Positions 1 through 64,000 of a stretch of DNA of 64,000 nt are shown in pieces. How positions within the stretch are numbered: position 1 is the stretch's first letter; the number at the start of each line of letters is the position of its first letter. The DNA is taken from NCBI GenBank assembly GCA_904063045.1, contig CAJFCJ010000019.1, forward strand, positions 2,734,684-2,798,683, read 5' to 3'. The notes under the pieces are model-generated. The model was not told the DNA's origin. It ran no database searches and was given only the letters and a program-made list of their open reading frames with translations. The position numbers and the translations under genes were made by a program. This DNA is from Dimorphilus gyrociliatus (Eukaryota > Animalia > Annelida).

Positions 1-601
1 TTGATGTAAAATTACATGTTTTCTTTCTGAGAAATGAGTTATTTTCAGATGATTTATTCGCTTTCATTAGAAAAGTACAATATTGCGCTTTAATTAGGCG
101 TGTCATGCTAAATTATAATATCTATTACACCATATGTCAACGACTTAAGTAGACTTTTTATAGCGTGTGAATAAGGCATTTTATAACCTGGCCTTCTATT
201 ATATAATGATGCTTAACAAACTTAATAGTTAGTATTATTTTTATTCTTTCATTCTATACAGATTATTAAAGAAATGTAAAATTTAGCTGGAATTGAATAT
301 AAAAGATTTATTAATAGATCGAAAATATTTTGGTTTCAAAGAGAAAATGGTAGAGTTCCATTGATAGAAAAACAATATATTATAGTAGAAAAATCGCATA
401 ATAGACTTAATATTCATACAAAAAAAAATCCTAAATGAAAAGCGAATTATTAATTGGCGGTAAGGAACACGACCAAGCCATTAACGTCGCTTGAAACGAT
501 TCGACTAGCTATAGGAAATGATCCATTGATTTCTAGGAGCGCTTTAAAAAGGCGATTTTTTTCTGCGCGGTGTGTCACTTCCAGCGATCTCGTAGTTCAA
601 T

Positions 602-3051
602 ATGCTCCGAGGACAAACACTTCAGGAAGAGCTCTCTAATCCTGTTCGATTGTTAAAAAGTTTAGCAGATACATCTCCAGATCGAATATCTTTAATTGGA
701 TTACACCAAAGAATATCCTATTCGGAATTATTTACGAATGCTTTAAATCTATCGGAATATTTACAAACATATAACTGTAACCAAAAAGTTATTGGTATTG
801 TTATGGAATCCTCAATTGAGCGAATTGTGGCAATAATTGCTGTTTGGATAAAGAAGTGTATAGTGTTGGCTTTCGATCCTCAAATACAACCAGAATCTTT
901 TATTATTGAAAGAATAAAGGAAAATAATGTTGATTTAGTAATTTCAAACTGTAACGCAAGAAATCATTTCGCTCCAATAGTTATAAATTATAAAGAAGCC
1001 ATGAATTCTATTCCTATGACACGAACGATAAATTTAAACGATTTATCATCAGGCGATGTTTTATGCATATTATACACATCCGGATCAGAGGGGAAACCAA
1101 AAAAGATCGAATTGAGAAGCGAATCGTTAATTGTCCGTCTAGTATGGCAATGGCAAACGTTGCCTTGGCAAAAGAAGGAAATCGCTTTGCATAAAACGAG
1201 TATTCTTTTCGTTGATTCATGGACGGAAGTATGGGGAGCAATTCTCAAAGGTGTTCCATTAGTTATTGCTAGTGAACAACAAAAGATGGACGTCAACTCC
1301 TTATTGAATTTAATCGATAGTTTTAAAATTACTCGAATAGTTTTAGTACCCAGTGTTTTAGACCTTCTCTTGCAAAGTGGTAGAAGTTTACCAAACTTAC
1401 AAACAATAATATCATCGGGTGAAAAACTTCCATTAAAATTAGCAACTGATTGCTTAAAGTTTTGGAATGATAAGCTATTGGTAAACCTCTACGGAATGAC
1501 TGAAGTAACTGGAGATGTAACTTTTGAAGTTTTTAGATCAATTCCAGATTTGAATTCGAAAATTTATAATTGCGCTCCGTCAGTTGGTCAACCTGTATTT
1601 AATACTAATATATACATTGTTAAGGAAAATCGAATTTGTAATGAGAGAGAAATTGGTGAAATTTGCATTAGTGGAGATTTACTAGTTACTGCCAACGTTA
1701 CTGATAATAAATATTCGAACGAAGGAAAGCATAGTCGAATATTTTATACTGGAGATCATGGTCTTATAAGAGAAGGACGAGTTTATGTTTTGGGTAGAAA
1801 AGACGACGAATTAAAGTTAGCCGGTGCTAGAGTTCAACCCAGTCAAGTTAGCGAAGAACTGCTAAAAATGCCTGCTATAAGCGAAGCATTCGCTATGGGC
1901 CTAGATAATCGTTTAATCCTTTACTATACATCCGATAACAGCATTACGAATGAAGATGCAGAGAATTTCTTAATCGAACGTCTCCCAAGTTATATGGTTC
2001 CGTCAATAATCGAAAAGATTGATTCCCTACCCAAACAACCACATACAGGGAAAATAGATAGGCAAAAGATAAGAGATCTCTATCAAAGTCAGTTTTTAAT
2101 TGATAGACAAAATGAAGATGCCTTTTCCGATAAGATTTTGATTATAATTGCAAAGAGCTTAAAGTTGGATTCAAGCACAACCGACATTGCTGCATATACA
2201 TTTCAACAGTTAGGAGGAAACTCTATATCAGCAATGCATGCATCAGCACTATTGGCTGAAGAAGGCATGACAATACACGCATCACAATTATTTAATTGTG
2301 GACAATTAAAGAATTTAACAGCAATCTCATCAATACCTTATAGTATAGCAGAAGATTATGAAATATTTCCCTTAGAAAGTATCCCCAATCCAGAAAGAGG
2401 TATTAAGCTAGTAGCTCATTCTTTTGCGCTTAGCAACCCGTTAGATGTTTTGGCTTGTACAAGCGAACAGTCGCTAGTAAGGCTAATAACAGCAATGTTT
2501 CCGGCTATTCGCGGGGATCAATTAAGTTCTGCTTGCTTCTACAAAAAGAACTTGGTTGGAATTCAGTTCACAATGAATGTGTCAAATGAGGAGCCGCCGC
2601 AACAAATTCGTCTGTGGCAGAAAACTCCTGTAGGGGCTATAAATACAGCGGCTGAAGCCGCTCCATTGGATTTCGCAAAGAATTATGGGGGACTATGGGC
2701 AGATTCGGTTTTAACTGCAATTAATTCGGAGCTATTACAGCCAGAACAGAGAATGGAAGTGTTAGAAAAACTATTCATAAATGAAATAAACGTTGTAAAA
2801 AGCAGAGGTATCAATGGAATACTGACTGTTAACTCCCATCCAGTAACCGCAGTAAGTTTGATCCTATAAATCTAAAACAGACTGTTTTTAATGTATCTTT
2901 TATCAAATAGGATCTGGCGGAAACGTTTTTCGATTATAAGATCGTTAGCAAAATTCATGCCTCTAGTTGGAAACATTCAGATGGAACAACCCCATTTTCC
3001 AGAGCTTTAAATAATTATTATGTTCTTGGTATGGTTAAGATTTTAACATGA
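602..3051 (+). CDS. ebony: Ebony-like NRPS (adenylation + thiolation + C-terminal amine-acceptor domain; beta-alanyl-amine synthetase family). Exons 602-2851 and 2911-3051.
   Basis: A-domain motifs LYTSGSEGKPK, HKTSILFVDSWTEVW, NLYGMTE, FYTGDHG, GRKD and GKIDR; T-domain motif QLGGNSIS with the phosphopantetheine Ser; RLVWQW as in Ebony. A 59-nt GT-AG intron (gca|gtaagt...aaatag|gat) leads in phase 0 to DLAETFFDYK...WKHSDGTTPF...KILT*, which resembles the Ebony C-terminus. Confidence 0.9.
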
Positions 3052-5819
3052 ACAATTCATACTATTCACAATGATTTTGAATGCTTTAACGTTACAAGAG
3101 AAAACGACGCATTTAAATTTCAATATTGAAGTAGAATTTGACTTTTTTTGACTTAAAAATTATGCTAATTTTATTTAGTGTCATCGTGTATAAATTGTGA
3201 AATTACGAATGTAAAAAGCGTTAAAAATTACGTAATTCAATAAAAGCTAATTTTCTTAGAAAGTGATTTCGTCTGACGTCTGAAATTTGCGTTAAAATCT
3301 AAGGAGGACAAGGTAAAGAGAAACTTTAGTGATACTAAGAATTTCTATAAAAATAGCTATAAAAGTAAAATATATATAATGTATATAGATATTATATGAT
3401 ATTGAAAATTAAAGATAAGTGCAACCACATTGTATATTAATATCAAATTATTCATATTTAATGCAAAAGAAGGTTATTTTTGGCCTAGACTTTTTTTTCT
3501 GTAATTGAAAACAGACAAATCCATTCTCCCTATCCTCTTTGTAATATAAAAAACTGTCTCTGCCAAGCTTAGAGCTCTCCAACACAGACCTATTGATGAT
3601 CGATGAAACTGCTAACTAGTTTCTTCCTTATAGTACTTTCAAAAGATTGAAATTACATTAGGTAACAATTTACACTTTGGAAGCAATGAAAACAAATACA
3701 GAACAAAGGTAAAATTATCTAAGTGATGTTTTTAACTCAATCAAAATAAATAAAATGTCTCTTTCATACATTAAAATTGGACGCTGAGCTAATAATAGGT
3801 ATTCCCCTTTGAATAAATCCTACCAGTTTCTTTGATTTATTCTGAGTGTTTATTTTCTATTAACATATTCAAGTTAACAAAAAGTTTGAAAATAAGAATT
3901 AGGTAAAAGATTGGCCTGACGTATAATTTATTCAAGGTACGTTAATTCGGTTATAAATTTTCTTTTATAACTAATCATTGAAGCTGAATTTTACACAGCT
4001 TTTATAGTGGATTAACGAGAGCTTTATGAATCTTTACTGGCCCTGAAGAATGGTATATTGGAATTAGCGCCATCTGAAAGCTATAAATGAAAGAAAGAAA
4101 ATAAACGAAGCTCAATACTTTTTGTAGATATAATGGGAATAATGCGAAGAACAGATTATAATTCCTTTAACGTTTCTTATAATAACGGAAGTTGCTTTTT
4201 ATGCTTCTCAAAAACATCCTGAATCCCTTTTAAATCATACTATAAATTAAAACGCATATTTACACTATTTAAAGTCGCAATAGTAATTGTGACATTTCAA
4301 AGGCCTAATTGTTATCAACCCGTGTTTATTTTTAATTGTACCTTCAGACTACCAGATGTTGGACGCTTTAAGGTTCCAAACAGCTAATGAGGGAGGATAA
4401 TAAGGGCGCTACGCAGCAACAATTACTTTGTTACGAGTTAGACACCAATATTTGTTCGGAAGATATAAAGTGTATAATTTACAATATACCTTTATGATCA
4501 TAGTTTATCATCCAGGTTATAAATAATTAGCTTTTCATATATAATAGCTCAAAGTAATTATAGGCAAAGTTAAAGAGAATTTAATAACGTTTACATAGGA
4601 TTAAACCTTAACGAATCATCACCTACCAACTGTGTCGTCGCATGACTGATAGAGAATCTTATAATTAACTTCTCATAGAAAGAAAATTGATATATATTTT
4701 ATGCAAAAGAAAAAAAATAAATAGATTCTACTTATTTCGTCTTATATGAATGAACCCCATGGGAGGAGAAAAACAAATCATTTCTCCATTCCCTATACAG
4801 TTTGAATAATGAAAGTTTTCTAATAATAAAGGAGCCCTTTCGGAGAAAAACTAATCAATTAGTAAAACGAATGTGTTAGGTAAGGAAATTTTAGCAATCA
4901 TACTCGATACTTGTAGTGTCTATATAAGAATAAAAGAGAGATTTAAATGTCTTTGATTATCCTTTTCTTTACTTGAAATTTACGCTCTAGTTCAAATTGC
5001 CTGTTACACTTTACAATTAAAAAGTCTAAGGAAAGAAAAAACAACTAAACTTAGGATTTTCCCCTTCGAGAATAAATATATAACAATCTAAATATAATAA
5101 AAAATCTACAATATATATTATTTATTTATAATAAACATTTACATTATTTTATTTTAAATAAATTAAAGAAGAATAATAAAGAAAGGAGTTTTGTTAAGAT
5201 GTGTTAGGTTTAATTAGTACGATTGAGACCATTGTATACAAAGTTCTATGAATTTACGCTTGTACAAATAATAAACACTCTTTTATTTTGCATAAATATT
5301 CGTGTATCTATATAAGTTGGACGTTTCCGACATATTTATGTTAGCCTATTGTGAGCTTTTTAAGTGCAATCGTATTAAAAAGAACCGTGCAATCTTATAT
5401 CCTATTTGAACTAAATAGAACAACAGAGGATTTCTCGTATTTAGGAATATATATTTGTTTCTAACAAAAATGCCTAGAAAAATAAATAAAAGGCGGTAAG
5501 CATCGCAAATGTAAATGCTATAAGCGCCAGATGGCAGAGAAGAGATGCCGCTGCGTATTAAAACAAGAAACAATGTCAAAGATATTTTTCCTTCAATGGA
5601 TAATTTATAACGTAAATAAAAACAAATAAAGAGAAGCAAAGGAGAAAAAAGGGAAATTGTAAGAATGACATCAGCGAAAAGATAATTAGACTCAGAGATG
5701 AAGGCAATCAGGAGGCTAGGCCCAACTCTAATTGTTTTACGTGTCGAACAGGTGATTGTTTATTTGTCAATTCGCCAAGTTATACGGGCAATTTAAACGC
5801 AACATTCCGATTTTTTCCG

Positions 5820-5963
5820 CCTATTCGCTCACCAAAGCCGGCAATTAGTGCCAATAAAAAGCCCGAGACAGGCGTTGACAACTTTTCGACCAATAGGCGA
5901 CTAGCGCTCGCCGCCGCTCCTCGCGCCATTTCTCACTTTCGCCGCTTTCTTCGATCTTCGACT
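5820..5963 (+). promoter_or_regulatory. Probable netrin proximal promoter / 5' UTR
   Basis: GC- and CpG-rich patch with two CCAAT boxes (ccaataaa, ccaatagg) directly upstream of the netrin ATG in otherwise very AT-rich DNA. Confidence 0.4.
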
Positions 5964-8019
5964 ATGATCTCATTCCACCGTCTTTTTTTCTTCTTCGCAC
6001 TCTTATATCCAAGTTTTCAAGATATTCTTGATTTGGATGAGGAAGATACTTGCTATGAGAATAACAAGCCGGTGTTTTGTCTGCCGAAATTCGAAAATGT
6101 GGTTGAAGGAAAAAAGATTACGGCTTCTTCTACGTGCGGTCTCAAAAATAAATCACGAATCTGCTTAAAGAAGAGGAACGAGTATCTAAAATGTGACGTC
6201 TGCGACTCTACTGATCGGACAAAACAGCATCCAACAGATTTTCTTACAGATTCGGATACTCCGAATAAAACATGTTGGATTTCTGAGGCACTTATGACGC
6301 CTCCCCCGCACAACGTCAGCATTAGAATACATTTTGGTAAATCGTTTGAGCTTACCTACATTTCGATCGTCTTTTGTCAAGACGCTCCTGACAGCGTTGC
6401 TCTTTATAAATCTATGGACTACGGTCAGCATTGGACGCCCTTTCAATACTATTCATCTTCTTGTATGGACTTTTACGGCGTCAGACCTAATCAAACCATT
6501 ACCCGGGACAATGAACAAGAAGCTCTCTGTTCTCCTCTCAAGGGCGGTGTTTCCGCGACCTACGATACTCCAACAATTGCTTTTTCAACTCTGGAGCACA
6601 GGCCAAACTCATTTAACCTAGACAATTCACCTGTTCTTCAGGACTGGGTGACGGCTACTGATATTAAAATAATATTCGATCGTCTTTTACAGAACAATGC
6701 TCTGGCCAGCAGTTACATGACTATGCATTATGCCGTCTCCGATCTATCGATCGGTGGACGATGCAAGTGTAACGGTCATGCTGACAGGTGTATTACGGAT
6801 GAATTTGGAAGGTTGAAATGTGTTTGTAAACACAATACGGAAGGCAGAGATTGCGAGCGGTGCAAGCCATTATATCAGGACAAACCTTGGGCGAGAGCCA
6901 CAAAGCAGAATGCCAATGAATGCGTCAGTGAGTATAAAGAGAAGAAAAAAGCCGCGGAAATTTTATTAGCGATCGTGGAAGTTTACACACGTGCTATGTG
7001 GTCAGATAATGATTAATAGGCTTTTCAACGGCGTTCTACAGGTGTTTTTATGATGCAACTACTTGCACCAGGTGCGCAGTTTGCGCCAAAATTCCGCAAT
7101 AATCCTCTGACTTCTAACAAATTCAAATTTCTTAATTACGTAACGCCAAAGCTACCGACTTCAATACCGAATTAATGCTATTGGCAGTAGGCCTATAAAT
7201 AGAGTATCTCAAAAATAGTTGTCGACAAAAGAGACGCTTCACTTAGGGAGCATCAGTCTTAACGCCATTGGCACGTTATGCAGCCAAAAAAAACTTTCTC
7301 TACGAAGCTTTTTACAGCTAATTTATCCACGATCCCTACATGCGTACTGTTCAACTTCACCTTTACTTCCAAGCATACACACAGATATATATATATCTAT
7401 CTATACAAATAAACAAACAAATTTTATATAAATATTTTAAAAAACAAACATATAAAGTATTTAAGTTAAGTATTTTACAAATATATGTTTATGTTTATGC
7501 ACGTGAATTCATATATTTATATCTATACATCTGTATAAATTAGTATATATATATATATATGTTTATATCTATACGCACCATAGATCATAGACTTATTTAA
7601 CACAAATTTAAACCTAGACAGAAATATATTTATATTTATTCAGCATAAATATAGATATAGACATATCAATATTTTTTCTTCAGGAAGATATTAATTATTT
7701 TTTTTGTCTACAAATAGGCCATAAAAATAAATAAACAAATGTTTTTAACGTTTAGGATGCAACTGTAACGGACATTCGAATGTTTGTCGTTTTAACAAGG
7801 AACTTTACGAATGGTCTGGCCATACATCTGGTGGTATATGTCAAGACTGCAAGCATAATACCGCAGGAAGATTCTGTCATTATTGCAAGGAGAAGTACTA
7901 CAGAGACGTAACTGTTAAGATATCACATGAACAAGCTTGTAAAGGTTAGTCTGATTATGTCTCCTAAGTTCTTTAAGATGATGTAAGTTCTACGTTATCG
8001 TTAATAAGGGTATATACCC

Positions 8020-8069
<50 letters not shown>

Positions 8070-9539
8070 CTCTGGGATTGGTTGAGGCAGAGAAAACTGA
8101 GATTTGCAGAACGCTAACTAGAATTTCATATCTTATGAAATCTTTGTTAGTCGGTGAATGTTAATCTTTTCTTTCCTTTTTATCGTTAATACGAAAAAAA
8201 GTTTTTTCATTCCTTAATTCTGACGACGGCGAAAGAGTAAAGAGAAGCATGCCGATTCTTGCTGGAATATTTACACAGGTGTTTCCAGTGATTAAAGGTT
8301 CGGTTTAACAAAAGAAAAAAACGCGCTGTTCGGTTTCTCTATTCTTGTCTATAGGATATACGAGTGAGAGTAACGTCGACTTTTAATACTGTCGGAGATT
8401 CATTAATATTCATGAAATCTAGCAGCTCTTGAATAGGTGTCAAAATCGAATTTATAGCGTCTAATTTATTCCGTAATCTATTCAAGCTGCTGACGTGAAC
8501 GATCGTTCAGACTGCCTGAATGAGCTTATAAAGCGGCAGGCACGGATGTGGAGTGGCTTTATTCGGAAGATATTAGATTTTTTCTATTCTTACCGATCCC
8601 TTTTTCTTTAACAGCTTGTGATTGCCATCATTATGGATCAAAAGGAAAAGTTTGCAATTCAGCGAATGGACAATGTCCGTGCAAAGTGGGCGTTATTGGC
8701 CGTAAGTGTAATCTATGCGCCACGGGCTACCAACAAACTAGATCGAAAATTGTGCCTTGTCAGAGAAAAATTTCCGGTTTGTACAATTAGTTTGTCGCCT
8801 CATTGCTTATTTCCACTTGATTTTACTATTTGATGCATTGCAGGTCGTAAATCAGACAGGAGTAAGTATATACGACTGTAATTTTCCATTAAGATGATTT
8901 GTAAAACATTTCTTCATCGTTTCAGATCGAAAACACAGACGAAAAAGTAGGTTACGCAATTAAATGAATAGTTTTTTTTTATGAATCGAAAATAACCCTC
9001 CCTTTGCAGAAAATTGCTGGAAGTGTTTAAAGAGATCAAAGAAAGCGAACGCGACAAAGTTTTGTAAACGTGATTACGGTAAGAATTGTATATCTCAATC
9101 TTTTTGGCCTAGTTACTTCGTAAAAGATTTCTAACGTTTTATGTCTGTTTTGCAACAAATTTTTATAGCATTCCACGTGCATGTCCTCTACACCAAGCTC
9201 AAAAAGATTAAGGATGAAGAATATCTCGCGCATAGTGTCATTATCAAAATGGTTTACAAGCGGTTACGTCGTTCTGGAATGTCTCTGAAAAAAAATGAAA
9301 GAACTGTTTTACTTGTGAAATATCTCAGTAAGACTTGTAGCTGCCCTCAACTTTTACCAAAGAAAGATTATCTGATCTTAACTCAACTTCGATCAGAGAG
9401 AAAAAGAAGATCTTATGTTGGAAGGCAAGGTCTATTGCTAAACAGAAAAACAGTTGTATTGGATTGGAAGAACACAAATTATATGGAGAGAAAAGTAGAC
9501 AAATTTCAGAAACGCCAGCGGTATCTCGGCTGTAATTAA
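5964..9539 (+). CDS. netrin: Netrin (signal peptide, laminin N-terminal domain VI, 3 laminin-EGF repeats, basic linker, NTR/C345C domain). Exons 5964-6927, 7756-7944, 8615-8776, 8844-8861, 8926-8946, 9010-9078, 9169-9539.
   Basis: [49 protein letters not shown]...[18 protein letters not shown]...GQCPCK and CWKC...FCKRDY...CSCP...GCN* are all netrin hallmarks. All junctions are GT-AG, phase 1, and join in frame. Confidence 0.95.
8023..8066. repeat. (AT)n microsatellite in netrin intron 2
   Basis: About 22 perfect AT units. Confidence 0.95.
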
Positions 9540-9637
9540 TGTTCATGACCGAGATGATTAGGGTAAATCAAATTTTCAGCCAAGAGAAGTGTGGTTCTTC
9601 ATTTTGTACATAAAATATATACAGTATAAACTGTATG

Positions 9638-9668
<31 letters not shown>

Positions 9669-9825
9669 CTAATCTATTGGTATATATATTGCTTATGTAT
9701 ATCAATATATACAGTATAATTATATATACTAAATATGAATATATTAAAATTGATACGATACGGTTTATTTGTATTCAGTATGTATAAAGCATATAAAATT
9801 TATGTATTTGATATACATATGTACA

Positions 9826-9826
<1 letters not shown>

Positions 9827-9878
<52 letters not shown>

Positions 9879-9883
9879 TATAT
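9827..9883. repeat. (TA)n microsatellite downstream of netrin
   Basis: Near-perfect TA run with one G interruption. Confidence 0.95.
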
Positions 9884-12800
9884 CTTTTCGTCAATTCTCG
9901 CCTATTCCAATCGAGTTTTTTTAATTTTTAATTATTTAATTTTTCTGTTTTTGTTTGTTTTTTGTGCTTAGTGAGATTATTGCATAATATAAACTCTGGA
10001 ATTTATTACTATACTATCGCATTTTAATGTTTTATTATACGCGGGAGCGGACGGTAACGGAAGAAACTATATTTCGTAACAGGTTCAATATTTGCTTTCG
10101 CCAACGGAGAAAAATTTTTATAGATTATGGCACGTGTTTACCGACGTGTTGCATAAAAATATAAAGAGAACAGGGGGTGGTAGAAGAAAGGAAAATAGCT
10201 TATAATTGCATAAATAAGGCGGAGAAAGGAGGCGTAAAAAGTAAATGAAAATATGTTGAGGTAGAGAGGAGGTGTTACAAAGGGGAGGAGAGGGCGGAAA
10301 GGTGCCCGAGAAAGTTAAAGAAGGTGAAGGGGGAGGGCGAAAAATCATCAAATTTTTTTCTAAGCCTAGTTTAAATCCGTAGTATAGTCAGTAGTCACGC
10401 TCGAATCATTCAATGCTAACATAAACAGTTGCCAAAAACTTTTCTTATTGTTTACATTTGCTGATTAAAGTTTATTTCCGTTTTTCATTAGGCCGAAATT
10501 TTTCATTGAAGGAATGCGACAAATGCGAATAGGTGAGGTGTTTGTTTATAATTAGACGGTAAGCTAAAAGTATATAGCATAAGAGGAACGGTCCTAAAGT
10601 AAACAAACCTAATACGGAAAATGTGTAACTAAAATCTAAAATGGACATACTTTCTAAAGCTTATTGAACGTCGAGTGCGAATTAGAAAAGGCATTAAGGA
10701 GCTGAAAGAAAGCAACGAGTGCGTTGGGAGGGAGCGTTAGAAGGAGTAATTAGCATTAGAATATCGATCAGTATACGTTGGTTTGACAAGAATCGTCTCT
10801 AAAACGTGTCGATTCAAAGTGTTTCAGGCTTAAAACATTCAAGTATAGAACGTATTTATGTTAGCACTTACTCCAGTATTAGCTAAACCCTTTCCCTAAT
10901 CGTTTCGTTCAGCTTTTGTAGCCCGAAAAAATAGAAAATAACATTTTCTTCTATAATTTGAGATTATCAGGCACAGTAGCCATACTCTTCTATCGTTTTT
11001 TCTCTCATTTTATCAAAACCGGCTGCTTGAGTAATTTTAATTGTATATACGAGTTGTGACTTGTTAAGTGCCGACAAAACAGAGAAGAGATTGATTCGAA
11101 TATACATTTTCTTGAAAAAAACAGAAAGTATAGGAATTGGCTGGAATACCCTTAAGCTACTATTGATAATTTTATTTGCACAATTTGAGTTCCTACTAAA
11201 GAAGAAGTTTACTTTCTTTTCAATTGCCTAAACTTTCCTCAAGCTTCCCTACGTCTCGTGATTAAGAGTATATTACAATCCTTTTGAAAGGCAGGTAGAT
11301 GGCGCTAAATATTAAATCTGAAAAAACCTGATCCAATTAGGTAGCGACACCTTGCGGTAAAATAAAAATTTTATTGGGACAAGTTTAAATTTTATCTGTT
11401 AAACACTGGTGTAAATTTCATCATTTCAAATGAATTATGATTGTTTACTAAAGTGATTATTATTTCATAATTTTATCACAATGACTAGCATGACAAATGT
11501 ACAATTAATTGATGACTGATAGGATAATTAGGAACAGATTTTTTATAACTGATAATTAAAATTGTACTAAAAAGATTAGAATAATTTATGCTACTATCAA
11601 GTACAGTAAAAAGGGAAAACGAACATTTAAAGAAAACACATAGATTGATTGCGATTTTCTATAGGAAAAAATAAAAAGACTATCAAAAAACTATCATGAA
11701 GATAAGATAGGATTTTAAAAGACCATTAACTCGTTTTCCTCCACTTTGGATCTTGTTAGCCAATACATTTACTTTTTGTACTAAAGATGGCCTCTTCTTA
11801 GACTTAAAAAAACAAGAAAAGTTGTTCTCAGTTCAAGGATTACTGTTTAAATTGTTTTTGAAAAGAAAATAAACTTGCGAAGCTTTATTTTTATTTCTAA
11901 TAAAAATAATATAACAAAAGAAAAAGAGCGTAAAATATTAATGTTTTAAAAGAAAACAATACATAATAACCAATATCAAGTGATGCTAGAATAACAAATT
12001 TGTTTACTCAAATAATAAAGCGGGTAAAATTTAATTGGTTTCATTTATTAGCGTTAAAAAGCTGAATAATCAATAGTGTTTAAAAAGCAATAAATCTCTA
12101 AATATAGGATAAAAATAACTTGAAACTCGAGTTAAGTACCGCCAAATATAAAAACACTTTTACAATACATACAAACTTCTCTAACTTAACATTACACTTA
12201 TATTGTATTATTATATTATTTACTAAAAATATATTTATTCAGTTTAAGTTAATTTTAGTAAAAATAATTTTTATAGTCATTTATATCCAATTTTTTCACA
12301 TTACCTTGTTGTTTTATGATAAGGCGACAATAGGAAAAAGACTAGAAAACGCCTACCAACACCTGGACAGATAAGGAACAAAGTATGCAGGTATAAACAT
12401 ACTGTATTTAACAGTAAACGTTTCTAAATTTATCAACATTTGTTTTCTTTCGCTTTTTTTTTTCATTTCCTTTTTGTATTTTATTACACGCAACACGTGT
12501 CTATGTGCTTACGATTTAATAACGTTATAAATCTCTTTTTTCAACCTAGTAAACCTATTTTAAAAAGATAGCGAAGGGAAAAAAAGAGAAAAACGAATCA
12601 CTGCTTTCCTATCAAACGCTGTATGAATATTATATCGATAAATTTGATAGCATTGTACATATAAAACACGCTTTATGCAAATTTACTCTTGCACGCTTTT
12701 TTTTTTTTCAAGAGTTGATTAAACTATTCGAACTTTAGCTAAGTTTCTAATCTAGTTAATAAATTCAATATAATAAACTTGCTTTTAATACTTTTTATTC

Positions 12801-13279
12801 TTTTTCATTTTGTGATTTGATTTCCTTATCGTTTCTTAACTATTCAACTAAACGACACGAAAATTTCGATGATATTAGAATATATTTTAATATTGAATGT
12901 ACTTGCAAAAAAACAAAAAAAAAGAAATTTTATAATACGTTATTAATGAAGTTATTCACAAATCACTGACTCGTCTAGACGGTAAATAAGTAACACTGCA
13001 AAGAGAAAAAGAATAACAGAACGAAACGAAGAAAAAAGAAGTAGTTGAAGAAGAATCGAGACTATACATGCTGTAAGAGGTAGTTGACGACTGGAAAAAA
13101 AAAACACAGTGCTTATATATTGCACAACGCCTTCATCCTATAAAAGCACAGGTCATAGACAATAAGCTTGATAAGCTTATACTTATATGCATACATGCTG
13201 TGAATATGTCGTTCAGGCATATGCTAATACATGCATATATATAAATTTATATATATATATATACATTTATGCTAATTTC

Positions 13280-14940
13280 TCAGGCGCATACACAGGTTTG
13301 GACACTGATCTTTGGGTAGCTCTTCAATGTGATTACGTCGTGCAACAAATCTCGATAGAGGAAGGTTTGTGATGACATTCTACGAGGCACGCAACAAGTA
13401 TTCGGAACTCTGTCTGGCATCATTACGACGTTGATAACGCTTTGTAATACTGCGTGATTTGACGCCATAGAAATCTGTAGGATTCATAGAATAGTATATG
13501 ATTATGGAGTCATTTGAGAGGAAGAAATCGAATACTCTATACTGTATACATAGCATGAGCTGTTTATGGAAAATTAATTAAAAGTTCTTACCGGCTTAGA
13601 AAAGTTGCAAGATCCCTCACAATAGTTTATGCGTAAACGTTTTGGTTCTATAATCCATTCGTTCCAACCAATATCCTCAATTCTTAAATCGAGCTTTCTC
13701 TTACTGCAACGGCGATCGTTCTTACGGCGAAGGCGCTTTCGAAGCTTTCGACGACGCCTATTCCACTTTCGAGATCTTTTCTGGTGTTTATCATACCATT
13801 CCTCCGGTGGTAACGTTTGCTCATCGAGTATACTTCCCAAGGCCCTGTGAGAATTCTTCGGAAAGAGTTTTGTTCTTGTATCGCGTTTACTTCTAGATGA
13901 TAGAAGTTTATGATTAAAACTCTTCCAGTTTTTTCTCTGCATTTCGTCTTCACTTGGTAATAGACTATTAGAAGGGGAGACTACCTCATTTTCTTTTTCC
14001 TTTATTATACCTTTCCAATGTTTTGAGTGAAAAAATGATCGTGAATGAGTTGGTAGATGATCTACGGATAAACTGTTTGTACCATCAGACAAGAGAAGAA
14101 GGTAAGGGTTTTTTGATAACTTTTTCCAATCAGTTTCGTGTAAAGAAATACCAAAGATCGTTTGTGTATTAGACCAGCTTCTGATTCGTTGGATAGCTTT
14201 GGCTAAATTAACTTTTCCATGCTTCACTTCATAATAGCCCTTCTCAATAACAGGTTTAGAATTTCGGCGAATTGTATGAATTGTTAGGAAGGTCCTGTTC
14301 CAAGAAGACTTTGAACGATCGTGCCATAAGTGTACTTGAGCGTTCTTTAGCTTTTCGGCCTTGGGGAGGGCGGAGATGTTGAATATTAAAAAGTCTTTAT
14401 CGCCTAGGTTAACTGAAAATATTATGAAGATGTACAAATTAAGAAATTTTTAATTATCATTAGATATATAAGAATTGATCAAAAGATTAATAATCACATC
14501 TGAACGATAAGCAACAAGTAAATGTTAGCATTTAATCTAAAATTGAAATGACAAATGCAGTCATTCGAGTTAATTAAAATAGACAATGATGAAAAATATA
14601 TGAATTTTGCAAATAATGCAAATGTTATTTGTCATATTTACAAAATAGAAATATTTATATTCGAAATATGTTTTATTAAAGAAGTTTAAATACCTTTATA
14701 GCCTTTAACGTATCTCAGCGTGTTACCCACGAAACCATTCAGGTAAATGGAACTTCTATTAAATTTGGAGTAATATTCCAACATGATATTAGGAATTATT
14801 TTATCCTTTAATAGTTTGGAACGATGCATACGTTCGAGGAGATTTGCAGCACTTTCAATTAAATTTGCTTCCTTTGTAGCCTTCGCACAAATGAGAAGGG
14901 AGTTAAGCAAGAAGAGGCAGAAAAGTAGGGTCTTCTTCAT
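13280..14940 (-). CDS. BMP3: TGF-beta superfamily ligand, BMP3/GDF10-like. Exons 14940-14694, 14412-13592, 13474-13280.
   Basis: Signal peptide MKKTLLFCLFLLNSLLICA; prodomain FLIFNISALPKAEKLKNAQVHL; furin-type RSKR. Mature cystine knot C..DIGWNEWII.PK..YCEGSC..SNHAVLQSVI..CCVPRRMSS..LKSYPKISVQTCVC is closest to the BMP3/GDF10 pattern (SNHATIQSIV..CCVPEKMSS..LKVYPNM). Both introns are GT-AG and frame-compatible. Confidence 0.8.
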
Positions 14941-17107
14941 TTTTATCTTTTTGACAGCAATCCTCTTTTTATCCTTGTTATTTATTTAGAGAAGCGAAGA
15001 ATTTTGTTTACGTTTCCGTTCGTAAATACGTATATAGAGAGGTTTGACGATGCTTTAATTCTGTTTGAAAACGTGTGTTATCTACTCGGCTCCTGATTCG
15101 ATGAAATCTACCTACTCCTCTTTTGCTCTATTAAATCTGCTCTTTGGCGTCAACTAATTAAGCCAAAATCCAAATATATCTATCTAAAACAATAGTAAAG
15201 ACAAACACACGTGTTGAACAGATTCTGACCGAATGCCTTTTGTCGGAATACAACCTACGCCCCCTTGTGGCATTCAAATTCTCTAATTCTCACGCAGCCT
15301 TCCAATAAATATTACATTCGCGTTCAAAGACAAATTACCGTCCATATATAAGAGCCTATTCAAATTGTCGCTTCTGTTATCAAGTTCGCCATCGGGGCAA
15401 CGATTTTCTTTTATTTATTACGTAATATACTTTTAAGTTTTCCTTTCTTCTTCAAGAAAATTTCACCATTTTTCAATTCAACTTGTAGCCATTTAATGAT
15501 GATGGAAAGATAATAAATATGGAGCAAATTATACTTATTTTTTATCTTTATAGCCTCAAACATCCATAGCATTGTATTTTTACTTTTTCTTCTCTTTTAC
15601 TTGTTTTTCCTTAAGACTTTTGATCTTTGAAAATCTTTTTCTTTGCGTATATCCTCTTTGGATTAATTAGACGCTTATATGAAAAAAATACCGGTTAAAT
15701 TGTTGACGGAATCGAAATAGACATATCAGAGGAAATAATCAACTTAATGGCGCACACCTGGTCTTTTTCAAAGCAGACATTGCCTCATAAAATATTCTGT
15801 CACTCTGTTAAAATTGGCTCTATTCACCCATGCTTGAAAGGGAACATAGTACGATTGTAGTAAGTTTCTCTTTTTCTAAACACTTTAGGGTTAAGTTAAC
15901 TTTGAGTTGCTAAAGATTTAGATATATAAATATCTAAAAAACAGAGCTGTTTATTATAAAAATGAACTGCATCGCTTAATAACTAACGTTTTTAGTAATG
16001 GATTTAACCTTTAGCTGTTTACTTTCCCAAAGCATTGCGGAATGATGGGAAAGAAAAATATTCCATTTTATTCGAACGTTCGACATTCTTTACCCAACTT
16101 ATCTGTTTATTATAAGCGTTGGGCACATGGCTTTCAATTACGCGCTGTTTGTAAACTACAAACGCCCAATCCTAATAATAGAGCGCACTTTTTCTTCTCT
16201 AAAAGACATCAAAAGATCTTTATATTCAAAAGCTACCTGCAATTTCAAACGCCAAACGTTTTTCTTTGAAAGAAAAAGCAGGTTGACATGCGCTAAGAAA
16301 AAAGTGGAAAGTTGAATACATGCTTTTGACAGGTACAAAACGAATCGAGTAATTGAGATAATTGCTGTTAATTATACCTAACAGTACGTTTTCACAACGG
16401 TTTTCATCTCTTTTATTCTCTTTAAAAAAAAAATATCAGGTGGTCATTAACGGCTTCCAAACAGATGTTTATCTTTTTCGCAACCTTTCGGCATTTTTAA
16501 CTGCTCGTCGTTAAATTCGTTTGAACGTGATTACATTCACCGCAGTTAATCCCTTAAAATGCCCGCTAATTTTTCTCCCACCACGAGACTAATCCGGATA
16601 ATTATCGTACGTTCAGGTAATAATCTTAAATTAAGAATTCTAAATCGTCGGAATAAAAAACACTCTAGAGAACTATTTAAATGGAATAAAAACGAAAACA
16701 GTTACTGTTTACGTTTCTCCAATAATAGGGAGGTTATTGTTTACATCTTATCATGCGAAGAAGCGGTTAGCGATAGTCTGTTAAGTCACTTAAACTGTAA
16801 TAAATGTCTCTGATATAGTCAATAAAATATCGATTAGAGGAAAGAGTCTTCTTTTTTTTTCTAAATTGAACAGAATGTAGAATAAAACTTGAAAAAGTAA
16901 ATAACACAGTCAACGCAAATAATAGATATGATTGATTTTTGGGAACTTATATCATAATCGTAATTGAAGGAAGACGTAATTCAAAACTCTACTGACATAA
17001 CGTCAAATTAAATAAATTATTAAATATTACATTTCGTTCATTAGACTTTTCTTTTGACAAGGATAACAACAAGAAAAAATACTTTTTACTTTCTTGGACA
17101 ACATACT

Positions 17108-18265
17108 TTAGATATTCGTATTGGGAGAAACAACGACATCGGGAAGTGGGTTATCTTCATGTAAATTGCCGCGTGAAGTCGCCAGTAGACAGTTGTCTAT
17201 TCGGTACGAAGAAACGCCACTCAGCGGTCGATTAACAGTACTAGATGAAGGCGTACTCGCCCAACGTCGTGGGTGAACGCTAGATGGCGGTTTAGAATAT
17301 TGTACTAAAGCGTATTGAGCGGAGCTCCTATCGGCCGGAAAACATTTCTGGCAAAAAGTCTGCAGGAAAGTTCTTCTGAATTTCTGACCAAAAGCACAAT
17401 ATAAAATAAAATTTATGGACGAATTAACAGTCACTGAAAAGTTCCTAACTGAACTTAAAATTGCCCAATCCATTTCAAATGCTCTTTCATTTGAGGTGAT
17501 CACGTAGCCAACATTATAGACCATAGCAGGTAGTTGACAAACAATAAATACGACAACAACTGATGCTAACATTATTGTAACATTATTTTCACGATGTTGT
17601 CGAACATTCATTGTCTGATGATTTCTAGTAGACTCCCGGACTGCTCGAACAAGAAAGGTGTTGAGAATGGCTAGTACTACTAATGGTATAATGTACATCA
17701 TTGGTACATAGAGAATGTAGTAGATTCTTTTGTACTTTTCAATATTCAATAAAAGTGCACTAACAGCTTGAAATTTACCATCTTTATAGCCTGGCCGATA
17801 TTCGAACCATCGTGGTATGTTGTAGAGAGTGGAAGCTAAAGATACGGCACCTATAACAAGTTTAGCTCGCGTTCTGGTACACATACTGGCAGCCCTGAGC
17901 GGATGACAAACGGCTATATAACGTTCAACTGTAAAGCTGACCGTTAGATAAATCGTTGCTGTCTGAGAAATAAGAGCAATTGGATAGGTGTAGCTAACAA
18001 TGAAGGGATGTATTTCCTCCTTGTAAATGGGAATAATTTGCCCAACAGACATGAGTAGAGTGGACATGATGAGCACTATCGAATCCCAAAATGCTAAAGC
18101 AGTTAGGAAATGGTTGGTAGACGTTTTCATTGAACGTTGAAAAAGGACAAGAATGGTTAAAATATTTCCAATTAAGCCTGGGCAAACGACAACCACCGTC
18201 GCAACACCCTCAAGCCAAAATATGGCCATATTTGTTGCATTTGAATGATTATTGCTAATATTCAT
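17108..18265 (-). CDS. Class A neuropeptide GPCR, FMRFamide-receptor-like family; coding region intronless
   Basis: Seven hydrophobic helices with GLIGN (TM1), TNHFLTALAFWD (TM2), TVERYIAVCHPL (TM3), YNIPRWFEY, FIVCQLP and NSSINFILYCAFGQKFR (TM7). Start placed at MNISNNHSNAT (N-glycosylation sequons) because the upstream in-frame Met lies in a polypyrimidine tract ending in an AG acceptor at 18281-18280. Confidence 0.88.
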   Translation of the reverse strand: MNISNNHSNATNMAIFWLEGVATVVVVCPGLIGNILTILVLFQRSMKTSTNHFLTALAFWDSIVLIMSTLLMSVGQIIPIYKEEIHPFIVSYTYPIALISQTATIYLTVSFTVERYIAVCHPLRAASMCTRTRAKLVIGAVSLASTLYNIPRWFEYRPGYKDGKFQAVSALLLNIEKYKRIYYILYVPMMYIIPLVVLAILNTFLVRAVRESTRNHQTMNVRQHRENNVTIMLASVVVVFIVCQLPAMVYNVGYVITSNERAFEMDWAILSSVRNFSVTVNSSINFILYCAFGQKFRRTFLQTFCQKCFPADRSSAQYALVQYSKPPSSVHPRRWASTPSSSTVNRPLSGVSSYRIDNCLLATSRGNLHEDNPLPDVVVSPNTNI

Positions 18266-21200
18266 TTTCTTCCAGTGTTCTATAAAATGAAAAAAGAAAA
18301 GCATTTATTTTACTTTTATCTCAAGAATATTTGTATAAAGTATTTCGAATCATAGCCTGCTCTATAACGCATACAATTACACATATAGCAAACTACTATT
18401 TTCCTCGTTTATATACGGTTCAATTGAACCGGAAGTCATCGGAAAAAGCAGGCAGCTGGAAAACTGCAATCTATCAAACGTGTCAATGATTTGTAATTCT
18501 CCCTAAACAGAAGTCCAACCAGATCCTACAATGAACAGGAAAAATAATCTCTTATAAGCAAAGAAAATTCCGAAGATCCTTCATCTAGGGACTCTATACA
18601 ATAGACAACAAAATTGACGTGGAAATTAATTTACTGTTCTCTTATACTATTTGCTAAAAAAATCTGAAAAGTTGTATAAACACGTGATCTGTAACTGACT
18701 ATGAAAAATAATGCAAATTTTTCTATAGATGAGCTTTTTCATGAGACAACTAGGCAATTTCAATTTTCTCCCTTTTAACTTTTTGATATTTAATAAGAAA
18801 AAGTGATCAAGAAAAAGAAAATGGAAGCCCTGAATAAACCTTCACAAAAGTATGTTAGTATCAAAAAGGATAAATATGATATACACTGTATATATATATA
18901 TATATATATATATATTCGCACATTCAGTTTTCCGTTTTGTTCGTATACAGTTATAGCTTCAACTCTTTAATTACGTGATACACGGATAAAGATTTTAGGA
19001 GGTTTTCTTATGTCATACGAGTTGTAATAACTATATTATTATATATCATCTGTAGCCGATTTGTATTTATGTGGGACAACGTTTACTTTTTATGGCTTTT
19101 CGATATATCAAATTTTCCTAGCCGTCGATGCAGATCGACGATCTCGTCTCGTATAGTTTGTCTTGCTGTAAGTTATGTTGATTATCGATATAAACGACGC
19201 CAGAACGTGTTCGATCGTCCTCCAGAAAAATTATACTTGCAGAGGCGGGTGACAAACGGTTTGTTATTTTTTTCCGCGAAGTCATATAAAACTTATTCCG
19301 GTAGAAGATTGTCAGTTGTTTCTTTTTTAGTCGAAGCTACAATGCTTACGACTTTTGTTGTTTTAAGGATACTTCCTTTTATATGCCTCTTTCATATAAA
19401 CTTTATCATAAGCATATGTATGCTATATATACTTTATAAATGTATATACTGTACATTACATATATATATATGTATATAAATGGAAGGAAGAATTAGATAA
19501 ATATAAATAATAGAATACATATATACATATATATATAGTATATACAGTATATACAGTATATATATATATATATATATATGTAAAGTATATGCTATATATA
19601 ATAGTAATAATTGAAAATAGTTTTCAACAGTATATACCACTTCGTTGATTATAAAACTGATAAAAAAAAGTAATTGATTCGAATGACAGACCGTTTGAAG
19701 AAAAAGTAAGATTTGGGAGTTTTATTCTCATAAATGGAGATCGTCATCTAAGATTCTGCCAGGATTCCAAAGTTTATCCAAAAAGTGATTTATCCAGGGG
19801 AATGCACTAAACGGAAAGCCTTTATTTTTTCTTTCCCTCTCTCGCCAATCACAAGGCTCCTATAAATTTAGGCTAAATGTGTTTTTTTACCCTAACAAAC
19901 GGAAAGTGTAATAACTGAGTCCTTACAAGACAGCCGTAAAAAAATCCAAAAGTTCAACTGAGGTTACCAGACGTAATGAAGTTCTTTATTAGACTTTTTA
20001 ACAAAATAGAAGCGGTAGCCTTTTCTAAGCTCAATCTTTGCGTTTTCTTTCATCTTGTTCCATCATATAAGCCTTAGAGGCAGTGTAAAAAAAAAAAGAA
20101 ATAGAGATTCTTACCGTCCAGTATGTTGTCTATAAATTGAATAATTTATTTAAGATGAGTTGAAATGGACCGAACGTCTTCTTTCGTGAACCTCCTAGGA
20201 CCTACTTCCGTCTTGGAGACAAACGAAAAATACAAACAAACGTTCTTCTCTTTTTGATACGATCTGGGTTAGATATATTTTCCACTTTGACGCATTTTTC
20301 GAACAGGTGGCGTTGCATGCAAATGTATAAATTAAAGTTTTTCAACTTGTATATTTAGTACATGTATTTAATATTTTGAATTTATTAAAATAGAGATACT
20401 AATTATCTTCTTTTAATTATAACAATGATATAAAAAGTAATTAATAGTCATTTATCATTTTATCCGTACTAAAAGACATATAGAGGTATACGCAATCATT
20501 AAAATGTTTATTTGTTTACATCACCAGTTAATTTGTTTGTTCATAGGCGCAACTGTTAATTAAGAATTTCTTTTCTTGCATCATTCTACTTTTTTAGTCA
20601 TACGTTTTTCTAACGTGACATTTAAAAAAACATTTATAGAAAAAAGAAATCTGTGCCGGGGCTATATATAACTTAAATTTATTGTAAGAAAACTGCAAAA
20701 ATACATTAAAGTATAAGAATTATTTTTATCATTTTATTTATAATAATAACATAGGTCATTATTTAAGTATTCACACTTAATTTTTGTTTATTTATATAAA
20801 TAAGCATGTTAAAAAAATTGATATATACACTATCAATATAATTACTATTTTTTGTATAGTATTGCACTTATTTCAATAGCTGTATATACAAAACTTTTAT
20901 AGTTTATTCCGATCGTTTATTAGAAAGTTCAATAGCATTTTAGCTATTTATCGACATTACATGCAGCGTTTATTATGCGATGAAACGGATGCATTGAAAT
21001 ATGAATAAAAATGTATATATGTATAGTATTTTTATATGTTATACATTGTATGTATAGCCAGTACAAGTGCATAACGACATATATGCCGTCACGAGTTATA
21101 TTTATCTATAATAATATATATATATATATATATATGTATATTTATGTATTTATATATTAAATTCGTTTGTATGTACTTTTACAGTTCCTATTTATTGAGG

Positions 21201-24200
21201 TATATAAATAGTGTACACATAGGAAAAGCAGTCGTTTGAAAAAGCCTATCTTATTACGTGTGTTGAAAGATAGAATGATGTGATTAACAGAGATGTTACG
21301 ATTTCACACATGTAAAGCGTCCATCTTTATCTCGTGTTTTGTTTACTTAACGTCAGTCGGTGTATATCCTTTAAACGTCCGTGCGTTTATAATTGATAAA
21401 TGAGTCTTACCAGCGGCAGTAAAACCAACCATAGCGATAATAATTTGACCAGACGTACTCCATAGAAAAAGAAAACTGGAGAATTCAGTACTCTGATTAT
21501 AAAAATATCTGGAAATAGTGTAAGAAAAGATGATGACAACTTTGTGTGTATGTGTGTCGTCGTTGGGAAAAACGAATTCTGTGTCCTGTCAAAAATATAT
21601 ACATAATTTCGATTTGCTGTCAAATTCGTGAAAAAAGGGAGATTCTTCAAATTCTGCATAAAGAGAGTTAAGTTGACCAAAACTACGCCGGACAAATCAA
21701 TGCTAGAAGAAGGGTGTAACTTAATTAGGATGCTAACGAAAGGAGTACGTCAACGGTAATTATTATATATCAAGGCAAATAATCAACTCATAATCATATG
21801 GGCCTCACAATACCGTTGACTTATTAGCCTCTTTTTTTATATAAAATCATTTTTTAGTCGATAAGATCCCAGTCAACACTACATAACGAAAATAAGGTCA
21901 AGAGTTACGCATTTTTTGTAGACTTTCAGTCTATAGTACCACTCTTTCGCAGATCTATAAGGATAGATGTCATTTCCTATATTATATAAGATGTAAGTGT
22001 TCGTTACGAAGAAGAGCAATTTTAAAAGTATACTTTTTTAGACAAATCTGCATAATGTGGTACTTAACATCTTTAATGGGTACCTTTTTTCATAAAAAAA
22101 AGCTTTCTTCCTTAAAGTAAATTTTAAAAACGGATGAAAATAGTTTTATTAATGTTTTATGGAAATTTATTTTTGTAATTAATTAAGCATTAAGCGTGAG
22201 GGACAAGAATTATATAAAAAACAATGTTGGTCAATGAAAGGCAGGTATGAGGGTATGTGGTACAAATAAAACAGTATGTCCTGTACTGGTATTCTCGTTT
22301 TGATACAATATACAGTATATGTTATATACTTTATATATATATATATATGAAATGAATTTATTCTTAGCTATAATATGTATGTAAACCATGTATGTATGTA
22401 TACATGCATACAGTATGTATATATCACCTGCAAGCGTATTGATCAGATAGAAATTTATCAATAAATTAGTTTGTAAGTCTTCAGAAACAGAGAAGGATAC
22501 AGGTGTTGAACGGCGATGCGTGATGAGAATGTATGCAGGTGCCCGGGACATTGATTCGACAAACAGTATCATGTATAGACCGATTAATCGAGCGCATCTT
22601 GCATGGTTTGAAGAGACGTAGGAGAGTTTGGGGCAAGATTCGAAATCGAAACTGATAAATATTTATTGAAGGATTCTCAAATGAGCATCATTCGCTGTAT
22701 GGAGGCGTTGACGAATTTGATTTCTTGTTATTATGTAATCGTAGTAAAGCGCTTTTTATAGTGACCATATAAATCCTCCCTGTACGAGAATTTATTCTCA
22801 ACGAACTATTTACCGTAATTATTAAGTGATTTACAAAATTTTCCAATGACATCTTGTTAACTTTTATACGTAAGAGTTACAGTTGGAAAATTGTTTTTTT
22901 TTCTTTTTTTTTTGTAAACTAAAGCTATTAAATTGATTGCTGATATTTCCTAATTTATGATTTTTTTCCTTTCAAAATAAAACGCTTTCGTTCGGTTTTT
23001 TTTACCAGATTATCGACAGAGGGAAAATCTAGTAATGATTTTTACTTTGTTGCACCCCTGGGCGTATCTCTTTTTTTTTTGTATAGTTTATATTAATTAA
23101 TTTCCTTCTCATTTTTTTAATATATCGACGAAATAAGGCGCAAATTTATCAATAAGGGTTTAAGAGTTAAATTTTTTAGTTAATGTTTAACTTATGATAA
23201 CAAATTAATAGAAAAATAATTAAATAGGATTTTATTACATTATAAGTCAATAGAGACGAAAATACTGTACTTTGAAAAAAACTTTATCTATCTAATTAAA
23301 CCAGATATTTAACTAATTTCATTAGAGATTATATAAAAAAAATTTTTCGCTTTTCCGGCCCTATTTGACTCAAGAGACCCTTTTCTGGAGGGCATTCTGG
23401 TTCTTGTAAATGTGAGCAAAAAAAATTGAGAATATTTGAATTGCACAAATTGTTTTCCATTTTTCGCAAACAAATCTATTCTAGATTTTCTATAAACATT
23501 AATATACAGTATTTTTATACTTGGGGAAAATTATTTTCTTATTAACATACATGTATTATATATTCTATAAAATAGAATAAGAAACTGCTTAGCTATTTGC
23601 TTTTTATAAAGAACTTTAACAAATAAACATTTCTCATTACCTAGAAATGTTGGCTCAAGAAATTAAGTTACCGTTACGGATAAAACCGATAAACATAAGT
23701 CTGTATAGTCAATACAGCATAATATTTTTTTAGTGAAAAGGGACGCCCTTTGAAGTAATACGTTGCTAAGGATAACTAAAGACATTTACGTTTTCAATAA
23801 TGACGCCTCAAAAAAAATTTTATTGAATTATTAATGACAGCTTGAAGAATAATCGACTATATAAGTCCTAAAAAGATCATGTACTAACGTTGACTGTCTA
23901 TAATTAATGCACTTATATTATTAATTAGATACCAAAAGAATATCAAGAGTGGGCTATAATATAAGAAGTAGGGGAGGAAGATTCAACTTTATAAAAGTAA
24001 TGATTCTGTACTATGATATATACTTTAGCAAATTGTGGTCGAATATCCTTCAGCTGCAGAAGCTTATTCTAAAATAGATTGATCATTATTACACATCATT
24101 TATTAGATATCATAATTCACAATGAACCTTACTATGACCCCTGATTGGTATCCATTTATTAACATCTCAATGAATATTACATAATTGTAAGGTTAAGCTA

Positions 24201-26134
24201 CACTTTCACTAACAACTGTAATTCTTATACAAATTATAGACTTTATAAATGAGTGAATATATATATATATATATACGAATATAAAGTATAAGTAAGAACA
24301 TCCATATATTCCAAGACTTTTCCATAAAGTATACCCTAGAAAGAATATATAGTAGAATATACTGTGTGAGCTATTACAAAGACATTTTTTGTTAAAAGGT
24401 TATAATAGGAAATATATGTAGTCTTCAATAATTTTGCAATTATTTATCGAATATTTCTCGATAAGCAGCTGCGGAACTATTGCATTAAGACAAATCTAAC
24501 GCCATCTACGCTATGAGAGGAGAATTATTATTAGCCGGCAAATTGATAAATTGCTATTCAATATTTGTCTAAAACACTGAAAATAAGCTGAAACATCTAA
24601 AAATAATTGTATTCTGAAAACTTTAACTTCTAAGAAATACGTCATTAATGGCTTTTTTTCTTTTCAATCAAGAGACGATTTCAGAAATGATTTGCTTCTC
24701 GCATGATAAAATTTAATTATCTAATTACTGAAACATTTCTACTCGGAATACGGAAGTGGACCTGGTCAGTGATTTTTCTTGTGATATTGTATAGGCAGTA
24801 TATATAAATTATATATATAAAATATCCTAATATATACAAATAGTAATACATAAAATCTGTACGTAGGATTCTAAACATATTATTTGTTTTGCATCAAAGT
24901 ACAATATTTACTTTAAACAGTTTATTATGTCGAATATGGCATGTTTCCTTTAGTGTAAAATTGGTAAAGTTTTATCAGCAACAGTAAAATGATATAATGT
25001 TATGATTAGCAAGAGTTTCAAACGAAGAGAATATCTTGAAGTGTAAGAAAAATTACAGTCTGAAATAGTATATATATATAAGCCAGAAAAGGCTTCTATT
25101 TTCGAGTTAATGACCCATTTTGCTTTCCTGTTTATTCAAATTTTACGACGTTATTTATCATTAGTAAACCGTCACTGCCTTAGGTAATGAATGATTTTTT
25201 TCTCAATCTTAACTCGAACTTGATCATTTATCAAAATTAAAGAAAAATTGGAAATTTATTTATAGAATTTCGCGTAGGCTCACTATCTTAGACATTAGTT
25301 TTTATTGTTTTAAAAACCCATATCACATTCGCAAACATAAGTTTTTGATAAGAAGATAAGATTAAGAAAAAGACTTGAACTATACATTTTGTTATTTAAT
25401 CAATCTTTAAATTCATTAATAAAAAACTAACGGAAGTTATTATGCTAATCAATTGTGTAATTTTTTTATTTAATTATGCAAATATTACTATAATAAGGAA
25501 AGTTTATAAAGAAAAAAAATCCATATAATTAAAAACTTTCTCACGAAAAGTACAGACATTAACAATAATTATTCGATTCATTAATGAATGAACTGAGCAA
25601 TGCTTCATTCTGCCGTTGAAGCATTTTCATTGGTATAGATGTTGAAAAGCGCCATCTAAAGTAAATAAGTGAAATACACTCTGTGAAAGTCTAATTATGA
25701 AATCTAACTAAATGGATGTACAGTGCAAGGATTAAACAGTACGTATTGTTAATTAGAATTCCTACTAGTGTAGTTATTCATAGATCAATTTGATTTGCTG
25801 TTAGAGAATTGTATTCCTCAGAGAATATTTAAAACAGTTCTATATATTTTTAGATAGTAAGAAGTAAGATAAGTTATGAATGATTCGATAGATCATATTT
25901 TACTAAAAGTAGTTCCAATCCATTTTTTTTTGTTACAGAATATACGAAGATATTAGTGCTTTCGAATATTTCACTATATAACATCTCAATAAACATTTAA
26001 GTAGTTCGATTTTGGTGATTATTGTATACTATATAGAAAAAGAAAATATATAGGAGTAATCGATCGATTCTCTAGCCAATAGGCGTCAAGATTTCTCTTT
26101 TAGGCCTGCAGCATATTTACAAGCTTATCGAGGA

Positions 26135-29100
26135 ATGTTTCAATGCGTTGTTGCTTTGCTCATCTCTCTTCTACTTCTTATTAGTTCTGAAGATTGTCCC
26201 CATAGAAATTATTACGATTCATTATGGAGCTTCTACAATAGATCAACGCAAATCATTGTGGTTGGACGAACTTACAGCGAGCTCAAACGGACCCCTAACA
26301 CGCCGGTGTCCCGAATTTTCATCAAGACCATTGGAAATAATGAACTTAATATAGGTCAGAAAACTACTACTTGGATTAATGTTGAAATCAATTCTAATGA
26401 ATTGTGTAAAAATCGATTACATAATAACACCAAATATATAAAAAAGAACAAAACTTATATATGGTATCTAAAAGCAAGCAAACGACCGCAAGAAAATATA
26501 GCCTTTCATGAGGCGTCAGCCTTTCCTGATTCGATACGAAACCGTAAAGTAGTCAATGCTCTAAAAAAAGCCACGTGTTCCAGATCAAAATGCGATGGTA
26601 AGTTTTTCACCCTTCAGACTAAATCAGATTTAATTTTTCGTTACGGTCGTCTCTCTTCTATCGATTACTTATAGCCGTCTCCCTGACGACTGTTTAATTT
26701 ATTGCAGCAAGGCTACCAAACGATCCTACGATCACAGCATCCTTCAAACGAAACAATCTGCATATCAACTGCAAAATCGACGGCGGCTATCCCAAAGCGG
26801 CAGCCTTGTTTATGAAAGATGGAAGACCCTTAAGAAAGGGTCATGTTCGTTATAAGAGGTAAACAGTTTCAAAGCCTCACACGTCTGATTAAGCATCTAA
26901 TCGCTAATTATTAACCGTGAAGAAACTCATGTATACTCCTATTTATACAAATATACAGTAGACAGTCTATATTTATAGGTGTAAATATAGTATATACAAT
27001 AGAATATAGAATAGTCAACATTTGCACATATATATATATATTGTTTTTTCAACATGCGTGTGTAGAATTGTTTAACAGTAAGTGTAAGGCACATGGTATA
27101 TTGATCGACTGCAATCTTCTATTCACGTAAGGATCACATACACACATAAAAACATCCTAACAGCTATACACACACCCTCACACAAAAGATCATCAACAAA
27201 ATTAAACCTTCATGGAATGCACTCTTTTTTTATTAATCCAATAATAGAAATTCAAATGATACCAGAAAGAAAAAAAATAGGTCTTGATAGATGAATACGA
27301 AATTGAACTCGTCCCTTGGGCCTTTTAGGCCTGTTTTGGTAGTAGAACGGCAAGTAGATAAACCAATGACAAAACAATTTTACCCTTACAGTATACCAAT
27401 ATTGTATAACAATAAAGTACAAAAGTAAAGAATCTGTAGGAATACAATACACATATATAAACAAATATTAAAGTATTATTAAATAGAAATATTCCTATAT
27501 CAAAACGTTAAGGTTCTCTTAAAAAAAAAGTCAATATATTAAAATTCTGACTTGAATATTAAATAGGCTAATTTGCGTACTTTCTTTTATTGAAAAATAT
27601 CGTGCAAGCTTTATTCGTAGGATAAAGATATTAGTAGCTTTTTTCTTTAAAAAAAAAATCAATACGTTCATTCTTGAAAAAAGAAGACTAACCACATAAA
27701 CATTTAGATTTTCGTACGAAAATATAAAAGTGATTGTCAAACGAAGCTGCTTTTATTGCCATTGTAAAGATAGAATATAAGAATATATTACTATGAATTG
27801 AAAGAATTTAAATTGTAAAGAATACAAAACATGAATTTATCGCCAAGTCTATGATTTTCTACAGGAATGGTATTACTCTGCGCATTCAAGATCGAAAAGA
27901 GGATGACAGCGGGATATATACATGTAAAGTGTTCAATGTAGCAGGATCTCGTACGAAAACAGTTACAGTTCCAAGAAACAAAAAACCAGTCGTAAAACCT
28001 AGTAAGTAGCCTCCTGTGTATATTCAGTTGTACCTCATGTGTTTTTTTACCAACAATGATTGCAATATGATATTAATACGCGCTTAAAGATTTTGCTGAT
28101 GATGAGCATATATCACAATTACACATAGATGGGATAAAGCCTATCTAAGCATAACAATAATCCTTTTAATCGCTAAGCTTTTCATTGTTTTACCTATCCT
28201 TTCGCAGAGATTCGGAAGATTCGAGCACAAATACCTAATAAAAGCGGTTTGTTCTGATTTTATTTCCGCTGTACTTTGTTTTTTTCATTGATATTAGCAA
28301 GAAAGAGCTTTCTTTGTGTTGATAGATCCCTTTTACCCAATTTATTGATATTTTCCAGCTAAATTTTTCTAATTTTGCTTCACTTTCCTTTTTCTTTTAC
28401 ATAAATAGCTGACAGCAGTACTGCTCCCACAACTGAAATGGTATCCATTTCAAGTATCTCGCCTTCTGGTCTGTCACCAAACGCCAGGGTGGAACACTGC
28501 AAAATACAGTCTTTCTGTCTAAATGGAGGTGTCTGCTATAACATACCTTCTATACATATGCGATTTTGCAGGTACGTTATAGAATCTTTTAAGAGGAACA
28601 CTAAGTAAAAGAAAAACTAGTCTACTATTAATAATACTAATAAGACGTATACTAATGCTAATAACATTAGTATTTTAATTTACTTAATAACTATTATTTT
28701 ACAATAAGTCAGTACTCTTCCAGATGTATTTGTCTAATTATTGTATCATCAAACAATTCTATTGTACTCATAAAGAGGATAATGAAACAAATGAGAAAAA
28801 AACCCTCTAACAAGGAAACTGGCTGTAATATTACAAAGAACAGAAAAAAACGTCGACAATCGATCCATTATGCAAAAGGGACAACGAGTTAGAACTGCGT
28901 TTAAATATTTTATATCCACAAGCGAGCTCAATTGTTTAGGAACGCGACGCGTTTCCAAAGAGCTTAGTAACACACATAAATTAGATATGAGCGTAAAAAA
29001 TTTCCATACAAAATTATCAAACCACTAAATCTAAAATTATTTGTATCTAATTGAATTGACTATTGATCTTAGAATGGTAGATGCTACTATAAAACGACAT

Positions 29101-30292
29101 TCAAGAAAATCTTGTACTGTTCTTTGGCCTTATTTTTTATTGACTTTATTGTTATTCTGTCAATTTTTATTGAAAAATTACTCATTTTCATTCGCTTAAG
29201 AGCTTATATTACACTTTCTAGCTATGAGCTTATAGAATGAAGGAAGTTTTATAATTTCAGAAGGGTTAGATGTATAAACAAGAAATTCTACCTTTCAGAA
29301 ATAAAACAATAATTACTTTAAATAAAAGAAAATAGATAAAATTCACTTATGTTCTTCACCTTATAACAAAAAAAAACAGAAATCAATTAATTTTCTACAG
29401 TATGAAAATATCAAGCGAACATAAAAAGAACTGAAAGCAAACATGCAATAGATAAAAGTAATTTTTAATTTACAATAATTTATCTAATACTCAAATTATT
29501 CGTTGTATATAAAACAGATTATAATTAATTGTATCCTTTTACAACAGTTTCAAAATTATTGATTTTAACCATAAATATAGATGTTGTAAAGTATGTGACT
29601 AAGGCAAAAACAAATTGTTACGAGTATTAGAGAAATCCCTTGTCGTTTGACAATTAATCCCATTAAAAAGTATTATTAATAACTTATTTAATTCGGTTTT
29701 TATTTCTTTGTTCAGATGTAAGGAGGACTATGTAGGATATAGATGTCAATTTCCATTCCCTGAAGGAATGATTGGCAAGATAGCAGGTAATCTTAGACGC
29801 TATTTGACAAATCATCACATGGAAATAATAATTAAAATTTATTAATTTTGTACAGAACAACAAAAATTAGAGACAGATAGAGTGATCACCCGTGTTATTT
29901 TGGCTGGTATAGTTCTTCTTCTCATTATGGTCATCCTACTCGCTTTTTTTATGAGATGCTTCCATAAATCGCAAAGAAAACGCTTCATGAGGTATAAACA
30001 AGAATTAAATGCAAAGGAACCTCTTGTTCAGAATCACAACTCGCTAAACGTAATTAATTTTTCTTGTATAATTACATAATTTATTTATTCTTTATCTTTT
30101 CTCTTCTTCTAAACAAAGATACAATACCAAACTCCTACAAATGTACACAGTATAGGGGTCCAAACAGATCCATCCTTGGACCCTAGTCTATTAGCAAGAC
30201 AAGGAAATAAATATGATGAATTTAATGAAGATTGTATAGCAGAATCTCAAGATTCGACGGATAAACGTCAAGGAATTTTCTTTTCACCCTAG
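26135..30292 (+). CDS. Neuregulin/vein-type EGFR ligand precursor (signal peptide, N-terminal domain, Ig, EGF, TM, cytoplasmic tail). Exons 26135-26597, 26708-26858, 27865-28001, 28208-28246 (candidate), 28409-28571, 29716-29786, 29856-30049, 30119-30292.
   Basis: Ig motifs CKIDGGYP..KDG and DDSGIYTCKVFNVAG. EGF domain C..FCLNGGVC..FCRCKEDYVGYRC is split by an intron between Cys4 and Cys5, the position typical of EGFR-ligand genes. TM VITRVILAGIVLLLIMVILLAFFM is followed by a basic stop-transfer segment. All junctions are GT-AG and in frame. Confidence 0.85.
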
Positions 30293-31974
30293 AAGATAGA
30301 AGAAGAATTACGAAATTTGATATATATGCAACAACAACAAAATCTAATAGCACACAATTTTTTACAGTATACTCTTCTTTATACTGTATGTTAACATTTA
30401 TAAAGTAAAAAAAAATGTCAGAAATTCAACGGCTAGTAGTTAAAAGTTCTATTGAAAGATACTTTAGTAATTTTATTATTATAAAGAATTTTTTTTCTAT
30501 CTTTTAAAAGGTTAAACGTTGATTACACGTTAACAATGAAAATTAAAAATGTTATCTATTGGCTTACTTAGAATTAGAGGACTTGAGTCATAAGGAAAGG
30601 AATTTGTAAATTCCCTAAACGTATGACCCTCCATCGCCTCTGCCTCCCACTCAGTCTTTTTATTTTTCCCCCCACACAGGCCTTCTCTTACCCGCAAAAA
30701 TACAAGCCTTTCCGTTGATATTGATATTCTTTTTATTATTACTTCTAAGGTCCCAACAATGCACACCTAACCCTGAATTCAAATAGATATTAACCTATTT
30801 TTATTTGAATCATTCCGTCCTGAATTTGTATATCTAAATATTTATTATAAGTCTTTTGCTTTCTATTTACATTCCCATATGAATAAGAAATTGGATTGCC
30901 TAAGTATATTAATTAACCTGTATATATTAAATATAATATATTACATATATGCCTACATAGAAATAAAAAATTTCTGTACTTTCCCCAAGATAAATCATTA
31001 AATATATTACTCAAATGATAAAAGACTATAAATTTTCTCTAAAAATGTGTCTATTCTTCTTTATTATTTTCTTCTATTACAATAGAACTGTTATTATTAA
31101 TATCAATTATTAATATTGAATTATTACTATATAAATAAAGCTATATATCATCGCAGTTTGCTAATTTTCCATTAAAAAAATAACTAAACGTTACCGATTA
31201 CAAGTGAAAAGAGATAGCTTCGTACTTTTTTGTTTTTTTTTTTTACTTTACAAAGAACTCTATGTTCTATTGTTACTGCTAGATAAAAAGCATCAATTTT
31301 TTTTCAGTATATAGGCAATAAGAAAGTCGATAATTATGGTCAGATTTACTTAAGCGTACTTAATTAGTTTACCAAACAACAAAAGCATCAAATCGAAATT
31401 TCTGATCGATAGATATAAAATTTATCAAGCTAATTTCCTCTACTACTATTTTTTAAAGGAGGGAAAAAGGAGCAATCTCTTAAGGAACATATAGTTATCC
31501 ATTTAGGGAAGGAAGAGTGGCTTGCTATTAACTTTTTTTTTGTACAACAATATATCTAAATTGTCGTAAATTTTCCTTTTTTTTTATATTTCTACAGCTG
31601 AAAATGGCAAGATAGCGGAACTTATCAAAAAAAAATATGTATATCTAAGCATTTATAGCAATTATTTATATTACTTTTACAATATATAGCAATTTCGTAT
31701 AGTATTAACTAAAACACGTATGTTCAACCTTTATTATCTTTACTATGTGAAGATAGAGGGCCTTTGAACAGTCTTCTAACGCCATCTACCGTTTAAATAT
31801 GACATTACAAATTTCCGTCGTTATTAAACGAGCTCAGAGCAGCTGATAAAAGCAATTGTTAATGATTTTGCGTTTTAAGTGTAATTGTGAAAAGAAGCAA
31901 AAATGGGGGAAAATAGAATACAATGTATAAGGTAAAGTTCTTGATAGAGTTTTTCATTGAAGATAACCTTTAAA

Positions 31975-34184
31975 TCACACAAAAAGATTGGTTTTGTTTG
32001 GTTTGCAACTATCCGAATATTCCAATTTTGGCGATGCTTGCTTATCGGTTTCTATAGTTACTTGAAAATTCAATTGAACAGAAGTCTTATGTTCAGCAGA
32101 TTTCTCATTAGCAGTTTTTTCTCTGTTTTTGTCATATTCTTGCTCTGGAAGAGAGTCGTCGTCGTCGTCGTCGTCGTCCTTTTCTAAAAAATTAAATAAT
32201 AAGGTTTAACAAACTTTTTATGATAAAGTATTAACAAAGATTATCAAAGTTGTTAATTATTGTGGTTGTTTGTCACCATCAGACATGAAACGATACATTT
32301 AATAAGCTGTTAAATATTATTTACCTTCTTTCACCTCTACACTTTCCGGACTACTGTCATTTTCATCCTTTAATATTTCATCAATAGTATATTTCGTTAT
32401 ATGTCTTCTTTTGGTGGCTGGAGGACCTTGCTTTTTATAAGAAGAAGATGAAGGTAGAAATAAGCTTGGCTGGTGGCTCCAGTAAAAAGGGGTTACGTAA
32501 TGTGGAAGAACGGGAAAAGGATTAAACGTCGATGTTGAACTTTGGGTTAACTGCAAGCTATGGTTCGAATCGTTGCTCCCCGACATTGAAGTAGCGTTTC
32601 TTAATATTCTATTTATAGAACTAACGCTTGGAGCCGACTGTTCGTCACAAATCCTTTCTTTCAGCAATACATCACGAATTTCCCAGGCAAATAACGATGG
32701 ATTCTCCTCCTTTATTTTCATTATACGTCGAACTATTATTGGTGTCGCAACATGCTGTTTGATTGATTAAAGGAAATATAAACAAATGTTTATCATATTC
32801 AAAATTTTTATTAAAAAAATTGACATTTGACAAACCTTATTCTTATTCCCGCCAATTGAACCAGGTTTTATGCTACCCGTCTCATAGTACCTCGTTAAAA
32901 TTTTACTAACGCAGCCATGAGAAACAAGTAACTGTCTTGAAATGTCACATGGTCTAACACCCATTAACGCCATTTCTACAATCCTTCTTCGAACTTGTGT
33001 CGGAAGAGGTCGGCCATTAACGAAGACACCGCCCAATTGGTTGACACCGGTTTGCCCTGGAATACGATAATTCAGTCATTCAAATAAACAAAGATAAATG
33101 GCGCACGAAAAAGAATTCAATATCAAAGAAAGCGCTGGTCATTGAAGCATCTTTTAAGTTTCATCTTTCCTTATAAACTGCCCTCTGGCTACTTGACTGC
33201 TGTTTATAGATACAATATGGTTGAATTTAAGAACGTATGCTATCGGATCGATTAGTTATTCGATATTGTTCAGGTGCGTCTCCCCTCCTTATAAATAAAC
33301 GGTGAAAGGATTCACTTTTTTAAACGTTAATGCAATTGAAAGGGGCACGTGCAACTAAACGCCATTTTATGCCGCACCGTTTCAACAGATAATTTTCTTG
33401 AAAAATAGACGTCCGGCAAACAAGCACTTTTCGTCTTTCATGTTGTGAATGATTATGTCTACTTTGACAACATAATTGCATTGAAATTTCTTAATATTGA
33501 CGCAGCGTGTGCGTATATGCGTAAATACGTGCTCCATTTGTGATCGTTGCGGTTGTTCACTTTAAACTTGGTTATCAAAATTCGACAAAAGAGACAATAG
33601 AATTAAATTTAACTAGCTATAATTATTTTTCTTTTTCTTTATTCATTTAAACTAATTGAAGCCTATTTGTTTCAATTTAATGTAACTAAGCTTTTCCATA
33701 TTGTTTACATTAATCCATCAAATTTTGTTACTTTGTATTTAGAAAGGATACAAAATAGCGTTTATCAGAATAAATCCAATAGAAGCTATGACCCTTTAAT
33801 CTTAAAACTCTTTTGTAGCAAAAAAGCATAAAATCATAGAATAATAATTATTTGAAACAAATCTCTCTCTCAAGGGAATTGTTATTTTACAGTCACTTTT
33901 TCATATCTAATTAATTAAAAGAACAAAAAGAGCAACTAAGACATTGTTTTCTAAAAAAAGGGAAATAAATTTAAGTAACAGTCTTACAAGTAAATTTGCT
34001 TTGAAAAGTCTCCAACGTGATGAAATAAATGCTAAAATCTTATCTACATAGTTGGAATATAAGATAGTCTTCTCTTACAATATTGAAATATGAAGAATTA
34101 TTCATGAACTATTTAAAGTAACCGTTAAATAATACGAATCTAGAAACAGGATTTTAATATGGTGTACTAACCAGTATGAGGCAT
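31975..34184 (-). CDS. Poxn: Pox neuro paired-box transcription factor (paired domain + octapeptide, no homeodomain). Exons 34184-34172, 33056-32836, 32754-32325, 32183-31975.
   Basis: A 13-nt first coding exon ATG CCT CAT ACT G|gttagt gives [46 protein letters not shown] and [19 protein letters not shown] match the Poxn subfamily; octapeptide-like YTIDEIL. The last exon is joined via gaag|gtaaat...tttttag and stays open for about 70 codons. Confidence 0.9.
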
Positions 34185-35014
34185 GGCAACACGTCCGGAC
34201 TTCATTGATTTCCAAAGCTCACTGTTAAAGTCAAATCAAGACGCGTGCCGTAGGCGGTGAAACTCGTAGCTCCGCCCCTGCCCTGATTAACAACCAATGA
34301 GCTCGCTTTGCGGATCGTCTGAACAGTTTTCCTTTTTTTACTTAATCTATGTCATCACTATTCTTTGTATAAATATACGACAATTTCGCCTGATTCAATT
34401 TTGTTTAAATAAAAAATTGATAATAGGGTAATAGAATAATTAATCTCCGGCAATGTCGAAGAGATGCTGAAACAAAAAAGATAAATTGAACGACGATTAG
34501 TGTCGAACATATTATTTACGCTGCTCAATTTATATTTTAAATCGGTTAATGAAGGAAAGACGATGACAGGAGGCAAGGACACGCAAGAGACCATAATCTC
34601 TACATCTCCTTAAGTGGCGCCATGTACATTCCAGAGACGTCCGTAGGAGAAACCCTACTGTGAGGAGTCAACTTTCGTATCCGTACACCTACAACTAACC
34701 TTTCTTCAATGCGTTAAACTTGAGCGTAATATTCCCTAAAACTGCTGGGTTATACTGTAAACATTTTCTTCGCACTTTTCCGTTCGAATAAATCGGCTGG
34801 CAAATCGATTATATTAGGAAAGTGAAAATTGTAGTTAATAAAACAACACGCAGAACACCAGTTCAAACGTCATCTCCCAGCTTGCTTTTCGTGTAGTGAA
34901 GCTCTCGGTCGGGCATTTGAATAGTCGAGTTGAGCTCGAGTGACTCGCGATGACTCGAGAATACGTTGTTGATAACGACTTGAATTAGAAGTCTGCAGAT
35001 AATCACGTAACGGC

Positions 35015-35080
35015 CCAATGACGTCACGCATATTTTGTAAGCGCTTTAATAGTGAACTGTATTGTGTAAATATATATAAA
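35015..35080 (+). promoter_or_regulatory. CCAAT + CRE (TGACGTCA) + TATA cluster
   Basis: CCAAT 35015-35019 overlaps a perfect TGACGTCA at 35019-35026; TATATAAA at 35073-35080. Confidence 0.4.
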
Positions 35081-38000
35081 GGAAAGAGGGCTCTTCAGAA
35101 TATTAATCAGTTTTAAATATGAAAATTTTCACTTGTAATTAATACGTATATATTTCAAAGATCGTTTGGTGTTCAGAGCTCAATATAGCGAAACAAAAGA
35201 GCTGAAGGCGTATCGAGCAAACCGCAGGTGAAAACGAGGGCAGCAAACGGAAGCGGTGGCGCACAATTATAGCGAGAGAGGGAATGAATGACTGAGAGGA
35301 ACAGCTTGCCTTATTTCCGGTCGCTACCGCAATATACATAGGCGCAGCAACCGTGTTCGGTCGTTGTGGAAAATCAGAACTTGCTTGATGATGACATTGC
35401 TTGACGTGCATACAAGGCAGGTGCTTTTCGCACGCCATTCATCCCTTCTTTTTGCTTTTCAACATATTTATTCGATGTATATAAAAGTATAGAGTAGGAC
35501 TATGATGTTATCATTTGTTGTTTTAGATAAATTTCTGCCAATAGTTGAATAAAATTACTTCCTCGTTATAATTACTTCGGGGAGTTCTATATAATTTATA
35601 TCTTCAGGTAAAATTTTCGGGCATTTGCTTTTTCATTCATAGAATAATTATTTTTCTTTTATATATTAAGACTTACATTTGTACTGATAAATAAATTATT
35701 TAAATACAATATTTCATATAGATATCATACCAACTATGGTAAAAACAATATTGAAATTATAACAATTCGCTACACTACAGAGGTTTAGCGTCTTACGAAA
35801 GCACTACTTATTAATTATTTACATATTTTAGAGATTTAAAAAGTTACATCTATTAGAATAGATAAAGGTCATATTGTTGGTATAAAAAACTAATAAATCA
35901 TGAATATGCATAAATGAATATCTTATCATAAATAAGATTTTTCTTTATTTATTAAAAACGTTAAGTTCATTTCGAATAGACTGCATACCTATCGAAAAAA
36001 GGTTAAGAAAGAAATGGTGGTTATCGCGCATACATCGCTCAATTCCAATGAAATTTATTCAAATTAGCCTCTTGTCATGTAAACTGTAGATGAATCAATC
36101 TGATACGTTTGCAAAACTTTGAAAAGAACTGACCATTTGAAAGACAATGAATTATTTACGAAATAAAATACAAATTGATATATAATTTATCAATTGTTTA
36201 AATAAACAGCACTCTCCGACATCTAGCGCCAGTAAATAGTGTAGGTGGTTTAACGGTTCAGTGATAGTAACGCTTAGTCTTTTGTTAGAAAAGAAAAAAA
36301 AACTTTTTTCTAATAGATAGCGCCATCTCCTGTGCTTTTCAATAATAGTCATGCAGATGGAGTAATGAAACACATCTCTCCGTCCAAATTCTAAAGGCTA
36401 AGAAATGTATAAGAAGTGCCTACCCGAGCAAATAATGAATAATTTTTGAAAAAAGAAATATTATATAAGTTAATCTACTTAGGCGTAACAAATAAGTATT
36501 GAAATGCTAAAATATCTAGGAAGGTATTTCTTTGTATTGGCGTCTTTTGCTGTACAACTACGTGCTTATAAATAAATATAGGATTCCGCATTAGTCGTCA
36601 TTATAACACCAGCTCCTTAAACCGTATTTATCAAAAAAAAAAAACTCTGCCAAGATATTGTTTACGTTTCAAAACATTCTTTAGAAACCTGACTAGGGGA
36701 AAAAATTAACTTTCTGGATGAATAATCCTAATAATATGATTCTATAAGCTCATCAAGTAATACGAGCTTTATTATATAATTTGTATAAACTATTTTATCA
36801 GATAGTTTGTTTTTATGATGGAATTATATGGATGATACTGTTTCATTTCAAAAGAAACATAATAAATTATGTATTATATAGAAGAAGCCTTTATAAAAAC
36901 ATCTTTTAGTTTTACTTCTCCATTATAAATTATGAAATGATTTTTATTAATAAAGAAAAAACCCTAGTGGATAATATAAAAGAGGATTATGTATATTTTT
37001 TTAGTTAATTATTTATATACCAATTATCGTGAATTTCTATTTTAAATATAGTAAATAACAAGCCATTTAGATTGTTTTATATTCTTTTTATAACTGCTTC
37101 TCAATCGTAAAAAATACTTTCTGTTTAATTCATCTTTTTTATGTTATTTAATTCTAATTTGAGTCTATCAGAAGAAAAAGCCGATTGCTAAATTACCGTA
37201 TTCTATGGTAAAGCCGCTTAAAAATTTTTCGATTAAAATTTAACGAGAACAGAGACTCAAACGAAGAAAACCAGAGTTTAATATGTATACCAATAGATCC
37301 ATCCTTTTTAACCTGCAGATGGCGTTTCTTATTTACTTTTCAAATGATACTGTCGCAGTAGTAACTATTTTATATAACTGATTTTGTCTATATCTAATAC
37401 AGTATATTCGTGCCGAAACGGCTTATTTTTTGCGATTGATTGACATTGTATATTGTATCAATTGATGATAAAGACTCATATGTTTAATTCATATGGAATA
37501 GTATATTTCAAATAGACATCAATTGCCTTTAGCTAAATGATATAAATGAAAGTAATTTATAATACCTTTGCCATGATACTTCAAGCATTTTAGCTCGAAA
37601 TATCAAAGGTAAAGTAAAGCTACAAGTATCTAAATTACATCTCTATCTCACATATACATCGCAATTCTTCTATAAAAATATTTACACATTAAACGAGTCT
37701 AATCTGTCAAAATTGAGTCTTATGAGAAAAGAGAATATTTAAGAAATCTTCATCATCTCTTCAGTAAGGATTACAAGGAAAATAGATTATAGATTTAATC
37801 TGTTAAATCTTTATATTAGTAAGGTTTTAAGTCAAGTTATTAACTGCGTACAGCTTAATTCCTATATATCTTTGCTAATAATTTTTTTACAGCCTTTTAA
37901 TTGGGATTTTATTCCAATGAATTGAGGTTTTTTTTTAGATGTGATGTGATCGCCAGAAAGTAAATGAAAGCAAATCAGAGCAAATCACGGAAGACATTGT

Positions 38001-39072
38001 AAATAAATAATGACTTCATTTCCCGACAGCTCTGTATGATGAAAGAAGCACAGAGACGCCGCTATACTCTATAGAAATATGCTATTTTTATAGACGCTCG
38101 TTTCTTTATTTAAAAATAAATAGAAGAACAAACAAGTCGAAAGAATGAATTTTATCTATAGTTTTTAAATATTCCATCTTTTTTCATAAAGGACTTTAGT
38201 TTATCTCAAATTTATATTAGCACATTAAGCGCAGATGTTTTTCTATCGTTTTCTAAAGAAAATAGCTTCAAAAGAAAAGGAAAAGGGCAAGGACGTAACG
38301 GAGAAATTTGAGCGATTCTTAGATACTCTTCGCCTAATCTGGTAATTGAAAGTCAAGCTAAACGCGTGCAACCACATTATCGTATTACTGAGACAATAGA
38401 TAGATGAGTGGTAATGGGTTAAATTGCTTGTCAATTAAATAGTACAATTACGTAATTGTTGACTTGAAGTCTTTGACGTCATCAAATCATCCAAGCGAAA
38501 TAACCTAAACAAAAACTTTATTCTATAAGAAAGGGGTGAATGACTAAAACAATAAAAACTTAATTTAGGAAAAGTGACGCTTTCAAGGTGCATTAGGTCA
38601 AATATACTTCAACATGCAATATAAAGATTGTCAAAAGCTTGAACTATAAATTTAAAGACCAAGAAAGGAATAAAGGAAAGAAAAACTATTAAGAGTCTAT
38701 ATATTTTCATTATTTAGTTTTAGAATTATATTTCTTTCCAATTGGATATTAAAAGACGCAAGTGTTGAGTGCAATAATATGTAGACATCTCTATAAAGAA
38801 GTGCACATAATGTGTATATAAGTAGTTAAAGCACAAACAGATAAAGAAACAGCACGGCGCCAGACGGCACTCAAAATTCTATAGAACGCAAATTGATCTC
38901 GCGAGCAATGGCGCGTGCAACCGGCACCAAGGCGTTCTTTTCCTGCGTTGTTATGTAATATACTTAATTAAAGGACGATTTTGATTAAACAATGTTTTGT
39001 ATTCTCAATTCTTTTTATGAAGTGGAAAAAAGTTAAGACGAAAAAAGATAAAGAAGATGAAGATGAGAAGAG

Positions 39073-39696
39073 TCATGATAAGTAGGATTGGAGTTGAGTT
39101 GGAGCGAGGGGCTGCTGAACAGTTCTTGAGTACGCAAGTGACCAGTAAGAATGTGCGGCAGGCATTAAATGAGAAGGTGCTGGTAGTTGATGGAGAGGTG
39201 CTGGCGGCTGTAAACATTAAAAGAGAGCTTTGAAGATACTGTCGTCAACACTTAAAAATTGTGACAATACCGTATTGTTCACTTCCATATTTTTCCAGGT
39301 TTCTGCTGAATTTTCTTTTGATGGTAAAGTTTGATCGTGCTCCGATATAAGACTTTGAAGAGATTGAATGTAGTCGATTGCTATTCTTAAGGTTTTCACT
39401 TTTGAAAGTCGTTTATGGCGATTTTCGTATGGGATGTGTCGTCTTAAATAAGTAAAAGCTGAATTTACGTTCTGAACCCTCTTGCGTTCTCTTGCGTTCC
39501 TTTTTGCAACAACCTGAACTGGTTTGGCACTATGAGGAACATGCTTGTAAGTTGTGTTGCTTCGTCGCTTCTTCTTTTTTGGAGAATTTTGAATAGTCTG
39601 GAAACTTGAAGGAGAGGTTGGTGGTTGTTGATTATCAGCAAACATGCAGGAAGACATTTTGATCGAAAGTGCTCCAAACTTAGGAGCAGGTTTCAT
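39073..39696 (-). CDS. Achaete-scute-related bHLH transcription factor. Exons 39696-39271 and 39207-39073; start Met uncertain.
   Basis: bHLH VAKRNARERKRVQNVNSAFTYLRRHIP..KRLSKVKTLRIAIDYIQSL. A 63-nt GT-AG intron (acg|gtattg...tttacag|ccg) removes the apparent stop and adds a Pro/Gln-rich 44-aa tail. Confidence 0.85.
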
Positions 39697-39730
39697 TTTC
39701 TAGTATCTCCTGAACCCAATACTCGATCGT

Positions 39731-39784
39731 GATTGGCGAAGGAGTCGCGTGGACCGCCACCGATTGGCTGTTGAGCAGCCAATC
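39731..39784 (-). promoter_or_regulatory. Triple CCAAT-box cluster upstream of the bHLH gene
   Basis: gattggc at 39731; inverted pair gattggctg (39762-39770) / cagccaatc (39776-39784), 35-90 nt upstream of the first Met. Confidence 0.55.
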
Positions 39785-41707
39785 AGCAGCCAGAGCGGCA
39801 AGTTTATGTAAAATTGTATCTTTTATTGTGCCCTTTGGCTATAGGCCCGAGTTGGCGCCTCAAAATGATTGAATTGATAACAGAGACATTTGTGAGTAAG
39901 CAAATAAAGAAAATTGGAAACCAATAAAACTGCAAGTGCATAAAATTTTCTTTAAATGTGTTAAGCTGTACTTTTATGTAAAATTATTTAGTTTTTCTCC
40001 CTCTCTCCCCTCTCCCGCTAACGAAATATTTTTTCCATTTATTTTACAGGAGGAAGCATCTCATTCATAATTCTTTCTCATAAATACTCTTTCTCATAAT
40101 TTACTTGGTAGTTCTTGTCCATTTCTTTTATGAGAGAAAAAATATGAAGTTGTGGCAAAATATTGGATTAATTAGGTTCTTGGATGTACTATTGATAGAA
40201 GAATGTTTATAACTCATATTTGTTAGTATTTAGTGTCACATAATTCACATACTCATCGGATTTAGATTTCACGCAGAAGTTGTCAAGTTGTCAGACACAC
40301 GCATGCATATGTACAGCATAAATAGGGATTTAGGTGGAAAAGGAAAGTATTGACACGAAGTCGAGATAAAGGCAAAAGGAGAAGAAAGCCACTCACGCAC
40401 CAGTCGCTTTGATTGTTCTCAATATTGCTGTCGCATGATCACAAGATCTTTGTTTAATTATAATAATTAAGACAGTTATACGAACAGGTGTTCATCGTGC
40501 TATGCGCCATCCAAATAGAATTTTCTTAAACGTTCGGACGGGGTGCTATAATAGTCCTCTAAAACTGTTTATAGTCGCCCATACGCCACAACGATTACTC
40601 GGGCCGCGCCCGAGGGAGCGTTCTTTAAACTTGACCGCCGTAGCGGTCAGCTCTATAACACTTTCGTCGGACGGAATGCAACCAGGCAGATTTTTTACTC
40701 TTCCGAAGTCTCCGAAGCGGGATGCTGCATGTCGATCTTATCACGTCGACGCCCCTCACGAAACACTCGGTCAATCGGTCTTCCTATATAAATAAAGGGT
40801 GCACCAGTAGCCGAAACGTGCATAAACGCCGTTATATTGGTTGTAGCTAATTAGTAGGAAAAGCCGTCTAATAAAGACAAGAAAGGAGAAAAAGCGGACG
40901 CCGTTCACGAGGAAAATATATTCTTTGCTTAGTTCAAGAAACCCTGGGTAGCGCCGACCACGCCCATTTAGGCTCGGCAACAAATTGATGCGACTTGACA
41001 CTGATGTATTATTTCGTTTATCACCGGCCTCGTAAGGAGTTTGTTCGCTAACACAGTCCTGATAAATATCAACATTCAGGGAAGCATGTGCTTTCGAAAT
41101 CATTATCGACTAAATTCATACGGTGATTCGAATGAGCGTGTCAGATAGGTCTTTTGTTTGAAAAATACATGGCAAAGGCGGGGATAGAGTATAAAACCAT
41201 TCTATCAATTTAAAACCAGTTGATGAATGTCAGTGAGATGTGGCTACGCTCAATTGAATTTCCATTTTTCATCATTTAATATAAATTACAATTTAAACAT
41301 GAACCGAACGGGAAATGAGTTATCCTTTGTGTAATATTCATCTTTATCTAGTACAAAAGGATCTGTATGAATAAACTAGAATGGTTAACTTATCCTATAG
41401 CTTCTCTTATATAATGTCAACTTTCATTCTAAAAAACCAGACAATAAATGGAACTCTTATGTCAGAAAGAAAATATGTTTAGATAATACAACGGTAAAGG
41501 TTAAATATTTCAATCTTATATTCAGAGAGTTAAAGCCCGCGAGCCGTTCAAACGCTCAAAGGTTTACCGACTTGAAAGTTAAGTGACTTTTGATGCCCAA
41601 CTATACTCTTCCTTTCTGTTCGCTGCTCTCTTTGCCTAATGGCAAAATACGAGAGAGTTTCTATAAGATTGACTAATCTATGTACCAGCAGAATTACTTT
41701 TGATCAA

Positions 41708-41766
41708 TCTATTATTATTATAATTATTATTATTACTATGATTATGATTATGATTATTACTATTAT
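41708..41766. repeat. (ATT)n / (ATGATT)n low-complexity repeat
   Basis: Run of att triplets with atgatt variants. Confidence 0.85.
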
Positions 41767-43083
41767 CAACTTCAAAAGTTAATAAAAGTATATAAGGTAA
41801 TTGTATTGTATTTCCTTTAACAAGATTTGGCTTTTCTCAAAGTGCCTGTGTGTGTGTTTCTTACCGATTTATACAAATTTGTTTTGTTTGATAAGGGCAA
41901 CTTTTTAACATATTTTTATACGTTGAGGCCAACTTATTGATGGGAAAGATAATAAAAGATAGAGAGAATTGGCACACATAAATAGATTAAAAGATTCGAA
42001 TTTCGTTAATTATATTTGATTAGTAAGCAAACAAACCCTGATAATACACCATATATTTTTAGTGCATTAAAAGATTTTTTCATTATTGTAAACAGAGGAA
42101 ATTTTTAGACTTTAGAATTTCTATTGTGATTATATTATTTTTCTTTTTTTTTTACATAAATTCTATTTGCATTCACTTATTGTCAAATTCAATTGTTACT
42201 GCCTTTCACCTAGAATATTCAGTGGAATATACTCCACCTATAGGAGTTTATTCTACGTTAATGCCCTCTTTCGGCTAAAAATCTTTCGCTGTAATACTTT
42301 TTATGATTGCAAATTGGCAACCGTGATACGTTAAGCAAACACTTTATATCTATAAGTATAAATATGTATATATAATGTATGCGCCTAGCCTAACCCTAGC
42401 CTAACCTTATACACTGTATATCTTATATATATATTATTTAAACCATTCATAATTAAGGAAAGTATATATTTATAGTATGTGATATAGTCAAATATGAATT
42501 TAGTACTAAGAATATTAAAGTATAAAGAAAATCTGTAAATTTATCATGCTTAGAAACAGCCTGTTGGAATTGAAGACAGCACATTATCCCTTATAGCTAT
42601 TATAAAACGCCATCTAACGTCCACCTTGTAGCATAACGTAAACATGAAGGCCAACAGGAAAGTGATTGATCAACCCTGTACTTCAAACGTCTAAGAACAG
42701 GAAATTATGCCATTTAAACGCTTTCCGCCATTTAGGCATGTAGAGGAAACTCATTAGCAGCGACGATTAATATAGGAAATATAACATGTATTAAAATATA
42801 AAACGCATAATATATACGCCGAATTGAAACGCCCATATACTGTATATAAAAAAATTGTTCTTTCCAATTGAAAAAAAGCGAGAAACAGTAACAAATAAAT
42901 AGAAACAAATCGGTGATGTTTTAGATAACGATATAAGCGAGATAAACACATGTATACAGGAACATTGAAAGTGGGCGGAATTAGTTGCAGGAATGAAAAA
43001 AAAAAAATATACTTCGTGCTCTGCATGCGTCTGATCTTTCTTCTTTTTTAAAATAGTTTATAATCGAGAAAAATTGTGCAAAG

Positions 43084-46000
43084 CTAAATCGTCCCGTGGT
43101 TTGGCACCGAATCCGAGTCAGCAAACAATCTAGCAATCGAAGACAAACTAGCATCAGATGAGTGGTGTTCGCCGCTGCTTTCTAAGCTTGGCGGAGGGTG
43201 AATGAAAAAGGTGGGAGTCGGACTGCGACCGGTTATAGCCAAGACTTCCGCATCGCACTCGTCGTCAGCGCTTGAATCAAATGTCGGAGAACTTGCACAG
43301 GAAAACCGCTGTCGCCCCAACTTAAATGGTGGACTTGCTGTTGGTAATGAAGAAGTCGATATGTCGACTGCTCGTTGTTTTATGAGAATAGGGCGGGGAG
43401 AGCGTCTTATAGGAGGGCTGTTGAATGTAAAATTGGTGGGCAATGAATTCTGCTTTCTAACAACTCGCTTTTCAATAATTATAGGGCTGGTTTGTTGGCC
43501 TAATTCAGCCTGCTTTTTCAATCGTAATTCTTCCTCCAATTCTCGTTGGATTTCCAATTCCATCTGCGCATCTTCATCGACGATCTTGTGAGATTCCTAA
43601 ATGAATAAATAAAATAAATTTTAAAAAAAAAAGAAGAGGAGAAAATAATCATTGAGGAAAAATTGGTTTCACGAAGATAAAAAAAGCAGGTTATTGGGCA
43701 AAGGCTCCGAGTCAAACAAATCGAAACCTTACCAAACGTAATTTTATTTCAGTCAGCTGCTTCTCCTGTAGAGTCTACTTTGAAATACATATGGAATAAG
43801 CTACACAAGAATCGCATTACCTCTAAGTGCTTCATCAGTACTGCTACGACGACGTTAACTAGAACGAATTGCGCCATGAGAACAAAGACGACGAAGAAGA
43901 CTGGAGCTATAAAAGAAGAGACGCAGCAATTCAGTTCACAAGAGTCGCTGGAATCGCAACCTTCCCTCAACGTATCCTTCATAATTCCGTTCCAATTATC
44001 GCCGGTGGCCACGCGGAATAGCGTGAGGAAAGCCATGCCGAAATTATGGAAATGAGCGTGAACTCCTAAACCTTCGCAAGGATTCTCAGCTGAACAAACT
44101 AAACGACCAAATAGTTCAACACCAAGTGCAGCAAATATAAAAAATAGCAGGAAAAAAAGTAGGCCTAGATTAGCTACTTGAGGTAGAGCTTGAACGACTG
44201 TATCGAGCAAAGCTCGGATGCCTTTAGCCATTTTTAATAATTTAAGAACGCGAGCAATCCTCAATACTCTCATCACCCTAATTATTGTAGGGTTTATGGG
44301 AATTACATTCGATTCCATCTCCTCTAGAACTATTCCAGTCACCGATAAAATAACGATACAAAGATCCAACTGGTTCCAGCGATCTTTCATATACCTAGTT
44401 AAATCTAGCGCAAGCGCCTTTACGGCTGCTTCTATAATAAAGACGGTTGTAAAAAAATAATTGCAGATTTTTAAGGTTTTAGTTAGTTCATCTGGCATCA
44501 TATAGAATTCCAGAGCCATAGTTACAACATTTAGCCCAATGACACCGGCTATAGCCAAATCAAAATATTTACTAGTGCAGACATTATGAATTCGTAATCG
44601 AATTTTGCCATAGTTGTGCCAGTAGGGCGTTTCTCGTAATTCTGTATAGTTAAAAAAAATAAACATATTTAATACGCCTATATCGTATTATTAAATATTA
44701 ATAAGATGGTCGATAACAATCAACTTGCTATTTAACAAACAGTGTGTCCCGGATATTGATTTATCGACGGTCCTATCAATATTTATAAGTATTATATCAT
44801 TATTACTTCTCCTCCTCTTTTCCATACGCTTTGCCCTTTTGGCTGCTCTTCTCGCCCTTTCTTCGAGTTCCTGACTTTCGCGACACTTGTGAAAATTTTC
44901 AACTACAACTCCAACAAACATATTGAGAACAAAAAAACCGACCAAGAGGAGAAAAGATATAAAATAGAGTAGACGCCATTCACTGTAATTTCTTACAGGC
45001 TGTTGGTCAACACCGACCGCGTCCAGACCGGTGTACATAATATTTACCCAGCCGTCTTTAGAGGCGAGAACAAATAGTGACATTAATGCCTGCCCAAGAT
45101 TATCGAAATTATACTTTTCGTTCACCCATCTATAGGGTGGTCCCTTATTCAAGCAATCTGTTTTGTTTCTAATTCTTGTAACGTCTGGACCATCGCATTT
45201 GTAAAATGCTCCTTTAAATAGTTGGACACCGAGTATACCGAATATGATAAAAAACGTACAGCAGATGAGCACAATATTTCCTATAGGTCTGAGCGAGGAT
45301 AGCAGGGTCTGTACGACGAGCTTTAAGCCGGGTGCTCGGCTAATTACCCTTAACGGTCTTAAAGTCCGCAGTAGTCTGAACACTCTAAGTATGCCGAAAA
45401 TCCTTGGACTATTTTTGGCAGTGATGGATATGAGTATGTCGACAAGGGAGATAAAGACTAGAAAACCGTCCATTACATTCCAACCCGACCGTAAATAAGC
45501 ATGAGGCCCAAGAACGAAACCCTTTGCAACCACCTTTACAATCATTTCGATAGCGAAGATGAAAGTAAAGACGTAATTGGAGTAAGTGAGAAACATTCGT
45601 TCCACACTACTTCGTGGTATACTGGGTCGTTCCATAGCTAAGGTAATACAATTCAAGGCGATGAACAAAAGCACGCAATGGTCGAACCATTTCTGTTTGA
45701 TTAACGCCACACACGCCAACTTGACACGATTATTTGGCGGAATGATGTAGAGAGAATAACGTCTTCTAGAGAGACAGCATCCCGTTGGCGGTGGACACCA
45801 TTTACATGGACAATCAGGTTGTTCTTCGTCTTCTGCTCCGTCGTTGCTTTTCGACAGGTTGTTAGGCTTGTACAACTCCTCCCTTTGACTTGAGCTGATA
45901 GAATTCTGTGAATTAATCGAATTCTGTCGCGACGGACCGGCTCCGGAAGTTGTCGACGCTATGCTGTGTCTGACCGTTCGTTGATTGTTTAAGCCTTGTG

Positions 46001-47684
46001 TCCTGGTCTGTAGGCCTTGGCCGTTGCAGTCACTGTTGAAAGTAACGCATGAATATTTTAGATATAAGCCATATAAAAAGAGTAAATATAGAATCATGTA
46101 TGAATTTGGGTCGAGTAAATATATATATGCGATTAAATAGATGGGTCGACGGGTACAAATTCATGCGCGGCTCAGGCCAGTGATCATGCTTCTTTACAAT
46201 AATTGTTTACGAGAGGTAACAAGACGACTACAGTCTACCTAAGATGTTCCTGACAATGACAGCAATGCTGATGTGGCCTTTGTTGCTGTTGGCTAGTGTA
46301 AATGAAAGAGTATCTGAACGGATCGCTGTTATTTCTAGTTACATCCACTATATAACAAAATTGGGAAGCCGACGCCGGCGTCGAGCTGCTGTACGAGATA
46401 CGGTATTAAAAAATTAATCGCCTCCAGATGGCGATACTCACCTGTAATTGATATTTGATATATTGGAAACATTCGACGATCGCCGGGATGAATGATCGTC
46501 TTCCGATTCACTGTCGATGCTGTCGGAAGCGGACGGTTTTAGTATACTTTTAAAGGTTTTTCGAGGCGATTCCATAGCCCATTGGTCGAAAGCAGCTGCT
46601 ACCGTTAGCGTGTTCTTATTCGGAGAAGATCCGGATTCGTGTGGTGAATCAAGGGGTGTTGCAACCGGAGTGGCTGCAGTATGGGTAATAATTGGAGGAG
46701 AATTGAAAAGAATAGTCGGCGGAGCCGGTGCCGGAGAATTTTGCCCATCGCTACCCATTTTTTTCTCTTTATCCTTATTATTCTTATCAATCATCACTAT
46801 TACGCTTTGCTTTCTAACAGCGGCCGCCGCCGCCGCCGCCGCCGCTGCTGCTGCTGCTTCCTTGTTAGTATTTTTTGCGCCTTCCAAAGATTTTAACTGT
46901 TCTTCTTCTTTTTGCTTCTCCTTTGCTTTTTCCCGTTCCTCGCCTTCAGAGGAGAAGCCTTCAACTAAGATAGCAACCAGTAGATTGAATAATACATAGT
47001 TGCCGAACGTCATAAGAGCAATGAAATAAAGAGCAGCCCATGGGGACGTTTTCGACATGCCTTGGTATAAAACTTCATTCCAATCCTCCTGAGTCAAAAT
47101 CTGTTTGGGGCAATCGAGCGAGAAATTTACTCCTAAATGCCTGGACATCGATTAGAATATTCACTTGTGTAAAGGGTAGAATTTAGCAGGACCGATGCAA
47201 ATCGTTAAGTAATATTGATTACATATACATAAATAGAATACAATTTTGAACGATTTAAAAGTAGGAAAAAAATTCCGTATTAACCCAATTACATCGGTCT
47301 CGCAAAATAAAACTATAATCAGAAAACATTGGGGAGGCAGGGAGAAAACAACACAAAAGGTGCAATAATACGTGTATCTACCTGAAAAACAGTGACTAGT
47401 GCCCACAATAATGAATCAAAGTTTTTTCTCTGTGTCAGACAGCGTACTTCGGAGTAGGAATTGAGATCTTGGCATGAACAAGGCTTGCCATGACGAGATC
47501 CTCCTTGGACCATCGCCAATTTGCCACCGAACAAGTGCATTCCTAACACGCTGTTAATAATATATAGTGCTATTTGTGCAATAAAGGAAAAAGAGGGAAA
47601 AGTTTTTTTTCTTATCTTTTATGTAAAACAATTCCTACTTTTTAAAAGAATCTACTTAAAATATATCTACGAAGTGGAGAGTAA

Positions 47685-47719
<35 letters not shown>

Positions 47720-47720
47720 C

Positions 47721-47761
<41 letters not shown>

Positions 47762-50700
47762 ATATACTAAAATAGAATATGAATATAATATATAATCATG
47801 CACGAAAAAGATAAAAGTGCGAGTTATATTTAATACATTTATATATATTTAAAAATATGCAACTATGATTAAAATTGCAAGGGCTAGATTTTTTTTTCAT
47901 TTTCAGTATTATTCGGTCATTTGACTTTGAATTAGAGCGAAAGTTAATGACACTTCAGACTTACAGATGTGTTTTGGAAAGGAATTTAATAAAAAAAAAC
48001 TGATAATAATAGCAAAAAATAGCCAGAGAAAGGGAAATAAATTTAAAGTTAAGGACAAATGTACAGAAGAGAGTTATTAGACACCTGTTAAGAAAGTATT
48101 AATTCAGAGTATAAAATGTCAAATACAGTTCTATTGATCTCCTGGTAATGAAATATATGTACTTTAGAACGAAGTAAGAAATATTCCCTCCAAGTAATTT
48201 ATTATCATTCTCTTTTCTAGTGTTTTGCAGGTTTTTGCAGTAGATCTTTTTTTATACCCTCCTACACGCATACCTCTTGTAAATATTAATAAAACGAGCA
48301 CAAGGAAGTCTGCATCGAAAATAAAGTAATATTTAAATTTACTATTGATTTCCTAAAGCGAGTAATTAAGTCGTTTTAATTTTAAGATGCTAAGCCTGCA
48401 TTCGAAAGCTTCACCTATTAATCATCCTCTTTATAATTTATTAGTAATGCGTTGAAGTTCTCTTTAAGTTTCACTTGCTTATTACTTGGCCGTATGTGAT
48501 TTCAGTAATATTATTTCTAATATAGGGTGTATTAATGCCAAATTCGCAAAGAATGCTCTTTACAAGAAATGGAAATGGAAGGCGCTGTCTAAAATCCTAC
48601 AATACTCTACTAAAGTATTCACATTTAGACTTTTGTGTAAAGTCTTCCGCATATATATTTTAGTGAAAATAGATCAATAGTATATTCTTTAGGAGAGTAC
48701 ATTTTACATTCCATACTCAAATGAATGTAATATCTTTTTGCTTACAATATTAATAAGATACTTTTCTGTTAATTATCTTTTAGATGTTTACTTTGTGCCG
48801 GTGTAAATCCTAAAATGTGATCAACTTTCATTAATTAGATTCTAACGTCAAATGATCAATAATTTTGAAGAGAAACAAAAAAAAATCAGCGCTACAATTT
48901 CAAACCGAAAACCGACTAATTTACGATTGTTTTAAAGTTGGTATTATATGTTTCATTAAGAGTATATAGTGATAACTAATCTATGTACAATGTATAAAAA
49001 AATTACATTGTGTAATGTGAAGAAATGTAAAATTTAAATGAAATAAAAAATGAATTGGGCTCGTGCTATATACACAACAGGGCGGCCGTCTACCTGGAAA
49101 ACTGTTACTATGGCCCATAAAAGGGAATCGAAATTTTTACGACCGCACTTTCTACGGCCTTCTGCTACAGTCTCGCAGAACTTACAACCGAACAAGTTCA
49201 TACCCAGAATGCTGGATGTAAAAAAAAGTGCGCATCATATATACGTCATCGCATTTGAAGGCGTTTTTTTTATAAATAGATAATTAATGTTACGAATAGC
49301 ACATGCTATACAGTATATACAAAAAATATCAATATATACATATATTTATATATGTATAGTTTTCTTTTGTAATGTAAAGAAATGTTTGTACTTGTATAAA
49401 CTGTACAGATGCCAAAGTATTAATGATATTAAATGAATTAACAACTTACCTGAATATGAAAATAAATAGAACTAGAAGCATGAAGAAAGTTGCTACGTTA
49501 TCCATTGTTCGCAACATCACAACCAACTGATACCTCAAGGCTGGTAGAAATCGTACGAGTTTGAGTATACGCAACAAGCGGAACGTTCTTAAAACAGATA
49601 ATCCTCCAGCGCCGCCCTGCATTAATTCAACTATACTGAGCACCACTATAAAACCGTCGAAGACATTGAAGCCGTTTCTGATGTAACCAAAAGGACCATC
49701 GGCAATAATCTTTAACAGCATTTCAATAGCGAAGACGATGCAGAAGAAAATATTGCTGTATTCCAGCACGAGAGTCAGTGTTTCAGGCTGTATGGAATGA
49801 ATACAAATTCTCACAGCAGGATTCTCTACAAAAATGCAATGATTTTTTTGTGTGCTCTCTTAAAATTTCTCTAATTTCAAACTTTTATGTATATACAATC
49901 AGAGGCTAACACTCTGTAAATTGATCACGATGCATTGAGAGAAAGGCCTATTTAAGCGTTCGCCTAATGGAGTACACAGAGAAAAAGAACAATTAACACC
50001 GACCGGTCGTTGCCAGTCAATCGAGCAGCAATATTCCAGAAAAAAAACACTCGCTGTAATATTATGAGAGAAGCATCTAGATGTGATTCGACCTCACTCA
50101 CCTGTTGCTAAGCAACATATAGATTGACAACTCGCTTGTTAAATGGCTATAAAATAAAAGAAAACCGTTCCTAACTGCCTCGTTCGACCACCATGCATAA
50201 TTTACTAACTTTCTTATTAACCTTTCACCATATTGATATGTAAACACACGAAGTTACCTGATTGTGATATTCGATTCCCATGCTAAGCGTATTGATTAAA
50301 ATCGCTCCTAAGATACCGCGTGTGAAGTAATTGCTGTCGACCGTCTGCTTGACGGCGAAACGCAGCAACTGCCAGACTCCGTGACGATTAGACGCTGTAA
50401 AGAAAAAAAGATAAAAAAGTCAGAAAAGAAGTCAAAAAAAAAAGAGAATATAAAAGAGTAAACAGCAGGGGATAAGGAGAAAAGCTGAGGAGAAGGAAAG
50501 AATCAGAGCAAGAGAGAGAGAGAGAGAGAGAAAGAGAGAGCGACAGAGACACAGAAAAAGAGACAGAGAGAGACAGAGAGAAAAAATAAGTGAGTGGGTG
50601 AGTGGGAGAATAAGCGAGAGAGAGAGAAGAAAAAAGGTAGAAAAAAAAACACAGTGAGAGAGAATGGAGAGCGTGTTTTCGCCAAGACGCTCGTTGATTA

Positions 50701-53700
50701 GCATTATATTTGTACTTGTTATAAACTTACCGTCGTTCTTCGATCGTCCTTCACTCGTTGTATCTTTGTCGTCGTCATCACTGGACGTTTCATCGGAAGT
50801 TTCTTTATCGTTGTCGTTTAGTAACACTACCGGATGTCTTGGAGATGCTTCAACGTCAGAGGGTTCCGGGGTGTTGTCAGTCCCTCGTTGACGGCGTCGC
50901 CGGCTTCGTAAGGTAATTGCCTTACGCTCTATCATTTCCGTATTATTCATATCGTTCTGACGATAAATGCGACGGGCGTATCGCAAAGTTCTTCGCTTAA
51001 CTCTTCTAAATATATGGGCAATATATTTAAGAATTTCTCCATAACAACCTCCTGGTTCCGATAGACTTGCAAGTGTGGAACTGGAATGAAAACGTTTCCT
51101 CTCAGCCAACATCCGTTCCGTTTCGCGCTTCTTCGTTTCCGAAAACTGCGTAGCTATCACAACCAAACAGAGGTTGATCATGAAAAAAGATCCAATCTGT
51201 TTTGGAAAGCAATAAATGAAGATTACACTTTGCAGAATTCTATCTTATAAATAGTACAGGCGCATGCCAGTCATTTCATATAAATATACATCTGTTTGTG
51301 AACTAATATAAAAGACCTGAAAGGAAATGGTGTGAAATGAAAATTACAACCATCTTCAATTATTGTATATATAATTTATATATATATACACACATTTAAA
51401 ATTTGTTTATGAGATATATAGATATAACAGAGGTAAAAATGTTAATTCTATATAAATAGACTTTTCACTATCAATTAACATTTACAAAAGTAATAATAGT
51501 AAAATGATAATAATATTATAAGAACAATAGTTAAAAAATAATATAAGAAATAATAAAGAAATGAAAAAAAAAAGAATTAATGCACTGCGGAAAAAATACA
51601 GGAACAGGCAAAGGCGCGCTTGTCATTCTTGTTTTGCTTCACCTTGGCGCCTAAATAGAAAATGTTTGAGTATAGTAATAATAAGTTTTGGAAGACAACA
51701 GCTGTGCAGGAGGATTTTCTCGATAAAACGATGACTTCTGTCTTGCATTCTCCGCAACCCTACTCACCACTATAAGTGCAACAAAATATATCCAATCCCA
51801 AAACGAGTGCGCATCTTGTACAAAGTACATTATATCTACCCAGCCTTCTAGACTAATCACCTGTGTGTAGGTGTAAGCAAATTTTAGTGCGGTTTCATCA
51901 AACTTACCACAATTAGAGCTACAAAATACATCCAATCCCAAAACGAATGCGCATCTTGCACATAGTACATAATTTCCACCCACCCCGCTAGGCTTATTAC
52001 CTGCATAAGAGGTTAACTGAGCTGAAAGGTGTGTCAGGAAAGAGATAATTGTTTTTATTTACGCGAACTTACCTGAAATATGGCTACCCAAGCTAGACCA
52101 ATATTGTCGAAGGAGATTGAGCCGTGAAACGGGTTATCAAAACCCGGCCTGCAGTCTGAGTAATACTGATTCCAGTTGACACACGAACCGTTCGCGGAGG
52201 AGTTGAAGGAAATGATGCTCTCGTTACAGACTCTGCGTCGACCACCAACCGTTGCAATTGTTGGGGGAACAGCGTCACACTTCATCATACCATCAGTAGT
52301 GAAACGTGAACAAATAAAGTCTTTATCGTTCGGTGCCCGATAAAATTCTACTGGATTTACTTTCGGTACAAGTTCATGCATCGTTTTTAATACCGATACG
52401 TTAACAGGTAAGTTTAAGAAACATCTATTTCGTAACAGTCCAGCCCACAGTTGAACGCCGATTATGCCAAATATAAAGAAAACGAAAAAGCAGAGCAGTA
52501 AAACATTACCAAGCATCGGCAAAGTATCGAGTAGGAGCATTACGAGAATTCGCATACTTGGAACCCGGTTAATCGCCCTTAGTGGCCTCAAAACTCGTAT
52601 AGTTCTAATAGCCGATATACTTAGATTTTCCGAATCAACCGCATATTCAACAGCACCAGCCAAAACGATAAACATGTCCAGTCTATTCCAAGTATCTGCC
52701 AAATACGTTTCCTTACCAAACAGCCCCATTGCGCATACTTTAATGCACATTTCAATGGCGAAAAAGGCGAAAATGAAATGGTCGAAGGCTGCCAAGACAT
52801 GACAGCGAGTTGTCTTACAAATTTCATCTTCGCATGGCCGAAACATTCCCAGTGTAACGCAATTCAGGAGTATCACGCTCATACTGAGCCTTTCGAACCA
52901 TGTAAGTAAGAGTTAAGGAATGATAATTAACTGAGATATATCACTCTACAACATAAGGAACTCGGTATGCTCAGAAACACTTTACACACTTTATGAATGG
53001 ACTATAATACAATGAATAAATAATTGTGCGTATAATGTATAATGTTTGTTCTTAGAGTGTATACAAGTATAGACCCATAATACGCTTATTCATGCATATA
53101 CAAATATCACGTATGAATATACAGTGTTATTGTATACGCTTGTATAGATATATATGTACATAAGGACACACGTACGGGAGTAATGTTTATATTCATATAT
53201 ATGCAGTAGCGTTTATAGCTATACATATATCGCATCCACAGGTATACATCTAAATATAAATGTATAACATATGTTTGCAGGTAGTTTGTTCACTTATGTT
53301 TCAGCTTATATATATATATATATATATGTATAAAATATAAATGTATATATGCAACCATGCAAAATTGTTCTATATATATATATATATAAGATATGTACAG
53401 TATATATATATATCATATGTATCATATTTTATCAAATAAAAACTTTGCGGTTTACACGTATAAATATACGCACAAATACATAAATAGAACACCAGGAAAT
53501 AAATACACGACACCTCTTTAATCTACTTGTCTCTGCTGCTATAGCAACCGAGGCGCATATGTGCGTGTGAGTGCGATTGAGGATGTGTCTATATATTTGT
53601 ATGTGTGTGTGTGTGTGTGTGTGTATGGGTGAATGTGCATGTTTTGTATTCGGATGTGTGTATACGTATATGATATGCGCCTGTTTGGAGTTTGGCGAAC

Positions 53701-54546
53701 AGCAATTTCCTGTCGGTAGTGCGTTTTTTATATATGACTCTTTCGTTTTTTCTCGTTTGCTCTCTTTCAGTTTCTCACTTTCCCGTAAATATACGAGTAA
53801 TAACGGTGATATATAACGCGACGCGGCGTCGGGCGCCTTTGCAGTTTGGACAAGTTTTGCCTGAGGCTTGGCAGAGCAACGTCATACTAGAAGCAAATGT
53901 CAACGGAAGACGACTGCAACGAGTGTGCGACGCGCTGATAATGAATGAAGACGATGTATACTATACGCTGAAGTCGACAGCAAAAAAAATTAGTCCTATA
54001 GCTGTGCAGGCGGCCTCTGCTAATAAATTATCCAGACGATTTTAAAACGGTATACGCAAGAGGGGAAAAATCGCCGTCTTGTTTACTATAACTGTTGGCG
54101 AGTAAACGCAAATATTTACTGGCCGATGTATGTATACGAAAGAACGGCGTTTTTCGCAACCGATCGAGAAATTAGAACAAAAAAAAGACGTGCATTGTAC
54201 GATTGATTGTTAAGTTGCGAGCAGGCAGTCATGGAGACAATCGATGCTAGTACATGCATTCACATAATCGATCCGGTCCGGACAAACTTTTATCACTATC
54301 ACTTAAAAAAATTTTGAAAAAAGGATATGGCCAAGTAATGGCTTTCAGGCACCACTTTCTTGGTAGAGTATTCTGCTTTAAGCAGAAAAAAACGATTGGT
54401 AAGAATCCTGGAAAGTCCAATTCCTCCTCATTATCCTCATTGGACGAAGTTCTAGATGACCGTATAACTGCACTCGTCTCCTCGTTTTCGGCTGTCGATT
54501 TAGGAGGTGGAGCCGAATGAACTAACCTAGCTCCACCCTCGGCCAT
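43084..54546 (-). CDS. Cav3: Voltage-gated T-type calcium channel alpha1 (Cav3). Exons 54546-54329, 52901-52073, [52000-51908 or 51860-51768], 51196-50731, 50394-50258, 49787-49450, [49211-49094 or 47550-47382], 47100-46442, (46292-46239), 46032-44807, 44641-43821, (43765-43733), 43596-43084.
   Basis: Four repeats with S4 segments ([64 protein letters not shown]). Pore motifs SLEGWV / TQEDWN / SKDGWV / TGDNWN give the EEDD filter diagnostic of Cav3. Gating-brake sequence [19 protein letters not shown] follows IS6. Confidence 0.97.
46819..46857 (-). repeat. Coding GCN repeat, poly-Ala(13) in the Cav3 II-III linker
   Basis: gca x4, gcg x7, gcc, gct in frame. Confidence 0.9.
47382..47550 (-). 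CDS. Cav3: Cav3 alternative domain II turret exon, 12b-type (56 codons)
   Basis: Flanked by ttaacag| and |gtagat; encodes [11 protein letters not shown]...CSC...[18 protein letters not shown], a paralog of the 49094-49211 exon with the same phases. Confidence 0.88.
47685..47766. repeat. Imperfect (AT)n tract in the intron between the Cav3 12a- and 12b-type exons
   Basis: AT dinucleotide run with a few interruptions. Confidence 0.9.
49094..49211 (-). CDS. Cav3: Cav3 alternative domain II turret exon, 12a-type (39 codons, three Cys)
   Basis: Flanked by catccag| and |gtagac; encodes [39 protein letters not shown]. Confidence 0.92.
50505..50660. repeat. (AG)n/(AGAC)n purine-rich repeat in a Cav3 intron
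   Basis: gagagaga/gacagaga runs; translated as LSLSL in the ORF track. Confidence 0.85.
51768..51860 (-). CDS. Cav3: Cav3 domain I pore exon B (canonical filter Glu): [31 protein letters not shown]
   Basis: 93 nt, phase 0-0, acacag| acceptor and |gtgagt donor. Confidence 0.93.
51908..52000 (-). CDS. Cav3: Cav3 domain I pore exon A (duplicate, filter Ala): [31 protein letters not shown]
   Basis: 93 nt, phase 0-0, tatgcag| acceptor and |gtaagt donor; 27 of 31 residues identical to exon B. Confidence 0.85.
52902..54328 (-). other. U12-type (minor spliceosome) AT-AC intron in Cav3
   Basis: 5' end ATATCCTTT, branch site TTCCTTAAC (52920-52912), 3' end AC; splicing gives in-frame tgg cc|a tgg ttc gaa (WPWFE). 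Confidence 0.92.
53602..53624. repeat. (TG)n microsatellite inside the U12 intron
   Basis: About 11 TG units. Confidence 0.9.
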
Positions 54547-55016
54547 TATCCATAATCGTCAGGGTAATCCATACACTTATATGTATATTTACGAGTACGA
54601 CTCGCAATAGCGGAGCGTCAGGCTACAAGTACAGGTGGCATAACTGTTGGCGAGCAGCCACGTGATCGTCTGGCGCTACCTGCCGTTCGATAGGTGTCGT
54701 TGATGGCGTTTGATCAATGCAGGCGCGGCTCGATGTTGTAAGGCGTCGAATATTGAAAAACTAGTCAACGCCATAGGCAAATGAAACGAAATAAGCGAAG
54801 CTAATAGGGCAGGAACAGCGCCGGGCATCTCCCTTTATAGTCAAAAAATGCGAACTTGATAGTAAAATTTTCGGTAGCAGTCGTTTTATGCCAAACAAGC
54901 ACGTGCTTCACGTGTCTCTTCTCAGATTAGCGTTACTTTAGCCTTAAATGACTGTCACTTTTTATCTTTTTCCATCAAAATCCCATTTATCAAAATGACA
55001 TAAGGTAGTTTGATAG

Positions 55017-55046
<30 letters not shown>
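55017..55046. repeat. (TA)n microsatellite upstream of Cav3
   Basis: About 15 TA units. Confidence 0.9.
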
Positions 55047-55048
<2 letters not shown>

Positions 55049-58000
55049 TTAATAACATACATAAAAATCTCATTATATGCATATATAGTATATATACGTG
55101 TAAATATAGATTAAAACGAAAAATTATACATTTAAGCCTATTTATAAACATTTAAAAGAGTATTAACATTTTTTTAGTAATTTTTTTTTTAATATAATGC
55201 AAATATAATCCCTCAACAGACATATATCTCTTTAAATGTACATAGTTATTTCTAGATATATACAGTATATATTAATATATATCTATATTACTGTATATTT
55301 ATTTACACACATATATACATATAGATACGCCAATATTTATGTACATTTGAAAGTAGGCATACATTGATATTTTCGGTGCGTTGCGCTTAAAAAATATAGA
55401 TTCTTTGCATATCTGTATCTTCACATATCTATATATATATATATATATATATATTCACACCTTTGAATTAACTGCGATAAGTGCTGTAGACAAAAATTCT
55501 TTAAAGTACATTTTTTACCAGATTTCTTTTTATAAACAGCGTATTCATTAACGATTTTACGCATATTTACATAAAAATATATTTCTTAACCATAAACAAG
55601 GATAAAGAATATTATAATAACAATAGTTTAGTGATAGAGCTAGTCTACCGTTTGCGTTTGTATTCGCATATGATCTGCTGCACTCGGTTCGTCTAATTAA
55701 TTACATAAAGCGATGGTTATATATATTTAAAGGAGAGCGTATAAAAAGACACTAACGTAAATTAGTGTATATCTATAAGCCTACAATAAGGTCGATGCCA
55801 GCATGCATGTTTAAAGCGGAATGACAGCCGAAATCATACATTTTTTATACGAACTAACGCCGAAAAGCCGTCGTCTAATTGAGAGCATCAAAGTAAGCAT
55901 ATTGCTTTTTCTACAACGTCGAGGGGATTGATTTAGCCGCAAAATTTTTTACGCGGACTTCAACTACTGCAAAAGTTCCCAGTTCAAAGAAAAAACCTCG
56001 TAGATGTTCTCACGCATTCGACGAATTTTACAATCTTTTTCCTAGATCGTTCTCTCTTTTTCTCTATCTATCTGGTTATAAATCTATTTATCTGTCCCTC
56101 CCTCTAAATATCTATCTCGACTTGCCCTTTATATTTCAGATTTCAATTTTATGGATTCCTATGATTGTATTCGAAAGTTTCTTTTATACAGATTCTATTT
56201 GAGAATACAAAAAATTTTTTTTTGTTCCATATTTCATTAAAATCAGCGACAGAATGTTGCGTGTATACGCGTCTAATCCAATTGCACAAAAATATTGTTT
56301 TCTCAGCTGCAACTTGAAAGGATATGTCTATCGATTCTTACTATTTCAATGTAGAAACGTCTTTAGGCCAAATTAAAAAAATGTTTTTCATTAATTATCT
56401 CGAGATGTATTGGCTTGCTTTCTTTTTCAATAATGAACATGACTATAATTAGACTTAATTGTCAGCACTGTTTGCATTTCAGAACAAGATTTAATTTAAC
56501 TAATTTATGGGAATGAACTCCAGCGCCATGCGCCTATCGACTCGTACGTAGGGTAAATATTTCTAAATTGCCTAATGGATATAAAAAACAGCCTAAAATA
56601 ATCGTTTTTTTATATATAGTACTGTAGACGGCGATACAGGACTCGTAAAAAACCGAGAGATGTTTTCTATAAAAGATAAAAGTGCGATTAAGCAATTATT
56701 CACCAGGTGGCACTATCGGTTAGGTTTTTTACTCTTCCTTAAATTATCTCTAGCGTTACAGCAAAGTATATTTGAGCCGGGTAGCTAAATAGGTTAAACC
56801 CGTAGAATTACTATTCCTTTTTATACATTAAACGATTCTCAAAAGAATTAGTAGTTAAGAAAACTTAAAAAAAATCCCATATTTGATAGAATAGTAATAC
56901 GTAAAGTATAATTATCATACGATCTTTTAATGTTTAAAATGATAAATCCGAGTTTTAAATCTCATTCCTTAAGTAAAATCTATTATAAACTAATGGTTGA
57001 AGGCGCTAAATGAGTCTCTGTATAATTTTATAATCATATCTTACATTATGCGAATGATATAGAAATATATCTGATTTAATATTTACAGGGTCAATAGTAA
57101 TTTTTTTCGTCTTTTTTTTTATTTATTGATTTTTTAAGATCTATAAAAAGTATCTTTATTCATTAATTTTTTCATTATCTATTAAAAGATGGTTCTCATA
57201 GTAATTTTCCTAATTAAATATGTCCTTTCATAAGACGAAACTACATAAAAAGAAACATTGAAATATCATACACAAAGTAAGGTATGAAAAATGACTTCAA
57301 AAGTTGATTGTTATTTTTTTAGTAGAGGTCATCTTAGTTATTACCAGGAAAATGGACGCCCGAGGACTTTATATGACCTTTTTTTGAACAGCTTGCAAAT
57401 TAATGAAGCGATAGAGAAAAGTCTTCGGTTAATACACTTTGAGAATTAATTTTTAATTACGTCTTAAGTTTTACTTATTCATAGTATTTCCAAAGCTTAA
57501 CGTATTATTCGGATATAAAGAAAATAAATGATGCACATATTTTTATAATCTGAAAATTTATTGCGAAACTATAGATTTTATAAATAATGGTAATGTTACT
57601 ATAATCTAAATCCGATGTAGGTTTACCCATGACTAAGCAAAGTTGAAATGAGACGACAAAACTGGAAGGCAATTTAAATTTATATAATTCGTATATATTA
57701 GAAAACAAAGGGAAAGCTTGGGTTGATCGTTTCAACGTTTGCGATTTTAAGAAATCACAGAATTGCCACTTGTAAGGAGGTTTGTGCGGTTTTTTTTCTC
57801 TCTCTCTCTCTCTCTTTTTATATATCATTTGCCTCTATCGAACGCGAAACGTCTATTATAGTTATAAAATATTTTATTTATATAACTTTGACATTGATTT
57901 AATTTATAACAGTGGTGTTTGGTCAGTATTATCCTTCTACTGTTGGTAGTTAAGAAAAACCTTGCGTATTAAACTAACTCGCTGACTTTATATACATGTA

Positions 58001-61000
58001 TATGAAATGGAGGCAGGGAAGCGAAGGATTTTTGCAAACGTAACGGAAGCTTGTTGGAACCCATAATGATGTATTCGTGCGAAGAAGCAAGCAATATGAC
58101 AAGTAAGACTCAAAGCGAATACATGTAAGAAAAATAAGTAAAATTATTGCCATTATCTAGTCGATGCTATCGTATACAAATGGCAAGACATGGTGCTTCT
58201 TATTCTACCAAGGCCCCAGCTTACTAATTCAAAGTAAAGAGCAGTAATGCGGTTTATCCGAATTAATTTCTTCCTGCTCTGCAATAGTGTCGCCACCTCC
58301 CGTATAACGCTAAACTTAAATATATAAACAGCAACATTATAAATAAAAGGTGTGCTAGCCTGGCGTGTTAATATAAAAGAATTATAGAATAGCGATTCGC
58401 AAAAGGACATAATTTTCTCGAAAATTATCTTGCAGATGTCGTGCAATTGTAATTGCTTTGGTAGAAGGAAATGGTCTGCTATCGAAATGGGACAACCGAC
58501 ATACATTGACATTTTCCAAAAAGTCATTACTTCTCACCACATTTCTAAATTGCCGCAGCATTTTAAAGGAACTAGAAAGAGAGCATACATTCGTTAAAAA
58601 TCTTTGCCCTTTTACTAGATAAAAAAAGAAGTTATTAGAAGAAATGGAAACTGAAGACCAAAACGAAAGTGGATATTTCTTATTTTAAGTGAAACAGAAA
58701 ATTGATGTTTGTGGAACAATTACCGAATGATGCTACTCATTAGGCCGTCTTCCCATTGTAGAAATTTTTGCTTCATTAGTTGCAGCACCGTGACCTTTCT
58801 TCCTCGGTGACGTGCTTATTCATTCTTCAGCACGTTTCAATCTATAACCAAGACACTTCTTTCCCCGTTAATCAACCTTATTCATTCTTAACACGCTCTC
58901 TCCCAACCTCAGGTCATAAAACGCCGTTTAGTTTTATTCTCAAAACCTATTCACATTATTAAAATTCGATTTTTTTAAGCTCTTATGTACTATTACGTAA
59001 TTACATTAACTTTAATTCCCGTGAAAATACTAAGAGCGAAAGATGTCGCTTTTATAGTGTGAAACATTTTCCCGCTATATATATATATATATATTCTATT
59101 CAATGATCAATTTTGTTATACAGTATATATTTTTTTACCAATTTATGATTAAAAACATTGATAAATACCAGCATTTTAATTACTTTATTCGAAAATTTAT
59201 ATTAATTCATATACTTTAAATAGAAAGCCAACTTTATAAAAAAAAACTGTTTTTTTCATTATTAATACACATTCATCTATTCACGAATATTAGTAATTTA
59301 ATTATGACGTCAATTATTATTATTAAAAGTTGATCATTATGTTTCATGTGTAAACGGATTTATGCAATAAGAACATGACAACGCTTCCTCCATTCGGATT
59401 TCATGAAAGGCTGCGGTACTATATTTTTAAAACAGGTCGTTGTTTATATATAGATTACTGTCAAACGTTTAAGCTTATTAACGCTCGGTAAGTCACTCAT
59501 AGCACGAGCCTGATAAAGCAGTCTTTAAAGTAAATAATGAAAAACTGGTGAAACCTCCTATCATATTGGAAAGGAAAAGTTATGCACGCTTGTCTATCAG
59601 GTTTAATCTGCCATCAATAAAAGTTCTCTCTTTTATATATCGTTCCAGCGTCTTCTTTTTGCTCCGTCGACTAATTTTAGCAGTCATGCATACGGTCTTC
59701 TTTTTGTTTATAGAGTGCAGACTATGCTATTCAATAAGAAAACGCTTCCTATTGAATCCTGTTGACACGTTAGAGGATCTGCCGAACGAAATACCATTGT
59801 TCCATCACGTTTAGACTTTCTGCGCAAAGTATTCTTTTTATTCTTGTGGTACAAGCGTCAATTAGAGCTGTTGAATGGAGAAATAAAAGCGTCTACTTGG
59901 ACGTCCATGCCACGTGCACGCATGACGTAATATACAGTTAATCAACTTTCCGCTATCCTGCTACTTGATTTCTTCAATCTTCACCCAGTTGCTTCTTATC
60001 AAAAAATCTTATCAACAAGTTTCGTGACGTACGTGCCCTTTCTGAAAAAAGGGAAATTTGGGCAAAAATTTTTTTGATTGTTTCCACTTAATCAGTCAAT
60101 TTGCATTCTCTTTGTAGATGGGGGGGCGGGCGAAAATGTCAAACAGTGATTTTCGGCGTCCTTTTTCCTCCGGCTATAGTTTATTCAGATTTCCCGCCGG
60201 CCTGTTTGTCACGCTCGGACGAATGTGACGCCACGTTTTTCTCCTTCAATCGAATACAATGAAATTTAAAGAAATACACAACTCACATTCTTAATCGCTA
60301 AGTGGTTAGCGATCCGATATTGTTCTTGGACGAGAGTCGTTACTGTAATTAATGCGCCAAACTGAAAAGAGACTTGCTCTGTTTATTGTCTGCACCCACG
60401 TTCGCCACATAAACAATCCGTTGATTATTTCAAGTATACACAGTTGAGTTAATATAAGACTAGCACGTTTTATCTTATCTTTTATGTTTGTCTTTTTGTT
60501 TGCTCTTAAGCCGAAAATAAAACCAAAGTGGTCAATCGGTCAGTTAGTGTGAAATGAAGAGAAAAAGGCAGCGTTCTATATGACCATCAATCAAGTCTCT
60601 CATCTCTTCTGTCTATCATTCTCTCCATCAATCTCCGCGGAGTTAAGCTTTTCGTTTTGGCCTCTCACTTCCCTGATTAGTTTTCTAGTCGAATCGTTAA
60701 CGTAGTTGCGCTGAAACCGGATATTTATTTATTTTCAATAAATCGCCACCCAATGCCAACTCGATTTAGCGGCGCGTACAATAGGAACTCTGTGAATTCT
60801 TCTACTCGGCTGAACCGCTTTAGGCGTTTACTTTGAGGTTGAATTTCGCTGGATTCATATAGTCGTCCACTTTAATTTCAACGTTCTTTCTAGTCCATCG
60901 AGTTTTATACTTAATTGTTAGAAAAGATGTATCGTTGCGCAGAGTATCATATCTAGGTTTATGTTTAATCAACATCAACACTTTGGAAAAATCTATCCTA

Positions 61001-64000
61001 TTACGACGCAACAAACCACAAGGAAAAAAAAGAACAATGAATATCGAAATGAATAGACAAAAAGAAAAGAAAATCAATAAGTCATTCGTCTTTATTTTAT
61101 GAATAGGTGTGTGTTTTCCTTTTTAAGGAATGTAATTAATTCGTCTGCTGATATCTATCTTCTTTTCATTATTGTAACTTGGTAAGCTATTGTATCAACT
61201 GTTTATGTGTACAAACTCCTATCATTTACAATTAGAGAGTAAGTTTATCGAATAACTATCCGTCTTAATCAGTATATAACATATATACATTTTATATGAA
61301 TACACACACATATATATATACTGTATACACCATATAGATTCAGTACATACTCCTTCTATGCTATTCACATTGATATTGTACATTATATATGTATACAATA
61401 TGGAAGTTTTATGTTAGTTTTATACACTTTATTTACATTACACATGCATAAACTTTATAATTGTTCTTGGAACGTCTACAAAAATAAAAGCTAATAATGA
61501 CTCTATTGTGTTGTTAAATTTCTACATTAAAACTTTAATCTATTGTTGATATTTTAATAAAAGAATTTCTATTGATACGAAAACAGAAAATTATTTATAA
61601 ATTACTCGAAACAATCTGTTGTACATATTCATAATTAAACTAATATCGTTGTGAAGCAATGAACTATTGGTTTGTTCATTAATAATTACCTATTTTTTAA
61701 TAAAATCTAAATAAAGAATGTATGCATATTGTATAATAAATTTATTATATATATATATACAGTATATATAATTTACATATTACTATACTTACATGTATTT
61801 CTAATGATAATATGCTTTTATTTTAGAGTATTTCAATGATTTAGCGTTAGAAGAATTACACTATAGAATTTTTATTTAAGCTTACAACATATTGTGAATA
61901 ATCCGCCAAGTGTTCAGATAATTTTAGTATTTTAGATTGAATTTATAAGTATATGCCTGTTACAATCCGTCAATAATCTAGACGTTATAGCAAAAGTGCA
62001 AATGTTTACATAGCGTAATACGAGAAAGTAAAGATTCGGTCATTGAAATCGCCGCTCTCACTTTGCCTCACCTGCCTATACTAAAATGCTATTACATCAT
62101 GAAAGTAACGGCGCTTCTTTTATTTGAATCTAATTAAGTTAGGCAAGGTAAAGTATAAAAGAGATTGATGAAAGCTAAGTCCTGTCGATAAGAATTTTGC
62201 GGTGGCAAGGAATCAATTGTTTGAATAAAGAGACGGTCTTTGTGTCATCAATACAATAAACATTGGTCGATTGTTTGATACAAGAATATCACTCTTGACA
62301 TTTTAGCTACGCAAACAGTTAGACTTTCTCACCCGGCACACGTATAAAATTCATTTTAGATTGCATATTTCTATTATAATACAAAGGGAACCGTAGATAC
62401 CGCTCTAAATATATTCGCTAGTTTTTCAAAGCCTCAATATATAAGTTTTTGTATTTCCTGAAGGAAAACAATCGCAACAAAATACGACTCCTCTTTTCTA
62501 TGTTTTTTCCCCTCTATCCTCTTTCCGTTTAGGGATAATACTTTTATGCCAACGTCAACTTTCTCGTATTTCTTATACTTGGTATTATAGGCAGTCGGAA
62601 GTCGTATCTTGAAAGATACAATAGGCCTATTTTACTAATTAGATTTTGCTTAGAAAAAAGTACAATAAACAAAAATTGGGTGACGCGTATAAAATGTCAC
62701 ATTTTGACCGCGGGCTGTGTAACAGTCCCCAGTCGCTGGTAAAGCCCAAGTCGTCAATTTTCACCTCATTTCCTCCTTCCTTTACATCTTTCGTCCGCCG
62801 TTAATTCGACGCTTTTACGGAGCTCGCCCAATTAATCGCACTGCACTCGAATACTGTCTTCGGAGCGAATGCATCAAAATTTCTTCTTCAACACGCAGTT
62901 TTTACGGTCGAATGGTTTGTAATAGGGTGAGAAATTGTCAAATTAAAGACAAGAAAGAAGGTGACGAAGCATTTCTGATGAACTGTCGAGATCACTGTGA
63001 AGAGTGCTTAAAAAGCGCTTTGCATTGACATCACCACAAGTCGATCAGAGTCCATTTGTTAATGGAAATGTGAAAGAAGCCGGGGGTGACTTCCAGCAAG
63101 ATATATTAACAGGGTGATGATGAGTACATGTTTATAGAAGGTAGACTGTTTATAGCATCACAAACTACGATAGACGTCATCAAGCTGTAATGCCTTAGGC
63201 ACCATCGTTTTGGCAATCTGCTCACATTCGAACGCCGTCGCTTCATCATTTCGTAATCAATGTAATAAATTGCATTTATATTACGTCTAACGAACACTTT
63301 GCTAACGCGTCGGCACGCGCCGAAGCGTCTCCTTTGTTTATTAAAAAGTTCAAAGTGTCAATATAGCTACGCTGGAGGCGTCGATGAAAAATTGACTGTT
63401 ATTTTGACGTATCGTCTTATTAAGATCTTAGTTAGTTAATGCTGATGAATGCTAATATAAGGTACCTCCTCCTCTTTCAATTTAATTACGATTCATTTTC
63501 GTCCCATATATAGGCTATAAGAAATTCGATTGGTCACAAGGTGGCGCTCAAATTAGCGAGTATTTTCGTTCCGACCGGCAGACAGCTGGCGAATGCCGCT
63601 AAGTTTATAACGTAGCAGTTCACTTTTACCAGTTGAATAAAATTTTTTTTAGCTGATTTTTTTTAATCGTTTATTTTAGTAATTCGTTTATAAAATTACG
63701 ACGCAGAAAACGGAGCAGATCTCTTTAGCAATAAAAAGGGAATGAATTTATTGTTATTTCACGACTAATAGTAATTTCCATTAAAGAAGGTAAGAGTACA
63801 ATGAATTGAATTTCGGGTAAACGACACGCCATTAATTGTCGATTTTCTAAACGCTTTTGCTGTTGAACCGTAACAAATATTCGATTGACAGGTCTCATCA
63901 AATACGGATTATATATGTTGCGATTCTTGCTATTCGTTGCCCACAGTTCGACTCTACTGCAATTTATAGAAGGTCGATGGACAATAGCAAATTATGTAGT

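Follow-up and report, generated by a model that had tools for sequence, protein, structure and literature searches.

The window, i.e., the whole stretch of 64,000 bp from the annelid Dimorphilus gyrociliatus that was analysed here, contains on its reverse strand a gene for a Cav3 (T-type) calcium channel, in which the exon coding for the P-loop/IS6 segment of domain I is present in two tandem copies, here termed exon A and exon B (Table 1). By cluster look-up, the open reading frames of the window correspond to DgyrCDS11988 of this species, the genome of which is described in PMC7854359. Further downstream in the gene, two exons for the turret of domain II are situated that resemble exons 12a and 12b of other invertebrate Cav3 genes. 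Downstream of the channel gene, a Pax-like paired-box gene and an achaete-scute-like bHLH gene are found (32317-33036 and 39217-39696, reverse strand).

Table 1. Features of the duplicated pore exon and its surroundings (positions of the window), and related domain I exons at loci of other genomes (positions of the respective locus)
Feature	Position	Strand	Evidence or remark
Upstream exon (domain I S1-S5, turret, start of pore helix)	52073..52902	-	ORF; X12 contig 9
Intron between upstream exon and exon A, 72 nt, GT..AG	52001..52072	-	joint 52073>52000 in X12 and X11
Exon A, alternative domain I pore exon, SLAGWVE, 93 nt	51908..52000	-	
Filter codon of exon A, GCG (Ala)	51986-51988	-	
Intron between exons A and B, 47 nt	51861..51907	-	
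Exon B, canonical domain I pore exon, SLEGWVD, 93 nt	51768..51860	-	X12 joints
Filter codon of exon B, GAA (Glu)	51846-51848	-	
Intron between exon B and downstream exon, AT-rich, 571 nt	51197..51767	-	joint in X12
Downstream exon (remaining IS6, start of I-II linker)	50731..51196	-	X12 contig 8
Exon 12a-like, short domain II turret exon, CxxC...C	49094..49211	-	joint 49450>49211 in X9; ORF
Exon 12b-like, long domain II turret exon, three Cys	47382..47550	-	joint 49450>47550 in X12; ORF
Tandem E/A pair loci	L003 (copies L004, L005), L006, L008, L010		SLEGWVD, then SLAGWVN 45-107 nt later
SLAGWVN exon without SLEGWVD partner	L001:1682-1774		no partner in 1.7 kb upstream or in 1.6 kb to downstream exon
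Single SLESWVN exon	L007:10046-10138, L009:6766-6858		no second copy between upstream and downstream exons

Structure and identity of the duplicated exon

Both exons are in phase 0-0, each is preceded by a pyrimidine-rich acceptor (...cag) and followed by a gtaagt or gtgagt donor, and the coordinates, the AG/GT sites and the boundaries at 52073 and 51196 all agree with the two tandem 93-nt exons with intact splice sites that the initial annotation had described. They are neighbouring homologues that agree in length and phase and have splice sites of their own, which is the organization expected of a mutually exclusive pair. The encoded peptides differ at 4 of 31 positions (from exon B to exon A: E>A, D>E, F>Y after IMY, and I>M near the start of IS6). 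Since human Cav3.3 reads WVE and MYY at the matching places, such that these variants occur naturally, E>A is the sole radical change in exon A.

At the DNA level, 17 of the 93 nt differ between A and B, and a recount gives synonymous changes in 12 codons besides the four amino-acid changes, exactly the figures obtained initially by hand; the Nei-Gojobori method counts 13 changes as synonymous and 4 as non-synonymous (pS 0.72, dN 0.06). The repeat finder returned a single direct repeat of 102 nt (82% identity, period 140), which is limited to the exons and their splice sites. The introns around A and B are unrelated to each other, such that the duplication must be considered old. The low dN, the intact splice sites and the splicing into mRNA (see below) bear out the earlier view that exon A is not a decayed pseudo-exon. 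A segment of 13 nt within the A-B intron (51874-51886) is 92% complementary to a segment of the intron after exon B (51397-51409); pairing of the two would loop out exon B, and the match is AT-rich and may be due to chance.

With around 60% identity, T-type alpha-1G, alpha-1H and alpha-1I (Cav3) channels are the named proteins that the domain I exon matches, and the one coral Cav3 fragment that was retrieved is 52% identical. Among the PDB matches to the pore exon, Cav3.3, Cav3.1 and Cav3.2 outrank every Cav1 and Cav2 chain. In an ungapped alignment with human Cav3.1 (6KZO), the exon covers residues 350-380, and the Ala falls on residue 354, i.e., on the domain I filter Glu (E354). The matches and the structure alignment thus agree with what had been proposed from the letters alone, namely that the two exons are a Cav3 domain I P-loop/IS6 pair and that the Ala occupies the filter position. 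Furthermore, the downstream exon resembles the beginning of the I-II linker at other Cav3 loci. The filter motifs read SLEGW in domain I (exon B), TQEDW in domain II, SKDGW in domain III and TGDNW in domain IV, and the 'beacon' Asp following the domain II filter Glu is present (ILTQEDWNE, in the ORF 46438-47148). From these motifs, a ring of EEDD is predicted when exon B is used and one of AEDD when exon A is used, and the predicted ring of the exon A isoform departs, by the Ala of domain I, from the EEDD definition of Cav3.

In the public gene model (DgyrCDS11988; protein P0299, 564 aa, truncated), the segment 51768-52016 of the reverse strand begins exon A 16 nt early and in the wrong frame, retains the intron of 47 nt and is back in frame in exon B, with 52 spurious residues as a consequence. 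Due to this mis-modelled exon A, the annotated protein displays the Glu form only, and the Ala isoform is hidden.

Transcripts with exon A and with exon B

Logan contigs of four runs were aligned to positions 47150-53100. X12 is a run of the same organism (at least 99% match to the window; RNA, introns removed), X11 stems from a related lineage, and X9 is a polyA run. In X12, contig 9 spans 52071-52902 and is joined on at both ends, and the joints from the upstream exon to exon A (52073>52000) and to exon B (52073>51860) have contig depths, a rough and poor measure of isoform ratio, of 196.3 and 241.8, respectively; their sum equals that of the common downstream contig, which holds the joint from exon B to the downstream exon (51768>51196; 438.7). 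In X11, the joint 52073>52000 is found again (depth 5.3). Contig 4 of this run (244 nt) consists of 52205-52069, followed by 51996-51908 and by precisely the 15 nt with which the exon at 51196 begins; by virtue of this overhang, the contig reads from the upstream exon through exon A into the downstream exon, with exon B skipped. Transcripts containing A without B (X11) and transcripts containing B without A (X12) both exist.

The initial annotation had named four joints by which the use of A could be told from that of B. The two joints from the upstream exon and the joint from B to the downstream exon are present in X12, and both exons are accordingly spliced into mRNA, whereas the joint from A to the downstream exon (51908>51196) was found only in X11, by its 15-nt overhang, and is absent among the joints listed for X12. 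The filter codon of exon A, for which GAA had been considered as the alternative reading, is GCG without change in three independent data sets (X12, X11, X9). Contig 4 of X11 differs from the window at 1 of 89 nt in exon A and at 11 of 137 nt in the upstream exon, and only two variants of exon A were observed in relatives, at 51917 and 51941, both of them synonymous and at third codon positions.

A joint from A to B (51908>51860) is absent among the listed joints; contigs drop rare forms. The short A-B intron (47 nt, compared with 45-107 nt at the other loci) may hinder the joint use of both exons. Given that the median intron of Dimorphilus gyrociliatus measures 66 bp (PMC7854359), an intron of 47 nt may still be spliced, and the hindrance is put forward as a suggestion only. 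Contig 20 of X9 (51807-51993) is unspliced, with the 47-nt intron still present between exon A and half of exon B. In X12, the summed contig depth in the bin 51727-51925 amounts to 422.8, around twice what the listed contigs explain, and the bin-depth arithmetic for the joining of A to the downstream exon has no unique solution. Based on the unspliced contig of X9 and the unexplained depth in X12, retention of the 47-nt intron, double inclusion or another transcript form may exist.

Concerning the turret of domain II, the 12a-like exon (with a loose end at 49094 in X12) and the 12b-like exon read into one downstream exon, their loose ends of 27 nt being identical. Depths in X12 are around 281 for the 12a-like and around 182 for the 12b-like exon (joint 49450>47550, 182.5). 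In Dimorphilus gyrociliatus, each of the exons 12a and 12b is spliced. The long, 12b-like form possesses three Cys (C.C...C) instead of the usual five, whereas the short form shows the usual CxxC...C. Cnidarians are reported to be devoid of the exon 12 pair (PMC7382465), which is expected in an annelid. A placozoan source of the window, with which its 33% GC would agree, is rejected because the Trichoplax TCav3 gene has no intron before exon 12 (PMC5379919).

Two further observations concern the RNA data. The donor of the intron in the I-II linker varies (50394>50731 in X12; 50367>50731 in X11, with 24 other letters between), the cause being an alternative donor or else divergence of the relative's sequence. 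Some of the RNA data sets that match the window carry the label 'coral metagenome'; the coral samples presumably hold related worms. A coral as source of the window, to which this label would point, is rejected, since the ORFs are those of DgyrCDS11988.

A-type exons in other genomes

The exon was searched against around 5.8 billion clustered proteins and 1.84 billion cluster representatives, and many of its matches are exon-sized ORFs on unannotated JGI, ENA and Logan contigs. Among the retrieved ORFs are 18 distinct SLAGWVN peptides of 31 residues and six complete SLESWVN ones. Each of these matches is exon-sized, and the residues that flank it in the ORF are unrelated, as for an exon read through into its introns. 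The search for exon A in related genomes that had been suggested at the outset has thus revealed a family of SLAGWVN exons in other invertebrate genomes. All A-type matches are genomic ORFs, and no spliced A-type protein fragment of another species was found among the approximately 420 retrieved proteins.

Five A-type exons were checked at the DNA level, all of them with AG/GT sites and four of them beside a SLEGWVD partner. The tandem pairs (L003, L006, L008 and L010) possess AG/GT sites throughout and are situated between recognisable upstream and downstream Cav3 exons. In these four loci, the order is E-then-A and the outer residue of the A-type exon is Asn, whereas Dimorphilus shows the reverse order, A-then-E, and has Glu as the outer residue. 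When positions 5, 6 and 9 are removed from the comparison, the 31-residue exons differ by 0-8 residues without any clear grouping. The order in Dimorphilus may be due to rearrangement, conversion or independent origin.

Other loci contain a single exon of this kind. The SLAGWVN exon of L001 has no partner nearby, such that either the partner is situated far away or the species, or this paralogue, possesses the Ala form only; the A-type exon of L002 is without a partner on the available DNA. The SLESWVN exons of L007 and L009 keep the filter Glu, followed by Ser versus the near-universal Gly, and have Asn in place of the outer-ring Asp; they may represent a constitutive variant filter. L011 contains a single SLEGWVE exon. 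In the retrieved ecdysozoan proteins, the pore segment, with the sequence EGW[TS][DE], is fused to the upstream exon, and an A/B cassette is therefore unlikely in ecdysozoans.

Between loci, A-type exons exhibit a pS of 0.5-1.1 (i.e., saturated) and a dN of 0.01-0.11. For the filter Ala, all four codons (GCG, GCA, GCC and GCT) are used across loci, which is direct evidence for selection for Ala itself. As judged from these values, strong purifying selection is evident on the A-type exons of other invertebrate genomes. That exon A were included in Dimorphilus through noise in splicing, or as an unproductive consequence of a recent duplication, would agree with the unspliced contig of X9 and with the A-to-downstream joint that is missing among those listed for X12, but it appears extremely unlikely: the duplication is old with low dN, four Ala codons and 18 distinct A-type exons are found, the splice sites are intact in all five exons checked, and the contig depth of exon A is comparable to that of exon B.

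Expected properties of the channel and comparison with known systems

It is fairly probable that exons A and B are alternative domain I pore exons, of which A gives an AEDD channel that is less Ca2+-selective and more Na+-permeable, with changed kinetics. Inclusion of exon A would replace the domain I Glu by Ala and lower the number of ring carboxylates by one. According to PMC7382465, E354 of domain I and D1463 of domain III define the constriction of the Cav3 filter (around 2 angstroms, based on cryo-EM). With Ala in place of E354, both negative charge and bulk would be gone at the narrowest point, and the constriction would be wider. The Ca2+ affinity of the pore would thereby be lowered, and more monovalent current would be expected at physiological Ca2+ in a channel that is low-voltage-activated. 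In classical work on the EEEE locus of Cav1 channels, neutralisation of one ring Glu lowers the affinity with which Ca2+ blocks monovalent current, and monovalent flux rises. The domain I Glu of Cav1 is, among the four, one of the milder positions and one of the least important for Ca2+ affinity, such that the shift in selectivity could be modest.

Activation and inactivation kinetics would probably be altered by exon A, too. Replacement of the domain I filter Glu by Asp in Cav3.1 is described to slow activation, to accelerate inactivation and to slow recovery (preprint, bioRxiv 10.1101/626069). These changed kinetics would also fit an exon A that is genuine and acts mainly on gating, on divalent or proton block or on pharmacology, and not on Na+/Ca2+ selectivity. 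The same holds for the domain I pore module, which sets the activation voltage according to work cited in PMC4436565, and for the Asn that other species possess in place of the outer-ring Asp, a site of outer-vestibule block. Such a main effect on gating or block is nevertheless unlikely: the one residue swapped in every A-type exon observed is a ring carboxylate, the classical determinant of selectivity, and effects on gating and on selectivity can coexist.

The loss of a residue that forms the narrowest constriction (PMC7382465) might also leave the A isoform non-conducting or barely conducting, with a role as voltage sensor, as scaffold or as negative regulator of the surface expression of the B isoform. 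This appears quite improbable, since the whole exon, pore helix and IS6 included, is conserved in its amino acids despite saturated synonymous divergence, as expected for a working pore, and since the depth of A is near parity with that of B in X12. Four-domain channels are not known to multimerise, such that a dominant-negative role would be without an obvious route. Most likely, the AEDD channel would be low-voltage-activated, with weaker Ca2+ selectivity and altered kinetics. In combination with the turret exons 12a and 12b, up to four pore types could be formed from the one gene.

An EEDD ring is reported for all Cav3 channels 'from choanoflagellate to human' (PMC10120453; also PMC5379919, PMC2217349). 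Splicing of pore exons is known from NALCN, where domain II or III contributes either Glu or Lys to the filter, and from invertebrate Cav3, where it concerns the turret exons 12a/12b of domain II (PMC3557258, PMC4436565, PMC9694082). Neither an AEDD ring nor splicing of the domain I filter in Cav3 was found in the literature searched (most subscription journals lying outside it), which for Cav3 describes only EEDD and splicing of the domain II turret, in accordance with the initial statement that no Cav3 with a spliced filter ring is known.

Equally to A and B, exons 12a and 12b, as described for LCav3 of Lymnaea and found in most protostomes, are tandem exons of the pore module, and they belong to the same gene; they are mutually exclusive and tune Na+ versus Ca2+ permeation, and both of them occur, and are spliced, in the window as well. 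However, 12a and 12b concern domain II's extracellular turret and leave EEDD intact, whereas A and B comprise the pore helix and the filter of domain I and alter the ring. The exon pairs 15a/15b and 31a/31b of NALCN (EEEE versus EKEE or EEKE; PMC3557258, PMC4436565) are similar to A and B in that duplicated exons, mutually exclusive in NALCN, swap one ring residue, and their conservation extends over lophotrochozoans and other invertebrates; likewise, exon A alters a single ring residue and is conserved across species. Despite this similarity, NALCN is a leak channel with a charge reversal from Glu to Lys in domain II or III, whereas the A/B pair neutralises a Glu to Ala in domain I.

A naturally neutralised pore carboxylate is also described for an anthozoan Cav3 paralogue without the domain II 'beacon' Asp, for which a raised Na+ permeability is proposed (PMC10120453, PMC7382465). 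In contrast to A and B, this case has arisen by gene duplication and concerns the position just after the ring in domain II (HFS+1; Asp to Asn), the ring still being EEDD. Nav2 (DEEA) and Nav1 (DEKA) are four-domain channels in which, as in an AEDD channel, a single Ala is placed in a ring that is acidic otherwise, and DEEA channels are reported to be non-selective between Na+ and Ca2+ (PMC10120453). In these channels, which belong to another family and have a shorter domain II filter, the Ala is situated in domain IV and is constitutive. The A/B pair is thus the NALCN strategy in domain I of a Cav3 channel, beside the 12a/12b switch, and it is new on the evidence searched.

EEDD is treated in the field as the invariant signature of T-type channels, and Na+-permeable T-type currents of invertebrates are attributed to the turret of exon 12a or, in cnidarians, to a second gene. 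With somewhat less than even confidence, we consider the A-type exon to be an old one, conserved in several invertebrate genomes, that constitutes an overlooked AEDD class of Na+-permeable or non-selective low-voltage-activated channels alongside 12a/12b, with the outer Asp replaced by Asn outside Dimorphilus and perhaps, in some species, as the sole form (cf. L001, and L007 and L009). If this is true, an isoform would be missing from the public gene model of the locus and from the Cav3 alignments published so far, one and the same pore would possess a second independent splice switch, and the exon pair would constitute a natural experiment on the contribution of the domain I Glu to the Ca2+ selectivity and the gating of Cav3 channels.
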